IMG/VR virus record: IMGVR_UViG_3300020430_000008
Span: 64,001 to 128,000 of that record
Direction: 5' to 3' (one strand)
Source: a virus
Length of the DNA: 64,000 nucleotides
Positions 1 through 64,000 of this stretch are shown one piece after another. A program made the position numbers and the translations under genes. Position 1 is the stretch's first letter. Every line of letters begins with the position of its first letter. The notes beneath the pieces were generated by a model. It searched no databases. It saw nothing but the letters and a program-made list of their open reading frames with translations, and was not told the origin of the DNA.

Positions 1-3000
1 CCAGCTTGGTATACCGAAACAACAGTGCCGTCCGTTGTTGTAAGTTGCAAAAGAACCTTGTGAATGCCTATATCATAAAGGTCTGCTGAGTTAGTGACAG
101 TAACCGTGCCCGACGCGGCGATTGGTGCAACATATGCTTGGTTGCCTGCCTGTGACTTGAAGCCTTCCCAGCCGTCCATGACGCGGTAGCCTTCACGCTT
201 GACCTTAGCTCCATAGGAAGCGGAACGTGGCATGTCACATTGCGGCAAGCTTGCGCTTGGCGATGCGTCAGTGTCCATGTCCTTCGCAACAAGATAGCCC
301 AGAGGGTATCCACCGAACTTGCCATAGTCAACACCTCTTGGGGAGAACGGCACAGTTGCAGGATAAACATAATCGAGCTTCTTGTTGTCATCGTAGTTAA
401 TACCGCCATGAATAATGCGAGTCTGATCAACGCTGTATTTATATGGCGTGTGCAGCTTGCGGTTAAACGCGCTGGTGCTGGCACTAAAGATTGCGATACG
501 AGAAGTCAACGTTCCCGAAAGGTTCATGCCCGGTGAACTGGCAGACAGCGCCGTGGAAGCAAGAATCGGATGCTCGCGCTCTGCTCTCTTGCTCCACCAA
601 AGGCAGTTGTCATCCTGATCCATCATTTCAGCACCACCCGGCGCTAACGGAACAGGGGCATGACCACGCTGGTAATCATATAGGAGAGTATTAATTGTGT
701 CGAAAGATGCAGCCGGTGGGTCATCAGCCATTTCCATAGAGGGGAACTTGGTTTCGTACTTGTTCCGCTCCAACATATGGCTTTCAACCATGGTCTGCAT
801 GCCTTCTGAGTGCTCTGCAGATGCTGGGAACAGGTCTTCTAAGAACCTGCTGACTGCGCTGTCAATCCACTTGTAGTAGTCTACATACTTGTCAAGGTCT
901 GGGCTGTTAGGCATCTTCTCAAAGAAAAGTTGTCTAAGCTTTCCGAGATCCTTGTACTTGGGGCGATACCTGTTGACTGGCTCGCCAATAAGATTATCGA
1001 AGTCTTTGATCGAAGAGAACATCTTGACCATCTCTTCCGAGATTGTCTGGTACATGCTCTTTTCAATAGAATAATAAACCTTACTAGGTCTTGTGTCGAT
1101 CGTGAAAAACTCGTCATCGTTCTGACGAATCTCAACCATGTCGCTGCTGTGCAGATACTCTGGGAGGACAACCTTAGCAGTTGGGATATATCGAGTATTA
1201 ACAATATCTTTCTTGTTTTCCAAGAAGAAATCACCAATACCCAAATGCTGCATCATTACCTGATCGCTAAACGCTGGCTCATATCTTTCGCCATGTTCTG
1301 CAGAACCAGACGAGATGTCTTGAACAATAAACTGTGCGTCTTTTGTGTTCTCTGTAGTCGTCGGGCTAGGACCAGAACCTGTTACGTTGTCAAAGTTCCA
1401 GTGAAGTGCCAGTGTTGCGATTTGTGGAACGTAGTTTCCGCTCATCGACGTTTGGTAAATGAACGCATTCTTGTACGGACTTTCAACACCGAAGCTGCTT
1501 TGATCCATTGCGTGAGTCAACACAACGTCATCGGACACATCGCTGAACCAATACCTTAAGTTGCCCACCTCGACATTACTATAGTATTCTGTGCTGCCTG
1601 TAAAATCTGTATGTAAAGCACCGACATAGCAGCGCTTTGATGAACTCAAAAATGCTTTTCCGACCGCTTCACTCACTGTGGTCGTTTTTAAGAATTCATG
1701 CTGCACAACGTCCGTGAAAACGTTTACACCGTAGAACTCCACATCAAACGTTTGATCGCCGAGCGCACCGTCAGAGCCACTAATGTGATCAACCCACGGG
1801 TGCTTAGTGGGCTTGACACGGACAGCGAAATTCCATCGCGTATCGTCATAAACATCTTCGTAATAATCAGTAGTTAGTGTTCCAAGCCTGTCTGATTTCA
1901 ACATGAACCGGGCGCGCTTAGACTCTAATTTATCTTTGAGTGCAAATACCTTGAGATCTACCGGGCTTTCAGTGGGAAAACGAGTGTCTGTTTGGCTCTC
2001 AACTGTGCCCTTAGCACCAAACATTGAAGCCGTAACAAATGTGTCAGGATACCACTGCTTGCTGAGGATGTCTTCTGTCTTAAGTGGGAAGAACACCTCG
2101 CATTCAATAGTCTGCGCATTGTATTCGCCAAAGCCGCTTGAGCCAGTGATATAAGCGCGAGCATTTGGGTTACTATACACGCCGTCAACAGACATCGAAA
2201 CAGCTTGATAGACTGTACCGGCGATTCGATCACTGTGGTTGAACGTAACATAGTTTGTTTTGTTTGAAGTTGCGCGGCGATTATCTTTGAAAACATAGTC
2301 AGAATTGTCAGCGTACGCATTAATCTTGACAAGCTCATCATCAACACCAAAGCAGCGCAACATGTTTCGCATCGACTTCTCTGTACCCTTTGTCTTAAAA
2401 ACGTACAGCAGGTTAGCGTAAATGTTGGAGTAGATTTGGTTGCGAATATTATAAAGCTTTTCTTCGTATTCTTCGACTTCGTTGCGGTTCAAAAAGTTTT
2501 CAATAAGCTCTGCTTCTTGCAGGATTTCTGGAACTGCAATACCAAACTGTGTGACAAGGTTTTTCGCAAATGGCACAGGCTTGAAGCTTGCTGACACGTC
2601 GCCAGAAGAGTAAGAGCTTCCGTACCTGTCCTTGAGCTTACCTAAGCCTTCAATCTGCATATGCAGCTTATCAAAGTAGCTGGCAAAGATTTGAGTAAAG
2701 TGCTTAAGCGTCGTCGTTCTTGACTCTGTGTCAATCCAGTCAGGGAAATTGGATGTGATGAGGGAGTTATTAAGATTGTCATGAAGCGTACCGCTTGCAA
2801 CCATAGCAATCTCAAGATCTTCAACATCTGGATGTTCAGAATAGATGATCGGGTCATGGAACTCGTTCATGTTGTGACTACCAGATGCCATGGCAGAGCC
2901 ACTGTTGCGACACTCGGCAACGCCGCCCTTCCAGAATCCGTTAGAGATACGACCTGAGTAGTCTAGCACCGTGCGGTCACGGCTACCAGAGTTCATGATT

Positions 3001-4202
3001 CCTTCGTTAAACTTATAGTATACGCCAAGTCCGACGTTAGCCTTATCAGTGTTTGTGCCGCCGCCGACTTGTGTGAACCAGTAACGTCCAATCTGGCGCG
3101 GATCGCGCTCTAGCTTCCAGAAACGGAACTCATCAAGAGATGCAGAAAGCTTTGCGCCACCCTTTGCAATCGTAGTAGAATCGTAGAATCCTGTCGCACC
3201 AGATGGTGGCGCAATCAAAGCGCCGATGGTCGCCATCATAGAGCCTGTAACTCTACCAAGACCGGTGGAGCCAAGCTTGGCTGAACCGCTGACTTGTCCG
3301 TTTACATAAAGTTTGGCAGTGATACCGTCATTGTTAGCGTGGTTCTTGAGCGTAATCGCGTAATGCTTCCAAACACCGTCAGCAACCTCAGATGGCGTGA
3401 GCGTGGCAAGAGGCTCGTTGACGAACCCAGAAGTACCGGACTGGGCAGTAAGCCTGATTGATGAGCCTGCGTCAGAACCGCCCGAAAGCTCGATCATCAA
3501 GCGACCATAGCCAGCAGACGATGAGTTTTCGTTGTTCCATAGATCGAAAACAACCTCTCGCTCTGTCTTGCTTGTGTAGAAAGAATTCTTGAGCATCCAG
3601 AACTCGACAGTCATACCGGTTCTAAGATCGTATTCTAAGTTGTACTCACGGGCTGAGCCTGAATCATAAACGTTGGAGAAGTCGAACAACTTCTTAAGTT
3701 GTACGTCCTGAGTCTCAAATGTTCTATCGGCAGAGCCCGTGTTGGGACCACCCTTGATTTCAATATATTCTAAGATGTTGTTGCTGGTGGTGTCGGGCAT
3801 GCCATAGCCACCAACACCGGACGATTCGCTGACCATGCTTAGCCAGTCGCCAGAACCAGAGGTAGTACCTAAGTGAACGTAACCGGTACTTCTTGGGTAT
3901 TTGTATTCCAGCATCCATCGATCCAAAAAGGAAGATGAATTGTGGAAGTCTAAAACTTCGTATTTTGATCCGTCGTACGGATAACTGTTATAGATTCGCT
4001 GAATACTGTCTTCGTAGTATTTTGCTGCCGAACCATATCTTGCAAAGTTAGATGCCGTAGAAAAGTCTACAGGAGGGACATACTCATTTTTGTCTTGGAC
4101 AAACGCATCCGTGTACGCATCAGACTCAACTTCATAAGCTGTCTCATCTGCGCTGCCGGATTTCGTTACTTTTGTGCTCTCAAATAAATCCTTAAGACTC
4201 AT
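1..4202 (-). CDS. Large baseplate wedge protein (T4 gp7/P2 gpI-like motif) with LamG/concanavalin-like domain; runs off the window start
   Basis: Not in the ORF track. ATG at 4202 (MSLKDLFESTK...); frame open in every segment I translated down to the window edge. Contains FKTKGTEKSMRNMLRCFG (wedge KGT motif) and LamG-like elements TVEFWM, WKHYAITL, LYVNG, SLDEFRFW, YYKFNEG; lies next to gp6/gp25-like genes. Confidence 0.75.
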   Translation of the reverse strand, partial: MSLKDLFESTKVTKSGSADETAYEVESDAYTDAFVQDKNEYVPPVDFSTASNFARYGSAAKYYEDSIQRIYNSYPYDGSKYEVLDFHNSSSFLDRWMLEYKYPRSTGYVHLGTTSGSGDWLSMVSESSGVGGYGMPDTTSNNILEYIEIKGGPNTGSADRTFETQDVQLKKLFDFSNVYDSGSAREYNLEYDLRTGMTVEFWMLKNSFYTSKTEREVVFDLWNNENSSSAGYGRLMIELSGGSDAGSSIRLTAQSGTSGFVNEPLATLTPSEVADGVWKHYAITLKNHANNDGITAKLYVNGQVSGSAKLGSTGLGRVTGSMMATIGALIAPPSGATGFYDSTTIAKGGAKLSASLDEFRFWKLERDPRQIGRYWFTQVGGGTNTDKANVGLGVYYKFNEGIMNSGSRDRTVLDYSGRISNGFWKGGVAECRNSGSAMASGSHNMNEFHDPIIYSEHPDVEDLEIAMVASGTLHDNLNNSLITSNFPDWIDTESRTTTLKHFTQIFASYFDKLHMQIEGLGKLKDRYGSSYSSGDVSASFKPVPFAKNLVTQFGIAVPEILQEAELIENFLNRNEVEEYEEKLYNIRNQIYSNIYANLLYVFKTKGTEKSMRNMLRCFGVDDELVKINAYADNSDYVFKDNRRATSNKTNYVTFNHSDRIAGTVYQAVSMSVDGVYSNPNARAYITGSSGFGEYNAQTIECEVFFPLKTEDILSKQWYPDTFVTASMFGAKGTVESQTDTRFPTESPVDLKVFALKDKLESKRARFMLKSDRLGTLTTDYYEDVYDDTRWNFAVRVKPTKHPWVDHISGSDGALGDQTFDVEFYGVNVFTDVVQHEFLKTTTVSEAVGKAFLSSSKRCYVGALHTDFTGSTEYYSNVEVGNLRYWFSDVSDDVVLTHAMDQSSFGVESPYKNAFIYQTSMSGNYVPQIATLALHWNFDNVTGSGPSPTTTENTKDAQFIVQDISSGSAEHGERYEPAFSDQVMMQHLGIGDFFLENKKDIVNTRYIPTAKVVLPEYLHSSDMVEIRQNDDEFFTIDTRPSKVYYSIEKSMYQTISEEMVKMFSSIKDFDNLIGEPVNRYRPKYKDLGKLRQLFFEKMPNSPDLDKYVDYYKWIDSAVSRFLEDLFPASAEHSEGMQTMVESHMLERNKYETKFPSMEMADDPPAASFDTINTLLYDYQRGHAPVPLAPGGAEMMDQDDNCLWWSKRAEREHPILASTALSASSPGMNLSGTLTSRIAIFSASTSAFNRKLHTPYKYSVDQTRIIHGGINYDDNKKLDYVYPATVPFSPRGVDYGKFGGYPLGYLVAKDMDTDASPSASLPQCDMPRSASYGAKVKREGYRVMDGWEGFKSQAGNQAYVAPIAASGTVTVTNSADLYDIGIHKVLLQLTTTDGTVVSVYQA

Positions 4203-5703
4203 GCTTCTCTACTCTGAATTTGAATACTTCGGGCTGCTCCACATAGGTATCCAGTGCCCCATTATAGTAGGCAAACTGAATAGCGTAACCGTACCCCGGT
4301 TCAAAAATCTCCATATCCAAATCGAAATAGTTTCCTGACACGTCGAACGATAGCTGTGTTTCCAAGTCGCTGCCTGTTCCATGTGGTATGACCTCGTAAT
4401 CATCTGCGATTCTATAAATCTTATACGAACCGCTATCAATACTGTGATTTGGGATTGTGGCTGTAGCCTTGGAATAAATAGATGGGCTCCAACCTTTTTC
4501 TCGCACGAAAAGACGGAATCTTGCTGTCTCGTCGCGGCTGTACGCAGCCTTGAGGTTCGTGATTTTTGTAACGTATTGCGGTGTCGGGTTGTAGGACACG
4601 GCTTCCAGCAAGTTTGGATAAATAGAGCCAGTGTGCCACTGTGTATCATCAACACGTCCTGTGTGCCATACATCAAAAAGCTTGTCAATAGGCGGGGAAG
4701 CAGCAGTAAGGCATACAGAAGCAGTGTAAACACCGGTTGCGACCCAGCCACCAGTTGCAGGCGTAGAAGCCGACATTTGATCCGAAGTGGTTACCAGCGT
4801 CAATGCGCTGGTGTCTGGCACTGTGTTATCTGCAGAGCCAGAGTACAGGTGAACATAGACACTACCTGTGCCGCCAGCTTCACCAGCAGACTCGCTGATG
4901 TGTGGCAGATTCTTTAACTGCCCTCTGACATAATTGTACAGATACAGTGTGTTCATGTTGTCATCAGCCTCAGCTAATGAGCTACTATAATAAAAGTTTG
5001 ATCGGTCGTCCTTATCTGCGGAGTTCCAACGCGCCTCAATGATTGGGCGCTTAAAGAAATATTGACTGCCTCTGCAGAAAAACTTTTTGGTATACAAAGA
5101 GCCGGAAGCAACCTCATGACTTGACGACAGCATAACGCCAACACCATAGTCGGTATATGTCCCTGCTAACCAGTATTCAACCATGCCAGTGATGTCTACA
5201 AACAAATCTTCTGTGCCGTCAACAAAGCTGGAAGAATATTGCAGACTTGTTTGATAATCTCCACCTTCGGAAGTCCAACTAACAAGCCCGCCGCCAGAAG
5301 AACTCTGCGCAATAATCCAGTTGCAGAAACCAAAATCTGAATAGCCGTCAGAATCGATGCCAGTTCCCTCATCCCAGTTTCTTGACACAGCCTTGACCAT
5401 AAGTGTGTAATCAGAAGGTACAGTGAACGGATGAACAGCGTTGAACAATCTCAAGTAGAAAGACACGTTACCACTTGCAGGCAATGTCCCTGCAGCACGA
5501 TCTGTTGTGATGTTCTCCGTGGGGAACTTGACCAAAATACGAGAGTTTTCAGATGAAGTCATCTGCTGCTGCCCGTAAATATGAAAAATCTCCATGCTGT
5601 CAGACGCACCCATGTTAGAGCCGGTAGCGCGCTTGCTTAAGCCGGATTTGAATGCGTTTGTGATGGTAGTGTCGTGGGTGGCGTAATACCTTTTGATGCC
5701 CAT
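4192..5703 (-). CDS. Virion structural protein, probably baseplate-associated (DNRLRE-like beta-sandwich N-terminus)
   Basis: 503 aa; DTTI...SRILVKF...WDEG...W...GGD...VDIT pattern; overlaps both neighbours in the baseplate operon. Confidence 0.55.
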   Translation of the reverse strand: MGIKRYYATHDTTITNAFKSGLSKRATGSNMGASDSMEIFHIYGQQQMTSSENSRILVKFPTENITTDRAAGTLPASGNVSFYLRLFNAVHPFTVPSDYTLMVKAVSRNWDEGTGIDSDGYSDFGFCNWIIAQSSSGGGLVSWTSEGGDYQTSLQYSSSFVDGTEDLFVDITGMVEYWLAGTYTDYGVGVMLSSSHEVASGSLYTKKFFCRGSQYFFKRPIIEARWNSADKDDRSNFYYSSSLAEADDNMNTLYLYNYVRGQLKNLPHISESAGEAGGTGSVYVHLYSGSADNTVPDTSALTLVTTSDQMSASTPATGGWVATGVYTASVCLTAASPPIDKLFDVWHTGRVDDTQWHTGSIYPNLLEAVSYNPTPQYVTKITNLKAAYSRDETARFRLFVREKGWSPSIYSKATATIPNHSIDSGSYKIYRIADDYEVIPHGTGSDLETQLSFDVSGNYFDLDMEIFEPGYGYAIQFAYYNGALDTYVEQPEVFKFRVEKHES

Positions 5704-7520
5704 TAGACGGTAACTCCCTTAATATCTTCAAACAAATATTTCACTTCCATAATAACATTTTCTGGAACTGCAATAAAGCGTTTGTCTGGCGTCATTTGCG
5801 CCTCGAAATTGAAACGAATGTCGGAGTAACGATCTCCAACTTTCTGATGAATGTCAACATCCACAACGTCCGCGACACCATCAAGACGACCAAGGATTCT
5901 ATAAATCTCGGTAATCTCAAGCGGCTCGCCAATGTCGTGCTTGCGGCGGTATCTTGCTCTCAGCACTCGACCGCAGCGTTGAAGAACGTCGTATTTGTTT
6001 TCCCCTGCCTCTACAACGATAGAGTAGGTAATGCCAAAGTTTACGATTTTCGCATCCAGAATGTCAATAGTGTCATTAATCATTCTATTATCATTTAGCC
6101 AAACTTTCAAATTGTTTTTAAGGGCAGGATTAGATTTTACCAATCTTCTCTCGACATCCTCTGAAACAACGTAAATATTAAGGTTTCGCTTAAATGAATC
6201 TCTGTCTTGCGCGAGGTTACAACGTGTGATTGAACCAAACTTTGGGGGCATCGAGTAGATCAAGGATTGATAATCTTTCTTTGTTACCGCTCTGTTCTGA
6301 GTTGCGTAGTTGTCAATAGTGGAGCGGCGAAGCTCGTCTGCACCCGGCATCGTGACATCACCGACGATGCGGTCGTCATTGTTGCACTCAAAAGAATTCT
6401 TGACTGCGGTAACCTTCTCTTCGTCCAAGTCAAAACGGTTAGCGAACTTGACTTTCATGTTTTGAATCTGCTGAATAGAGCTTGGCGATGCATTTGCGTT
6501 GCTGTTAGAGTTTACGCGGTACTGAACAGTGAGCGTAGTGTTTGATGGACCTACGCCGAACTTGTCGCTTTTAATAAGGTTTGTCGGGTCAAAGCCAACA
6601 TCGGTGATGTAGTTTCTGGCATGCAAATCCATGACCACATTCGCTGGCTCGATAACGTCACCAGTGACTGCACCGGCTTTCAGTTGATCTTCTGCGCCAT
6701 ATCCAAAAACAAGTGACGTGGTGCGTGAGTCGCGCTCGACAACAAAGCGGCGAGGGACTGCAAACGGCTTTAAAATATTAGGGACATTATGTCGCCAGAC
6801 GCCCATGTTGGGCACCTCTTTATAGATTGTGTCTTGGGAAAGATAGTCTACCTCAAAATAATCGTGACCTTCGGCATCTCTGACTCTCAAAATCTCAGCA
6901 ATGTTGATACCGACAAGCGGAACCTTTCTGAACTTCTCAAAGCCGCCGATGTTAATAGTTTGTGATGTGATTCTGCCTGAGACAATACTGCCCTTGGCAC
7001 GCACAACGTAATGTGTGGGTGCCCCGTTCTCGTCAACACGACCAACCACAACCTCGTTTTGAGTGTTGGCAAAATCAACATCTTCGGTAAGAATGAAACC
7101 ATCGCCGGAAGTAGACATAAACTGACTGCCCTTCAATGCAATCGGCAAGTATGCAGTATCTGGTCCAAGACCTGTGACGTTTGCGGGACACAACACGTAA
7201 AGCGTGATGATGCCAAAAGTGCTGGGCTTACCTCTGAACTTGTATCCCAGTTGACGACTGAGCTTGACTACATTATCGAACTCGACAGCCGTGTCAAGGA
7301 ACGATTCATTAACAGCATAGTCAAGATAGAACGACAAAACGTCGCCGACGTACGCAACCGTATCGACCATCATCGCTCCAAACGATGCGTCACTAAAGTC
7401 CTTGAATGAGTCTGGATAATATCTTTTTGCGTAGTCTACTAGGTCAGATTTGATGCTGCCGAAGTCTCTCGCAGTATATTTAATTGGAACCTTTTTACTC
7501 TCGTCATCCCACTTTGCCAT
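5703..7520 (-). CDS. Baseplate wedge subunit (T4 gp6 / baseplate J-like)
   Basis: N-terminal YTARDFGSIKSDL..F.DF, ESFLDTA, LGYK and QNRAVTKKDY motifs of gp6-like wedges; GGAG SD upstream. Confidence 0.85.
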   Translation of the reverse strand: MAKWDDESKKVPIKYTARDFGSIKSDLVDYAKRYYPDSFKDFSDASFGAMMVDTVAYVGDVLSFYLDYAVNESFLDTAVEFDNVVKLSRQLGYKFRGKPSTFGIITLYVLCPANVTGLGPDTAYLPIALKGSQFMSTSGDGFILTEDVDFANTQNEVVVGRVDENGAPTHYVVRAKGSIVSGRITSQTINIGGFEKFRKVPLVGINIAEILRVRDAEGHDYFEVDYLSQDTIYKEVPNMGVWRHNVPNILKPFAVPRRFVVERDSRTTSLVFGYGAEDQLKAGAVTGDVIEPANVVMDLHARNYITDVGFDPTNLIKSDKFGVGPSNTTLTVQYRVNSNSNANASPSSIQQIQNMKVKFANRFDLDEEKVTAVKNSFECNNDDRIVGDVTMPGADELRRSTIDNYATQNRAVTKKDYQSLIYSMPPKFGSITRCNLAQDRDSFKRNLNIYVVSEDVERRLVKSNPALKNNLKVWLNDNRMINDTIDILDAKIVNFGITYSIVVEAGENKYDVLQRCGRVLRARYRRKHDIGEPLEITEIYRILGRLDGVADVVDVDIHQKVGDRYSDIRFNFEAQMTPDKRFIAVPENVIMEVKYLFEDIKGVTV

Positions 7521-7543
7521 CTAGATGTGTCTCCTGCAAATAA

Positions 7544-7552
7544 TAAATAGTT
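7544..7552 (-). promoter_or_regulatory. Putative late promoter motif AACTATTTA
   Basis: Intergenic ACTANTTA motif 23 nt upstream of the gp6-like start; recurs upstream of several other genes. Confidence 0.55.
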
Positions 7553-7563
7553 AGTTACCTAAG

Positions 7564-7956
7564 TTATGCGCTTACTGGCACCTCAAGCATTGCTCTTCTG
7601 TTAAGAGGCTTAATATTGAAAATAAGTCTGATCATGACAGTGTTCGCAGCAATCGCAGTATTGCCCGTACCATTAGAGTCATAAGTGATGTCCTCAATCT
7701 CAATGTACGGTAAATACTTATCGACTTGCTGCTTGATTCTGGCAGAAACGTTTGAATAAGTTGACGGGTGATCCATTTCAAAAATAAACTTTCGCATGCC
7801 AACACCAAAATCAGGGTCCATGATCCTTTCTCCCGGTGCGGTAAGCATTAGCATGGTCAGATTTTGATTGACCAAATCAATATATTCTTTATTAAGTTTT
7901 ACTCCATCTCTATCGTCAGTAACGAAAGGAATTGCTGGTGAAAGTCCTTGTGCCAT
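7564..7956 (-). CDS. Baseplate protein gp25/GPW-like
   Basis: NL..L.LTAPGERIMDPDFG signature; 130 aa; adjacent to gp6-like gene. Confidence 0.9.
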   Translation of the reverse strand: MAQGLSPAIPFVTDDRDGVKLNKEYIDLVNQNLTMLMLTAPGERIMDPDFGVGMRKFIFEMDHPSTYSNVSARIKQQVDKYLPYIEIEDITYDSNGTGNTAIAANTVMIRLIFNIKPLNRRAMLEVPVSA

Positions 7957-10900
7957 TATTCATCTGCCTCGTCTTGTTCTGGATTACAATCCGCATCCGA
8001 TCCGCTGCCGCCTGTACCGGGCGGGGGTGGTGGATTGTTTGCGTCGTTCATTCTCAAATTCTGCTTCTCCAATGGCGTAAGTGCGCCCAATGCCAAATAC
8101 GCCAAGCCAATCGGGGTAATCGGTGGTCCGATACCGGGTCCGAAAGGCGGTGGTGGAATAAGGTTGAATGGCAAAGCCATCAAAGTTGATGGGAATTTGG
8201 CAATCTTACCATTATCTCCGTCTGCCGCAATTCTAATTAGTTTCGCGATCATGATATTCGGATCCATTGTTTCAGCAATTCCCTTAAAAAGCATAGGAAT
8301 TGTATTTAATGCCATCTTAATCGGTAGCGGTAAGCCGCCTCCGTCTGTATCAGTATTGAGGGTAGCAACCTCCATGTCAGTCGTTTCTGTCTCTGCACGG
8401 AAGGAGAATCCGTCACCACCAGTACCAATGTCATTATACAATGTCCAGAACAAAATGCGCAGTTCTTGCTTGGTCTGCGCGAAAGCCATATCGATTCTGG
8501 GAACACTTGTGGTCGTCATCATAGCGCAGTAGTTCCACAGTTGTTGTACAATCTGCTTCGAGTGGAAACATTGACGGAACATAAAATTCCAATCGTCTGA
8601 TTTGCGCATCTTCACTTGCAGTGCCTTCAACTTTTCGTCAAGAGCGACCGGCGCGTTAGTCCATGGTGTGCTGAAAGTTGTAATGGTATCGGCGTCTGGC
8701 ACGATTCCGGCTTCTAAATAAGCGGTGATTGCGTCGAATGCAGCGCCCGCACCTTCTGCCATGACAAAGCTGATTGGTGAGCCTGCGCTGATTGTTGTCT
8801 CAACCAGTGGAATAGAGATGTTGAAAAACTTTTCTTGCGTGCTTTCGATAGCTGTTGCAGTTACCATGGGAGTCTCTGCGTCTGCAGATTCGTCTGCTGC
8901 TGATTCTGAGTCGGTTTCGCTGCCGCCTGTGCTGACAGCGCGTGGATCAGGAATCTCAGCAGTCACCTCAGCGTTGAAAATAACTGCTTCTGGCTGCAAC
9001 AAGGAGCCTTGCATCTTTGACAAGTCTGGCATCAAGCCCATAGAGTTACCGAACATTTCATTGAGAAGACGCAAATAATCAGCATTTGCAGCAATTGTGC
9101 TGCCTGCTGCCGGAGTAAGCGACGGAGTGCGCGTTGGTGCCATGTAACATAAGCGCAAGCCATACTCTGCTTCTGTGTTGGCGTATTGTGCCAATGCCGC
9201 AATCGCTGATGCGTCCGGACTTTCTTTTGTTGCTGCATCGATCAGCAAATCTAACCACTCTTGCAAGTTGTCAGCGTTCCAATATTCTTGACCAATCTTA
9301 ATAAATTTCTCCATGTACAAGCCGCCTTTAACGTCGGTTGTTTTTGGAAACGATCTAGGCGAAGGATATGCAGCATGCTGTGGTCGATGCCAGTTGTCGA
9401 GAAGGCTGTAGTAAAGGTTATTGTATGGTCCGGTTTCGAGGAATGAACTAACAGGATCTGAAATCTGTTGCCATTGAGAGCTAAGAGTTACTGACTCTCT
9501 TGTTGCTAACCATGCTGCCTCTTCCGTTGGCGTAAGTTCTGTTCCGTCTGTAAGGTATACTTCTTCGTCAACATAAGTTAGGTCTTCACTACTATAGTCT
9601 GTGTCAGAGAAAGTGAAAAGTCTTGGCAACGGCAGATTGTCGGGATAGTCTGGATCAATGAATTCTCCTGAGTTTACAAATCCGATATCGGTTTCAATGT
9701 ATACAGGAGGTACGACAGACGTGGTTGTGTCTTCCGATGTTGTACCTTCTTCTGTTGCGATTGACTCGCCGACGAAATAAGTTTTCATGCCGTCTATAGA
9801 CGCCTCAGAGCGTGGGTTGTTGAGAATCGTTGCGTACAAGTCAGCCTGCGAAGCGAGTCCTGTAACGTCCATGCCGTCAGGGATCGGATACTCAGGAATA
9901 GGCAAAGTCTCAAGCCACATTTCTTGTGCAACCTTAGACACATTAGGAGTAGAAGTGCCAAACTTGGTATCTAAAATATCTGCTACATCGTCCAAATGCT
10001 TTTTAATATAATACATCAATGCAGACATAGACTCGCAATCAATCTCTTCGCCAGTCATCGGATCGGTCATTGGCTCGTCCTTGCAAGCTGCGGCATCACA
10101 CGCTGCCTTAAACAACATGTCGATAGTGTCCATAAAGGCGTCATGATATTGCGGGTCGAGAACTTGTGTCTCTCTGATGATTTTATCTGCTACTTGCTGT
10201 AGGAAGATGCTGTCAAAATCCCCAACATCGTACTCAGAAATCGGGAAAATAGAGCGCAGCAACATGTCAATGACATAAACGCGAATGGTGATTTCACACA
10301 CACCAACCAAGCCGGCTTGCTTGAAAGCATTTTTACCAGTTTCCTTTTCTTTTGCCGGGTCTTTGCATGCTTTAGAGAACGCATCCTTCGTCGGCTTCTT
10401 ACCTGAATCGTCCAAGTCTAAAACGCTTCTTGGCTTGTCGCCGCATGCATTTGCTGGCGAAAAGCTGGTGGGCTCGATCTCTAGAATTCTGAGCCTATCT
10501 GCGCTAAACAACTCTGTGAAAATAATCTGAATACCAGCGCTCTGGATTAGCTGATTAATAATCTGCTGATAAACACCTCTGATGCCAAAGCCGACAAACA
10601 GTCCGTCGCCGTCATCATCTAGTCCAAGAGTAGCCCAAGCCGTTGACGATGCGACATCAACGCCCTCTACTATCAATGGGTGCTTCAAGAACTTATCGCG
10701 TATGAGTTGTCTGAAAAGCTGATACTTGAGCGGTATTCCTTCTTCTAGCGTGGGTTCCATCGACTCTGGGATCTCTACATCCTCAGACAACGTGACTGTG
10801 TAATCGTCGCATGCTTCACCCAACGGCGTTTGATATGTAGATGGCACAGAAGTAGTTGAGGTTGCAGGCGGCTGGGCGCTGGCTTGTAGCTGCGCCTCGC

Positions 10901-13900
10901 TAATAGGATTCATTTTCCACACCAACGTTGGCCATTCATCTCCTGTTGGAGTTTCGCTTTCGCCGCCATACTGAAAGAACCATGAGTAGTTGCGATTGTC
11001 AGTGTCCCATGTGTTGCTTACAAAGTCATATGTGCGTAGCGACTGGTACAATACGGGCACAACAGAGCCTGAGTTATGTTGTTGTAAAACGTGCGCTTTC
11101 TTGAAATCTGAATTGGATGGTTCTTTCTCAGTTGCCAAAACCTTTCGTACATTTTTCATAATATCAGGGTAGTCGCCCTCGCTGAAAAGATTTGCACCGG
11201 AGTCTACCAGTTGGTTACCGGCGTTGAAAAGCTGTTCAGCGTATCTGCTGATTCCCGCTTCGCTACCACCTTCGTGTGTTCCAGCCGGCTCGTAAAACGG
11301 AACCGCAACATTCTGCACAGTGCCGGATATTAACATCTCAGGATATAAGTCTGATTCCATTTTGAACGCCAACTTGACTGGCTCGTACATAAGATCGGTT
11401 GCGATCTCGTTCATAAAGTTTAATGTTGGAATCTCGTCATCTGCTGGAAATAAAGACGGCTTCTTGGGTTCGCCGTCCTCTGCAGCGCACGCTTCTGGGC
11501 ATGGCCATACGTCTGGCACGATTGTGTCTCCGTGCCCATCACCAGCAAAGGGGAAGCCTTCGGGCAGACCCATGAGCATGTTAGCCAGATTCTTAAGATC
11601 ATCAATTTGTTGTCCAAGCTCTTCTGCTGCATCAGCAGCCGCTTCCTCTTCTGGCACTCCCTTGTCTGTTCTTGCTTTAATCTTATCTCTAAGTGGCTCT
11701 TCGCAGCAAATCTTTCGCAAGTCTCTCAAGACAGGAACAACAGGTGTTTCGATTTTTTCTTTTACCTTGTTAGGGATATATTTGCCGATAGCCTCAAACG
11801 TGTCTGCAATCTTTTGGCAATCATCGAACACCAAAGCGTAGTGTGGACATTCATCTCTCATTACGTCCTCTACTCTCGCGCACATTCTTGGTCCTACAAT
11901 TCCGTCAAGAAGCAAAGCCGTTTCTTGTGGAGACATTTTGGCACTAACTGCACTAATAAACGTTGCAGGCGGACAAGGTTCAGGATCTTCTGCTGGATCG
12001 ATTTCGATAGGCTCGTCACAACCCATATCAATTGTCACAGTAGTAGTAGAATTCAACACATTGCCAGCGGGATCGGTTACGTTTCCGTCGCAATCAACTC
12101 CCATATTAGAGAAAATATCACACACCAGATCTTCTGCAGCCATAGCGCCGTACGCATCATTCAGTGCGTCCATAACATCAAAGTCGCCAAAGCCGCCATC
12201 AGATGCGCTATCAAGGAGGCTGCGCAGAACCGATTTACCCATCTCTACGATGGCAGATTCAATTGCCTGCTTGACCGAGCTTTGCATGCCTGAGAACAAC
12301 GCACCCATCAGGTCGCCAGTTGGAATATTGTCGGGCAAAGTGATTGTGGGAATCTTAAATGAGCCACCCATAGAAGCAATAGCACCGCCTGTTGTGGAGC
12401 CTCCACCGGGCGAGCCAGATGGCATACCAGCGCCGGGAAGCGAAGCAGGAGCAGACTCGATAGAGGGACCGCTAGCACCGCCTAAACCGCCAACACTACC
12501 GCCAGTCAATCCGTTAAGAGCGCCGGGACTAAAGGAAGGCAAACCATCTGCACCGGGAATAGAAAGTGCATCAATCTTTGCTTGGATGGCTGGAATATCT
12601 TGGATCATTTCGACTGTTAAGTCTCCAGCATCCATGAACTGCATCAAGATTTCTGTAAGTTGTCCGATCATTGGCTTGAAACCCAGCTTGTCAACAATAA
12701 ACTTAAACAGAGCAATCGCAATTTGCTTTGCAGGAATTCCTTGTGCGGTGCCGGGAGCACCCGCATCCATCATTTCCATGTTTTTAATAATTGCGTCGAA
12801 GCTGCCCAAGGCTGCTGGCACATCAGGAATGTCGCCGACCATCAAGCCGCCGAGTTGTGCAAACAAGTCTGGTTTATCACACAGGATCGAAACGTCCAGA
12901 CCGACATCAGTTGCGGGAATGTCAGGCAACACATCGGGGAAGTTTGGCACCTCTGGTAGTTTACCGAGTAGCGCTTCTAAGTCAAAAATATCAAATGTCT
13001 CATCACCATTAGGTCCAGCAATAGGAATAGGCAAGCTCATGCCGCCAAGTCCGAAATCAGGTATGCCGTAAATTTGGAACGTTCCACAACCAACTTCTGG
13101 TCGGAACACTGCAGTAGGAAGTTTAATATCTGCAATGTTACAGAAATACTCACCTTCGATAAAGTAATCTCCAGTTTCTGGATCTAAGTCGAATGATTCT
13201 AATGCAATGCTGAGTCCGTCAGCCGCCTCAAACAAAGCACACGGTGAGAAGCCTGCGGAAAAGTCAAAATCTTTCAGAGTATTGATTGCATCTTTAACGC
13301 TTGCAGCGCTCGATTGTGCAAGTGCCGGTAAATCTTCTATCTGGGTAATCAGAGACTCGAAGTTGGGCAGCGAAACGACCGAATCGATACCGGAGCCGTC
13401 AACAGAAGCCTGCCACCATTCTCTTGGCATTGTGGCAAGAGTTTGCCAGCCAATGCCGCTAGTCTCTGTAACGCTAGCATCAAGAGTACAAGTCCCAGCG
13501 GGAGTTTGCATACCTGATGCGTTCCACTCGGGAATGTTTGGCAGGGTGGAGTTAGGAATAGATGTGCCGACCTCGCCGATATCCATAGACGCGCCTTCTG
13601 AGCCCCAACTGAATCCTTCCATTCTGTTTCTAAGCATGCTAAAAGGTCTTCCACCTCCGGCAATCGCAAATACAAAGTTGCTCAATAAGAAACCAGAAAA
13701 TGCTTCAACAAATACTCTTCGCCAATCGTCAAGCAGTTCGCCAAATCTAACATCACTAATGTCCGATAAGTTAGCAGCACCAGATGGTCCCAAGCCGTCT
13801 AAAGAAATGCCGGGAATCGCACCGTCTGCCAAGCCGCCGATTGCTTCAATCAATGTCTCCATGCCACCGGGCATTTCAATGTCAGAAAATGCTTCTGTAA

Positions 13901-16541
13901 ATCTAATATTTGGAAATTGTAATCCACCGGGTGAAGCTGATAAATCTCCTGTGCTGGCGTCAACGCCTCCTAGCGCAAACTGAGGGAAGTTCAAGTCAGG
14001 CGCAACAACACCGGGACTAAATCCTCCACTTGGCAGATGGAAACCCGGCAACTCAGCTAAGTCAGCAGCCTGAACGTCCCAGTCTTGAATATGAATAAAC
14101 TCGCCGTCTGGTGTCATCAATTGAATGTCGGGCATGTCAGGGGCAAGTCCCGACCAATCGATCTCGCCTAAACGTGTAACGTCAAGAGGGAAGCCGGTAA
14201 GCGGAATCATAAATGGCATCAAAGCTGCGCCCATTGCCAGTTCAATATCCTTCACAAAGCAACTCAAATCAATACTAGGAGGCTCGAAATCAAACGAAGG
14301 AACACCAACTGTAGCGATTTTTTGGATAATGAGCTTGAGATCATCGCAGGTTAACTCTGCCAAGATGTTCTCTAAAGAATTTGTCATGTCATCTGCTGCA
14401 TCAGCAACAATATCATCAGCATCTGTATCTGCTTCGACACTGACATCGGTGCCGCAAACGGACGGAATCATTGAGTTTACAGCATCGATTTGATCTTGCA
14501 GAGCGCTGATTTCATCGCCAATCTGATCTGCAATACCTTGCAAATGATCCGTCGAAATGCCCATATCAATCATAAGCTGAATCAGATCGTCACAGCTAAC
14601 ATCCAACATGTCCATTAACTGCTGTAACAAATCAGATAATAAGTCCTCTGGGAGTTGTAGCATGAACTGTTTGATTAGTGCGTCCACAGAGAATTGGCTT
14701 AAAGCTGCTTCAAGCAAAGCTGCATAAATATTGTCCAGTCCTAACTCAGCCATAAGCTTCGCCATGGCTTGCTCAATCAGTTTAGGAATAGAAATCTTTT
14801 GCAACAACTCAGCATATACATCATCGAGCGAGTTGATTTTATCAAGCACAATTGGTATGTTTGCAACGATATTATCGCCAGCCGGTATCGCAACGTCAAA
14901 GCGCGCTGCAGCCATGTTAGACAAGAAGTCTGGATCTTCCAGCTTGAGATTTTCAAAAGCAATATCCTTCGGCGTTTTGATAGGCAAAGCATTCATCTTG
15001 TTTGCAATGCTGCCCATATCTGCAAGCTTGGGAACATTAAGCCCACTAGGTGGCGTGGGTCTGATTTCCAGTGGCGGATATGTGTATTGTGTAAGGTACG
15101 TCATCCATGGCGGCGACAAAGAAATCATCTCTGGCTTCTTCGCGTCACTGAACATGTTATTGCCTTGCAGAATGTAGTGCATCAAACGCGCAGACGACGC
15201 AGGAATTTGTGAGGCAAAGTTATTAAATCCGATAGTTTGAGGCATGCCAATGCCGGTGTCGTCTGGATATACAATTACGTGCGTTGGGTTGAACTCTCCA
15301 TCTGTACCGATTTCGATTATGTCTTCGTGGTCTTTTCTCAAATCATAGCCATTTGCCTTGAACAGCTTCTTTAATGCCGGAACGAACGACTTGATCGATT
15401 GACCCCATTTTTTGGGTGAGAAATCTTGCGAACCTCTGATGGTGCCGGGAAACATATCGACAGAAGCTTGCAAGTTCTCCATAGTGTTTCCGACCTTGTT
15501 GAGCTTTTTTTGGATTGTATCTGACTGGTACATGACACTGCGATGCCCTGTTCTGACCTCTGTTGCAGACGCAAAAGTCCGAACCATTCGCGGAACAGCC
15601 ATCAAGTGAGAGTAGTTTACAGAAATTAATGCCTTAATAGACTCGCCGGGGCGCTCGGGTAAAAATGTTTTTTCTAACTTGGCAAAGTTATACAAGTCTT
15701 TATTTAAGTGTGCAACGCCATTGTCGAGCGTGTGTACGTCATAACCAGTTGGCAAGCGGTCGTAATAAACACAAAGCTGTTTGATACCAATACGCTTAGC
15801 CTGCTCCGCGAGCATGTCCATAAGCTCACGGTCTTTGTGCCCTGTGTTCACTGTTGTCATGAACTTCAATTCTTTTTCGTCAAGCCATGGTTCACATGCA
15901 AGCATTTCATACCACGGCGAACCCAATGACCATGACGATATCTTGCGCTTCTTATGCTTGACATATTTGGGAGAAGGCAATGTTGATGGACCTTGCCAAC
16001 AAAGAACGCCGTACTTTAAACCACGAAGATGGACGCGCTCGCAATAGCCGACAACGTTATAAAAGTCAACTGACCGGTCGAGATCCTGAACTCTGATCTT
16101 GCACCACTTAGAACCGGGACCGATGCCTTCGTCAAGTAGCGTAATAATAGTAAGGTGCTCAGCTTCTGCAACAGTTTGAGATCTGGGGTTTGCGAACTTT
16201 TTAATCTTTATCTTCTTGTTACCCGGCTCACCTTCAAATGTAATAGGCTCGGTGTAAAAATAGTGCGTACCTAAGCTGCTTTCAAAAGAGCCCGGTATCG
16301 CGTCACCCGCATCCCACTGAGCGGTAAGGCACTCTTCCTGTGGACAATCTCGTAACTCTTCATCAGTATACCTTTGCATGATTGGCGCAGTCGGAACAGC
16401 AGACTGACCCGTGGCAGAGCCGTGCGCCATTTCTCTTGATTCAGTGTTGACAGACGCATAGAAAGGGTTGGCGGCGATAGAGATCGTCAAACCCGATTCG
16501 TCAGTTTCTGTCGTAAATGTTACTGCTTCTAAATTAATCAT
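7956..16541 (-). CDS. Giant acidic virion protein (2861 aa), tail/baseplate-associated, function unknown
   Basis: Uninterrupted ORF between gp25-like and spike genes; D/E/P/G-rich; possible SH3b-like N-terminal segment (WCKIRV...GYC); Pro-rich hydrophobic C-terminus. Confidence 0.6.
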   Translation of the reverse strand: MINLEAVTFTTETDESGLTISIAANPFYASVNTESREMAHGSATGQSAVPTAPIMQRYTDEELRDCPQEECLTAQWDAGDAIPGSFESSLGTHYFYTEPITFEGEPGNKKIKIKKFANPRSQTVAEAEHLTIITLLDEGIGPGSKWCKIRVQDLDRSVDFYNVVGYCERVHLRGLKYGVLCWQGPSTLPSPKYVKHKKRKISSWSLGSPWYEMLACEPWLDEKELKFMTTVNTGHKDRELMDMLAEQAKRIGIKQLCVYYDRLPTGYDVHTLDNGVAHLNKDLYNFAKLEKTFLPERPGESIKALISVNYSHLMAVPRMVRTFASATEVRTGHRSVMYQSDTIQKKLNKVGNTMENLQASVDMFPGTIRGSQDFSPKKWGQSIKSFVPALKKLFKANGYDLRKDHEDIIEIGTDGEFNPTHVIVYPDDTGIGMPQTIGFNNFASQIPASSARLMHYILQGNNMFSDAKKPEMISLSPPWMTYLTQYTYPPLEIRPTPPSGLNVPKLADMGSIANKMNALPIKTPKDIAFENLKLEDPDFLSNMAAARFDVAIPAGDNIVANIPIVLDKINSLDDVYAELLQKISIPKLIEQAMAKLMAELGLDNIYAALLEAALSQFSVDALIKQFMLQLPEDLLSDLLQQLMDMLDVSCDDLIQLMIDMGISTDHLQGIADQIGDEISALQDQIDAVNSMIPSVCGTDVSVEADTDADDIVADAADDMTNSLENILAELTCDDLKLIIQKIATVGVPSFDFEPPSIDLSCFVKDIELAMGAALMPFMIPLTGFPLDVTRLGEIDWSGLAPDMPDIQLMTPDGEFIHIQDWDVQAADLAELPGFHLPSGGFSPGVVAPDLNFPQFALGGVDASTGDLSASPGGLQFPNIRFTEAFSDIEMPGGMETLIEAIGGLADGAIPGISLDGLGPSGAANLSDISDVRFGELLDDWRRVFVEAFSGFLLSNFVFAIAGGGRPFSMLRNRMEGFSWGSEGASMDIGEVGTSIPNSTLPNIPEWNASGMQTPAGTCTLDASVTETSGIGWQTLATMPREWWQASVDGSGIDSVVSLPNFESLITQIEDLPALAQSSAASVKDAINTLKDFDFSAGFSPCALFEAADGLSIALESFDLDPETGDYFIEGEYFCNIADIKLPTAVFRPEVGCGTFQIYGIPDFGLGGMSLPIPIAGPNGDETFDIFDLEALLGKLPEVPNFPDVLPDIPATDVGLDVSILCDKPDLFAQLGGLMVGDIPDVPAALGSFDAIIKNMEMMDAGAPGTAQGIPAKQIAIALFKFIVDKLGFKPMIGQLTEILMQFMDAGDLTVEMIQDIPAIQAKIDALSIPGADGLPSFSPGALNGLTGGSVGGLGGASGPSIESAPASLPGAGMPSGSPGGGSTTGGAIASMGGSFKIPTITLPDNIPTGDLMGALFSGMQSSVKQAIESAIVEMGKSVLRSLLDSASDGGFGDFDVMDALNDAYGAMAAEDLVCDIFSNMGVDCDGNVTDPAGNVLNSTTTVTIDMGCDEPIEIDPAEDPEPCPPATFISAVSAKMSPQETALLLDGIVGPRMCARVEDVMRDECPHYALVFDDCQKIADTFEAIGKYIPNKVKEKIETPVVPVLRDLRKICCEEPLRDKIKARTDKGVPEEEAAADAAEELGQQIDDLKNLANMLMGLPEGFPFAGDGHGDTIVPDVWPCPEACAAEDGEPKKPSLFPADDEIPTLNFMNEIATDLMYEPVKLAFKMESDLYPEMLISGTVQNVAVPFYEPAGTHEGGSEAGISRYAEQLFNAGNQLVDSGANLFSEGDYPDIMKNVRKVLATEKEPSNSDFKKAHVLQQHNSGSVVPVLYQSLRTYDFVSNTWDTDNRNYSWFFQYGGESETPTGDEWPTLVWKMNPISEAQLQASAQPPATSTTSVPSTYQTPLGEACDDYTVTLSEDVEIPESMEPTLEEGIPLKYQLFRQLIRDKFLKHPLIVEGVDVASSTAWATLGLDDDGDGLFVGFGIRGVYQQIINQLIQSAGIQIIFTELFSADRLRILEIEPTSFSPANACGDKPRSVLDLDDSGKKPTKDAFSKACKDPAKEKETGKNAFKQAGLVGVCEITIRVYVIDMLLRSIFPISEYDVGDFDSIFLQQVADKIIRETQVLDPQYHDAFMDTIDMLFKAACDAAACKDEPMTDPMTGEEIDCESMSALMYYIKKHLDDVADILDTKFGTSTPNVSKVAQEMWLETLPIPEYPIPDGMDVTGLASQADLYATILNNPRSEASIDGMKTYFVGESIATEEGTTSEDTTTSVVPPVYIETDIGFVNSGEFIDPDYPDNLPLPRLFTFSDTDYSSEDLTYVDEEVYLTDGTELTPTEEAAWLATRESVTLSSQWQQISDPVSSFLETGPYNNLYYSLLDNWHRPQHAAYPSPRSFPKTTDVKGGLYMEKFIKIGQEYWNADNLQEWLDLLIDAATKESPDASAIAALAQYANTEAEYGLRLCYMAPTRTPSLTPAAGSTIAANADYLRLLNEMFGNSMGLMPDLSKMQGSLLQPEAVIFNAEVTAEIPDPRAVSTGGSETDSESAADESADAETPMVTATAIESTQEKFFNISIPLVETTISAGSPISFVMAEGAGAAFDAITAYLEAGIVPDADTITTFSTPWTNAPVALDEKLKALQVKMRKSDDWNFMFRQCFHSKQIVQQLWNYCAMMTTTSVPRIDMAFAQTKQELRILFWTLYNDIGTGGDGFSFRAETETTDMEVATLNTDTDGGGLPLPIKMALNTIPMLFKGIAETMDPNIMIAKLIRIAADGDNGKIAKFPSTLMALPFNLIPPPPFGPGIGPPITPIGLAYLALGALTPLEKQNLRMNDANNPPPPPGTGGSGSDADCNPEQDEADE

Positions 16542-16565
16542 TTATTAGTAATGCCTTCGCATATG

Positions 16566-17498
16566 TTAGTTGGTGTTGTTGTACCTACTATTAATATACT
16601 TTCCACCCGCAACACTGAAATATGTTTGCTTGAACATAATCAAGTTTGCGCGTTGTGTCATCAATGATCTTTTTGTATCAGCCAGAAGATCAATGACGTT
16701 TTGAATACCGCTAGCCATAGCAGGCGGTGAAGGAGATGTGGGGGCTCCAAAGAATGGAGAATGGTGAAAGTGAGTTGCTAATGCTGTGTTATATTTCATT
16801 TGGTACATCAAGAAGTTGTCTGTAATACCGATTAGTTTATCAACATGATCTGTAAGTCTAACTAGAGCTTCCTCAAGGTTGTTACCCAAAGGAATAGGTT
16901 GTAAATCTTCATCATCATTTCCAGCAATAAGGTCAATACCGCTGATTTGGTCAACTGCACCGCCTTGTGAATTCTTTTTGTCTGTCTTAGTAACAAGTTT
17001 AATACCTTCACGGGCAACAATTCTGACACCATCGGCTTTCAAGCCAATAGCTGATTTGGCAGAAGCATTGCCGACATTTCCATCAGCCAAACCAAAGTTT
17101 GTGTCAACGTCAGTCTTTTGGCTGATGTGAATCCTTGCAGCATCAAGCTTAAAGTTTGGATCCGTACTAACCGGGTCGCCTTCTGTTGTAGCAGTTGCGG
17201 CGAGGTTAGCCATTCTACCAGCAACCATGTCAATTGATGCACAGTGGGTGTCACCAGAGCCGCCGTAACCACTCAAGCGGCTACCGGGTCTATCGCGACC
17301 TAAAACAATATTTGCATTAGATGCGCACGTTAAAACATTCTCGGTTTCCGACTGAATAAATCGTGGGTTAGGTTCTGCAATTTTCGTTCCACCAATACCT
17401 CGACCAAGACCTCTTGATTGCGCAGAATTACTTTCAGCAAGTGCTCTCTTTTGTGTCGGAGATAGGTTTGCGGTATCTACCGCCTTTCTTTTTCCCAT
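16566..17498 (-). CDS. Baseplate central spike (gp5 C-terminal / gpV-like)
   Basis: Beta-repeat-like segments (AARIHIS, ADGVRIVARE) and C-terminal H-x-H (THFHHSP) followed by PTSPS, as at the apex of gpV-type spikes. Confidence 0.65.
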   Translation of the reverse strand: MGKRKAVDTANLSPTQKRALAESNSAQSRGLGRGIGGTKIAEPNPRFIQSETENVLTCASNANIVLGRDRPGSRLSGYGGSGDTHCASIDMVAGRMANLAATATTEGDPVSTDPNFKLDAARIHISQKTDVDTNFGLADGNVGNASAKSAIGLKADGVRIVAREGIKLVTKTDKKNSQGGAVDQISGIDLIAGNDDEDLQPIPLGNNLEEALVRLTDHVDKLIGITDNFLMYQMKYNTALATHFHHSPFFGAPTSPSPPAMASGIQNVIDLLADTKRSLMTQRANLIMFKQTYFSVAGGKYINSRYNNTN

Positions 17499-17518
17499 AT
17501 TATTATCCTTTATCCGGG

Positions 17519-20500
17519 TTAACCGCCAGTGTAGGGTCCACCCGGTGTCATATTTTGATTACCTGCGGCACACAAGCGTCCGTATCTTGAGTGACCTTTG
17601 GCTTTCGCGTTACATTCAAGTCCTAATGCGGAGAACGGATCTACCTTACTGCTATTGTATGCATCCCCTGTCCACAAACTGTAGTGCAAATGCACACCGG
17701 TAGATTTACCGGTGGTGCCCATTGTCCCAACAACATCGCCGGCACTTACTCTCTGACCGCTAGTAACTTGAATTGTGTGCAGGTGCATATACTGTGAGGT
17801 CATGCCATCGTCATGCTTGACATTTACAATTTTACCGCCCGAGACTGAAGACGGATTGATGCTCGATACAACACCGTTAGCTATAGAAAAAATAGGAATA
17901 GTGCCGGGATTTCCACTAGAAACCGGGTCTAACGAAATAGTATCAATACCGGGATGGTTACTGGAACCAAAACCACCGGGTGGTGGGCGGGGTCCAAAAT
18001 CTGACGAAATGGCGGGGGAGCCGCCCGATGGCCAGTCTCCTTGGAACTCGCCTAAAGCTGCAACCTGTGCTGCCGTCAAGGGCGCTCCACCAGCCGAACC
18101 TGCTCCACCTCCACCGCCTGCACCACCGCCACCGGGGGCACACTGTTCAGGCGCGTTAGCCGAGGCTGCAGCGCTGCCGGGGGCAACACTAGCACTTCCA
18201 ACAGCAAGCGCGGTTGACGGCGGTGTGGGCACGCCAGCGCCGGAAAAGAAGCCATTTACTAAGCCCATAAACTTCTCCCAGTCAAATGTCTCATTACCTG
18301 CAGCATTGGGCGAGTATGAGTTAATCTGGAAGCGAGCGCCGGGAAAAGCCTCACCACCTGACGGTCCTTTGTTGGAGCCATCGCTGGCAATACCGCCGTA
18401 AGGATAAGAAATGCCTTGTGGGTGTGGGTTCTGCAAAAGTGTGCCGGGGTCAGACTTTCTCATTGTCATTTCGTCATGACCAAAAATGTGCGTTCTGTCT
18501 ACGGCAATTTGATTTCTTTTGCAAATATTAGCAACTAAGAATGCAAGGTTTTCATACATAACTTGAGTGTACCACTTGCCGGGTTGCTCTGCCTCTTCCT
18601 TGGGAATACCTGTGATCTCAATGCTAATTCCAGTTCCGTTAGAGTTATTAACATATTTATCTGTTCCACCAGCAAGATTTCTGCGACCTCCTTGTGATGA
18701 AGGCGGGGATGCGTTAGAAAGAGCACCACCATTGCCGAATGCAACGTCGCTTTCTTTTACAAATTGATATACAAAACCACCCGTGTTAATACCGTAATGT
18801 GTTGAGACACCCGCACCGGTACGACAAAATACCTCACCACCTGCCAACTGGCTTGCGCCGGCTGTGGTGTGAATAACAATATGATCAATAGTTGCTGGTG
18901 ATCGGCTGCTAGTCCGGAACGCAGATGAGACTGCAGGGAACCAGCCGCCTTGATTGCCGCCCGTAATAGGACTGCTGAAATTGATGTATCCAAATGCTGG
19001 GTATGCGTCTAAGCTACCTGCACCAGAAGCTGTGCCTGACTCGGTGGCTTGCTCGTAACATTTCTTTATGATGTTGCCTTCCCAGACGCCGCCTTCTTGA
19101 CGGCATTCCGCTTCCGACAGGACGCCTCCAATCACCCTTCCTCGGTCAGAGCCGTAATACGCATCTGCGTCAGCAATCTCGTCTTCTAAGCCTGAGTCCA
19201 TGTCTGTTCCATCGCCCGAGGCTGACCCTTCGCCATCATAACCTAACTCTGTTGCAGCGCTTTGCGCAACCGAAGAGGCTGCTTGACCGTAAGACTCCAT
19301 GTCACTGCCATCAGCAAATGTGGACATTGATTGGGCTTGTTGAATTGCCATCATGTATTGTTCCAAACTGATCTTGTGCATAGCAGGGTTAGTCTCTGCA
19401 ATGCGATTGTATGCTTGAATCGCCTCCATAGCGAGGCGAATTTCAGCCGAAAAATGTTCAAAGTTGCCGGGATTAATAGCGCCACCCTCTTGTTGACGCT
19501 CATATGCAATGGGGCTGTATCTGTGAAAGTTTTTAATCATCTCCCAGCGTGTGCTTTTCCAACAAGGCACATTTTCTTCCGCGTTCAGCCAATCCCACCA
19601 CATGACAGACCAAGCCACCTGCGCTTTGATGGGCGGGTTAGGCTTAGGAAATGTGGGAAAGATTTGACTTGTAACCTCATCTGCCACATCAGCAACAGTG
19701 TCAAGGATCTCATCAATCACTTCAACTTCTTGCTCAACAAACGTAGACTCGGGACGAAGCGCAATGATTGCGTCATAACAATCGCCGGGACAGCCATCAG
19801 GGTACACGCTGGATGTATTGCCCTCGTACACAGACACAACATCGCCGCTCGTTGGGCTGGTATACGTGATTACGTTGCTGGTGTCGATTGTATAGTCAGC
19901 CCATCCGTCAGACCATTCCATGACCGGGACTTCTACCAATTCAGTTTCAATTGTTGGCGGCGTAGCCTCTACCGGTGGAGGATCCTCGACCACTACAGGA
20001 TCAGGCGGGAGTTCACATCGACGATCAACTCCGATTTCCTCATCTGAACATTCGATAATAGAACCAAAATACCCTGTTGCCCAGTCTTTAACGTCTAATC
20101 CGGGGTTACCGGGACCGGGGCTTGGCAAGTGTGCAGGATCAGTTTCTTCATCTCTCACCTCGCCAATAACTGCAGGCTCTTCGATAGCGCCAAGGAAATC
20201 AAGCTCTTCTTTCATACGAAATGGCGGCTTCTCGGAAGTGATTTGATAATCTTCCCAACCAGAACCCATAACGCCAAAGGCAGGAATGATAAACTTGAAT
20301 CCAACATTCATATAATCGTTTAAAACTTGAACAAAATCTTCTTGCTTGAGAGCTTCCGAGCCCTTTTGAGAAACGATTTTGACTTCGCCAGTTGACTCGT
20401 TAACTTTAATAACTGACATTCCAGAAGTAGACAGGATTTGTGCAATCGACCAATCTACGTCGGAGAAACAATAATAAGGGAACGAGTCTTTGTATCTAAT

Positions 20501-21787
20501 CGATACTTCCCCATCTTCACCGTCTACTGTTGTAACAGTATATTCTGCAGATGGCATCCATGGGTTTGAAAATCCAAGCTGTAGACTGTTTGCCAATGCT
20601 GCCTTCTTCATTTGGCTTGTGACGTACTTAGCTTGTCGGGCGTACTTGTCTTTGTTACCGGGAGACAGATAGCCCCACGATGGAGTCATGACCATGCCCT
20701 TACACGGCAAGTCAGTTGCCACCTCTGTCATGTACTCAACAAACTTAGATGCTTTGCCGGGGTAGGGTGTACCTGAAATATACACGTTGATGCCACCCAT
20801 GGCGAACATGCGCGCATAATCTTTTAATTTGTTACGATTGGCAAACCTTGTTTTGCCAGAACTTTGATGTATCGCCTCAAGAACTACATACCCCATGTCA
20901 GCCCACAGAGCGCGTGTCAGGGCAACCAACGGAGTTGGCATGTTTCTGCTTGTCAGCGATGTTCTGCTAATAAAAATACCCTTCATGTCCATAGGACTAC
21001 CACAAGTTGTGATCTCGCCATGAGGATCACGACCGGGACACAAAGGTTGTGTTACGTTGATGCCAGAAAGGAACTCCATCATGCAGTCAAAATCACAATC
21101 GGCTGGCAAGCCAAACGGATTGACTGGTCCAGCGGAAACTGCTTCTCCGCCCATTGCATCGCCTGATGCTCCAGCAGCGGTCTGCGGCACATCTGTGGGG
21201 AACTGTTCTTGCGGCGGGCAAGAGCCTCCAAGTTTAACAGGATTGTTTTCGCGGGTCACAACATTCTTAATAATCAGCCCGCCGCCTGCTGCATCGCCAC
21301 CACCGCTAGCATCGTCTGCGTTGACGCTTACGATAACGACATCTCCACACTCAGGCATCTCGATATCTTGAGATGAAGCATAGAATGTTGGGTGCATATT
21401 GATGTAAAACTGGTGTATGCCAGATGTACCGTCGCATCCATATTTGTCAGGCTCGGGAATTCCTGCATGTAGTGCGGGAATACGCGCCTTGATTTTAATT
21501 GTCTCGGGCATGGCGACACCAAGAATGTCATCATACCATGCAGTCATCCAGCTAGAGCCGGCTGCAGCCATCAGGTTAACTTTGTCAACTCGCAGTACAA
21601 TAGCAGCATAGTTGCCGCCCATTGCCTTCTTGGGGATCGCAGCTTCTTTAGCTTGCCCCATGAGTTGTCCCATCGCAGATGTGCGATAGCGACTATTAAC
21701 ACCGGGAGTCTTCTTCGGAGAACTGGGCTTTTTATTACCGCCGAGTTTACCCCAGCCTAAATCCTTGAACGGACCCTTTCTTGCCAT
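17519..21787 (-). CDS. Tail-associated lysin / gp5-like hub with Amidase_2 and M23 peptidase domains
   Basis: N-terminal IKARIP...P.CGDVVIV (gp5 OB-fold-like); amidase motifs HIVIHTT, STHYGI, SIEI, FGHDE, KSDPG; M23 motifs HPGID, YMHL, STGVHLH. Confidence 0.85.
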   Translation of the reverse strand: MARKGPFKDLGWGKLGGNKKPSSPKKTPGVNSRYRTSAMGQLMGQAKEAAIPKKAMGGNYAAIVLRVDKVNLMAAAGSSWMTAWYDDILGVAMPETIKIKARIPALHAGIPEPDKYGCDGTSGIHQFYINMHPTFYASSQDIEMPECGDVVIVSVNADDASGGGDAAGGGLIIKNVVTRENNPVKLGGSCPPQEQFPTDVPQTAAGASGDAMGGEAVSAGPVNPFGLPADCDFDCMMEFLSGINVTQPLCPGRDPHGEITTCGSPMDMKGIFISRTSLTSRNMPTPLVALTRALWADMGYVVLEAIHQSSGKTRFANRNKLKDYARMFAMGGINVYISGTPYPGKASKFVEYMTEVATDLPCKGMVMTPSWGYLSPGNKDKYARQAKYVTSQMKKAALANSLQLGFSNPWMPSAEYTVTTVDGEDGEVSIRYKDSFPYYCFSDVDWSIAQILSTSGMSVIKVNESTGEVKIVSQKGSEALKQEDFVQVLNDYMNVGFKFIIPAFGVMGSGWEDYQITSEKPPFRMKEELDFLGAIEEPAVIGEVRDEETDPAHLPSPGPGNPGLDVKDWATGYFGSIIECSDEEIGVDRRCELPPDPVVVEDPPPVEATPPTIETELVEVPVMEWSDGWADYTIDTSNVITYTSPTSGDVVSVYEGNTSSVYPDGCPGDCYDAIIALRPESTFVEQEVEVIDEILDTVADVADEVTSQIFPTFPKPNPPIKAQVAWSVMWWDWLNAEENVPCWKSTRWEMIKNFHRYSPIAYERQQEGGAINPGNFEHFSAEIRLAMEAIQAYNRIAETNPAMHKISLEQYMMAIQQAQSMSTFADGSDMESYGQAASSVAQSAATELGYDGEGSASGDGTDMDSGLEDEIADADAYYGSDRGRVIGGVLSEAECRQEGGVWEGNIIKKCYEQATESGTASGAGSLDAYPAFGYINFSSPITGGNQGGWFPAVSSAFRTSSRSPATIDHIVIHTTAGASQLAGGEVFCRTGAGVSTHYGINTGGFVYQFVKESDVAFGNGGALSNASPPSSQGGRRNLAGGTDKYVNNSNGTGISIEITGIPKEEAEQPGKWYTQVMYENLAFLVANICKRNQIAVDRTHIFGHDEMTMRKSDPGTLLQNPHPQGISYPYGGIASDGSNKGPSGGEAFPGARFQINSYSPNAAGNETFDWEKFMGLVNGFFSGAGVPTPPSTALAVGSASVAPGSAAASANAPEQCAPGGGGAGGGGGAGSAGGAPLTAAQVAALGEFQGDWPSGGSPAISSDFGPRPPPGGFGSSNHPGIDTISLDPVSSGNPGTIPIFSIANGVVSSINPSSVSGGKIVNVKHDDGMTSQYMHLHTIQVTSGQRVSAGDVVGTMGTTGKSTGVHLHYSLWTGDAYNSSKVDPFSALGLECNAKAKGHSRYGRLCAAGNQNMTPGGPYTGG

Positions 21788-21791
21788 ATCA

Positions 21792-22088
21792 TTAAGACTC
21801 CTTGATCAGATCATAAAGCTGATCCTTGTCTGAATCAGAAAGCGAGATGCCGCCGTCTGCAGACTCTTTCTTTAGAAGAAGACCGGAAATCTTAACTAGT
21901 TGTTCGTTGGAGCGTTGGAGTGTTTCGACATACTTTGCAGCGGTCATGCCAACTTCGCGGTGAGTCGAGTCACCCTTCGCAAGAAACTGAATCACATCAT
22001 CAAGAAGCTCTTTGGTCACATCACGATCTTCTCGAATGTTCTCAACTGCTTCCTTTAAATAATCATCGATTTCTTGCTTTTTGCTCAT
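21792..22088 (-). CDS. Hypothetical helical protein
   Basis: 98 aa ORF overlapping the sigma-factor stop by 4 nt. Confidence 0.6.
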   Translation of the reverse strand: MSKKQEIDDYLKEAVENIREDRDVTKELLDDVIQFLAKGDSTHREVGMTAAKYVETLQRSNEQLVKISGLLLKKESADGGISLSDSDKDQLYDLIKES

Positions 22089-22771
22089 AATTTGCCCTCA
22101 TTCCAATCTTTCTTAAAAGCCCTGTATTTAGCCCTCATTTTGTTGAGGTTGTTTACAATCTGCTTCGTATTAAGACCGGTGATCTCTCTAATGTATAAGT
22201 AAATAGCTTTCTTGTTAAAAATTTCAATTGAATCAGGGTGCTCAAGAAGCAGCTTTATAGCCTCCAAAACCTTTTGCTCGTTAGGCTTAAGGTTTCCCGT
22301 ATCCCATGATTCCATTTCTTTCCAAAGTTGAGTCCAAAATTCTTTCTCTACGCGGTTAGCATAATATCCATGATCAACAATCAGCTTTTCATCAAGCACT
22401 GGCTTGATCATGATATCTTCGATTGGGATCTCAGTTCTCTTTGCTTTTGAGTTTTTCTTGACCTTGGCGATGAACCAGTTTTTAGTGATCACTGAAAAGT
22501 ACGAGAAGGCTTTAGAACCTTTGCTTGGATTATACTTTTGAATAACCGTAGTGAGCCAGATCTTACACTCATCTCGCAACGAGTCGATGTTTGGCAGTGT
22601 AGTAAAGCGATAAGTAAAAACAATCTTGTCAACCATCTCGCTGAACACTGGTCCAATCAATGTAGAGTACAAATGCTCTCTTTCTTCTAAGTTTGTGCTA
22701 TTGTTGTAATCAATGATAGCCTGTTCATGCACCTTGGTAAAATATGATGTCTTTCTACGCCTCTTCGCCAT
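22085..22771 (-). CDS. Phage late-transcription sigma factor (T4 gp55-like)
   Basis: Sigma region-2-like KYNPSKGSKAFSYFSVITKN, resembling gp55-type F.YF....N; immediately upstream of the structural genes. Confidence 0.75.
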   Translation of the reverse strand: MAKRRRKTSYFTKVHEQAIIDYNNSTNLEEREHLYSTLIGPVFSEMVDKIVFTYRFTTLPNIDSLRDECKIWLTTVIQKYNPSKGSKAFSYFSVITKNWFIAKVKKNSKAKRTEIPIEDIMIKPVLDEKLIVDHGYYANRVEKEFWTQLWKEMESWDTGNLKPNEQKVLEAIKLLLEHPDSIEIFNKKAIYLYIREITGLNTKQIVNNLNKMRAKYRAFKKDWNEGKL

Positions 22772-23099
22772 CTACGGCTTCTCCTTCTTCATCAGCTTCT
22801 GCTCCTAAATTCTCATATCCCTCAGCAACTTTATAAATGTCATCAAACTCAGAAAGCATTTGCACAACAAGTTCAGAATGTTGCAGCAAACCTTGCAAAG
22901 TTTGATCCCCATAGAAGGTTTCCATGGAGTGGACCGCCTCAAGGTGTTCTGAAAATCTCAGCATTACCTCGTTGACTTCTCCTAAGTTGTTTGAAACAAA
23001 AAACAGTTTCGTTAATAAATTTCTAATGAACCAAAAAGCGACTGCATTAAGTGCAACAGAAATCACGAGTAAGGTTATTAATATTTGTACTGTTGTCAT
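22755..23099 (-). CDS. Hypothetical membrane-anchored protein
   Basis: N-terminal hydrophobic helix, acidic tail; overlaps neighbours. Confidence 0.6.
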   Translation of the reverse strand: MTTVQILITLLVISVALNAVAFWFIRNLLTKLFFVSNNLGEVNEVMLRFSEHLEAVHSMETFYGDQTLQGLLQHSELVVQMLSEFDDIYKVAEGYENLGAEADEEGEAVDGEEA

Positions 23100-23368
23100 T
23101 TACTTTCCTCGTAATCAGCAGTTTGCAGATCAGACTTTTCTCTATTCAGTTCTTCTCTTGCCTCCCTGATGTGCTGCTCGACAAGCGCACCAACCTTGTT
23201 TCCCGTGGGGGCAGGGGAAGCGTTGGTCTTGATGAATGTCATTGCAGGTACGCGGACTAGTGTTTCTTGCTCTTCACATTTAATGCAATCAGTCAAACAC
23301 TCTTTCATCGAGTGGACTGTCTCAAACACGTCTTCGCACTGCTCGCAGCGGTAAGTGTATCTGGGCAT
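23096..23368 (-). CDS. FmdB-family zinc-ribbon protein
   Basis: MPRYTYRCEQC...CIKC signature. Confidence 0.85.
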   Translation of the reverse strand: MPRYTYRCEQCEDVFETVHSMKECLTDCIKCEEQETLVRVPAMTFIKTNASPAPTGNKVGALVEQHIREAREELNREKSDLQTADYEESK

Positions 23369-23370
23369 GT

Positions 23371-23577
23371 CTATTCCGTATCTGGAGTAGACTCCCCATC
23401 ATTTGCGCGCAGAATGGGCGGGTTGGTAACAACCAATCCATCATTGTCATCGAATACAAAATTGAATCCCTTCAATACTGGTACGATGTCGGTTTGCGTT
23501 AGCAGTGAGTTCTGTAGCGCCAGCATAACTGCTCCAAGCGCCTGATCAGATAAAGTAATATTCTTAGGTGTAGGCAT
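23371..23577 (-). CDS. Hypothetical protein
   Basis: 68 aa ORF with AGGAG SD, fills the gap. Confidence 0.6.
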   Translation of the reverse strand: MPTPKNITLSDQALGAVMLALQNSLLTQTDIVPVLKGFNFVFDDNDGLVVTNPPILRANDGESTPDTE

Positions 23578-23587
23578 TTCGATCTCC

Positions 23588-24559
23588 TTATAGTTCCTTT
23601 TCCCAACGTTGAATCATGTCATCCAGAAGAGTTTCAAAAGTATATTCTGGCTCCCATCCAAGCACTTCTCTTGCCTTGGAAGAATCGCCCTTGAGGTACT
23701 TAAGCTCTTCGGGTCGCATATACTTTGGATTCTGTACGACATAATCCTTGTAGTTCATTCCCAACTTAGTAAACACAATATCTACAAGATCTCTTACAGA
23801 ATGTGTTTGACCAGTTGCAACAATAAATTCGTCTGGCTCATGATGATTTACAATCATGTGCATAGCACGAACATAATCTTTTGAGTGACCCCAATCTCGA
23901 TACGAGTCAAGGTTACCCAACTCCAGCTTGTCTCTTAAGCCCTTCTTGATTTGCACTGCGGTCTTTACAACCTTATTAGTGACAAAGTTAGAACCGCGCC
24001 GTGGAGACTCATGGTTAAACAGAATACCGTTGCAGGCATGAAGCCCGTAGGCATGGCGGTAGTGCCTAACCAGATTGTACCCCATGACCTTGGCGCAGCC
24101 GTAAGGACTGACAGGGTTCATAGGGGTTGTGAGGCGTTGTACACCGTCTGCGTCCACTGAGTTGCCGAACATCTCGGACGAGCTAGCCTGATAGAAGCCA
24201 GCGTGAGGGCAGACAGAGCGGTACACCTCTAGCATATTCAACACACCCAAAGCATTTGTTTGGATAGTGAATGACGGCATGTCGAAACTGATTCGGACAT
24301 GACTCATTGCGCCAAGGTTATAGATCTCATCAGGTCTAACCTCAGAAACAATACGGACTAAAGATGGATAGTCCAACAAGTCTCCGTAGTGTGTAGTGAT
24401 TTGACCTTGAAGATGCTGGATACGGCTATCTTGGTTCTCCGCAACCGAAGAGCGCCGAATGATACCATGGACTTCGTAGTTGTTCTCTAACAGGTACTCA
24501 GACAGATAGCTACCGTCTTGTCCTGCGATTCCTGTGATTAGTGCTTTCTTTTTGCTCAT
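23588..24559 (-). CDS. gmd: GDP-mannose 4,6-dehydratase
   Basis: ALITGIAGQDGSYL, YNLGAMSHV, QASSSEMFG, SPYGCAK, GILFNHESPRRG, RDWGH. Confidence 0.97.
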   Translation of the reverse strand: MSKKKALITGIAGQDGSYLSEYLLENNYEVHGIIRRSSVAENQDSRIQHLQGQITTHYGDLLDYPSLVRIVSEVRPDEIYNLGAMSHVRISFDMPSFTIQTNALGVLNMLEVYRSVCPHAGFYQASSSEMFGNSVDADGVQRLTTPMNPVSPYGCAKVMGYNLVRHYRHAYGLHACNGILFNHESPRRGSNFVTNKVVKTAVQIKKGLRDKLELGNLDSYRDWGHSKDYVRAMHMIVNHHEPDEFIVATGQTHSVRDLVDIVFTKLGMNYKDYVVQNPKYMRPEELKYLKGDSSKAREVLGWEPEYTFETLLDDMIQRWEKEL

Positions 24560-25203
24560 TTAAGTTCCTTGTAATATCCACCAACTGTGAATGAAGTTCC
24601 GCGAGTAGCAGACTTCTTCGCCTTTGATGGGTCGTATTTGCTAAGTGGTAAAATCCTGAAATCAAACGATACGCGGGTCTGATCCGTATCATTGATCATG
24701 TTGCCATGGCGACACTTGTTGCCATTAAAAATTGTAAACTCGCCTTGCGTCATTTCCATCGGCGCATAGTCGCCAAGACCCGGCACAGACTCTGCCCATG
24801 TTGCATTTGTGCCAAACATATCTGTCACAGCAATCTGAAAGTTAATCTCCCACTCGGGATGATTGTATACGGGCTGTGAATCATAATGAAACTCTGGCAC
24901 TACCCAGTTGCCTACAAGGTGTACCCTAAATGTAGGTAGCGCTTGGTAGATGAAATCTCTGCTTCCAAAGATGGGCGCAACAATGTCAGAAACAAAACGG
25001 TCATATGTGTCAGTGAAGTCTTGCCACCCGCCACGAAGTTTATTATAAAAGCGATCATGCAACTCAGTATTAGAATTGTTGTCCATGGTAAACGGCTCAT
25101 AAACATACTGCTCATGAAGCTTTTCTAAATCGCTATGACCAAGCGCTTGCTCAACTAACTCACGAAAATCATAAGAATGAGCATCGTACTTCTCTACTCT
25201 CAC
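24556..25203 (-). CDS. StrG-like 2OG-Fe(II) oxygenase superfamily protein
   Basis: PTFRV, HYD (HxD), HGN..N.T..TRVSFDFR. Confidence 0.7.
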   Translation of the reverse strand: MRVEKYDAHSYDFRELVEQALGHSDLEKLHEQYVYEPFTMDNNSNTELHDRFYNKLRGGWQDFTDTYDRFVSDIVAPIFGSRDFIYQALPTFRVHLVGNWVVPEFHYDSQPVYNHPEWEINFQIAVTDMFGTNATWAESVPGLGDYAPMEMTQGEFTIFNGNKCRHGNMINDTDQTRVSFDFRILPLSKYDPSKAKKSATRGTSFTVGGYYKELK

Positions 25204-25622
25204 TCAGGTTCCTCAATATAGGTCTTGTCTTTCTCAACACCGAAGTAGGGTCCAGTCTTGAACTCGTACAGTACAGTGTCGTCCTCAAGAACCTCAAAAC
25301 TGTGTCCACCGCGAAATACAATTGCTGCATCTCCTGCGCCTAGCTCTGTTTCGTAAATCAGTCTGTCGTCAATGTCCCAGAAACGCGCAGCCACACGACC
25401 ACTGAGAAACACCCACGCTTCCTGAGTAATGTCAGTGGTCCTCACAAGTTCATTGTGTCTGTGTGGAGCGAACGTAGTGCCCTTTGTAAGCTTCTTGGTC
25501 GCGCACTGCAGGTATTGATCGTCAGGACTAAGATCAGCGCGGTTGGTGCCAATCTCATTAGCTCTGTTAATGACCAGAAGCATAACGCTCGGGTCTACTG
25601 CAGAATAAACATGCGTCATCAT
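25200..25622 (-). CDS. Cupin, WbuC-like sugar-modifying protein
   Basis: HRHN...QE...GGHSFEVLED...EFKTGPY. Confidence 0.75.
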   Translation of the reverse strand: MMTHVYSAVDPSVMLLVINRANEIGTNRADLSPDDQYLQCATKKLTKGTTFAPHRHNELVRTTDITQEAWVFLSGRVAARFWDIDDRLIYETELGAGDAAIVFRGGHSFEVLEDDTVLYEFKTGPYFGVEKDKTYIEEPE

Positions 25623-26740
25623 TTTCTCCTGTAAAACTCTTTAATCACATCGCAAACATAATGAATCTGGTCTTGAGTCAATGCTGCGAATGAAGGCAAG
25701 CAAACACCATGGTCATAAGCATGCTCAGACACGTCAAAGTGTTCGCGGTTATGTCGAGGATCGTCAGCCCAAATGTCAAAGCATGGCTGCAAATGCAGCG
25801 GATAGAAAAAAGATCTTGGCTCAACGCCGTTCATCTTCATGAAACCCATCAAGTTTCTGCTGGGGTCTGACTTCTGTGTAGTTCTGAGTACTACGCGAAA
25901 CGGAACGTAAGGCTCTACGTTTTCCGCAGGACTAAGTAGCTCAATCTCTTCAACATCAGCCAACGCTTCCTTATAAAGATTATAATTTGTCTGCTTTTTT
26001 TGCACAATCTCTGGCAACTTCTTCAACTGTGCCAGCCCGATTGCTGCTTGAATATCATTGATTCTAAAGTTGTAACCAATCGCTGGGTGTGTGAATGTTC
26101 CTCGATGCAGCCGACCTTGGTTTCTCAAAAGCAGAAGCTTGTTATATACCTCTTCATCATCAGTAGTGACAAACCCACCTTCACATGTAGTTAGAGTCTT
26201 ATCAGCAAAGAAAGAGAACGAACCAGTAGTACCAAAGCTGCCGCAACCCTTGCCATCCCAGTTGATGCTAAGAGCTTGTGCGGCATCCTCGATAACCATA
26301 AGGTCATGCTCTTTGGCATACGCCATGATCTCGGTCATGTTAGCGGCAAAGCCAAAGATGTGTACGGGCATAATAGCCCTTGTCTTGTCGGTGCGTACAC
26401 GCTCACATTCATCAATCTTCATTTGTAAGTCGTGACATCCAACGTCAGCAAATACGGGGCGGGCACCGACCATTTCGACGGCGTTAGCGGAGGCAATAAA
26501 TGTGAAATCTGGCACAATGACTTCATCGCCGGGACCAATGCCCATCGCCCGTAAAGCGAGATAAAGCGACAAAGTGCCGTTTGGAGCGAAAACACCGTAT
26601 TTACTTCCAATTATTTCTAGCAATTTATCGCTAAACTCTGCTGCCTTCGGACCTTCTGTAATCCAGTTGTCCTCAAAACAGCTTCTAATAGCTTCATATT
26701 CTTCCATACCAACGTATGGCATAAACTGTGGTACTCTCAT
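25619..26740 (-). CDS. DegT/DnrJ/EryC1/StrS aminotransferase (perosamine synthase-like)
   Basis: NGT.SL, GDEVIVP.FTFIAS, IEDAAQ, FSFFADK (PLP Lys), EGG, GYNFR; in the gmd cluster. Confidence 0.93.
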   Translation of the reverse strand: MRVPQFMPYVGMEEYEAIRSCFEDNWITEGPKAAEFSDKLLEIIGSKYGVFAPNGTLSLYLALRAMGIGPGDEVIVPDFTFIASANAVEMVGARPVFADVGCHDLQMKIDECERVRTDKTRAIMPVHIFGFAANMTEIMAYAKEHDLMVIEDAAQALSINWDGKGCGSFGTTGSFSFFADKTLTTCEGGFVTTDDEEVYNKLLLLRNQGRLHRGTFTHPAIGYNFRINDIQAAIGLAQLKKLPEIVQKKQTNYNLYKEALADVEEIELLSPAENVEPYVPFRVVLRTTQKSDPSRNLMGFMKMNGVEPRSFFYPLHLQPCFDIWADDPRHNREHFDVSEHAYDHGVCLPSFAALTQDQIHYVCDVIKEFYRRK

Positions 26741-27201
26741 GTGCCGAACTCGTATCTATAGTTTGAAACAAAATCGCTGCAAACACCAAAGCAGCGCGAT
26801 AACTCTACTTTAGAGTATAACACGTTTTCTGGCATAACGCAAATAGTTTTCTCATTTAATGCGCTGCCGGGGTAAGCCCAGATGTGACCTGCAGAGGTTA
26901 ATGTATAATCATCCTCTTGGTGCCAGAAGACTGTAAAGTCTTTTTGACCAACAAAATAGGAGTATGTAGCCAAGTCTTTTGCATGAATAAATAAACGGTC
27001 TTTTCTCTCTTCAAACCATTCAATCGGCAACTTGTGTTCGCCATAGTCGTGACCCATGATGAACTCTCCAAGCATATTGCCATTTCTAACGTCTATTTCG
27101 GCGTAGAAGCCTTCTGACAGGGCTTTGTCGATGTACTCGGGGCTATTCTCCAGTTCCGGCTTAGGACCGTCTGTATTGCCTCTGTGTGCGATATAAATCA
27201 T
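26737..27201 (-). CDS. PLC-like/GDPD-like phosphodiesterase
   Basis: Start reassigned to ATG 27201 (MIYIAHRGN); EN, EIDV, GHD, IHAK, FWHQED, GVCSD motifs. Confidence 0.75.
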   Translation of the reverse strand: MIYIAHRGNTDGPKPELENSPEYIDKALSEGFYAEIDVRNGNMLGEFIMGHDYGEHKLPIEWFEERKDRLFIHAKDLATYSYFVGQKDFTVFWHQEDDYTLTSAGHIWAYPGSALNEKTICVMPENVLYSKVELSRCFGVCSDFVSNYRYEFGT

Positions 27202-27202
27202 A

Positions 27203-27457
27203 TTACCTCTGTGGTAGGACAAATAGGTCAGGGTTGTAGCTTTCGGGTGGCAAACACTCGCAACTTGTAGCGGTGACCTCTTTAATACCCCGTGACGAAC
27301 ATGCAGCTTCGCATTCTTGAATAGTTTTTGCGTCGATGGTACAAGTAGAGAATAACATACCTGCAGCAATTGTTAAACAAATAAATGCTATTGACTTGCC
27401 AATAGCGTTAGCGACAGTCTGAATGAGCATTTTATCTTCGGGATGAGGCTCACTCAT
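27203..27457 (-). CDS. Small membrane protein with Cys-rich C-terminal part
   Basis: One hydrophobic helix followed by several Cys. Confidence 0.55.
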   Translation of the reverse strand: MSEPHPEDKMLIQTVANAIGKSIAFICLTIAAGMLFSTCTIDAKTIQECEAACSSRGIKEVTATSCECLPPESYNPDLFVLPQR

Positions 27458-28191
27458 TGAGTCAAGCCCCCGTGCAGACGGCGCACAAGTTGAAAATCTT
27501 CAATCTCCCAAAAATGAAACTTAAATTGGTCAAGCATGTTTTCCTTCTCGATGTGATATGGAATGACATCATGATTTGACATGCGACAGTTACCAACATA
27601 AATATATTCAGGCACTTTGCGAACAATCTCTCTTGTGCGATCCATAACTTCCGAGCCACCGAAGAGCCAGTATTCCAATACGCCCTCGACAGGCATGCCC
27701 TTATCGTTAAAAGTGTCAAAGATGGTGCCTTTCTCATGACGACCGCACCAAATAGAATCGCGATCAAACTGGCTAAAGTCCAATGGTCGTAACCATGCAA
27801 CGTCAAACCTGCTAGTCATGACGTAATCGTACTTGAAGCCGTGCTCCTTCTCGTAGTCACTCTTGAGGCGCAACACTTTATCATTAGAATACCATCGACT
27901 CATAATAGAATGAAAGTGACGCGGAACATCAGAATGCACCTTCTTATTGAATTTATTCGCCAAAGAATCAAAGTCAATCTGTTTCTGCACCATGTACTTC
28001 TTGGGATCATAAAATTCTACCAGTTCTTCCTCAGCCTCAGTGCTCCATGTGTGAAAAAACACATCGACGTTTTGACTAGGAAGGTTAATAATATTCTCCT
28101 TGAAGTGCGGCACAGCCAATTGCCAATCGACGGGAAAGCCCTTATCGTTCTTCCCACCAGCTAGTCCGTTGAAACACAATGCTATTCTCAT
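27454..28191 (-). CDS. Putative glycosyltransferase-like protein
   Basis: RIALCFNG, VFFHTWS, YDYVMTSRFD pattern; within glycan cluster. Confidence 0.55.
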   Translation of the reverse strand: MRIALCFNGLAGGKNDKGFPVDWQLAVPHFKENIINLPSQNVDVFFHTWSTEAEEELVEFYDPKKYMVQKQIDFDSLANKFNKKVHSDVPRHFHSIMSRWYSNDKVLRLKSDYEKEHGFKYDYVMTSRFDVAWLRPLDFSQFDRDSIWCGRHEKGTIFDTFNDKGMPVEGVLEYWLFGGSEVMDRTREIVRKVPEYIYVGNCRMSNHDVIPYHIEKENMLDQFKFHFWEIEDFQLVRRLHGGLTQ

Positions 28192-28820
28192 CCTGCCCTC
28201 CTAATCAAGTCTGCAACCAAACCATAGTTTACGTCTTGCCATCTCTTCACCTCATGCACAGAAGCGCCAGTTGCACGCGCTGCTTCCAAGCCGACCGCTG
28301 AGTCTTCAAAAATAATACACTCTTCTAAATCACAACCAATGCGCGCCAACTGCATCAAAGCGCGGATATACGGCTCGGGGTGTGGCTTGGGGTTGACAAC
28401 ATCGCTATTGGTCACAAGCACGTCAAGATACTTCATGAAGTCCAGATGATCCAACAACATCCTTGTAGACTCGCCGTTTGCATTTGTGACGATGGCAATT
28501 TTCTTGCCGGCAGAAACAAGAGAGTCAAACATTTGTCGCTTGTCAAAATAGTGTTGCGGATTCATTTGCAACATCAGTTCGTTGGCAACGCGCTTTTTCT
28601 CTTCGTAAATGCTCTCGACCTGATCCATCGAGATGTGACCCTTATCGCAAAACTTGATAAGCTTAGCCTTGGTAGTGATAGTAGAATGCACAATGTCCAA
28701 GTCGCTAGGATGCCTAACGTCGAAACCAAAGCGCCCAAGCGCACGTACAACAGAACGCACTTGGATGTCTGTGGTGTCTACAAGAACGCCGTCAAAGTCG
28801 AAGATGAAAGCCTTGTACAT
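28188..28820 (-). CDS. HAD-family phosphatase (beta-PGM-like)
   Basis: Start at ATG 28820 after GGAG; FDFDGVL, VTN, KPHPEPY, FEDS..G. Confidence 0.9.
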   Translation of the reverse strand: MYKAFIFDFDGVLVDTTDIQVRSVVRALGRFGFDVRHPSDLDIVHSTITTKAKLIKFCDKGHISMDQVESIYEEKKRVANELMLQMNPQHYFDKRQMFDSLVSAGKKIAIVTNANGESTRMLLDHLDFMKYLDVLVTNSDVVNPKPHPEPYIRALMQLARIGCDLEECIIFEDSAVGLEAARATGASVHEVKRWQDVNYGLVADLIRRAG

Positions 28821-28821
28821 G

Positions 28822-30210
28822 CTACTCCTTTGGATGATGAGCCAAGTAGTGATTAAGATCCTCGGGCGTCCCAAGACCCCACATTCTGTCAATGTGGAAT
28901 ACCTTAATCTTTTGGTTGTCCTCACAAGCCTGATTATAAACAGGGCAAACGTAAAACTCGTTATTGGTGCGAATGTCGCGCTCGATCATTTCCTCAGCGT
29001 ACTTGACATAATCAGAACCCTTACGGAAGTAGTAAACTCCAGCAGTAGCAATGTTGCTGATTGGGTTTTTCTCTGCAACCTCTGTGACAAACCCATCCTC
29101 GCCCAGCTTCGCAAAGCTCCACTTAGGGTGAGTTGCCTCGAAAGTGAGAATACCGCCATCGACCTCATCAGCCACCATAGAGTACATAAACTCGTTGCTA
29201 TCCCACTCAAAAACCTGATCGGAGTTTGAGATAACCAAAGGCTCATCGTTATTGATAAACTCCTTTGCCAACAACGTAGTACATGCTGCACCCTCAGTGA
29301 TGCCGTCTACTTGTACGATAACACACTCTGGTGAGATGAGGTTTAATAACTGTTGTAGGTTATACTTCTCGTAGTGTGATTTCTGTACGATGTAAATGTG
29401 ACGAGCCTCGATGTTTAGGTTCTCCGTCACCAGTTGAATCATTGGTTTGCCGTTAACATCGATAAGCGGCTTGGGGAAAGTATACCCCGCCTTCTCAAAT
29501 CGACTTCCAGCACCAGCCATTGGAATTAATACATTCATTTTGCCTCCTTGCCATGGTGTAATAATTTTTTGAGATTTAAAGTTATGCTCAATAGCACCCT
29601 TGACCTTTTCGTATGTCACATCGTCTGGGTTTCTCACAGCACACAAAGAAGCGCCTGAGCTTAGCGCAGCCTTGCGACCAATATGTGAGTCCTCAACGAT
29701 GAGGGTGTACTTGGGACCAATGCCAGCCTTAATCATGCACTTCAAGTACATCTCTGGGCTTGGCTTGGGATGCTTCACATCCTGATTGGAATAAATAAAC
29801 TCAATGTATTCCAGCAGACCCTTTTTAAGAAGCATCATCTTTACTGATTCTCTGATAGAGTTAGATGCACAGCAAATCCTGTGTCCGTCCTCTCTCAGCC
29901 TGCGCAGCACACTTCGCATACGCTCGTCATATTCCATTTCTTCTGAAATGATCTTGTACGTCATTTCTTGCTTACGCTTCCACACAGTGTTGTGCAGTTC
30001 CTTGGGCAAGCCCTTATTCTTTGTAAGCATGTTCAGCTTCTTTGACGTTGGCAATCCATCGTACGTTGACAGATGCTCTTGACGCTGCACGATGTACTTC
30101 TCATCGACTGTCGCAAGGGCACGGTTAAGCGCCTCATAGTGTAGCTCGCGAGCGTCAACAAGAACGCCGTCCAAATCAAAGATAACTAAGATTTCACTGT
30201 TATCTACCAT
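28822..30210 (-). CDS. HAD phosphatase fused to BcbE-like nucleotidyltransferase
   Basis: N-half FDLDGVL/KPSPEMY/EDS; C-half IPMAGAGSRF...PKPLI...EKNPIS...GLGTPEDL. Confidence 0.9.
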   Translation of the reverse strand: MVDNSEILVIFDLDGVLVDARELHYEALNRALATVDEKYIVQRQEHLSTYDGLPTSKKLNMLTKNKGLPKELHNTVWKRKQEMTYKIISEEMEYDERMRSVLRRLREDGHRICCASNSIRESVKMMLLKKGLLEYIEFIYSNQDVKHPKPSPEMYLKCMIKAGIGPKYTLIVEDSHIGRKAALSSGASLCAVRNPDDVTYEKVKGAIEHNFKSQKIITPWQGGKMNVLIPMAGAGSRFEKAGYTFPKPLIDVNGKPMIQLVTENLNIEARHIYIVQKSHYEKYNLQQLLNLISPECVIVQVDGITEGAACTTLLAKEFINNDEPLVISNSDQVFEWDSNEFMYSMVADEVDGGILTFEATHPKWSFAKLGEDGFVTEVAEKNPISNIATAGVYYFRKGSDYVKYAEEMIERDIRTNNEFYVCPVYNQACEDNQKIKVFHIDRMWGLGTPEDLNHYLAHHPKE

Positions 30211-30923
30211 TATTGTCTTCCTAAAAATATTTTTTCAAGCCTGTGATTCTCTCGGTAACCCGGATCATAACAGTACCCTTGTAGGGAAAGCTTCGACAAG
30301 TCGTAGCCCTCCAAGTTTAAAACCATTCCCCAAACGCGCTCCATGGCTTCTGACTGCCTCTTGGTCGTCGGGCGCACCTTGTCGAAGCCTGCCGCCTTAA
30401 GCTTGTCCAGAACGCTTCTCTTGCACATAATCATGGGACCAAACAGTGCAGCGAAACGCATACCCATTTCTGGTCTGTATGTAGTCTTGGACAGCAACTG
30501 ACTATTAGCCCAGTTGAGAGTTTCTGAAAATACGAAGCCATTGTCGCCGCTTGGGTGCTCTTGCGGTGTCCAGCCAAGACCATTCCACGAACGGAAGTAG
30601 CGAAGCGCAGTCACATCTGTCTCCATAAGATCAAGGATTCCGTCTTTAATCAGCATAGAATCATGAAGAAAATAATAAAAATCGTAATCAGGATACTTTT
30701 CGTAGGTATGCCAAATATTTCCAGTTGTGAGGCTTTGATTGCCGATGTCCTCAACTTTTGCGCCAAACTTTTCGACTTGCTCATAATATGATTTATCCTC
30801 CGATGCACTGTCAACAACATGAATAGGAGATTCAGGATGGTGCGCACGAATACTTTGCACGCACGGAATCACTACCGGGTTTGCCGGGTCGAATCTGCAA
30901 GTTATTGAAAAGAGATGCTTCAT
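30210..30923 (-). CDS. GT-A fold glycosyltransferase-like protein
   Basis: IHVVDSAS.D, YFLHDS, MERVWG. Confidence 0.6.
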   Translation of the reverse strand: MKHLFSITCRFDPANPVVIPCVQSIRAHHPESPIHVVDSASEDKSYYEQVEKFGAKVEDIGNQSLTTGNIWHTYEKYPDYDFYYFLHDSMLIKDGILDLMETDVTALRYFRSWNGLGWTPQEHPSGDNGFVFSETLNWANSQLLSKTTYRPEMGMRFAALFGPMIMCKRSVLDKLKAAGFDKVRPTTKRQSEAMERVWGMVLNLEGYDLSKLSLQGYCYDPGYRENHRLEKIFLGRQ

Positions 30924-31831
30924 TTGTATTCGGGTGGTGCCGTGACTTCGATCAATTTGTTATAAAGTGCAGTTGCCTTGTCAGGACCAACGTTCATGAT
31001 CTTAGTCAACATTGGGCGGTAGCGAGAACCATAAAATCCGTCGTTGCGCCATACACGCATAAGAATGCTGCCATCACGATCACGATAGATGCGCATCTGG
31101 TCTGGCATTCCGATACCCCAGCCGCGATTAGCACGACCAAGATCGTTGTCGTTATCCCACACATCGTTGACCTGTAGCTCATAACCGGCTCTGTTCGCCG
31201 TCAGACCCCACAGAGACTGCTCGTTCAAGCCCTGTTCCATCATTGGGTTCTGGATAGTCTCAGCGTCTTGTGACACCTCGTAGATGTCCTCAATAACCTG
31301 CTGGTATGGACCGCCGGCTTGCCAACCAAGGATAGCAGCAAACACTTGAAACTTACCTCGCTCTTCCTCGGTCATGTTGATGCCCTTCCAGTAGTTCTCG
31401 CTGGTACGCCAATCATTTCGCCAGCGCTGATCAGAAGAGAAGAAAAGACCGTCGCGCTTGATGACCTCAAAAACCTTGCCAACGTTAGTAAACGGTGCAA
31501 TCCCAGAATCAATCCACAGAATGTTCTTGCCGTAGTCTTGAGCGTGCCTCACAGCGCCACACTTCCACACATGATTGCGGCTTTGGCTTGTTTGCTCATC
31601 AGTCATGCAGTCGGTATAACCCTCGTACGGAACTTCGGGAAACTCAACCACCTGTGTCTTGGGGTAATCATTGATGATAGACTTTTCTTCATCAGTGAGC
31701 CCAAGATTGAAAACAATAATCTGATCCACAACGTCATCTGAGAACGTCAGGATGTGTTCAATCATCGTGCGACCGGAAATAAAATATTCGCCCGAATTGT
31801 TGAATGCTGTTGCAATAATATTTTCGTGCAT
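30920..31831 (-). CDS. GT-A fold glycosyltransferase-like protein
   Basis: Start at ATG 31831; FNLGL, WKC, LWIDSG, EQSL. Confidence 0.6.
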   Translation of the reverse strand: MHENIIATAFNNSGEYFISGRTMIEHILTFSDDVVDQIIVFNLGLTDEEKSIINDYPKTQVVEFPEVPYEGYTDCMTDEQTSQSRNHVWKCGAVRHAQDYGKNILWIDSGIAPFTNVGKVFEVIKRDGLFFSSDQRWRNDWRTSENYWKGINMTEEERGKFQVFAAILGWQAGGPYQQVIEDIYEVSQDAETIQNPMMEQGLNEQSLWGLTANRAGYELQVNDVWDNDNDLGRANRGWGIGMPDQMRIYRDRDGSILMRVWRNDGFYGSRYRPMLTKIMNVGPDKATALYNKLIEVTAPPEYK

Positions 31832-31832
31832 G

Positions 31833-32168
31833 TTACCCCTTGTATGCGCGGATAGAACTGATAAGTCCTTCCGAGTTAAATTCAATAATGTCAACAACCA
31901 GCAGCGGGTCTGACTCGGGAATCATAATCTCGATTTCTGCTGCAATCGTACGTGCATCTTCGTCGCAATGGAGCGCAATGATGCGTACAGCCAGAGCATC
32001 TACGTTATCAAATAACTGCTTGTTGGCATCTAGAACGACCATAGAGCCAACATAGGTGCCCTCCCAGTCGCGCAAATAAATGTTATTAGCGTACAACTCA
32101 CGCAACGCATCCAGATCGCCTTCGCTGAATGCCTGAAAGTACGCAACGGTCTGATTGTATAAATCCAT
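31833..32168 (-). CDS. SnoaL/NTF2-like protein
   Basis: YFQAFS..DLDAL..LY...VVDIIEF...G.I.SIRAY. Confidence 0.8.
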   Translation of the reverse strand: MDLYNQTVAYFQAFSEGDLDALRELYANNIYLRDWEGTYVGSMVVLDANKQLFDNVDALAVRIIALHCDEDARTIAAEIEIMIPESDPLLVVDIIEFNSEGLISSIRAYKG

Positions 32169-32169
32169 G

Positions 32170-33057
32170 TTAATACCTTTGACCCATTACGGTCTTGTTA
32201 TCGTCTTCCCTTGGCTCCTTTCGGTTTGGTCCGACGATGGAATGAAATAAGTGTACCACAAAAGCACCCGGTGTGTCAACAAAGGGAATATTTTGAATAC
32301 GTTGGGCTGCTTGTATGCCCCAGAAACTCAGATTCCAAGTGCGCTCTGGGTTTGAGCCTTTGAAATCAATCTCTGCAAAAGTCTTGCCATCCATATAGTG
32401 GCAGTTGAAATCAGAACGGATAGTGTGCGACACAAACCTAACCCTAGGGTCAGTAGGCTTCTCGCAAATGCGAAGAGATTTGCCTAAGTCTTCGGGATCG
32501 CCATGCCAAACATTCTCAAGATATCTAAATTCATTAGTACCAAGCGAATCAGAATAATCACTTCCAAAATACCAAGTCTCTTCACACCTTGGAGTAAAAC
32601 TTGCACGCATCAAATATCTCATAATCTCATCTTTCTCAATATATTCTTTTGCGTTTGCTGTGGGTGCGGTAAAAATAAACTGACTATTTTCGTCTGTTGA
32701 GTTGTCAATGATGCCAAGACCTTGCATGAAGTTTCGTGATACTCCGTAATCTGACTTGAGCATCAACACTCTGCTTGGCTTTACCTCGGCGCAGTGGCTA
32801 GTTAGATACAGCATATCCTGCCCAAGAGTCTTTCCATCGCTCTTGGGCAGGATCTCAATCTTATCAAAATGGTGTCGAAGCCTATATTTGTCGATGAGAC
32901 TGAGCAGTGTGTCATTGGATAGCTCATGTGGGTGCGTGTTGTAGATGTACATCACGTCAAACTTGTAATCGATGCTCTGGTTCGCCAAAGAGTCGAAACA
33001 AATATCAGCATGCCAATGATCTAATGTTGCATGTGTGTTGAAATAACAGATTCTCAA
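32170..33057 (-). CDS. Hypothetical protein, glycosyltransferase-like
   Basis: 295 aa within glycan cluster; LKSD and VVHLFH resemble GT-A positions. Confidence 0.45.
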   Translation of the reverse strand: MRICYFNTHATLDHWHADICFDSLANQSIDYKFDVMYIYNTHPHELSNDTLLSLIDKYRLRHHFDKIEILPKSDGKTLGQDMLYLTSHCAEVKPSRVLMLKSDYGVSRNFMQGLGIIDNSTDENSQFIFTAPTANAKEYIEKDEIMRYLMRASFTPRCEETWYFGSDYSDSLGTNEFRYLENVWHGDPEDLGKSLRICEKPTDPRVRFVSHTIRSDFNCHYMDGKTFAEIDFKGSNPERTWNLSFWGIQAAQRIQNIPFVDTPGAFVVHLFHSIVGPNRKEPREDDNKTVMGQRY

Positions 33058-33818
33058 AGTACCACCTCGTAGTAGTGTCCTTTAGGAGCGATAATCTTGT
33101 GGTCAAGCATTTCCTGAATCGTTCCCTCGTCAAGAGGAAGCTGGAATGAGCTACGTTCAGGGTGCAGGCGAGCGCGAAGGTCGAGGATGTTGGGGCGTTT
33201 ACCGCCCGTCATCGCAACACCATCCATAATGTGCATGACATAGCGACGGTCAGTTGCCATGATTTGATAGCCGTCATTCTTTGACCGCTCGATACCCTTG
33301 ACCTCATACTCCCAACAGTCTTCGCCGGGGATGAGGTACTTCATCAGGTAGTCCTTGTTCCAGATGTTAAAACGCAGAGCCAGCCTATAGCTTGCGTCTT
33401 GAGTTAATTCAATTATATCATATCTGCCACAGTTTTCAACTAAATTATTGCTGCGCTGTGAAGGACCGGGAGTCAAGTCAACACGACCGATAGTAGGGCT
33501 CAGTCGAGCAACCAAATCATCATATATCTCAGTGTCAAGAGGCTTCAAGAAAAACTCATTTTCCAGCATGTGAACAAAGTACTGATCCTCGATACCTTGA
33601 AAATAATCAATGTGATCGTTTGTCCAATACTTAAGACCGCGCTGTTCGCCAAGCGACACAAATTCATAGTTGTCTGGCAAATCAAAGTCGGGGTGATTGA
33701 ATCCAATGATCTTCACTTGCTGTTCTGGTGACCAGAACTTGTTTAACAGAAAACTGAATGGTCGCAGAATGTGCAGATAATCATTTGATGTAAAAACATA
33801 TACGTTAAGATTTGACAT
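33054..33818 (-). CDS. Glycosyltransferase-like protein
   Basis: Start at ATG 33818 after GGGGAG; KFW, W, LENEFF, IWNK, WEYE pattern. Confidence 0.55.
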   Translation of the reverse strand: MSNLNVYVFTSNDYLHILRPFSFLLNKFWSPEQQVKIIGFNHPDFDLPDNYEFVSLGEQRGLKYWTNDHIDYFQGIEDQYFVHMLENEFFLKPLDTEIYDDLVARLSPTIGRVDLTPGPSQRSNNLVENCGRYDIIELTQDASYRLALRFNIWNKDYLMKYLIPGEDCWEYEVKGIERSKNDGYQIMATDRRYVMHIMDGVAMTGGKRPNILDLRARLHPERSSFQLPLDEGTIQEMLDHKIIAPKGHYYEVVL

Positions 33819-33819
33819 G

Positions 33820-34638
33820 TCAAGCTCCCCTAATAAAATACGTGACGATAGAATTCTCAATCGGCTTAGCATGCCAGAATGCGCGCATGCCGTACTTCTC
33901 ACCTAAGCGACTGAGGCTGTCTTTACTGAAATAGTACAAATGCTCTGCTGGCTTGATATGCTTCCAATCGACACCTTCGTCCAAATAGTTCTGACACTCG
34001 ATATCATGAGTGCCAATGACAATAATACCCTTGGGAGAAAGTCGCTTAGTCATCTCATGCATAAGCACGTCAGGACGAGACACATGTTCAATAGTGTTGA
34101 AGCACATAATCACATCAAAGTCGCTTTCGCCGTAATCATTGATGTAGCCTTGAGAAAGCTGTACATTGTAACGTGCCATGCCTTCGTCAACATCTTGCTG
34201 GTTTGGGTCAATACCGAAAGCCTCGTAGCCCGCGTCCTCTGCAGCCTTGACCAAGAAGCCCATAGAACATCCGACATCAAGGAAGCGACCATTGTTCTTG
34301 AAACGAAGTGCGGGAGGCAGCAAGCCGTAGAAACTCTTTAGATATTGTATGCGCTCAGCAGAAATCATCTCGAACTCTTCAAAGCGCTCGTCGATACGCT
34401 TCTCTCCGATGCTGGTCTGGTACTCTCTCCAATAGTCACCTTCGTATTTGTCAACCCAGTGGTCGTTGGGTTGTGGAGGGTGAGTGGCAATAAAGCCGCA
34501 CTTCGAGCACTGCTTAATGTCAAGCTTTTGCTTACCACGACGAGACTTAGGCAAGCTCTCAAACTTATGTACTATTTTGCTGCGCTTAGCACCACAGAGC
34601 AAGCAGCCGCTGTTCTTTGTTCTATTCTTCATTGCCAT
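33820..34638 (-). CDS. Class I SAM-dependent methyltransferase with N-terminal Zn finger
   Basis: CLLC...CSKC; LDVGCSMG, GID, FDVI....IEHV, EHLYYF. Confidence 0.9.
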   Translation of the reverse strand: MAMKNRTKNSGCLLCGAKRSKIVHKFESLPKSRRGKQKLDIKQCSKCGFIATHPPQPNDHWVDKYEGDYWREYQTSIGEKRIDERFEEFEMISAERIQYLKSFYGLLPPALRFKNNGRFLDVGCSMGFLVKAAEDAGYEAFGIDPNQQDVDEGMARYNVQLSQGYINDYGESDFDVIMCFNTIEHVSRPDVLMHEMTKRLSPKGIIVIGTHDIECQNYLDEGVDWKHIKPAEHLYYFSKDSLSRLGEKYGMRAFWHAKPIENSIVTYFIRGA

Positions 34639-35536
34639 ACCAAGTGTTTTTTCCTTCCGTAATCGCTTCGTAGATTGTGTTCCACAAGTTATACTTTTCA
34701 AGAATCAGCTTTCTAGCTTCTGTCATGGCAGGAAGATGATCTTCAAAGTTGTCGTTTTCTAGAAGCTTAATAATGCGTTCTATTTCATTATGATCTCTAG
34801 CATCGAACGGAATGTAAGATCCCTCGGGAAAGAATTCATGAGTGTTTGAAATTCCGGGTGCAACATTGTAAACAGGCAGAGTCCAAGAAAGTAATGTATC
34901 TGTGAGTTGAGTTGCAAAGTAGTTTGGGTAAGTTCCATTGTCAAAAGCCAAGCAGTATTTATAGTTCTTTAGTGTATTATACTTGTCATCGTCTTTAATT
35001 TCAAGCACAAAATCAGATAATTCTGGTAATCTGCTGATGCGCCCAAACAGATCAAACTTGTCTCCGTGTTGTTGTTGAAAAGCCTTTACGAAATCAACGC
35101 GAGCGCGCATGCCGGGAAGCCATGTCTTCTCAGAAACTGTACACGACATATGCTTTGTTTTCTTCTGTGGCTTCAAGTTAAGTAAGTCGTCGTAAGTCTT
35201 TGTATAGCCCGAACGCTCACAATACCAAAACGTGGAGAAGTATGATTCGCCAGTCAAAAAGGAAAAGCGACGGATGCGGGGATCCATCGGACCCATGCCG
35301 CCACCGACACCGCGTGGTTCTCTGCTAAAATAGAAAGTCTTGCTTGGGTCAGGGGTCTTGACATCTGTAGCTTCTAGGATAATATAGTAGTCGGCATCCT
35401 CGATGTTTGGAGTGCCCTCCATATCTTTCCAGATGCCCTTGTTGCCGGGTGTTTGCCGTCGTGCGCGGTGCAGCAACTCGTTCTGATTCATGTTGTCCAT
35501 GCCCTTCGATGGCATGAAGTAAATCTTAAAACTCAT
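34622..35536 (-). CDS. GT10 (alpha-1,3-fucosyltransferase-like) protein, divergent motif
   Basis: EP, R..FV, DLFGR, K...L..YKYCLAFDN....NY.....D.LL..TLPVY. Confidence 0.7.
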   Translation of the reverse strand: MSFKIYFMPSKGMDNMNQNELLHRARRQTPGNKGIWKDMEGTPNIEDADYYIILEATDVKTPDPSKTFYFSREPRGVGGGMGPMDPRIRRFSFLTGESYFSTFWYCERSGYTKTYDDLLNLKPQKKTKHMSCTVSEKTWLPGMRARVDFVKAFQQQHGDKFDLFGRISRLPELSDFVLEIKDDDKYNTLKNYKYCLAFDNGTYPNYFATQLTDTLLSWTLPVYNVAPGISNTHEFFPEGSYIPFDARDHNEIERIIKLLENDNFEDHLPAMTEARKLILEKYNLWNTIYEAITEGKNTWYGNEE

Positions 35537-36306
35537 TTTGTTCCTCCGAAATGATAACCAAACGTTTCTAGTATATTATGCCAGCGTTTTTCGAGCAAAT
35601 ATTTTTGCAATGGTGTATACATCTCTCTATAATCTTCTTTGTTTGGGTTGATGTTTGCGTCCTTACTTGGTACGTCATCATATTCGATGTTATTCTTTTC
35701 GCACCACTTGATAATATCGACTTTTAAGTTTTCACACCTCAACACATTCTCAAGCTTAGGCACCAGTCTACCGTCTTTAGTGTACAATTGGGCGAATAGA
35801 TTCTGCTTCAATGGTGGTATATGCCATGTTGCCTCGTCATCCAGATATCGGTCAACGAACTCTGGGAATGTCTTTGTATTCATCAGCGTGTTGCAGTTAG
35901 CCCAGCCGCCGTATTTGACACTGTTTGCGGTCCAATCTTCATGAGCGCGAGGCTGATATCTCCAGTAAGAATAGAACAGGCTAAATGGGTTCCTGACTAT
36001 TGTGACGTATTCAACATTGTCGCTTTCCATGGAATAGATCGGCTTGTACACTCTATGGTATGCCATGTCTTTTAAGAAAGGCATATGCGAATATTTAGCC
36101 GCTTTTGGATTCCAACCATCAACCGTAAAGTTGTAAGGAAACGCATGTGCTAAATTTTCAACATGGCTTCCCAACATCTCGACACCACCTCTTGGACTTG
36201 GCACATGCATAGTGCTTCCACACTTCAACATGTTTTTAAAATAAGTGCCGCCTGTCTTGGGAACATGAATGAAAAGCCACTTCGGAACATTAATAATCAT
36301 ACTCAA
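35533..36306 (-). CDS. Sulfotransferase (Sulfotransfer_2-like)
   Basis: FIHVPKTGGT (5'-PSB), IVRNP....S (3'-PB), ENL, FGY.F. Confidence 0.85.
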   Translation of the reverse strand: MSMIINVPKWLFIHVPKTGGTYFKNMLKCGSTMHVPSPRGGVEMLGSHVENLAHAFPYNFTVDGWNPKAAKYSHMPFLKDMAYHRVYKPIYSMESDNVEYVTIVRNPFSLFYSYWRYQPRAHEDWTANSVKYGGWANCNTLMNTKTFPEFVDRYLDDEATWHIPPLKQNLFAQLYTKDGRLVPKLENVLRCENLKVDIIKWCEKNNIEYDDVPSKDANINPNKEDYREMYTPLQKYLLEKRWHNILETFGYHFGGTK

Positions 36307-37747
36307 ACATTTCGATATCTTTACGATACCTCTCCGCTACTTTGTCACGCAACTCGTCAGAGTAGTAATCCTTGTAGGCACGCTTTGTGCCGGAGTTCGA
36401 GGAAACGTTAATATTCTCAAGCTTATTATCAATATTAATATTGGCACAGATGTATGCCCACTCATCATCAATGTTTTCCAACTTTCCAATGTGGTTCACA
36501 ATCAACTGACCCCTGTGTGTGACGAAGGTATGCTGTGAGCGGAAATGGTCTTCCGCGATCTCGTCAGGTATATCACACACGGCATTAGCAAATTCTTCAA
36601 ACGTCATTGATTGATGAAACAAATCTCCGTAGTTTCTGACCAGAGCGCGGTGGACGCCATTCTCATAAAACTCGTTTGTCTCGCCAGATGAAAGAATCTT
36701 GTTTTTGTAGCAAGAAACAAGTCGATCCCATGGATTGCGAACTATTGCAAACTTTAGAAAATCCCATGTCTGGTCTGATAGCAGTAAATGCTTCGGGACG
36801 ATTGGCCAGTTTGCAGCGTGCATAGCCTCAAATGACTTGAGATCGTTGAACACGTTGTCCTTGGCAGCGTCACTGATACTTACATCGACACCAAAATGTG
36901 GTGCCAACGCCATCTTGAGACTGCTGCATGCAACCTTCGGTATATACGTGTACACAAATCGATTGTTAGGCGATACAATGCACGTAGATGGGTGAGAGTC
37001 CGTAGGCGATGTTAGCGTGGCATACGGAGGCTTCTGACGAATCTCTGTCTCGGTACGAACCTGTAAGCCATTGTCTATCTTATGATCGTTAAGTGGGTTA
37101 GACATGTTGTATACATACAGCGGGTCGGCAATGTGAACGCTGCGAGGACCAGCCATCTCAAGCATTGGAAACATGAATGCCAAATCCCACGCCATACGAT
37201 AGAAGTTTCCATCCTTATCTTGCAAATCCTCGACCTTGATTCTGCTCCACAAGTCGTACTTAAAGGTGCGCAAGTGAGATGCCTGCCATGGGGCTTGACG
37301 CAACAAGCGTTGAGAAATCCATTCTGGTGGGATTTGCTTGGCGAACTTGCCCTTCTTGCCGCTTGGGTACTCCGCATAGCTACCGTAGGTCATGCGACAA
37401 TCGCTGTTGCGGTACACCATGTCGAGAAATGTCAAGACATCACGTCGTGAGAACCAATCATCACCGTCAAGAGTTACAATAATATCTTCGGGGTCAGGAC
37501 TTGACAACGCAATACCATCATAAATATTCTTCAAAGCAAATGCTTTTTCCTGCACTTCAACAAAGGTAAAGCGAGGGTCGTTTCCGATTTCCTCGCGTAC
37601 AATGTTTACCGTGTTGTCTGTTGACATGTCATCCAGTAGGATGCATTGAAAATCTTTATAATCTTGCGCCTTGATAGAGCGAATGCAAATCTTGATCCAC
37701 TTCTCTACATTGTAGAACGGAACAATGATCTTGAAATGACTAGCCAT
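36290..37747 (-). CDS. GT2 glycosyltransferase fused to sulfotransferase
   Basis: N-half IVPFYN, DDMSTD, LDGDDW; C-half IPKVACSSLK, VRNPWDRLVS.Y, HF.SQ, IGKLE, D...F.Y. Confidence 0.9.
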   Translation of the reverse strand: MASHFKIIVPFYNVEKWIKICIRSIKAQDYKDFQCILLDDMSTDNTVNIVREEIGNDPRFTFVEVQEKAFALKNIYDGIALSSPDPEDIIVTLDGDDWFSRRDVLTFLDMVYRNSDCRMTYGSYAEYPSGKKGKFAKQIPPEWISQRLLRQAPWQASHLRTFKYDLWSRIKVEDLQDKDGNFYRMAWDLAFMFPMLEMAGPRSVHIADPLYVYNMSNPLNDHKIDNGLQVRTETEIRQKPPYATLTSPTDSHPSTCIVSPNNRFVYTYIPKVACSSLKMALAPHFGVDVSISDAAKDNVFNDLKSFEAMHAANWPIVPKHLLLSDQTWDFLKFAIVRNPWDRLVSCYKNKILSSGETNEFYENGVHRALVRNYGDLFHQSMTFEEFANAVCDIPDEIAEDHFRSQHTFVTHRGQLIVNHIGKLENIDDEWAYICANINIDNKLENINVSSNSGTKRAYKDYYSDELRDKVAERYRKDIEMFEYDY

Positions 37748-38588
37748 TAATAATATCCCTTACAATTTGTGGTATCTCTTCTCTCTTGTTACGCATAACT
37801 TCAATCAGTTCTTCGCCCTTAAGGTGAAACCATGGCTCTTTAGTAGCGCCGACGTTTTGATTTGTAACGACAGCCATGCCCATCATCCGTGCCTCGACAG
37901 CAATGCGCGAAAGCGTTTCAGGAGTCTGCGGGAAAAACACAAGTCTTTTATACGTCCCTAACTGTGAGAGAAAGTCATGATAATCGCTGGGTGGTATCAG
38001 CGCGTGTGGTAGGTTCTTGACCTTACAATACCTGACAGCGCCAATAGTGTTCTTATGCCAGTTGTCGCTTTGCATAATAGCACACATGTCAAGCTTCTCT
38101 TGCTTTGCCAAGCTGCTCATAAGCTCAAGACTGTCAGAAGACCACAGATTACCACCCAAGCTTTTAATAGTGTCGAGTCCAAGATTTTTACGAACAATGT
38201 TTGCATGAAAATCAGACTGACATAAGATAGCCTTTGCGTTTTGGTAGAACTTTTGATTGACCAGTTCTGACTCTGGTACTTCAAAGTTTTCATACTGCGC
38301 AGGGTTTCTGTTTCTTACATACTTGTGGTCGTGCTCGTAAATGATGTAGTTAGCACGCTCAGTGAGAAAAGTGTAGCTCTGGTAAGATAGCTCAAGAAAG
38401 TTTGAAATGATGTAAAAATCTACCAACTCATTTTGAATTGCAGCAGGGTCAAGGTTTCTGCTCTTGACCTTCATCACCGTGTAATCTGCAGATAAAAGTT
38501 TAATAAGTTCGTCATTGTTGACTTCCCCACCACCGGGGATTTCATCTGCAAAATAATCAGCTACGAACGCTATCGTCTTTTTGCTCAC
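37740..38588 (-). CDS. GT-B fold glycosyltransferase
   Basis: Likely GTG start 38588; GGGE, HDH, K...G, PETLSRIAVEARMMG. Confidence 0.75.
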   Translation of the reverse strand: MSKKTIAFVADYFADEIPGGGEVNNDELIKLLSADYTVMKVKSRNLDPAAIQNELVDFYIISNFLELSYQSYTFLTERANYIIYEHDHKYVRNRNPAQYENFEVPESELVNQKFYQNAKAILCQSDFHANIVRKNLGLDTIKSLGGNLWSSDSLELMSSLAKQEKLDMCAIMQSDNWHKNTIGAVRYCKVKNLPHALIPPSDYHDFLSQLGTYKRLVFFPQTPETLSRIAVEARMMGMAVVTNQNVGATKEPWFHLKGEELIEVMRNKREEIPQIVRDIING

Positions 38589-38859
38589 GCTTCTTTTTCT
38601 CCGTTTTCTTTCTTTCTTCAAACTCTTGTTTAGACTCAAGATAATCTTCTGCAAAAGTCATAACATCTCCGTGTTTATTTCGCAACACACCATAGTTGAT
38701 ATAATCACCAAAATATGTGTGCTGTTTTACACTCTGAACAACGCCCCAGCCAGCATCGCGACCAAGAAAGCCATCGGCATATGCCTCATACCATCTTACA
38801 AAATCACCAACTTTGAATTTTGCAGATACTTTTGGGGTGGCTTTATTCGTGTTCTTCAA
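38557..38859 (-). CDS. Hypothetical protein, SH3/KOW-like
   Basis: FKVGDFVRW...WGVV pattern. Confidence 0.5.
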   Translation of the reverse strand: MKNTNKATPKVSAKFKVGDFVRWYEAYADGFLGRDAGWGVVQSVKQHTYFGDYINYGVLRNKHGDVMTFAEDYLESKQEFEERKKTEKKKREQKDDSVRS

Positions 38860-40132
38860 CGCCTGCCTCCAACTCTGTAAGCCATGCGTCGATATCTAAG
38901 TTTTGTTCGCCTGCGAAAGCTTCGCAGAATTGAGAATACATGTTCTCAGGTGTGAAGTTATTAAGAATGTGCTTCTTAAGCCTGTTAGCAGTTCCTTGGT
39001 GACGAGAATGATTCTTGTGCAAATCACGAATCTGCTTCTTAAAGCTGCCCTCTTCTGGCTCACACCACTGAGAACCTTGCTGAATCACTCCCTCCCACAA
39101 CGTTTCCTGCGGGACCGGTCCCAGCTTGTAATCTACCTTCAAAAAATGAGGGCGAAGCTTGTCAGTCTTCTTGCTGTTGCTGGGAGCCATGAGAAAGTCC
39201 ATGTGACCGCTCCAAGCAGGAGCAACAACAGGCAGTCCACAATATGCTGCCTCAAAAATAGGTAACCCATAGCCCTCGCCATGTGTTAAAGTAACAAGAC
39301 CCTTAATCTTAGGGTGCTGATACAAGCTGTGGATTTCGTTCTCTGACATATGCCCGTGGATTAAATGAATCTTGCACTTACGATCAGGATACGCTTCAAG
39401 CATATTAGCAAGCTGCTTCTTAATAAACACTCGGTCAATGTTGGAAGTGTTCATGTGAAAAACCTTAAGAGCTAATCCAACATCCTCATCATCATGAAAC
39501 TCTTCGATAAACCATTCGATGGTGTTGTGTACATTCTTGCGCGGACCCCACTGGGCTACACAGAGAAAGTTAAAATCTGTACTCAAGTCAAGACCCAGAT
39601 CATCAGGGTTTGAGTTTGACGTGTCCTTTACAGGATAGTTAACAGTGGTAATCGGAGTCTCGCACTTGAGAGTTCCAATGCGCTCGTTTGTTCCCTGCTT
39701 CATGATACCATAAGATGTGGACTCATACACTTCTTTAGAGTGATTGGACACAACGATAATACGATCCATTTCGCGAGACTTCTCAATCCACTGTGGGGCT
39801 ACCATGGTAGTCTCGATACCAGCAGTGTAGCCGACATTGACAGGCGCAATCTTCTTCCACTCGTTAGGAATAGTAACTTGCAGAGAGATGTCATATTGCC
39901 CACCATTCTGTTGGTGGATCACAGTCTTGTGAAGCATACGGTCAATCCACTCGCGCTCTTCATCATCATCGTGAATCCAGCCGGTATTACCCCAGTTGGT
40001 TGCGTGCAGATAAATATCGTACTGGTCTTCCAGAGTACGCAAGGAGCGCAGAGCAAATCTACATTGCTCCCCGTATCCTGATAGTGTAAGTGCAGGTCCA
40101 ATCACAATGACCTTTTGTCTATTATCATTCAT
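38843..40132 (-). CDS. GT4-family glycosyltransferase
   Basis: SGYG, RKN, GEGYGLPIFEAAYCGLPVV. Confidence 0.9.
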   Translation of the reverse strand: MNDNRQKVIVIGPALTLSGYGEQCRFALRSLRTLEDQYDIYLHATNWGNTGWIHDDDEEREWIDRMLHKTVIHQQNGGQYDISLQVTIPNEWKKIAPVNVGYTAGIETTMVAPQWIEKSREMDRIIVVSNHSKEVYESTSYGIMKQGTNERIGTLKCETPITTVNYPVKDTSNSNPDDLGLDLSTDFNFLCVAQWGPRKNVHNTIEWFIEEFHDDEDVGLALKVFHMNTSNIDRVFIKKQLANMLEAYPDRKCKIHLIHGHMSENEIHSLYQHPKIKGLVTLTHGEGYGLPIFEAAYCGLPVVAPAWSGHMDFLMAPSNSKKTDKLRPHFLKVDYKLGPVPQETLWEGVIQQGSQWCEPEEGSFKKQIRDLHKNHSRHQGTANRLKKHILNNFTPENMYSQFCEAFAGEQNLDIDAWLTELEAGVEEHE

Positions 40133-41403
40133 AGCTCAGTATGCTCCCATCCCTTATAGTTTTTGCGACCCTCGGGGTGATTCCAAGAGCCAAAGTTTTC
40201 GTGTGCCTCTTCCAACAGGCTGACCCAGCGCTGACCAAAGTTTTGGAAGTTGAAATTATTCAGCGTGAACTCTCGACCGGAAAGACCTAAAGCAGAGCGG
40301 TCTGCGGCAGACATGTTATACATTTCCTTCAAGGCGTTGATAAAGTCTTCCTTAGAAATGCGGTCCTCGTAGATGTACGGAACGTCCTGAGAGCCAATAA
40401 TAGCCTTAGACGAGGGTTCAATGCCAATACCAAACCACTTTGTTCCGTCCGTTACTTGGTCCTGCAAGCCACCAGTCATGTTGACAATAATAGGTGTACC
40501 GCAAGAAAGAGACTCAAGAGTTGCAAGCCCAAAACCTTCGGCGTCACTGACATTGATTGTGCAATCAACAGCGTTGTACATCTTGGCTAACTGCTGTGGC
40601 GGGATCTTTTGCGTTGACAACAGAATCTGCCCCTCAGTCATGCCAGTGCGCTCCATAATGGCGATCATGTCTTGACCATGCTGGTCCTTTGGATCTGTAT
40701 GCATCAGCAGACGTGCCTTGTCATGACCGACTTCATCAAGAAAGTCCTTGAACCACCACATAATGCTGCCTGTTTGCTTACGGCGGGCATTGCGATTGTT
40801 CCAGAAGAAAGTAAATTTGTTATCTTCCTCGCCCTCGGGGATTTTGAAAAACACTCTTCTAAAAGCATTGATTTCATCTTGCGCCATCGGCGCGAAGACG
40901 CTGCCATCGACAGCGTGAGGCAGATATTCTCTCGCAACTGTAGGAGAGACATTCGCAACGATATCGTCAGTGACCTTAGAAATCGTAACAACCATATCAT
41001 TTGAATCATAGAACTTCTGATTAAACATAGGGTACGGCTTGTTGTCCCACACATGATAATAAATCAGCGGAACCAAGGGGCGAACCTCTTGCTCAATCAT
41101 CCACAACCAGCCGAAAAAGCGCGGGTCGGTCATAAACCACAGAATGTCAGGACGCTCAGTGCGCAGAATAGAGCGTACAGCGTCAGGAGTACCATACCCA
41201 TCGACCGGATAGATAGTCCAAAGGTCGCCCCATTCCTCAGTCTTCTGTGGCTGATGGTCTGGATGGCGAATAGCGCCGCCAAGACTGACAACTTCAAACT
41301 TGCCAGACCTAAGTAGCGCTTCAATCACATACTTTGTTTGTGTACCGACACCCGATGGAGATAACGGATGGTCGGAGATGGTTAATACTTTAATTTTTCT
41401 CAC
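40129..41403 (-). CDS. GT4-family glycosyltransferase
   Basis: SGVG, NRNARRK, EGFGLATLESLSCGTPII. Confidence 0.9.
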   Translation of the reverse strand: MRKIKVLTISDHPLSPSGVGTQTKYVIEALLRSGKFEVVSLGGAIRHPDHQPQKTEEWGDLWTIYPVDGYGTPDAVRSILRTERPDILWFMTDPRFFGWLWMIEQEVRPLVPLIYYHVWDNKPYPMFNQKFYDSNDMVVTISKVTDDIVANVSPTVAREYLPHAVDGSVFAPMAQDEINAFRRVFFKIPEGEEDNKFTFFWNNRNARRKQTGSIMWWFKDFLDEVGHDKARLLMHTDPKDQHGQDMIAIMERTGMTEGQILLSTQKIPPQQLAKMYNAVDCTINVSDAEGFGLATLESLSCGTPIIVNMTGGLQDQVTDGTKWFGIGIEPSSKAIIGSQDVPYIYEDRISKEDFINALKEMYNMSAADRSALGLSGREFTLNNFNFQNFGQRWVSLLEEAHENFGSWNHPEGRKNYKGWEHTEL

Positions 41404-41413
41404 TTATTTTTCC

Positions 41414-42175
41414 TCATGGGCAATCCGCAGTCTTATAGAATGCACACCGTTGACACGACAAGCGATTCTTGATGTGGTTGCCCTTAATAATATTTTGTAG
41501 TGCTTTGTCTAGCAAAGCTAGAGCATTGTCGGTCTTTCTTGGACCGCTTGTTACTCTAAAAATCTCGACCCTGTTCTTCTTAGCTGTGCGCTTGAGAAGT
41601 GCGAAGTGAGTCTCAATCATCTTCGGGTCAATGCCATGCTTAATGGCATAAAAATGTTTGTACAAAGTCAACTGGTAAGTCGTCATGGGTTCGCTGCGAC
41701 GTTTTGCATCCCAGCCCCATGAACACGACTTCCAGTCAACAATGTGAATCTTCTCATCGGAAGTCTTGATCACCGCGTCGATAAAACCCTTGAAGTTATA
41801 ATCGGCATAACCGGTGATTGGTTCAAATATTTGTTCCTCAGTAGAAACTACTTCATAATCCTCACCAAAATAATCCTCGACCGCATCTTCGATCTCAGGC
41901 ATAATGTTCTTTCCCTGTGTTGCCATGTCAACAACAAGCTTCTGGTTAATCTCAACGTCATCGTCAAGACTTGCAATGTTGTTTCGTAGCTCATCAATGA
42001 AGAGCTTTGGAGACACAGCTTCGCGGAGCAGCATCTTCTCACAAATTGTGTGAATAGCTGTTCCAAAAGCCGTGTATTCGTTGCCCTTGAAACCAGCAAG
42101 CTTGTCAATGTGAACAAGCTTGTGATAAAAAGCGCAGGTATTCCAGTTCTTAAGTTCAGAAAAAGAAATATGCAC
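41414..42175 (-). CDS. PD-(D/E)XK nuclease, Cas4/RecB-like with four Cys
   Basis: ISFS.L..W..C, GTAIH, GFID, IVDWK, QL.LY, CQRC.......C. Confidence 0.88.
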   Translation of the reverse strand: MHISFSELKNWNTCAFYHKLVHIDKLAGFKGNEYTAFGTAIHTICEKMLLREAVSPKLFIDELRNNIASLDDDVEINQKLVVDMATQGKNIMPEIEDAVEDYFGEDYEVVSTEEQIFEPITGYADYNFKGFIDAVIKTSDEKIHIVDWKSCSWGWDAKRRSEPMTTYQLTLYKHFYAIKHGIDPKMIETHFALLKRTAKKNRVEIFRVTSGPRKTDNALALLDKALQNIIKGNHIKNRLSCQRCAFYKTADCP

Positions 42176-42182
42176 AGTTACC

Positions 42183-42521
42183 TCAGTTGGTAGTAGTTGT
42201 TTTCTTAGCGGTAGTCTTTCTAGTGGTCGTCTTCTTGGTGGTGGTCTTCTTGGCGGTCGTCTTTACAACCTTCTCAAAGATCCAAACACCAGAACGGTTA
42301 CCACCCTTGCCTTCGCGACTGACCCAATTAGACAAAGCGCCACAGGTTTGAACCATTCTGTAGTTGCCGTAACCGTCTTGCTTAATAATGTCAAGAGCAT
42401 TGGTGTCGGTACATTCCAGAATAGGTTCGCGAGCCAAGTGACGTTCAGGCAACTCAACCTTGAGAGTGAGGTGCTTCTTGTCTTTACTGAGTTCGATATC
42501 GTAAGCGTAATCAGTAGCCAT
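42183..42521 (-). CDS. Hypothetical protein with K/T-rich histone H1-like tail
   Basis: Start ATG 42521; C-terminus KTTAKKTTTKKTTTRKTTAKK. Confidence 0.6.
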   Translation of the reverse strand: MATDYAYDIELSKDKKHLTLKVELPERHLAREPILECTDTNALDIIKQDGYGNYRMVQTCGALSNWVSREGKGGNRSGVWIFEKVVKTTAKKTTTKKTTTRKTTAKKTTTTN

Positions 42522-43287
42522 CGTTAATCCATCCTTCTTGTTCTTCTTTTTCCATTTCGTCCGCAGGTTGGAACTGACCTGCCTGTACAATCGCCATAAG
42601 CTTCTCATGGAGAACAGGACAAATTTGTTTTATGTACTTGGGATCCTCACCAGTGAAAATCGCCTCAAACCCATTTGCCCAGTACTCGGACACAGAGGTT
42701 GCGGCATATGGCGACAGGAAAAGCCCGCTGACCATATGCCTTAGTCTATCATATCCTACAGTTTTATACAAGAATTTATCGAACTTTTTATCATATTCTG
42801 GATTGATGTAGTCATACATGCTGAGATTGTGAATGCCGTGGGCATTTAAAGTGCTGTAAAGTACACGGCGCTTGTTGATAAACTCAGTTTCAAGCTGTCC
42901 GTCGCCAAAGATTTCCATTCCATAGTTTTTCTCAACCGCGTGCGCCACTTCATGTACAACGTCATCAAACATATCAGCTTCATCGTCTTGATCGTTTGTC
43001 AAATAGATAGCCCCGTCTTCGTACAGGGCGTCAATATCTCTAGCTTTAAACATTTCAAAATCACCGATAATGATTGCGTCAACATCCATCATCAAAAATG
43101 GTGGGATAAGTTGCTCGATTTTAGTTAAAACATTTTCAAGATCAAAACCCTTTGGAAGAGGGTTTTTAATGTAAATATCAATGTGGTTGTGAAGCCTGAC
43201 TTGTGCAGTCTTCATTTCATTAACAAAGTCGCTACTGCTAGACCTTGCAATATACTCTGTTAATCCGTCATTCCGTTTCTGTGTCAT
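42511..43287 (-). CDS. Zincin-like metallopeptidase
   Basis: VHEVAH plus downstream YAATSVSEYWA (third-ligand Glu as in gluzincin-type proteins). Confidence 0.7.
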   Translation of the reverse strand: MTQKRNDGLTEYIARSSSSDFVNEMKTAQVRLHNHIDIYIKNPLPKGFDLENVLTKIEQLIPPFLMMDVDAIIIGDFEMFKARDIDALYEDGAIYLTNDQDDEADMFDDVVHEVAHAVEKNYGMEIFGDGQLETEFINKRRVLYSTLNAHGIHNLSMYDYINPEYDKKFDKFLYKTVGYDRLRHMVSGLFLSPYAATSVSEYWANGFEAIFTGEDPKYIKQICPVLHEKLMAIVQAGQFQPADEMEKEEQEGWINDGY

Positions 43288-43675
43288 TTTCTACAGGTAC
43301 TTCGGTGCTGCCATTTGGAGCAGTGACGGCAGGCGTTTCGCCAAGCTCGATTGCACCTTCCTTAAGAAGCTCAAAGCCCTTCTCAGAGTCGTGCAGCGCC
43401 TGTGCATAGCCGCGCATCCAATTCTCTTCTGCAATGGCAAGCATAAGCTCTGGAAACTCAACTCCAAAAGCGTGTACAATCATCTCGGTTGTCACATTGC
43501 CATCTGCAGGCTTGAGAATGTTGCCGACATAATCAATAAGCCACTCCTTCATAGGGTTGACTGCCTCAACAGGTTCAGTCAATACAGGATTCTTCTCCTG
43601 TTGCGCTTCGGCAGGAAACTCGCCAGTCTCGGTGCTGTCAACAAGCCCATTGGTGAGCCATTTAATTTCAGCCAT
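43268..43675 (-). CDS. Hypothetical acidic protein
   Basis: AAGGAG SD; first gene after a consensus promoter. Confidence 0.65.
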   Translation of the reverse strand: MAEIKWLTNGLVDSTETGEFPAEAQQEKNPVLTEPVEAVNPMKEWLIDYVGNILKPADGNVTTEMIVHAFGVEFPELMLAIAEENWMRGYAQALHDSEKGFELLKEGAIELGETPAVTAPNGSTEVPVENDTETE

Positions 43676-43698
43676 AGTATTATTTCTCCTTAGCTATC

Positions 43699-43727
43699 AT
43701 TATAACCGCTTAAGAACGGTGTGTCAA
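43699..43727 (-). promoter_or_regulatory. Consensus sigma70 promoter
   Basis: TTGACA-17 nt-TATAAT with upstream A-tract. Confidence 0.9.
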
Positions 43728-43734
43728 GTTTTTT

Positions 43735-45093
43735 TTATAAAATCTTTGCTGCTAATGTTGCAACTTTTGATCTCTCGCCCTTGGTCAACGTAATGTGACC
43801 AGCGATTGAGTGAGACTTAAACTTCTCAACAGCATATGCTAAGCCGTTTGTTGTCTCGTCAATATGCATATTGTCAATCTGTTCAATATCACCAGTCAAT
43901 ACAACCTTTGAATTCTCACCAACACGGGTAATAATCGTCTTCAATTCGTGTACTGACAAATTCTGGGCTTCGTCAATAATTATAAAGGCGTTGGAAATTG
44001 AGCGTCCGCGAATGTAAGTAATCGCCTCGACCTCAATCTTGCCTTGCTCCATGTACTGCTCAAGCATCAGCTTGTCATTGCCCATAAGAAACTGTAGATT
44101 GTCCTGAATGGGCGCAAGCCATGGTAACATCTTTTCTTCCATTGTACCGGGCAGGAACCCAATGTCCTTACCCAGTGGCTGTACGGGTCTTGACACAATA
44201 AGCTTCTTATATGGGTTGTTCCGTTTACCGCCGCCTTGGTCATACATGCCGATAGTCTGCTCAATACCGGCTGCAATGGCGCACAGCGTCTTTCCAGAGC
44301 CAGCCTTGCCCACCAGCGTGATGATGGGGATGTCGGGGTTCATAAGCATGTCCAGAGCGAATGCTTGCTCCTTGTTGCGTGCGTTCACGTTCCAGACACC
44401 GTTCTTGTAACGAACAACAGACTTAAGTGGAGATTGTTCATTAACGTATTTGCACAAAGCGGTCTTCTTGTCGTTTGTGGAAGACACAAGCATAATGTAC
44501 TGGTTGGCATTAAAGTTGACTGCCTTCTCTTCTTGGTCTAAAAAGATTTCTTCACCTTCGTAGAAGCGATCAACAATCTCTTCATCAACCAAGTGCTCAA
44601 CAAAACCAGTATACAGCTTCTCCCGATCCTCAACCACGTCGTTGACAACTTTATAATCAGAGCAGCGCAGACCAACCGAGTCGCTTATGACTCTCATGTT
44701 GATGTCGTTTGAAACGAGCGTGACTTGCGCCTTCTCATTGTTCTGTTGCTCTGCGAGCGCGCAGGCAATAATAATATGATCAGGAATGGTGGGGTCAAGG
44801 TCTTGAGGCAAAATGCCTAGATTAGACGACGAATAGCCACGCACATACAGCATGCCCTTGCCGCGTCCCAGACGGGCTCCTTTAAGCAGACTCTTTTTCT
44901 CGCGCAAACTGTCAAGCATGCGAATGACACGGCGGGCATTAGAGCCGACTGTATCTTGTCGCTTCTTGTGTTTGTCGATCTCTTCAAGCACCTTGAGGGG
45001 CAAAACGATATCATTGTTGCCAAATGCGTGAAGCGAGCTAGCGTCCGTTAAAAGGACGCTTGTATCTAAAACTTTGATTTTCTTAATAGCCAT
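43735..45093 (-). CDS. phoH: PIN-PhoH (PhoH2-type) ATPase/RNase
   Basis: PIN VLDTSVL...EEID...D..I...ND; PhoH GKAGSGKT, GFLPG, RGRS, IIDEAQN, GDIEQID. Confidence 0.93.
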   Translation of the reverse strand: MAIKKIKVLDTSVLLTDASSLHAFGNNDIVLPLKVLEEIDKHKKRQDTVGSNARRVIRMLDSLREKKSLLKGARLGRGKGMLYVRGYSSSNLGILPQDLDPTIPDHIIIACALAEQQNNEKAQVTLVSNDINMRVISDSVGLRCSDYKVVNDVVEDREKLYTGFVEHLVDEEIVDRFYEGEEIFLDQEEKAVNFNANQYIMLVSSTNDKKTALCKYVNEQSPLKSVVRYKNGVWNVNARNKEQAFALDMLMNPDIPIITLVGKAGSGKTLCAIAAGIEQTIGMYDQGGGKRNNPYKKLIVSRPVQPLGKDIGFLPGTMEEKMLPWLAPIQDNLQFLMGNDKLMLEQYMEQGKIEVEAITYIRGRSISNAFIIIDEAQNLSVHELKTIITRVGENSKVVLTGDIEQIDNMHIDETTNGLAYAVEKFKSHSIAGHITLTKGERSKVATLAAKIL

Positions 45094-45128
45094 GGTGACT
45101 CTACTATAAATATCTCTTTGTAATGTTT

Positions 45129-45368
45129 TTAACTCAACAACACGACCAAAGCAGCATAAAGTCTCATAAAAATTGTTGGGCGCTGGTACAGTATTCCTTT
45201 GGATGCTCGCTTACGGGCTTTTTTAAGCTCCAGTGGTGTGAGCGCTAGGTTTTCAATCTTGCCATCTTCGTTGACAACCGTAACCCTATAATATTCAACT
45301 TTCTTTCTACCTACATACCGCCTTAATGCCTTGTGAGGCAAAAACTCTAATTTTCCTATAAACTTCAT
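45129..45368 (-). CDS. Hypothetical basic protein
   Basis: GGAGG SD; ACTATTTA motif upstream. Confidence 0.55.
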   Translation of the reverse strand: MKFIGKLEFLPHKALRRYVGRKKVEYYRVTVVNEDGKIENLALTPLELKKARKRASKGILYQRPTIFMRLYAALVVLLS

Positions 45369-45403
45369 CCATAACGCCCTCCCTTGCGGTTACAAATGCA
45401 CAG

Positions 45404-45412
45404 TAAATAGTT
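45404..45412 (-). promoter_or_regulatory. Putative late promoter motif AACTATTTA
   Basis: Same motif as 7544-7552. Confidence 0.5.
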
Positions 45413-45617
45413 ATGAGATCTTTACTAAGAGATGTTTTTGATACCATCGCATCCACTTTGGAGAGTATTGAGCAGGTGATGCCCATATGACTCGCGCCGT
45501 TCCGCGCTCATCGTCAACCATCTCAATCAAGCCGACACATACAATACCTCTTTGAACATCATGAACATGCCTAACAGCATCCCCCACCTTCAATATGATC
45601 ATGTTTTCCTTTTCCAC
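45411..45617 (-). CDS. Small SH3/KOW-like hypothetical protein
   Basis: LKVGDAVRH...VGLI...VIW; start uncertain. Confidence 0.5.
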   Translation of the reverse strand: MEKENMIILKVGDAVRHVHDVQRGIVCVGLIEMVDDERGTARVIWASPAQYSPKWMRWYQKHLLVKIS

Positions 45618-45891
45618 TTATTCTAATCCATGCTCCCCACATGATGGGTACTGCAAGCCAGTGGAGACAGAGAATCCAAGCGGCAGGTGCGCCGGCATAG
45701 AACGCGGGATGAACATAGTTTCCAAGAGCAATGAATAGAATAGGGAACAGTACATCTTCGATTATCTCCCACACGACTATAATAATAACTAGAGCCATGC
45801 CGTGCTCTTTGAGAGTTTGCTTTAGAGAATCCCATTTGAAATGTCCTAGCTTGTGTGACAGGCGTTCTTTCAACCATTTAAAAAACTTCAC
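45571..45891 (-). CDS. Hypothetical membrane protein
   Basis: Several hydrophobic segments. Confidence 0.6.
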   Translation of the reverse strand: MKFFKWLKERLSHKLGHFKWDSLKQTLKEHGMALVIIIVVWEIIEDVLFPILFIALGNYVHPAFYAGAPAAWILCLHWLAVPIMWGAWIRISGKGKHDHIEGGGCC

Positions 45892-46373
45892 TGTGTTAAG
45901 TCATCCAATATTTGTATGTATGTGTCTTCGACGCCAGCAACATAGCCAGTATGTGTGTGGACAATTCTCATCTCACGATCAATAATCAAAGTAAAAGGGA
46001 TTGCTTTGGACGGGTTGTACTGCGAAACAACTGATGTCTCTGTGTCAAACAGTGCTGTGAACTGGTATTTGCGCGATTTGATATATGCCTTGGCTTTTGA
46101 CACTTCTCTTGCCGCGTCAATACTAATCACAACAACGTCAACACCTTTATCTTCGTACTTCTTGTCGATAGCGTTTAAATGCGGTAACTCAACCAAACAA
46201 GGGCGGCACCATGTAGCCCAAAAGTTCATAACAATAATCTCGCCTTTATGTTCATGCAAATCATATGCATCACCAACAAGATCGCGCAAAGAAAAATCCG
46301 GCGCTTGCGGATTAGTAGCGAATGACGATGTGCTGGTTAGCGATAAAATGGCGGCTAATAAAAACTTCTTCAT
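45888..46373 (-). CDS. TlpA/ResA-like thiol-disulfide oxidoreductase with signal peptide
   Basis: Start ATG 46373 after AAGGAG; APDF.L, NFWATWCRPC..ELP, IP.T..ID. Confidence 0.92.
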   Translation of the reverse strand: MKKFLLAAILSLTSTSSFATNPQAPDFSLRDLVGDAYDLHEHKGEIIVMNFWATWCRPCLVELPHLNAIDKKYEDKGVDVVVISIDAAREVSKAKAYIKSRKYQFTALFDTETSVVSQYNPSKAIPFTLIIDREMRIVHTHTGYVAGVEDTYIQILDDLTQ

Positions 46374-46639
46374 GTTTTCTCCTTGCTTATTATACAATCA
46401 TCGAACACAAATGTCAAATCACCAACGTTAATCGGTATCTGGCACTTTCTCAAAGCGGCGGCTTCGTTTTCATACAAAACCTCGGCATGCCATCCAGCGT
46501 ATCCGTCCCAGTTTTCACTCTTTGGCACTTGAATGCGATTAGTGAGTTTAACGTGAGTGTGTGGTATACCAGAGCCAGCAGGAGATTGAACCAAAACAAC
46601 ATCGCCTTGCTTGTATTTCAATTTCCTATCTCCTGCCAT
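46370..46639 (-). CDS. Hypothetical protein
   Basis: YKQGDVVLV pattern; start may be TTG 46621. Confidence 0.5.
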   Translation of the reverse strand: MAGDRKLKYKQGDVVLVQSPAGSGIPHTHVKLTNRIQVPKSENWDGYAGWHAEVLYENEAAALRKCQIPINVGDLTFVFDDCIISKEKT

Positions 46640-47487
46640 GCGTCGTTTCCGTCAGAAATAAACGTCTTGAAGCTAGCTGGTGCCGGTAGAGCTACTGATG
46701 CGTCAATACCGTTGATCGTATCAGAGCCAGCGCGGGCAATAGTGATTGTATTGACATCAGCATAGCCTGCCGCATCTTTGACTGTAACAACCATACCGGG
46801 ATTGTCGCTGGCATCAGGCAGAGTAAGCGTGATAGCGCTGTTAATACCACCCTGATTAGTTGGACGGGTATTTACAAGGATGACACATTCTGTGTCGGTA
46901 ATTGTGTATGTCGTTCCGGGGTCATTTGATGCGCCAATGTTGGTAACCCTTAATGCCATTGACCCGCCAACAGTCAAAGTTGACTTTGGGGCAGAATGGT
47001 TAACTCCAACGTTATTATTTCCACCGTCCACAAACAACATATGTGTGTTGCTATCGGATTCAACACGGAAATCAACAAGCGAGTCGGATTGTTCATTGAC
47101 AACAACTTCCGGCACCATACCATTTAGACGAATACCCTCTCTCACAGCCCCAGCATCGTTAATCTTTAAAACAATGTGCTTATTTGTCTGCTGCTGTTGA
47201 ATTACAAGATTGTCGGAATCATTAATGAAAACCTTGGCTCTGTCAGCACCACCCTCAGTGAATTGTACGCACGGCTCAGTTGATTCAATAGTAATCATTT
47301 CCGATGGCGTAGACGTGCCAAAACCGACACGACCAGAACTATCAATGATTACCCTTTCTGTACCGCCGGTTTGGATTCTAACACTGTCGTCATCACTGTT
47401 AAGCTCAACCATAACTTTGGTATCACCGTCTGCGTCCTGCAGTGTATCTTCGTTGACCTGATCTGGGTTAAGTTTGCTGCGTGACAT
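46618..47487 (-). CDS. Tail-fibre/decoration-like structural protein
   Basis: ERVIIDSSGRVGFGTSTP, DFRVES, VGVN..AP.STLTV.GS, ITLTLP...G....VKD repeats typical of phage fibre proteins. Confidence 0.7.
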   Translation of the reverse strand: MSRSKLNPDQVNEDTLQDADGDTKVMVELNSDDDSVRIQTGGTERVIIDSSGRVGFGTSTPSEMITIESTEPCVQFTEGGADRAKVFINDSDNLVIQQQQTNKHIVLKINDAGAVREGIRLNGMVPEVVVNEQSDSLVDFRVESDSNTHMLFVDGGNNNVGVNHSAPKSTLTVGGSMALRVTNIGASNDPGTTYTITDTECVILVNTRPTNQGGINSAITLTLPDASDNPGMVVTVKDAAGYADVNTITIARAGSDTINGIDASVALPAPASFKTFISDGNDAWQEIGN

Positions 47488-47669
47488 TATTTCTTAATCC
47501 TATAAGAGTCCGAATCTTCTGCGTGCAGAAGCAAATCTTTGGTGCCAGTCCAGCGTGATTGTTCAACAAAAATCTTCATTGCCTCGTCCTTGCTATTAGC
47601 CAAGATTGCCCCCAAATCACGGTACTTCTTAGTTCTTCTATTATACTCTTGAATGATAAAGTTCTTCAT
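47487..47669 (-). CDS. Hypothetical protein
   Basis: 60 aa, GAGG SD. Confidence 0.55.
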   Translation of the reverse strand: MKNFIIQEYNRRTKKYRDLGAILANSKDEAMKIFVEQSRWTGTKDLLLHAEDSDSYRIKK

Positions 47670-47690
47670 TTTTTGTTACCTCGTTATCGA

Positions 47691-47787
47691 TGGCTGGAGG
47701 GGTAGGAGTCGAACCTACAAGATGCGCTTTCGCGTACTCACCGCCCGAGAAACAGTCGGGTGCGTCTGCCAATTTCGCCACCCCCCA
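47691..47787 (-). tRNA. Atypical 97-nt tRNA, anticodon GTT (Asn) on a long-variable-arm body
   Basis: Acceptor TGGGGGG/CCCTCCA, G73, encoded CCA; D-arm GCGAAATTGGCAGACGC; anticodon arm CCCGA-CTGTTTC-TCGGG; 25-nt variable arm; T-arm GTAGG-TTCGACT-CCTAC. Confidence 0.8.
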
Positions 47788-47792
47788 AAATA

Positions 47793-48287
47793 CTATTTTT
47801 CGCTGTGTCTGATTTTGCCGTATCCAGACATTGCCTCTTCGTCGGGTTGACCGGGCTTTGTCTTGGACCGCTCGGCGCGATTAACCAACTCGCTGCTGCT
47901 TTCGATCTTGCCGCCACCAACATTCCAAATCATTTCAATGCCAAGTTCCTTGCACACCGCAACCTCTGGTACGTTATCGCCCTTCCGGTCGCCGCCGTTG
48001 GCAAAGTATGTAGGCTTAATGCGCCGTAGAGCCTCACAGACTGTCTCGTCGGTATCATCTACCCACTCTACCTTCACAACGCCCTTAAGCGCCTCCAGAA
48101 TCTCTTTACGCTGGTCCCACGTCATAAACACAAAGCCCTTCTTTCGATACAACCATGAGTCACTGTTGGCAACAACGATAACGTCGCCGTATTCAGCCGC
48201 CGCCAAGATAAGGCGAACGTGTCCGATGTGAACAGGGTCAAATCCTCCAGAAACAACTACGGTGTCGTATGGTGATTTTGCTGTCAT
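47793..48287 (-). CDS. Cytidylyltransferase-family nucleotidyltransferase (RfaE domain II/TagD-like)
   Basis: Start ATG 48287 after AGGAG; SGGFDPVHIGH, NSD, ANGGDR, K..SSS. Confidence 0.9.
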   Translation of the reverse strand: MTAKSPYDTVVVSGGFDPVHIGHVRLILAAAEYGDVIVVANSDSWLYRKKGFVFMTWDQRKEILEALKGVVKVEWVDDTDETVCEALRRIKPTYFANGGDRKGDNVPEVAVCKELGIEMIWNVGGGKIESSSELVNRAERSKTKPGQPDEEAMSGYGKIRHSEK

Positions 48288-48303
48288 TTTTTTTCTCCTA
48301 TAG

Positions 48304-48380
48304 TGGCACACCCGATAGGACTCGAACCTATGACCCACAGCTTAGAAGGCTGTTGCTCTATCCAACTGAGCTACGGGTGC
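48304..48380 (-). tRNA. tRNA-Arg(TCT)
   Basis: Canonical 77-nt cloverleaf GCACCCG...ACAGC-CTTCTAA-GCTGT...GGTTCGAGTCC...GCCA. Confidence 0.97.
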
Positions 48381-48632
48381 CTATTCAGCGCCGTAAACAT
48401 CTTTAGCCTTTTTGTAGTAGGCTTTAGCAACGGCATAGTTATAATCAGGGTCTATCTCGTCCATCACTCTTACAATTTGCAGAATGAATCTTTTAGTTTT
48501 TTCGTATTCTTTGTCGTCATGTATGACTTGCTCAACAATATCAAACATCTCTTGCGCTGACTTTTCAACGTCTTCGTAAGAAAGCAAACGAGCGGCATAG
48601 GAGCGCGCTAATGATTCGGTGTCGTCCATCAC
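48381..48632 (-). CDS. Hypothetical protein
   Basis: 83 aa; stop abuts tRNA-Arg. Confidence 0.6.
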   Translation of the reverse strand: MMDDTESLARSYAARLLSYEDVEKSAQEMFDIVEQVIHDDKEYEKTKRFILQIVRVMDEIDPDYNYAVAKAYYKKAKDVYGAE

Positions 48633-48654
48633 ACATAATTAGAATATAACACGA

Positions 48655-49341
48655 TTATTCATCTTCGTCAAGCACTATTTTGTGAGACTTTAATCTTACA
48701 ACACCATCAGTAATTTGTGCGTAAGTTGTGTGGTCCACCCAATCGCCTGTATTAACGTACGTTTTAATCTCTTCGTTCTGATCAACCCAGATAACCACCT
48801 CGGGGCGGTGTGAATGACCCATGATTGTCACGTCAACGTCGTTATTGAAATCGATTATATCCCATAACCTTATTAGTTTGCGTTTTGCGAGCGCTCGATT
48901 AGCCCACCATGTTGCCAAGTCAACATCAAATGTGCGTTCCAGCCAGTCTTGACAAATTGAGACAATCTTTAATAATAGTCCCTCAGACCATTTCGCCCAA
49001 AAACCACTCTCATACCTATCACCATGCTCAATGCGGAATGACCTTCCGTTGTCTTCAAACTCATACATTTCCATGAAGTTGATGTGATTGAATGACTTGC
49101 CGGCAAACGCATCAAAGCTGTAATCGTGGTTTCCAATAATATAAACGACTCTAGAAAACGAGGTAATCTTTTTTAGTATCTCTAATGATTGCTGAGAGAA
49201 TATTGGAATTTTAACAAAGTCAACAATGTCGCCTGCTAAGATAAGTTCGTCGCACTCTAATCCATTGAGGAAATTTAACAGTTCCTCTTCTTTGCAATAT
49301 GCACTTCCAAGATGTAGATCAGAGATTATTACTCGCTTCAC
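48655..49341 (-). CDS. Metallophosphoesterase, LpxH-like
   Basis: ISDLHLG, LAGDIVD, GNHD, HGD, GHSH, NTGDW. Confidence 0.88.
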   Translation of the reverse strand: MKRVIISDLHLGSAYCKEEELLNFLNGLECDELILAGDIVDFVKIPIFSQQSLEILKKITSFSRVVYIIGNHDYSFDAFAGKSFNHINFMEMYEFEDNGRSFRIEHGDRYESGFWAKWSEGLLLKIVSICQDWLERTFDVDLATWWANRALAKRKLIRLWDIIDFNNDVDVTIMGHSHRPEVVIWVDQNEEIKTYVNTGDWVDHTTYAQITDGVVRLKSHKIVLDEDE

Positions 49342-49342
49342 T

Positions 49343-49765
49343 TTAATCGTCGTTATTCAATGCTGCTTTCACAGCTTTTACAAATTTAGCTCCTATGTTA
49401 TAACTATCAATCTCATCAATAGTTACCCATTCATATTCGGTATGCTCTTCACTAAGTTTTATTGTACCACTATATGACCGAGTTTTGTAAAATTTCTTTC
49501 GACCATCGTGCAATATCATTTCGGGACTTGTAATGTCAAGATCAGTCTCTTCCTTAACCTCACGTTTGAGCCCGTCGATGTCATCTTCGCCTTCATGAAT
49601 ATGTCCACCCGGCAAGTCCCATTCACCTGCGTGTTTCTCGTTTAAATCTGAACTCTTAAGGATGAGAGCTTTGTCTTCATCATTAATAAGCACGGCTTTT
49701 CTGACTTGTTCAGTGTCCATATCCTCTAGTAAGTAGTGTCGCCAATTTTCAAAAAGTTGTTTCAT
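49343..49765 (-). CDS. NUDIX hydrolase with N-terminal tag
   Basis: WDLPGGHIHEGE.....LKREVKEET Nudix box; starts MKQLFENWRHYLLE. Confidence 0.93.
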   Translation of the reverse strand: MKQLFENWRHYLLEDMDTEQVRKAVLINDEDKALILKSSDLNEKHAGEWDLPGGHIHEGEDDIDGLKREVKEETDLDITSPEMILHDGRKKFYKTRSYSGTIKLSEEHTEYEWVTIDEIDSYNIGAKFVKAVKAALNNDD

Positions 49766-51003
49766 TGTGTAAACAGCCCCACGTCTACCATAACTAGTTG
49801 TCCGCTGTCAGGACGCATCATGACATTGCCTGTGTGCATATCTCTTGGTGAGAAGTTCTTCCCATGCAGATACTCCATCGCGTTCAGCAAGCCTTCTGCT
49901 TCGGAAAACGTTTCTTTCGTATACTTGTCTGCGCCCCCCAACTGAGCCTCGGGACCGTACTTATATGTCATAGGCACAACTTGTTTTTTTAAGTGGTAAA
50001 ACAGCCTTTCGTCAAGCTCTTTTGATGTTGTTTCCATGACTGCTTGGCGGCGGGTTGCAAAATACTCTTTCATCCTAGGGTCTTTCTGTTTATCAAGCTC
50101 ATATTTTTTTACAAAATCAGGAAGCATCTTGTCAACTTTATCAAAAAAGATGTTTAATAATCTTGGTCCGTGAGGTTTGAACGATGGGGCGTGGTAGCGG
50201 CTCAACCTTCCATAGTCAACATACATGTTTTCTCTTGGATTCTCACCCGCAAAATAAGCGCCAGCAACTTGTTTGATCAACGTGTCAAGATGCCACTTGG
50301 ACCATCTGTCAACAGCAGCGGTCATGTGCGGAGAAATCGATTTAGCCATGTTCGTAATCAACTCATTCATTGCACCTTCATTGGCAAATATACGTTTGAT
50401 CTTGTTTGTTGGAATCTCTTCATCAGGATCATCCAAAAACAAAGTGCCCAAAACCTCTTTCGGTGCGGGCGTCAACAACTCCATAAGAATAACCAAAGCA
50501 CCTTCTGCCATTTGATACGGCTGCTCGTTTCTGTCAACAATATCTTTACCGGGCACACGATAAACAGCATACACGTTAACTAAGTGCTGTTTTACTTCAT
50601 CTGGTAAGCTGGCTCTATTCTCAAGAATCCACCTATAGTTCTTTTCTTCATTGTCTACCTGTTGACCGCCCAAAAGCACAGACACAACCTTGACAGCTAA
50701 TCTGCGTCCGGTATTGCTGCCTTCTATTTCCCAGATTTTGCCGTATTGACCTTCATCAATAAAACGATTCACATAATAGCCATGCTCTTCAAGCATCTTT
50801 TCCAATCTACGAGGCATGACGCGCTTGGGTTTTGCAGGTTTGGGTGCTGTTGCGGTTTCAGCGCCCATGCCTAAGTCTTTCATCGCTTGCTTAAGCCTAT
50901 CTTCGGCTTTGCCTTGTTTCAACTTATTCAATAAGTCGTTCATTTCCGAGTCGGCAGTTTCGCCCTCAGTGAAACGTCTAAAATTTTCAAATAGATTCTT
51001 CAC
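49762..51003 (-). CDS. Protein-kinase-like enzyme with large insert
   Basis: GTG start 51003; EGQYGKIW, AVKV, E, LMEL, RDMHTGNVM, DVG. Confidence 0.8.
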   Translation of the reverse strand: MKNLFENFRRFTEGETADSEMNDLLNKLKQGKAEDRLKQAMKDLGMGAETATAPKPAKPKRVMPRRLEKMLEEHGYYVNRFIDEGQYGKIWEIEGSNTGRRLAVKVVSVLLGGQQVDNEEKNYRWILENRASLPDEVKQHLVNVYAVYRVPGKDIVDRNEQPYQMAEGALVILMELLTPAPKEVLGTLFLDDPDEEIPTNKIKRIFANEGAMNELITNMAKSISPHMTAAVDRWSKWHLDTLIKQVAGAYFAGENPRENMYVDYGRLSRYHAPSFKPHGPRLLNIFFDKVDKMLPDFVKKYELDKQKDPRMKEYFATRRQAVMETTSKELDERLFYHLKKQVVPMTYKYGPEAQLGGADKYTKETFSEAEGLLNAMEYLHGKNFSPRDMHTGNVMMRPDSGQLVMVDVGLFTQ

Positions 51004-51214
51004 CCTCTTCCTCTTCTCCTGCTTCTGGCAGGTCATCTAAGTCATCTTCGTCAAGTTCTGGCAAGTCATAACGGTTGCTTCGATGTTCTAAGGGTTTATC
51101 ATCTGATGTGCGCCACTTTTGCTCTGGCTCTACATGCTTCTTACACGATACCAATATGGATACCACAACTGCAGCCAAGAAAATATAATACAGTTGTCTA
51201 GTCGTTAACTTCAT
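50987..51214 (-). CDS. Small lipoprotein
   Basis: Signal peptide with lipobox LVSC; acidic tail. Confidence 0.65.
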   Translation of the reverse strand: MKLTTRQLYYIFLAAVVVSILVSCKKHVEPEQKWRTSDDKPLEHRSNRYDLPELDEDDLDDLPEAGEEEEGEESI

Positions 51215-51788
51215 TTTTCACTCCTGTCGATCTTAAACCGCCGTCAGACCATGCTCTGTGCATGATATGTCCGATTGAATTCATGTCCATCCAACCAAGG
51301 GCGTGACCTATTTCATGTTCTAGTATTCTTTCTGAGTCACCCCAAGCAGGAATGATCTCAATGCGGGCTTTGAAGATTTCGTTTGTTGCTGTCCATCTCC
51401 ATGTGCGAGTCTGACCAAGATGAGTGCCGAACTTAAAATCTTGACTTGGAATGTCAATAGTTATTGAGCCGCCGACTGCATCACCTGTCATACACTTTTC
51501 ATTACCTTGTTCTAATGTGGAGATAGGACCAAATGTATATCCTAATCTTTCCCAATACCTGACAGCATTCCTGACTCTATGTTCTGTAACAGGTCCATCA
51601 TGACAAATAAAAACGTATGGGCGTTGAATCCACTTTCCTTCGCGAATCGCTACATTTCCTTTAATGGGTATAACAGGGTGAATCCATATTTCTCTGTCTG
51701 GAATATCGTCAACAGTCAGACGAACAGCATCAGTGTGATGATCATGCACGCCACACAATAACATTGCTGAGAGCAATAAGGTTTTCAT
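51198..51788 (-). CDS. Secreted metzincin (matrixin-like) peptidase
   Basis: HEIGHALGWMD plus Met-turn HIM; signal-peptide-like N-terminus. Confidence 0.8.
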   Translation of the reverse strand: MKTLLLSAMLLCGVHDHHTDAVRLTVDDIPDREIWIHPVIPIKGNVAIREGKWIQRPYVFICHDGPVTEHRVRNAVRYWERLGYTFGPISTLEQGNEKCMTGDAVGGSITIDIPSQDFKFGTHLGQTRTWRWTATNEIFKARIEIIPAWGDSERILEHEIGHALGWMDMNSIGHIMHRAWSDGGLRSTGVKNEVND

Positions 51789-51812
51789 TCATATTACCTC
51801 CACTATTATCAA

Positions 51813-51821
51813 TAAATAGTT
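51813..51821 (-). promoter_or_regulatory. Putative late promoter motif AACTATTTA
   Basis: Same motif; GGAGG SD follows. Confidence 0.5.
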
Positions 51822-51924
51822 AGCATGTTTCAGTTTCGCACTGTTCAGATTCTTTAGTTTTAGCATCTTTATCCAGTGTAACTGTAAATGCGACCAAACT
51901 TATGCAAGCAAACAAGATAACCAT
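51820..51924 (-). CDS. 34-aa membrane-anchored peptide
   Basis: Hand-translated MVILFACISLVAFTVTLDKDAK...CETETC; fills the gap; below ORF-track cutoff. Confidence 0.45.
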   Translation of the reverse strand: MVILFACISLVAFTVTLDKDAKTKESEQCETETC

Positions 51925-51925
51925 A

Positions 51926-52195
51926 TCAATTGTCGTCTTCAAACTCTGGCACAAGTTTCAAACGTGGAGGCGGTAAAGGCTCTTTCATTCTTTCAGCCAA
52001 TTCTTCTGCAGTGATAAACTTTAATGTAATCACTGAGCTTTCTCTGTCGTAATGTAAACCTACAGCTTCTGTCATGTTAACTGCCAAGACATCATCTTCT
52101 GACAGTACAATCTCGCCACCATCACGTTTCATGATTGCAGCTAATATTGTAAATAAAAAGTCAGGGTCTTTTAATATATTGTCGTAGTCGCTCAT
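51926..52195 (-). CDS. Hypothetical protein
   Basis: ATG 52195 overlaps the upstream TGA. Confidence 0.6.
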   Translation of the reverse strand: MSDYDNILKDPDFLFTILAAIMKRDGGEIVLSEDDVLAVNMTEAVGLHYDRESSVITLKFITAEELAERMKEPLPPPRLKLVPEFEDDN

Positions 52196-52779
52196 AACAA
52201 CCCTTCGACCCATCCCTGTACGACGGATTCACTCCAGCCATTAAGACCATATCGCAATACCATTGACCGGTCAATAACAACAATCGTTGGCCAACTTGTG
52301 ATAGGATAACCATCTTCAAGTGGGTCAGTTGTATCAATCAAATCTCGGGAACCAGCGAGGACCATTGCTTCGGTTGAGTGCATAGTTGCCCATGTCTGTA
52401 AGTCTGACACGTCAATAGGACCGCCAGCGCTATCTTCAATCAACACAGTAATCCAAATAAAATCATCAGAACCGTATTGTGCATTCCACTGATCAGCAAT
52501 AGGTGCAATCATATTACAAGGTCCACACCACATAACAGAAAAGTCTAAAACAATAACCTTTCCATGGTTTTGATACAACTCTTGTTCAATACCGTTCTGA
52601 TCTGTCAAAGTCAAGTTACATGGATTATCGCCAATATTATGAGCGCACGTTTCCCAAGTTGCCCATGGATATGGATCTTCTGGGATGTCAACAGCCGACG
52701 AATCAGTTGTTGCCTCCAATTCTGCGGGTCCGCAAGCGCCGCATGCAATCGCAAAAATGAGCGGTATAAATTTCAACAT
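52192..52779 (-). CDS. TlpA-like redoxin, probable lipoprotein
   Basis: Signal peptide with Cys; GKVIVLDFS.MWCGPC, WPT.VVID. Confidence 0.88.
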   Translation of the reverse strand: MLKFIPLIFAIACGACGPAELEATTDSSAVDIPEDPYPWATWETCAHNIGDNPCNLTLTDQNGIEQELYQNHGKVIVLDFSVMWCGPCNMIAPIADQWNAQYGSDDFIWITVLIEDSAGGPIDVSDLQTWATMHSTEAMVLAGSRDLIDTTDPLEDGYPITSWPTIVVIDRSMVLRYGLNGWSESVVQGWVEGLL

Positions 52780-52794
52780 ACATATGTCCTCCCT

Positions 52795-53505
52795 TTATCT
52801 GGGTGTACCCAGCATTATCTTCATTTCATTTTCATTTCCAGAAATCGTTCTTGTGTACCATCCATCCACGCCGGGGTACTTACCCTCTGGGTGTGGTCCT
52901 AACCACTTGATGGGTTTACTAGGTCCGAGCACTCTCTGGACAACCTCTGGGTCGTTCACATGTGGCACGTCGTGATATTTCAACATGACATGTGCAATAC
53001 CTTTTGACATTTCAGCATAAGTGCCGGGAGTTAGCAACATGTCTGCTGTCTTTTTCTTGTAAGCGTCAATAGCGGGACGAGAACCATCGTGTCCAGAAGC
53101 GGACAGTTTTAGACCGGAAGGTTTGCTTTTTGCAATGCGGACAGCATCTGGTTCTGGGTCGTCGTCGAGGTCAACTGCTGACCAATAATCTGCATCACCG
53201 GGAATGTCTGCGGCAGTTTTAAAATCAAAGTTACCGCCAATGTTTTTATATGCATTATTAATGAGTGCAATCAACTCATCTGTAATGTCAACATTGTCAG
53301 GGTCATTTTTTAAATCACTTGCAGGAATCTCTTCCCACTTGCCCTTGTCATGTCCATAGTCAGCCCAGACTTCTTCTTCGAGTCCCATAGCTTTTCTGGC
53401 TTTCTTACTTCTTTTTTTGTTATCCTTCTCGACCTCATCATCATACTTGTCGCGTACTTCTGCCTCATTCAAGTACTTGCGCCAATTTTCCATGATGAGC
53501 TTCAT
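52795..53505 (-). CDS. Hypothetical protein with N-terminal ENWR tag
   Basis: Start ATG 53505: MKLIMENWRKYLNE. Confidence 0.7.
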   Translation of the reverse strand: MKLIMENWRKYLNEAEVRDKYDDEVEKDNKKRSKKARKAMGLEEEVWADYGHDKGKWEEIPASDLKNDPDNVDITDELIALINNAYKNIGGNFDFKTAADIPGDADYWSAVDLDDDPEPDAVRIAKSKPSGLKLSASGHDGSRPAIDAYKKKTADMLLTPGTYAEMSKGIAHVMLKYHDVPHVNDPEVVQRVLGPSKPIKWLGPHPEGKYPGVDGWYTRTISGNENEMKIMLGTPR

Positions 53506-53606
53506 TCTTCTGCATTCCAGCATCCACAACCACTGCAGCACCTGCCTATTGTAAGGTCTGCTAGTTTTCTCGCATAATGCCTAATCTTTTGGATTAATGT
53601 TTTCAT
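53502..53606 (-). CDS. 34-aa Cys-rich peptide
   Basis: MKTLIQKIRHYARKLADLTIGRCCSGCGCWNAEE; start abuts the upstream stop and stop overlaps the next ATG. Confidence 0.55.
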   Translation of the reverse strand: MKTLIQKIRHYARKLADLTIGRCCSGCGCWNAEE

Positions 53607-54698
53607 TTAGCAATTACAGTCCCATTTTCTTAAGGACTTGTTGATTCTGCTATCTGGATCTCTCTTACCCTTAGCGCCAGTATTCTTCTTTTTCATACCG
53701 CACATTCTTGCACAGAACGACTTTCTACGCTTTGCAGCTTTACCGCCCTTGCTCTTCTTAGCTTGCTTGGCTGATACAGGAGCCTTTAAATCACTACCGG
53801 GATTTTCCTTCTCATATGATTTACGACCCTTTGCGTTCAAGCCGCCTTCTTTATTCTTACCAGCCTTTCTTTGCCATGCTGCGCTCTTCTTCTTTTCTTC
53901 GATAGCCTCTTCCTCGTCAAGCATGTCAAGAGTTTCTTGCATTTCAAGCAGCATGTCAGCAACGATTCTATCAACCATTTCCTTTGTATGAGACTTGGTA
54001 ACCTTACCTTTCTTGGTGGCAGAAACATATTGCTTACCAGCTTTGGTGCCAGCTTTCTTCTTAGCATTATCGGCTGCTTTTTCATCGGCATCCATTGTCT
54101 TCCACTTGGAAGCTGGCTTGCATCGAGATTGTGAGCCGTCACTACCGTCCTTGGGGTCACCGCAGGGTGAGCCGTCTGAGTGTGTCCAATTTTCCTTTTC
54201 CCAGTTGCCCAAGCCACCGTCTTCTTCGCTTAGAGTACTCTCATTCTTCTTATCCTTGCCGCCCCTTCCGTAGTTCGGGTCTTTACAATACTTGGAAGCA
54301 ATCTGTGCCGCTCTTGCAGACCAGTTGTTGAACTTACCGTCTTCGCCGCGCTTAACCAACTGCCCGCCGATTGTCTTACCGTCAACCCAGTCTTTTCCTG
54401 CCTTACAGATTTCGTCTTCGTTAAGAGCTTCTAAACCTTCGTCAGTCTTCTTACGACAAGAGCCGGGTTCGCCTTCTTTACTGCCCGGTACTCTCTCGTA
54501 GCCATCCCAACAATCTTCTTCAAGCTTCCCATCATCAGTCTGATCTAAAATCTTTTCAATGCGCTCGGCTTGTCCTTTGTGCATTTTTACAGCACCACGG
54601 AGTTCGTCTGCGATTTTCTTGAGTTCTGCTTCTTGTTCTTTGCTGTGTGACTCTGTAAGAAAGTTTCGCCAGTTTTCCATAATTCTTTTCTGTTTCAT
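53607..54698 (-). CDS. Modular basic/Cys-containing protein with ENWR tag (putative head internal protein)
   Basis: Start ATG 54698 after AGGAG; modules CWDGYERV..GSCRK, WSARAAQ, GLGNWEKENW..G.PCG, GGLNAKGRKSY...RRKSFCARM...W.C. Confidence 0.7.
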   Translation of the reverse strand: MKQKRIMENWRNFLTESHSKEQEAELKKIADELRGAVKMHKGQAERIEKILDQTDDGKLEEDCWDGYERVPGSKEGEPGSCRKKTDEGLEALNEDEICKAGKDWVDGKTIGGQLVKRGEDGKFNNWSARAAQIASKYCKDPNYGRGGKDKKNESTLSEEDGGLGNWEKENWTHSDGSPCGDPKDGSDGSQSRCKPASKWKTMDADEKAADNAKKKAGTKAGKQYVSATKKGKVTKSHTKEMVDRIVADMLLEMQETLDMLDEEEAIEEKKKSAAWQRKAGKNKEGGLNAKGRKSYEKENPGSDLKAPVSAKQAKKSKGGKAAKRRKSFCARMCGMKKKNTGAKGKRDPDSRINKSLRKWDCNC

Positions 54699-55414
54699 TG
54701 TACTCTCCTGTGACATTGCTCTGGGTCAACGAATATTGAATCATCGATTGGTCCATCGATGGTATAACCTAGACTAAGTAGTTCGTTTCCCCAACGTGCT
54801 TCCATTTTTTCTATCAATTTGTCGTTGTAGTATTTTTTATATCCTGATGTGTGGTGCCGGTTGACATTTACCCTGCCAAGTCTGACCTTTGCACCAGTAT
54901 GTGTGTCTAAATCAAACTCATCAATAATCTTATCCCAGCCTTCATTTACTTTCTCGTATCTGATTAAGATTTGCGGCATGCATTTGTTGCCAGAATATAT
55001 CTGCTCATGAATCCAGTTATGCGGTTGCATAAAGTTTATTGTTTCGGTATCGCAAATCAAATCAACAAATTGCTCAAATGATTTCCACATTCCAATATTA
55101 ACAACTTCTTTGCCGATACCGCGCCCTCTTGAGTGGTGTTCATAAAAACTGGTAATCCAGTCATAAGGATTTCTAATAACAGCAACCCAAGCCATATCAT
55201 AATCCCGCGCACGCTCAGGCGGGGTGGTTTCGTCCGCTATGCCGTGCCAATCCCAATTCTCTACTAAGTGATCATAGTTTCTATGCGTAGTGGTGTAGCG
55301 AATCTTTAAACTGTTGATTCTAATCATCTCGACAGCGCTGGTGCTCGCTGTTTTTGGCACGCGAATATAAGCTAACTGTTTGCCGGCAAGCTTTTCCCAA
55401 TCCGGCTCAAACAT
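54695..55414 (-). CDS. Sulfotransferase (Sulfotransfer_2-like)
   Basis: Start ATG 55414; YIRVPKTASTS, IRNPYDW..S.Y, RYE, LGY. Confidence 0.82.
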   Translation of the reverse strand: MFEPDWEKLAGKQLAYIRVPKTASTSAVEMIRINSLKIRYTTTHRNYDHLVENWDWHGIADETTPPERARDYDMAWVAVIRNPYDWITSFYEHHSRGRGIGKEVVNIGMWKSFEQFVDLICDTETINFMQPHNWIHEQIYSGNKCMPQILIRYEKVNEGWDKIIDEFDLDTHTGAKVRLGRVNVNRHHTSGYKKYYNDKLIEKMEARWGNELLSLGYTIDGPIDDSIFVDPEQCHRRVQ

Positions 55415-55836
55415 TATTCTTCCGAGATGGGGTCGCGAATGTATTTCACCCACGCATATCTAGGTCTATTGGGCAAGTAATCTTCATCCTTGTCGTTCGT
55501 ATAGGCTTCACGTTCAAACGGACTTTCATAATAAGCCTTTGCGCCATCGCGATATCTAACTAAACCAACAAGCCAAAAAAGACCATACAACAACCACTGA
55601 AACACAAACAGCAACTCAAGCTGTTGTTGGAAGTGGATTGTTTCATGACGCACAGTCTCCGCTGCTGCTGCCTTACGAGACTTGCCTGCAATCTTTTTCA
55701 AATCTAAGTTACCGGTACACCACACCCAACAGCCAAAGCTGATTGCATAGATATTGATTGGTGATAATTTAGAAAGCCAAATCGGTACTTTACTGTTTGA
55801 ATAAATAATTGGTTTCCATTCTTTGATAGGTTTCAT
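55414..55836 (-). CDS. HEXXH protein with hydrophobic segment
   Basis: VRHETIH...SPFEREAY. Confidence 0.7.
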   Translation of the reverse strand: MKPIKEWKPIIYSNSKVPIWLSKLSPINIYAISFGCWVWCTGNLDLKKIAGKSRKAAAAETVRHETIHFQQQLELLFVFQWLLYGLFWLVGLVRYRDGAKAYYESPFEREAYTNDKDEDYLPNRPRYAWVKYIRDPISEE

Positions 55837-56054
55837 AGTCCTTCGTCAACGCTCCTTATTGCTTCTTCAACGTTAGCTCCCTGAGATACAAGTTCAACAA
55901 CCTGTTGAACAGCTTTCTCCAGTCAACCAGCGGCAAGACCCTCAGCAGAAAAGAATTCTCTTGCCTGTCTCGCAGCTTCTTCGGGGCTGGTAGGAATAGC
56001 ATCTTTAAAATAACTTGACTCTCGCCAAGCATCGAATATTTCATTCATTTTCAT
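55833..56054 (-). CDS. 73-codon protein with in-frame UGA at codon 44 (candidate selenoprotein/readthrough, or pseudogene)
   Basis: MKMNEIFDAWRES...EGLAAG-UGA-LEKAVQQVVELVSQGANVEEAIRSVDEGL; final TGA overlaps the next ATG (ATGA). Confidence 0.55.
55881..55922 (-). promoter_or_regulatory. SECIS-like hairpin immediately 3' of the in-frame UGA
   Basis: CUGGAGA-AAGCU-GUUCAAC-AGGUU-GUUGAAC-UUGUA-UCUCAG. Confidence 0.45.
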
Positions 56055-56060
56055 ATCACT

Positions 56061-56219
56061 TTAATTAGTTTGGTTTAGTTTAAATCCCAAATAGCACAAC
56101 AAACCTGAGCCAAGGGACAGCCACATAATGTCTTTAGATCCGATGAAGGTACCAAACCCAAAGAGAGTTAAGTTAACGCCGATGGCGACCAACATTACAA
56201 CTTGCAATGTGTCCTTCAT
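56061..56219 (-). CDS. 52-aa membrane protein
   Basis: Hand-translated MKDTLQVVMLVAIGVNLTLFGFGTF...; two hydrophobic segments. Confidence 0.6.
   Translation of the reverse strand: MKDTLQVVMLVAIGVNLTLFGFGTFIGSKDIMWLSLGSGLLCYLGFKLNQTN
56062..56069 (-). promoter_or_regulatory. Putative late promoter motif ACTAATTA
   Basis: 7 nt upstream of ATG 56054. Confidence 0.45.
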
Positions 56220-56223
56220 GTAA

Positions 56224-56232
56224 TAAATAGTT
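56224..56232 (-). promoter_or_regulatory. Putative late promoter motif AACTATTTA
   Basis: 4 nt upstream of ATG 56219. Confidence 0.5.
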
Positions 56233-56249
56233 TTATATGAATCTTATCG

Positions 56250-56257
56250 ACTACTTA
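56250..56257 (+). promoter_or_regulatory. Putative late promoter motif ACTACTTA (plus strand)
   Basis: Oriented with the only plus-strand genes. Confidence 0.45.
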
Positions 56258-56287
56258 TAGAGTAGTTACAGCACGGGAGGTACTGAT

Positions 56288-56467
56288 GTGGCTAGTAAGA
56301 ACTGGAAGATTCTGGCATACCTGAGAAATGCACTGGAAGAATCGAAAGAAGAAATTATTAAACCCAAGTCCAAGGAAGATTTGATTGACGATGTAATGAA
56401 AATCCGCGAGTTGAAGCGAGTTGAGTTGACATTGCAACACCTCCTTGACAAAGATGGGGATGAGTAA
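56288..56467 (+). CDS. 59-aa helical protein
   Basis: GGAGG SD then GTG; MASKNWKILAYLRNALEES...DKDGDE; below ORF-track cutoff. Confidence 0.6.
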   Translation: MASKNWKILAYLRNALEESKEEIIKPKSKEDLIDDVMKIRELKRVELTLQHLLDKDGDE

Positions 56468-56567
56468 AGAAGAAATAAAACAGATAATCTACGAAGTCGC
56501 AGCGATGAGCATCAAATACTTGATGCCTTTGTATGCGGCTCTTTTTATTTATATGCATGTAACATAA
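56460..56567 (+). CDS. 35-aa membrane peptide
   Basis: MSKEEIKQIIYEVAAMSIKYLMPLYAALFIYMHVT; overlaps the previous ORF end. Confidence 0.45.
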   Translation: MSKEEIKQIIYEVAAMSIKYLMPLYAALFIYMHVT

Positions 56568-56593
56568 AAAAACCCCCTTCCGAAGAAGGGGGC
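56566..56593 (-). terminator. Intrinsic terminator
   Basis: CCCCCTTC-TTCG-GAAGGGGG followed by 7 T, between convergent genes. Confidence 0.92.
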
Positions 56594-56677
56594 TAGGTTG
56601 CGGTGAGTCTCAATTTACTGTTTTATTTTAGGCATGCATGTCAACAGTAGGGATCGAGAATCGATTTTAGTCGCTGA

Positions 56678-57256
56678 TTACTCGGCGACAGGTGGCGGCT
56701 CATTATTTTGAGCAGGGTCAAAAGATGGACCCTCAGCGATAGTAGTCAACTCGATATCAAAGTTAAGAGACTTGCCTGCCAGTGGATGGTTCAAGTCGAG
56801 AGTAACATCGGTATCGGTAAACGATGCAATAGTAGCAAAGATGGGGCGACCATCTTCGGTTGCACCTTGGCAGGGAGCACCTTCAACAAAAACATATCCA
56901 TCAGGAAATTGGTTTCGCTGTACCGTGCTAAATGCCTCTGGGTTTGTGGGACCATATGCTTCCTCGGGTGAGAGAGTAATGGACTTTGTTTGTCCAGCCT
57001 TCATTCCGATAAGCGCATTCTCGAAACCCTTGATAAGTTGACCAGAGCCAACTTGAACTTTGATAGTCTCATTTCGATCATACGAACTATCGAACAGAGT
57101 TCCATCCGTGAACGTTCCCTTGTAATGCAACTCGACAAAGTTCCCCTCAGTCACAAGTGGTGTCTTCTTACGAGTTGTTTTCTTCTTGGCTGCGGTCTTC
57201 TTCGCAGTCGTCTTTTTTGCAGTTGATTTAGCTGCAGTCTTTTTGGTTGTTGCCAT
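56678..57256 (-). CDS. FKBP-type PPIase (SlyD/FkpB-like) with K/T/A-rich N-terminal extension
   Basis: V.LHYKG...G.LFDSS, G.GQLI.GFE.AL.GM, PEEAYG, LDLNHPLAGK.L.F.IE; start ATG 57256 after GGAG. Confidence 0.93.
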   Translation of the reverse strand: MATTKKTAAKSTAKKTTAKKTAAKKKTTRKKTPLVTEGNFVELHYKGTFTDGTLFDSSYDRNETIKVQVGSGQLIKGFENALIGMKAGQTKSITLSPEEAYGPTNPEAFSTVQRNQFPDGYVFVEGAPCQGATEDGRPIFATIASFTDTDVTLDLNHPLAGKSLNFDIELTTIAEGPSFDPAQNNEPPPVAE

Positions 57257-57310
57257 TTGTTGTATATACTCCAATATTGGTTTTGCGCAATGCGACTTTT
57301 TATCTTCTCT

Positions 57311-57339
57311 AATTTAACACACCATAAATGACATGTCAA
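57311..57339 (-). promoter_or_regulatory. Sigma70-type promoter
   Basis: TTGACA-17 nt-TAAATT with upstream A-tract. Confidence 0.7.
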
Positions 57340-57353
57340 GTATTTTTTTTAAA

Positions 57354-57687
57354 TGGTGGAGATGGCGGGAGTCGAACCCGCGTCCAAGATAAATCCAATT
57401 CTAGTCATTCACAAGTTTAGTCAGTTTCTATCAGCCCCTGACAAAGTAGATGGCTATAAGATATCGCTTACCATCCTGTTGCGATAAATGATTTGATTTT
57501 TACAACTGCTCTGTTGTTTTGACCAGATTGGAAAGAAGGCTCTGGTCAGCCTCCCGATTAAGCCGCTAGGCGTGCAGAATCGAAGTGATTGTTGTTATTT
57601 GCAACTATTGTTTTTGAACTGTTAAGGTCGTATCTAACCTACTTGCACTATTCCTCTTTATTACCCTGTCGAATCCTAGTCATCCCC
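57354..57687 (-). ncRNA. ssrA: tmRNA, tag ANNNNHFDSARLAA
   Basis: 5' GGGGATG..GGATTCGAC; 3' GGGTTCGACTCCCGCCATCTCCACCA; G3-U70 pair; tag ORF 57602-57558 begins GCA and ends LAA-stop. Confidence 0.96.
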
Positions 57688-57903
57688 TTTCTTCTTTCTT
57701 TTTTTCTTGGTGATCACGCCAAGTGGCTGACCGCTTTCTCCGTCCAGCCAAATGACGATCTCATCCTTACTTTCTTCTTTTACCGCATTGAGATACTGTA
57801 TCTCTTTCTTTGCCTTCTTGAGCGCTGCTGATTCGCTGGAGTGACTACTAAGTAGTTCTCCTTGAATATAGTGCCCATCCCATTTCCAGACTTTCCAACT
57901 CAT
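57676..57903 (-). CDS. Hypothetical protein
   Basis: 75 aa; stop lies inside the tmRNA 5' end. Confidence 0.55.
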   Translation of the reverse strand: MSWKVWKWDGHYIQGELLSSHSSESAALKKAKKEIQYLNAVKEESKDEIVIWLDGESGQPLGVITKKKRKKKGDD

Positions 57904-57931
57904 TTATCTTACTCATGATACCCTATCAAAA

Positions 57932-58124
57932 CTCTATAAAAGATTGCTAGCACTCCTTGCGTCTAGCTTGCCAGCCTATCTTCAACTACCATCCCTTCTT
58001 AACTGTCCTCAATGTCATATGAGGCTTCATGCTCTCCGCATGGTCTGGATTCTACTCTGAGATGGTTAGGTTCGTTTTAGGCATTGAACCGACCCTTTGT
58101 TTAGTTGTTAAACCCTTTATAGAG
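57932..58124 (-). ncRNA. Candidate structured non-coding RNA (~193 nt)
   Basis: Closed by a 14-bp stem CTCTATAAAGGGTT/AATCTTTTATAGAG; several internal hairpins; no credible minus-strand ORF. Confidence 0.6.
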
Positions 58125-58144
58125 CCATGTAGCTTAATAGGCTC

Positions 58145-58489
58145 TCATCTACTATCCTCATTTATAAAAAAAGATTCTGTGTTATATTGCTTAAGGTTTT
58201 TATTCAACTCTGATACTGTGATTCCTAAGAATCTTGCTGCTTCTTTTTTTGAGCGCGTGGCTGACAATGCATATTTAAGAACAGCATCCCTAGTAATCTC
58301 TGGTAGTGATTTCCATATGGGAAAACCATAGTATTTACCTCTGAGAGATCTAGTACAAAGTTCAAGCTTGAGTGCTATTACTTCTTCTAGTGTTAAAGAA
58401 TTAATCATGACTTCAAATTCGTCACTAATCTTCTTGTCTTTTTGTAGTTTCTTTGATATACTGTAGTATAAATTCTTTCCAGTTTTCAT
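58145..58489 (-). CDS. Fis-like helix-turn-helix protein
   Basis: C-terminal YALSATRSKKEAARFLGITVSELNKNLKQY matches the Fis HTH pattern; start ATG 58489. Confidence 0.7.
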   Translation of the reverse strand: MKTGKNLYYSISKKLQKDKKISDEFEVMINSLTLEEVIALKLELCTRSLRGKYYGFPIWKSLPEITRDAVLKYALSATRSKKEAARFLGITVSELNKNLKQYNTESFFINEDSR

Positions 58490-58532
58490 ATTGCCTTCTA
58501 GGAAAGAGTTAGTAGAACTTAGTAGCAATTAT

Positions 58533-58561
58533 AATATACACTTTTTGGAAGGTCTTGTCAA
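58533..58561 (-). promoter_or_regulatory. Sigma70-type promoter
   Basis: TTGACA-17 nt-TATATT. Confidence 0.78.
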
Positions 58562-58600
58562 GCGAAAAATCAGAAAGATTTCGATCATTTGACATTTTCT

Positions 58601-59077
58601 TTACATACTGTGCTGATCGTATTTTCTAATCTTGTCGTAAAGGCTCTTCAAAATTGGAAGGATTGATTGACCTTGATATTTCCCAGCAAGTCTTCCATCT
58701 GCTTTTAAAGTTTGAATGGCTTGAGGAATGTTCTCTCTGCTGGTATTGTTAATAAATTGTTCCCAAGTGTTAGCGATTATAGCGAGGTCATTCGGTGTAT
58801 CCCTCAGTCCACTAGATACGCGCGCGGGTTCTTGTTGTCTATAGAACTCATCTCTGTGGGGAGGGAACCCTTCCTTTTCTAATGCCTCAGCATCGTAGAC
58901 ATCCTCACGACTATACTTCTCAGGATTTGCCAGAACATCTCTTGCCCATTCTTCTTGAGTGCGCTCAGAGCCGTCAGGGTTTTTGCCAAACTGCGAATAG
59001 CTCCATGCTTCTTGGATAAGATAAATATAAATCTCTTCCTGTACAATTTCGTTAAGTTGTGATTCACTAAGTTTCAT
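58601..59077 (-). CDS. Hypothetical protein, putative head internal protein
   Basis: Amphipathic leader MKLSESQLNEIVQEEI...LIQE. Confidence 0.65.
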   Translation of the reverse strand: MKLSESQLNEIVQEEIYIYLIQEAWSYSQFGKNPDGSERTQEEWARDVLANPEKYSREDVYDAEALEKEGFPPHRDEFYRQQEPARVSSGLRDTPNDLAIIANTWEQFINNTSRENIPQAIQTLKADGRLAGKYQGQSILPILKSLYDKIRKYDQHSM

Positions 59078-59078
59078 T

Positions 59079-60155
59079 TTACAATCCTCCGAAGTCTAGC
59101 TCGTCATCGCCGCCTTCTTCTGGCATTGGCTCTTCCATTCCCATCTCTTCTTCTCCCCCGATATCAGTCTCAGCATCCTTCTCTTGTTCATACTCAGGAG
59201 TTGTAGGCTCTTCAGGTGTTCCTTCAAGTTGTGATTCCCATTGATCAAAATACAGCTTGAGGTTAGTAATCAAATAATCGTAATATTGTTTTCTGTCTGC
59301 TTCGTTGCCTAAGTTAGCATACGCCTCAGTAACATTCTTCTCGACCTTGTTCCAAGCATCGAGTGCATAGTTCCTACCGGTCTTGTCTTCGGTGTCGTCA
59401 ATATCAACACCTGCAGCAAATTCTTCGCGCTCTGACTCAAGAGGGTCTTCGTCTTTCTCAGGCTCTTGACCGAGCATCGGTGCTGCAGCTTCGACCTCAT
59501 CTTCGGGAGTGTCGCCTACAGAAAGCTCAGCCTCAAACAAGGCTCTCACAGCCTCTTCAAGCGCGCCTAAAGCGTCAGCCTCACCGTCAGCCTCACCAGC
59601 ACCGTCAGCGGCGTTAGGAAGCCCGCTAACGCGCTCAATGCCCAATGCCTTTACAACAGCGTTGATGATATGGGCGCGGAACGACTGTCTTTGCTCAGGA
59701 GCGGTGGTAAGCGTCTTATAAGCTTTCTCCAACTCGGACAAAGTATTAGTGTTTAGCAGCATCTGGTCAAGAGCGTTGCCACCAGTATTCATTGTTGGGG
59801 CATCCGTCGCTGAATCGTCTTCGTTAATAAGGCTGCGAATAATATTACGCAGTTTAGTTTCTTCAAGGCTCATTTCTTGTTTGAGTTTAGCGATTGCTTT
59901 GTCAAGCTTATTATTGCGATCAAGTCTTGGGTTGTAATCGATTCGCACATGCACGCCATTGACTGGATCATAACGATAATTGGGAATCTTTTCGTCACGC
60001 CCGCCAGCCTTCACTAATGGATTTCTTTGGGGTCCACCGACAGCACGACCCGGTACATAGCGCTCTTCGGCTAAGCGCTTCTTGCGTACAACACGGATTG
60101 CTTTGCGGATATTCTCACGCAGCAGCATCTCGTTATAAAAATCTAAACGGTTCAT
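59079..60155 (-). CDS. Acidic protein, putative scaffold/head internal
   Basis: LRENIRKAI and KLRNIIRSLINE motifs; E/D-rich linkers. Confidence 0.6.
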   Translation of the reverse strand: MNRLDFYNEMLLRENIRKAIRVVRKKRLAEERYVPGRAVGGPQRNPLVKAGGRDEKIPNYRYDPVNGVHVRIDYNPRLDRNNKLDKAIAKLKQEMSLEETKLRNIIRSLINEDDSATDAPTMNTGGNALDQMLLNTNTLSELEKAYKTLTTAPEQRQSFRAHIINAVVKALGIERVSGLPNAADGAGEADGEADALGALEEAVRALFEAELSVGDTPEDEVEAAAPMLGQEPEKDEDPLESEREEFAAGVDIDDTEDKTGRNYALDAWNKVEKNVTEAYANLGNEADRKQYYDYLITNLKLYFDQWESQLEGTPEEPTTPEYEQEKDAETDIGGEEEMGMEEPMPEEGGDDELDFGGL

Positions 60156-60160
60156 GTTAT

Positions 60161-60168
60161 TAAATAGT
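60161..60168 (-). promoter_or_regulatory. Putative late promoter motif ACTATTTA
   Basis: 5 nt upstream of ATG 60155. Confidence 0.5.
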
Positions 60169-60171
60169 CTC

Positions 60172-62547
60172 CTATGCGCCGAAAGTATTCGGTCCCGGCT
60201 TAGCTTTATTTTTTATTGGATCGATCTCATCTTCTTCATCATAGTAAGGTGCGCGCTCAACTGGATCAACAGTAAAGTTTGCTGCACCCCAAGCTAAATC
60301 TGACAGTGCCTCATCAATCTCTTCTTCGCTTTCATTTTGAGAACCGTATGTGATACAAGGGTCTTGCCCGCAACCACAGTTCTTCTTTTCTGATTCTTCA
60401 ATTTCGTCGTCCTCTTCACGAATCAAAGTGTCCACCTTTTTCTTCTTCTTCTTGTTGTATGCGCTAGCTGGTCCCTCAACAGCACCGCCAGCCATGGCTG
60501 ACATTTCATCCATTGTTTCTTCAACAAGTCTTTGAAGAGTTTCAGCAACTTGTGCCTGCTCTGGGTCGCTCATTGCAACCTGTGCTCCCATCATATTAAT
60601 AACTTCTTCCGCTTGACCTCTGAGAGCTTGGGGCAAAAACTGTGCTACAGTTTCCTTGTCTCCTGCTTCAATGGCATTGCGAAAATCAGTCGCACTCAGT
60701 GGCACATTTGTCACTGTCTCTTCACCCGTTTCTTCATCGACTTTTACTACTTGACGTGTAAACTCTTTTCCGTCAATATCGATTGCAAATTGTTCACCAG
60801 CCAAAATGCGCACACCATCTCTGGCGTACTTTTGTACGCTGCCAGCAAATCGTGAATGATCACCCCCTTTGGTGCTGACTCCAAGTATTACATGGTCGCC
60901 CGGTTGTGCTTTCTGTGGGTCGTTGTCTTCGTTGCCCACATAGTTATAGGTCATTTTGATTGGTGAATTATCTGTTGACACATAGACCTTGACTGTCTCG
61001 CTTAAGCCATATGCGTCGATATACTTTTTCCATAAATTCAAAGAATGTTCTGATGTAAAGTCAATAGGCTGGGCAAACTCACCATCACTTTGTCTGCTGA
61101 GGGGAGAAATGAAGATTTTGACTTCATCTGCCATGACGCTATATTGACGTACCATGGCGAAGTGCCCACGGTGTGGCAACTTAAACGCGCCGGGAACAAT
61201 AGCAACGACTCTTCGCTGCCCTTGGTTCTCATCAAGTCTATCAATCGCTTCAACATCGCCACGACCGTATCGAAACAATCCTAGGATTTGATTGATAGGT
61301 GCAAAGTTACCAGTGAACTTATACATCTGTCCATTGTAAGTAAACACAAAGCCCTCGACTGCAGTATTAACATTGTCGTGGCTCTTGAGCTTCTTAAGTT
61401 GTCTTATTAAAATATTGTGTGCTTCATCTCTGCCCGGTCCATCATAATTTTGGATCTTGTCAATAGCAGTAGCTACCTCGCTTCGCAGTCTCTCAAGTTC
61501 TCTTGCGTTGTCAAGAATATAAGCACTTTCTAAACCTTTCAACATTTCAACTGCAAAATCGTGAATCGCATCCTCGATGGGTTCAATGATTTCACCCAGC
61601 AGTTTCTTTTTATTATTCTTTTCGAGCAACTGGGCAAGTGCTGCTACTTCGTTCTCGTCTTTTAACATCTTACGAACGAGTCGAATATTCTTTCTGCCCT
61701 TGGTTGCTTTGATGTGATCAATAATGTGACCAACCACTTCCTTGTTTGCGCTCGGTACTGCTCTCTTGATAATAGGAGTCAGCTTCATATCAGTGTATTG
61801 ACCAATTGTCATGTTGCCACTGAACCCTGCGTGATTCATACGACGCAAAGTGTCTTCTAATATACTTTTGTCTGCAAGCGCCTGTAGCTGCAGTACAGCC
61901 GTCTTGCGGACTGAGAAGGGCTCATCCCCTGTTGCTTCTTCAAAGCGGTCCAGAACGTCGTCGAGCGTCTGAGAAATGCGGTTGACTGCAGAGTCTGTCA
62001 CATTCACAACTTGATCAGAATCTTCGATGTATTGCTTATGACCAGATGCATGGATTGACAAAACATTAGCATCATAGTTAACAACGTTAGATGCCCCCGG
62101 TCCTTGAATCTCCGTGTTCAAGAATACGGGAGCCTCTGCACCAAAGAGCATTGCCTGCTCATCCGGCGTCAAGCTTCTTGCAGCTTTTTCAAAAGCGCGG
62201 AAGGATGCGGTGTATACTCTCTTGACACCCTCGCCGCCTTTGAATACACGCGCAGCGAGGTCAGCAGCGTTGCTGCCTCCCTTACGCATGTCGCTCTTGT
62301 TGCGAGCATAACGAGCTTCACCATCGACAAAACTGAGGTAGATATTATAGCCGTCTGTCTTCTCGGTCCCAACCAAATCACCACGCGCAGCGGTGCTAAG
62401 GATCTCTTCCATGTCTGAATAAGAGAGATCGGGATTATCGTACAGGTGTGCCAAATGCCCAGCAACGCCTCCTTCTAACAGGAGTCGCTTCCCGCGCCTT
62501 TCAGTTTCCTTCAATAGCTTTCTATAAAGTTCGTCATTCATTGTCAC
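60172..62547 (-). CDS. Ligase-like nucleotidyltransferase domain fused to HxGH nucleotidyltransferase
   Basis: EKTDG (motif I), EGFVF (IV), YKFTG (V); then PGAFKLPHRGH...SATDFR; acidic tail. Confidence 0.7.
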   Translation of the reverse strand: MTMNDELYRKLLKETERRGKRLLLEGGVAGHLAHLYDNPDLSYSDMEEILSTAARGDLVGTEKTDGYNIYLSFVDGEARYARNKSDMRKGGSNAADLAARVFKGGEGVKRVYTASFRAFEKAARSLTPDEQAMLFGAEAPVFLNTEIQGPGASNVVNYDANVLSIHASGHKQYIEDSDQVVNVTDSAVNRISQTLDDVLDRFEEATGDEPFSVRKTAVLQLQALADKSILEDTLRRMNHAGFSGNMTIGQYTDMKLTPIIKRAVPSANKEVVGHIIDHIKATKGRKNIRLVRKMLKDENEVAALAQLLEKNNKKKLLGEIIEPIEDAIHDFAVEMLKGLESAYILDNARELERLRSEVATAIDKIQNYDGPGRDEAHNILIRQLKKLKSHDNVNTAVEGFVFTYNGQMYKFTGNFAPINQILGLFRYGRGDVEAIDRLDENQGQRRVVAIVPGAFKLPHRGHFAMVRQYSVMADEVKIFISPLSRQSDGEFAQPIDFTSEHSLNLWKKYIDAYGLSETVKVYVSTDNSPIKMTYNYVGNEDNDPQKAQPGDHVILGVSTKGGDHSRFAGSVQKYARDGVRILAGEQFAIDIDGKEFTRQVVKVDEETGEETVTNVPLSATDFRNAIEAGDKETVAQFLPQALRGQAEEVINMMGAQVAMSDPEQAQVAETLQRLVEETMDEMSAMAGGAVEGPASAYNKKKKKKVDTLIREEDDEIEESEKKNCGCGQDPCITYGSQNESEEEIDEALSDLAWGAANFTVDPVERAPYYDEEDEIDPIKNKAKPGPNTFGA

Positions 62548-62800
62548 CCTTACCTTCTTCTAAAACTTGTAGTTTTTCTTGAAGAAGAGCAACTTCGTTT
62601 TGCAGACGCTTAACAGATCTACGAATTTCTTTCAAATGAGACTTGGCGATTTCAATGCGACGTTCATCAGTTCTGCTGCCGGGACGGACTTGTGCCAGTA
62701 CCTCTTCCAGAGATTGAATAAAGCTCGCAACCGAGGGCAACTTGCCCTCGGTTAGAAACCTTCTTGTCATTTTGTCGAAATCAATCTGCTTTCGGTGCAT
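62534..62800 (-). CDS. Hypothetical coiled-coil protein
   Basis: 88 aa; RRFLTE near the N-terminus, C-terminal heptads. Confidence 0.55.
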   Translation of the reverse strand: MHRKQIDFDKMTRRFLTEGKLPSVASFIQSLEEVLAQVRPGSRTDERRIEIAKSHLKEIRRSVKRLQNEVALLQEKLQVLEEGKGDNE

Positions 62801-62975
62801 TCTTAGTTGCCTTCTTTGCTTTACTCTTTACGGCAGGCGCTGCTGGTGCAGCTTCCCCTGCAGGTTGTGCAACCTCGACAACTTCCTCAACAACTGGTGC
62901 TGGTTCTGGAGCCGGCGCTGCATTTCTTGCTGCAACTCTACGAGTCAGCAGTCTTTTCTTCCATACTTTGCCCAT
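62781..62975 (-). CDS. Low-complexity A/P/K-rich small protein
   Basis: 64 aa; start abuts the upstream stop. Confidence 0.5.
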   Translation of the reverse strand: MGKVWKKRLLTRRVAARNAAPAPEPAPVVEEVVEVAQPAGEAAPAAPAVKSKAKKATKNAPKAD

Positions 62976-64000
62976 TTACTTCTTGCTCCATTCGGTTAAT
63001 CTTTCAAACAACTTCTCTTGACGACGTTGGAAAGTCTCTTGAAGTGATTCGTTCTTCTCTTCATCTTCCTCATTGTCATCTTCGCCGTCCTTCTTGTCAG
63101 CCCAATCAGGTACACCGTCGCCGTCCTTGTCTGGCTTCTTGTTGTCATCACGCTTCATGCTACCGTGACCTTCCGCAAGGGATGCGTTAGTGACTTGAAT
63201 ATCTTCTGCAGCAACGTTCTCAAGAACTGTACCATCAGCAAGCTTCATGTCATAGTGCGTGACGCGCCCCAACTCTTCATTATAGTTGTGGCTAATAGCT
63301 TCTGCCATCGCGATTTGACCATTGTGTTGCACTCCACCGTGATGGACGCAATAATGGTTAGGGGCGAAAATCTGCTCACCGTTCTCGTTGACGACTTCGC
63401 CGTGCTCGACTTCTTCGTCTTCGGTGGTGACCTCTGCATCGGCGTCGTCTTCGCCCTCAGTGGTGACCTCACCTTCTTCCTCTTCTGCTTCGGTTGTTAC
63501 CTCAGCATCTTCTTCTTCTGCCTCGTTAGTGAGCGCAGCTTCCTTTAAGACCTCAGCGACAATGCGCTTGATCAGTTGTTCATGTTCAGACATGGTAGTA
63601 TACTCCTTGTTACTATAAGTAGTTTCGTTCAAATTGTTACGCCTTTTTGATTTGTACTGGTCTTCCCAGTCTCTCATAACCATGGATGCGTAAGCTTCTT
63701 GTTCCATTTTTCTTAAGTGTCCGTCCGTCTGTGCGTAGCCATCTCCCATCTCTCCTAACTTCTCGGGTGTCAAATCACCTCGACAGTTTTGAGTGTGGTG
63801 TACAAGCTCATGCGCGAGCGAACGTAATAAATCTTTTGGGTGTCTTCCGTCAACATACAAAGTTACAGTGTAGTTGCCCGGTTGATAATGTGCTGTCTTT
63901 CCCAGCGGGTCTTGAGCGTTTGCAGGATCCGACTCATATACAATTGTAGCAGGCTTATCAAAGCCAAGATACTTTTGCGCATAAGGATAGAACCGCTTGA
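62976..64000 (-). CDS. Zincin (HELVH) domain protein with acidic repeats; start lies beyond the window
   Basis: Frame open from 63860 to the edge (KRFYPYAQKYLGF...); LRSLAHELVH...E.EAY; EVTTE repeats; DKDGDGVPDWAD motif. Confidence 0.75.
   Translation of the reverse strand, partial: KRFYPYAQKYLGFDKPATIVYESDPANAQDPLGKTAHYQPGNYTVTLYVDGRHPKDLLRSLAHELVHHTQNCRGDLTPEKLGEMGDGYAQTDGHLRKMEQEAYASMVMRDWEDQYKSKRRNNLNETTYSNKEYTTMSEHEQLIKRIVAEVLKEAALTNEAEEEDAEVTTEAEEEEGEVTTEGEDDADAEVTTEDEEVEHGEVVNENGEQIFAPNHYCVHHGGVQHNGQIAMAEAISHNYNEELGRVTHYDMKLADGTVLENVAAEDIQVTNASLAEGHGSMKRDDNKKPDKDGDGVPDWADKKDGEDDNEEDEEKNESLQETFQRRQEKLFERLTEWSKK

Follow-up and report, generated by a model that had tools for sequence, protein, structure and literature searches.

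We describe a structured RNA of 197 nt that lies on the minus strand of an uncultured phage genome, behind a gene for a Fis-like protein and upstream of a tmRNA gene, and which is almost certainly a real, conserved and uncatalogued RNA. The stretch of DNA analysed here (the window, 64,000 nucleotides in length) comes from a viral contig of 141 kb in IMG/VR that is 78% complete and carries baseplate-wedge and PhoH genes. The nearest cultured relatives of this contig share only ~32% identity with it, and the T-arm of the tmRNA was the only match when the region was searched against cultured phages with megablast and blastn. The element belongs to an RNA family that has a fold of its own, is new with respect to Rfam 15, and is known so far only from dozens of uncultured marine phages of the myovirus type. 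A 2023 survey of IMG/VR listed 8,495 unnamed candidate structured RNAs (PMC10690425), and the family may be listed there without a name.

Fold of the element

The element occupies 57930..58126 (minus strand), from the 5' strand to the 3' strand of its closing stem P1. The minimum free energy of a 193-nt stretch of it was -55.6 kcal/mol, against -41.0 ± 3.9 kcal/mol for dinucleotide shuffles of the same sequence (n = 200; z = -3.78), none of which folded as well. In P1, the 5' strand GGCUCUAUAAAGGGUU (58111..58126) pairs with the 3' strand AAUCUUUUAUAGAGUU (57930..57945). The closing stem of 14 bp described in a first-pass annotation of the sequence is present there, and two further outer wobble pairs (G-U/U-G) extend it, so that 58126-58111 faces 57945-57930. 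The 3' strand of P1 directly abuts the P4 hairpin and is followed by UUUUGAU.

Within P1, an inner helix CAACUA/UAGUUG joins 58107-58102 to 57988-57983 (minus strand). The P2 hairpin, GGUUC-AAUGCCUAAAAC-GAACC (58069..58090, minus strand), is closed by pairing of GGUUC at 58090-58086 with GAACC at 58073-58069, and its loop contains GCCUA (58078..58082), the 5' strand of a predicted pseudoknot. The complementary 3' strand, UAGGC (57974..57978), lies 100 nt downstream, with the conserved GUUGAAGA before it and UGGC after it. P2 and this strand are separated by a lineage-specific insertion of 77 nt (57989..58065), a CCAUC/GAUGG stem bearing two hairpins, at a variable strand where other members have 0-47 nt. 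The helices CAUGC-GGAGA-GCAUG and CCUCA/UGAGG are also present. P4 (57946..57967, minus strand) is the hairpin GCUAG-ACGCAAGGAGU-GCUAGC, with GCUAG/CUAGC pairing and a GNRA-like GCAA loop. All helices listed in the first-pass annotation were found in the sequence where it had placed them, in a fold that outperforms the shuffled controls.

Genomic surroundings in the window

The order on the minus strand is promoter, Fis-like gene, RNA, an open reading frame (ORF) of 75 aa, one-piece tmRNA and an FKBP gene. The promoter is of the sigma70 type (TTGACA-17-TATATT, 11/12 matches; 58533..58561) and is the sole one upstream of the RNA element within the window. The gene that it precedes (58145..58489, 114 aa), a conserved upstream neighbour of this type of RNA, encodes a Fis-like protein that matches Pfam HTH_8 with an E-value of 3.9e-4, below the curated cut-off. 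This protein has 163 relatives in IMG/VR, while a search of cultured phages returned zero; its AlphaFold model (pLDDT 61.8) was too poor for use. The tmRNA, with the tag ANNNNHFDSARLAA, is found at 57354..57687 (minus strand; RF00023, 127.6 bits). The genomic setting originally proposed for the element, behind a Fis-like gene under a sigma70 promoter and upstream of tmRNA, is confirmed.

The first-pass annotation was silent on the 75-aa ORF between the RNA and the tmRNA (57676..57903, minus strand), which is conserved. A search of related loci in IMG/VR with this ORF gave no relatives; homologues were later read directly in three of these loci (L031, L032 and L052), where the layout is as in the window. 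In all four cases the ORF, of 75-85 aa, has no stop before the tmRNA gene (window 57676-57903; L031:3015-3254; L032:2991-3236; L052:3581-3838), and its stop codon falls 12-41 nt inside the 5' end of the tmRNA (12 nt in the window). An RNase P cut at the tmRNA 5' end would thus leave the ORF message stopless, and such a message would be a natural substrate of the phage's own tmRNA.

Directly after the tmRNA, and with a promoter of its own (57339-57311), lies a gene for an FKBP-type peptidyl-prolyl isomerase (56678-57274, minus strand), whose N-terminal tail is lysine/alanine-rich and histone-H1-like; a homologue also follows the tmRNA in L031. Elsewhere in the window, ARAGORN called a tRNA-Asn(GUU) of 97 nt (47691-47787, minus strand) for which the Rfam tRNA model gave no match at its gathering threshold; it may contain an intron or insertion, or else be a false call.

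Comparison with known RNA families

The element was compared with Rfam 15 (4227 models, including 6S, RNase P, SRP, riboswitches and self-cleaving ribozymes). Nothing matched over the element at gathering thresholds, nor at E<=10 when a 1.4-kb slice was searched; in 12 related loci nothing matched over the RNA at E<=1, and a compact member of the family gave nothing sensible at E<=10. Neither the glnA RNA (RF01739) nor the Downstream-peptide RNA (RF01704) matched the element or the compact member at E<=10, no match at E<=10 was obtained with the hammerhead, twister, twister-sister, pistol, hatchet or HDV-like models, and the element was called neither by ARAGORN nor by the Rfam tRNA and tmRNA models. 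The first-pass annotation had failed to assign the element to RNase P, SRP, 6S or a riboswitch, and the absence of any Rfam 15 match over it at E<=10 agrees with this. The comparison with Rfam that it had suggested, now carried out, matched no known family, and its proposal of a new class of non-coding RNA holds against Rfam 15, both for the element and for its clearer relatives.

A family of related RNAs behind Fis-like genes

Searches by sequence did not reach any relatives, with nhmmer returning nothing for the window element against 13 related loci, and no exact 20-mer of the element matching in IMG/VR. As the family is too diverged for such searches, synteny and reading by eye were used instead. 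Among the relatives of the Fis-like gene, many are followed by tmRNA after 37-54 nt, a space holding a promoter and a short leader, and others have a gap of 130-360 nt that folds with a long closing stem. Reading these longer gaps side by side revealed one common architecture. From 5' to 3' it consists of P1, a variable AU-rich joiner, P2, a variable strand (0-90 nt, often a hairpin), the sequence U-K-R-A-A-R-N, the strand GAGNC that pairs with the P2 loop, UAGC or UGGC, P4, and the 3' strand of P1, which begins 0-1 nt after P4. The consensus of P2 is NCUUC-AAUGNCUCUNNU-GAAGN, and that of the GNRA-like P4 loop is G[UC]GA[AG]NA. P1 ranges from 7 to 18 bp among members, the compact ones being ~105 nt long.

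We seeded a covariance model (R1) with ten compact members and rebuilt it from the R1 matches (R2); since MAFFT alone misaligned P1, this narrow seed followed by realignment to the covariance model was used in its place. R2 finds 43 plus-strand members behind the Fis-like gene in related IMG/VR phage contigs, the window element included. The window copy matches R2 at 57939-58117 over the full model (1-110), with a weak score of 23 bits (E 0.05-0.064 for 304-387 kb searched), and it was not reported by a whole-record model search of the IMG/VR genomes. The low score results from its insertion, which places 92 nt where other members hold 11-47 nt.

Because the score is marginal, membership of the window copy also rests on agreement motif by motif and on gene order. 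Its P2, GGUUC-AAUGCCUAAAAC-GAACC, shows the family loop pattern [ACU][AU]UG-N-CU[CA]N... closed by UUC/GAA. In the family, GNCUC of the loop pairs with GAGNC located after U-K-R-A-A-R-N and before U[AG]G[CU]; the window has this arrangement in GCCUA and GUUGAAGA-UAGGC-UGGC, a compensatory variant in which C:G is replaced by A:U at pair 5. Its P4 reads GCUAG..GCAA..CUAGC and is followed by AAUCUUUUAUAGAG, which pairs with the 5' end of the element. The copy also lies downstream of a Fis-like gene and upstream of tmRNA/tRNA, and the order of Fis-like gene, RNA, small ORF and tmRNA is identical in the window and in L031, L032 and L052.

Several motifs were set aside: a hammerhead-like CUGAUGA...GAAAC in L006 and L026 is a coincidence, as other members do not conserve it, and neither a small ORF starting from the loop AUG nor the interpretation of the pseudoknot 3' strand as a Shine-Dalgarno sequence plus AUG is conserved. 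One subgroup (L015, L043, L050 and L051) has a conserved joiner, GGUGCYAAACUAGAA, 5' of P2, together with an upstream UUCUAG. The palindromic CUAG of this subgroup might base-pair with the CUAG in the GAGUCUAGC junction, either as a second tertiary contact or in an alternative fold.

Covariation supports a pseudoknotted three-way junction

Covariation was assessed in an alignment (A8) of 44 rows, one of which is a reverse-strand artefact. Of the cells assigned to pairs in A8, 93.6% were able to pair, compared with 70.5 ± 0.9% when partners were shuffled (0 of 500 shuffles reached 93.6%), and pairing fell to 38-48% when partners were slid by 1-3 columns. Double-sided changes were seen in 20 of the 24 pairs. 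By helix, double changes occurred in all seven family pairs of P1, in four of five pairs of P2 (97.3% of cells paired) and in all six pairs of P4, counts that lean toward the model because the alignment was fitted to it. P1 helices were also found in sequences taken singly, by plain complementarity beside P4, and they differ considerably in sequence.

The pseudoknot was absent from the covariance model and covaries nevertheless. Its column pair 67/174 contains GC (18), AU (9), CG (5), UG (5) and UA (4), and two other positions show rare double changes, including the window's change from C:G to A:U. RNAalifold, run freely, picked out P1, the pseudoknot helix and P4. Covariation outside the model, together with the RNAalifold result, makes the pseudoknot the best-supported tertiary feature of the family. 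The pairing of the GCCUA loop with downstream UAGGC, proposed in the first-pass annotation from the window alone, therefore not only joins complementary strands but corresponds to a pseudoknot that covaries across 43 homologues, and the search for homologues and covariation that had been recommended there yielded compensatory changes across the same set.

As predicted from these alignments, the family is a three-way junction in which P1 joins the two ends, the loop of P2 is pseudoknotted, and P4 abuts P1. The P2 loop measures 12 nt and forms an H-type pseudoknot of 5-6 bp with a downstream purine-rich strand (..RAAR-GAGNC). Some 20 bases at the junction are near-invariant, and conserved single-stranded runs, located at the junction, are only 3-4 nt long. 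The element is a selected RNA structure, and is neither a coding region nor a repeat.

Distribution and genomic contexts

Most members have a promoter (TTGACA-N17-TAnnnT, 10-12 of 12 matches) 8-100 nt upstream. Five copies (the window, L032, L052, L037 and L059) are without a promoter directly ahead of the RNA and must therefore be read from the promoter of the Fis-like gene. In approximately 30 of the 43 members, 10-28 nt separate the end of the RNA from the first base of tRNA-Gly(UCC) or tmRNA, and in the remaining members one or two small genes intervene, encoding either a cytidylyltransferase or a protein of 75-85 aa as in the window; the compact members L062 and L085 precede the cytidylyltransferase gene. 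Where relatives have no copy of the RNA, tmRNA is driven directly by the same promoter. The 8 nt after P1 contain a mean of 3.5 U against a background of 2.2, with at least 5 U in 31% of members, and one subgroup has 7-20 consecutive U residues separating P1 from the tRNA. Across five otherwise near-identical contigs (L098, L110, L113, L114 and L115) the run between P1 and tRNA-Gly(UCC) varies from 7 to ~20 T, which could reflect a slippage-prone tract or an assembly artefact.

Copies were also found in other contexts. In G002, a complete genome of 186 kb, the gap between the Fis-like gene and tmRNA has no RNA, and a copy with an 18-bp P1 and the pseudoknot GGUUC/GAACC (L122:1501-1624, minus strand) sits between two unknown genes. 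G004 has a second copy (L123:1501-1625, plus strand; pseudoknot GAUUC/GAAUC) after a DUF2201 metallopeptidase gene, and G003 has a single copy with no Fis-like gene nearby. Given these copies in G002, G003 and G004, the RNA is an autonomous module that can occupy a leader, an intercistronic or a 3' position. It shows a preference for host-type promoters upstream and for fusion to genes processed by RNase P. The genome of the window itself, within its 78%-complete contig, has one copy.

The diverged copies L122 and L123 have the tail CUGGGG instead of CUAGC and a P1 of 15-18 bp, and adjoin two conserved genes of unknown function. A third candidate in G004 (L124, 18.8 bits) did not have the motif and was rejected, a type-2-specific pattern matched only G002 itself, and five RNA-less fragments (36-56% complete) held no copy elsewhere in their sequence. 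A scan of 185,579 prokaryote genomes (one per species) with a strict pattern gave six matches and no true member; the only one to score with R2, weakly at 21.8 bits, is missing the 3' strand of P2 and was regarded as a chance match.

Possible functions and alternative explanations

The explanation that we favour as a whole, and to which we give about an even chance, is that the family represents compact pseudoknotted non-coding RNA genes whose products would be stable and would act via the pseudoknot core. Slightly less assured is the specific mechanism, in which the RNA would be excised and act in trans. Early in infection, the RNA would be made within the tmRNA/tRNA precursor or, in the case of the window, on the transcript of the Fis-like gene, and RNase P would free it by cutting the 5' end of the downstream tRNA or tmRNA. 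The freed RNA would then survive with both ends locked in P1, the burial of both ends in this stem being the reason to expect stability. The conserved core of pseudoknot and junction would bind a protein or a small ligand and would not base-pair with targets; antisense targeting is unlikely because the conserved unpaired runs are short (3-4 nt) and located at the junction. P1, which is followed by a U-rich tract in about one third of members, could double as the stem of a terminator; a stand-alone RNA gene would be compatible with this, and so would a switch.

The promoter-proximal position also fits a cis-acting leader, the main rival, which we nonetheless consider unlikely. A riboswitch-like sensor of this kind would bind a metabolite or factor through its core, with the formation of P1 adjusting whether transcripts terminate, read through or are processed into the tmRNA, tRNA or small genes that follow. 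Consistent with this, the RNA immediately follows promoters and precedes a variable set of genes, it resembles small aptamers in its H-type pseudoknot, A-rich strand and ~20 near-invariant junction bases, 31% of members have the U-rich tail after P1, and a glutamine riboswitch has been reported beside the tmRNA of phage Melnitz (PMC9004378). However, many members meet tRNA-Gly after an AU spacer of 10-13 nt that holds neither a terminator nor a ribosome site, the genes downstream (tRNA-Gly, tmRNA, cytidylyltransferase, small ORFs) share no function, some copies lie between cistrons or at 3' ends, and none of the known riboswitch models, among them glnA and Downstream-peptide, gives a match. 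An expression platform combined with coherent regulated genes, as expected of riboswitches in general, was not found.

Three further readings appear considerably less probable. A new class of self-cleaving ribozyme, which might trim a precursor by removing, for example, a leader from tmRNA/tRNA or from the Fis-like mRNA, is improbable: the compact pseudoknotted junction, the small invariant core and the location in phage DNA would suit it, and the layout broadly resembles that of the pistol ribozyme, but self-cleaving ribozyme models do not match at E<=10, the closing helix here encloses the pseudoknotted hairpin, unlike in pistol, RNase P already explains the downstream cut, and no conserved candidate cleavage dinucleotide was identified. 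There is also a slim chance that the RNA is a tRNA-like mimic or decoy, in which P1 and P4 would stack coaxially (~13 bp, 7-nt loop) to resemble an acceptor/T-arm minihelix, so that RNase P or another tRNA-binding host factor such as a defence nuclease would recognise it. P4 does lie 0-1 nt from the 3' strand of P1, an arrangement like that of the T-arm and acceptor stem in tRNA, and the RNA resides in tRNA/tmRNA clusters; against this, it has no T-loop sequence, CCA, D arm or anticodon arm, it goes uncalled by ARAGORN and the Rfam tRNA/tmRNA models, and its P1 can be as short as 7 bp or as long as 18 bp. A small mobile element or MITE-like insertion, with P1 as its terminal inverted repeats and no function at the RNA level, could produce presence or absence in the same gap between the Fis-like gene and tmRNA among relatives, as well as the copies at other loci. 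We consider it scarcely credible, since covariation argues strongly against it: the supposed repeats differ between members yet remain complementary, and the internal helices and the pseudoknot covary. In addition, the genome of the window has a single copy, and no conserved flanking sequence was seen.

More tentatively, the RNA may represent a new functional class of phage RNA, either a new natural aptamer or ribozyme fold or an early-expressed decoy that captures a host factor for RNA processing, ribosome rescue or defence, which marine phages would deploy together with their own tmRNA and tRNAs.

Relation to known systems

The nearest precedent comes from phage T4, where the transcript of the tRNA cluster is the precursor of eight tRNAs and of the stable species I and II RNAs (PMC2330249). 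These are likewise small stable phage RNAs beside tRNA genes, co-transcribed with them and freed by processing (PMC2330249). The present family, which we set beside them by description, has its own H-type pseudoknot fold and belongs to distant, uncultured marine phages. A second comparison is offered by the marine myophage Melnitz, in which a glutamine riboswitch was reported next to the tmRNA (PMC9004378). This glnA RNA (RF01739) is likewise structured, pseudoknot-forming and physically linked to a phage tmRNA (PMC9004378), but its model does not match the family at E<=10, its consensus differs, and the family is located at the opposite flank of the tmRNA, with links to tRNA-Gly that are just as frequent.

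Aptamers of the preQ1-I/II and SAM-II/V classes share with the family the pairing of a hairpin loop with a downstream strand, an A-rich connecting strand, tolerance of hairpin insertions and a purine-rich, Shine-Dalgarno-like 3' strand. The family differs from them in adding P1 and P4, and hence a three-way junction, in having no Rfam match, and in being without a consistent expression platform or regulated gene. The pistol ribozyme (RF02679), which is phage-associated, also has a hairpin loop pseudoknotted to a downstream strand and then another hairpin; its helices are nested differently from those of the family, in which the conserved pistol core is absent and the pistol model finds no match. 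In E. coli, 3'ETS-leuZ is a functional RNA carved from a tRNA precursor by tRNA-processing enzymes. Spacer sRNAs of this sort act as base-pairing sponges and have little structure, in contrast to the present family, with its high degree of structure and its lack of any long conserved single-stranded run.

RNAs with covariation of this kind and a conserved pseudoknot core are often riboswitches, ribozymes or protein-binding machines. The family belongs to abundant uncultured ocean phages and is tied to their tmRNA and tRNA genes, and the purpose of such phage-borne genes is still debated. With a consensus, a covariance model and 40-odd examples now in hand, it is directly testable. Should it turn out to be merely one unnamed catalogue motif among thousands, and its role one of housekeeping, an unexplained gap would have gained a good annotation.

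Cross-hits of a permuted tmRNA model

In some relatives, the model RF04321 runs from the 3' part of the RNA into the 5' half of the true tmRNA, and in the window it covers 57558-57766, outside the element. We considered and rejected a permuted tmRNA piece at these positions: the one-piece tmRNA is complete and the supposed acceptor strand is not complementary, so the match is a cross-hit. Standard one-piece phage tmRNAs with their upstream sequence (L088:2918-3126 and others) score 64.5 bits with RF04321, against a gathering threshold of 47, and cross-hits of this kind could mislead the annotation of two-piece tmRNAs in phages.
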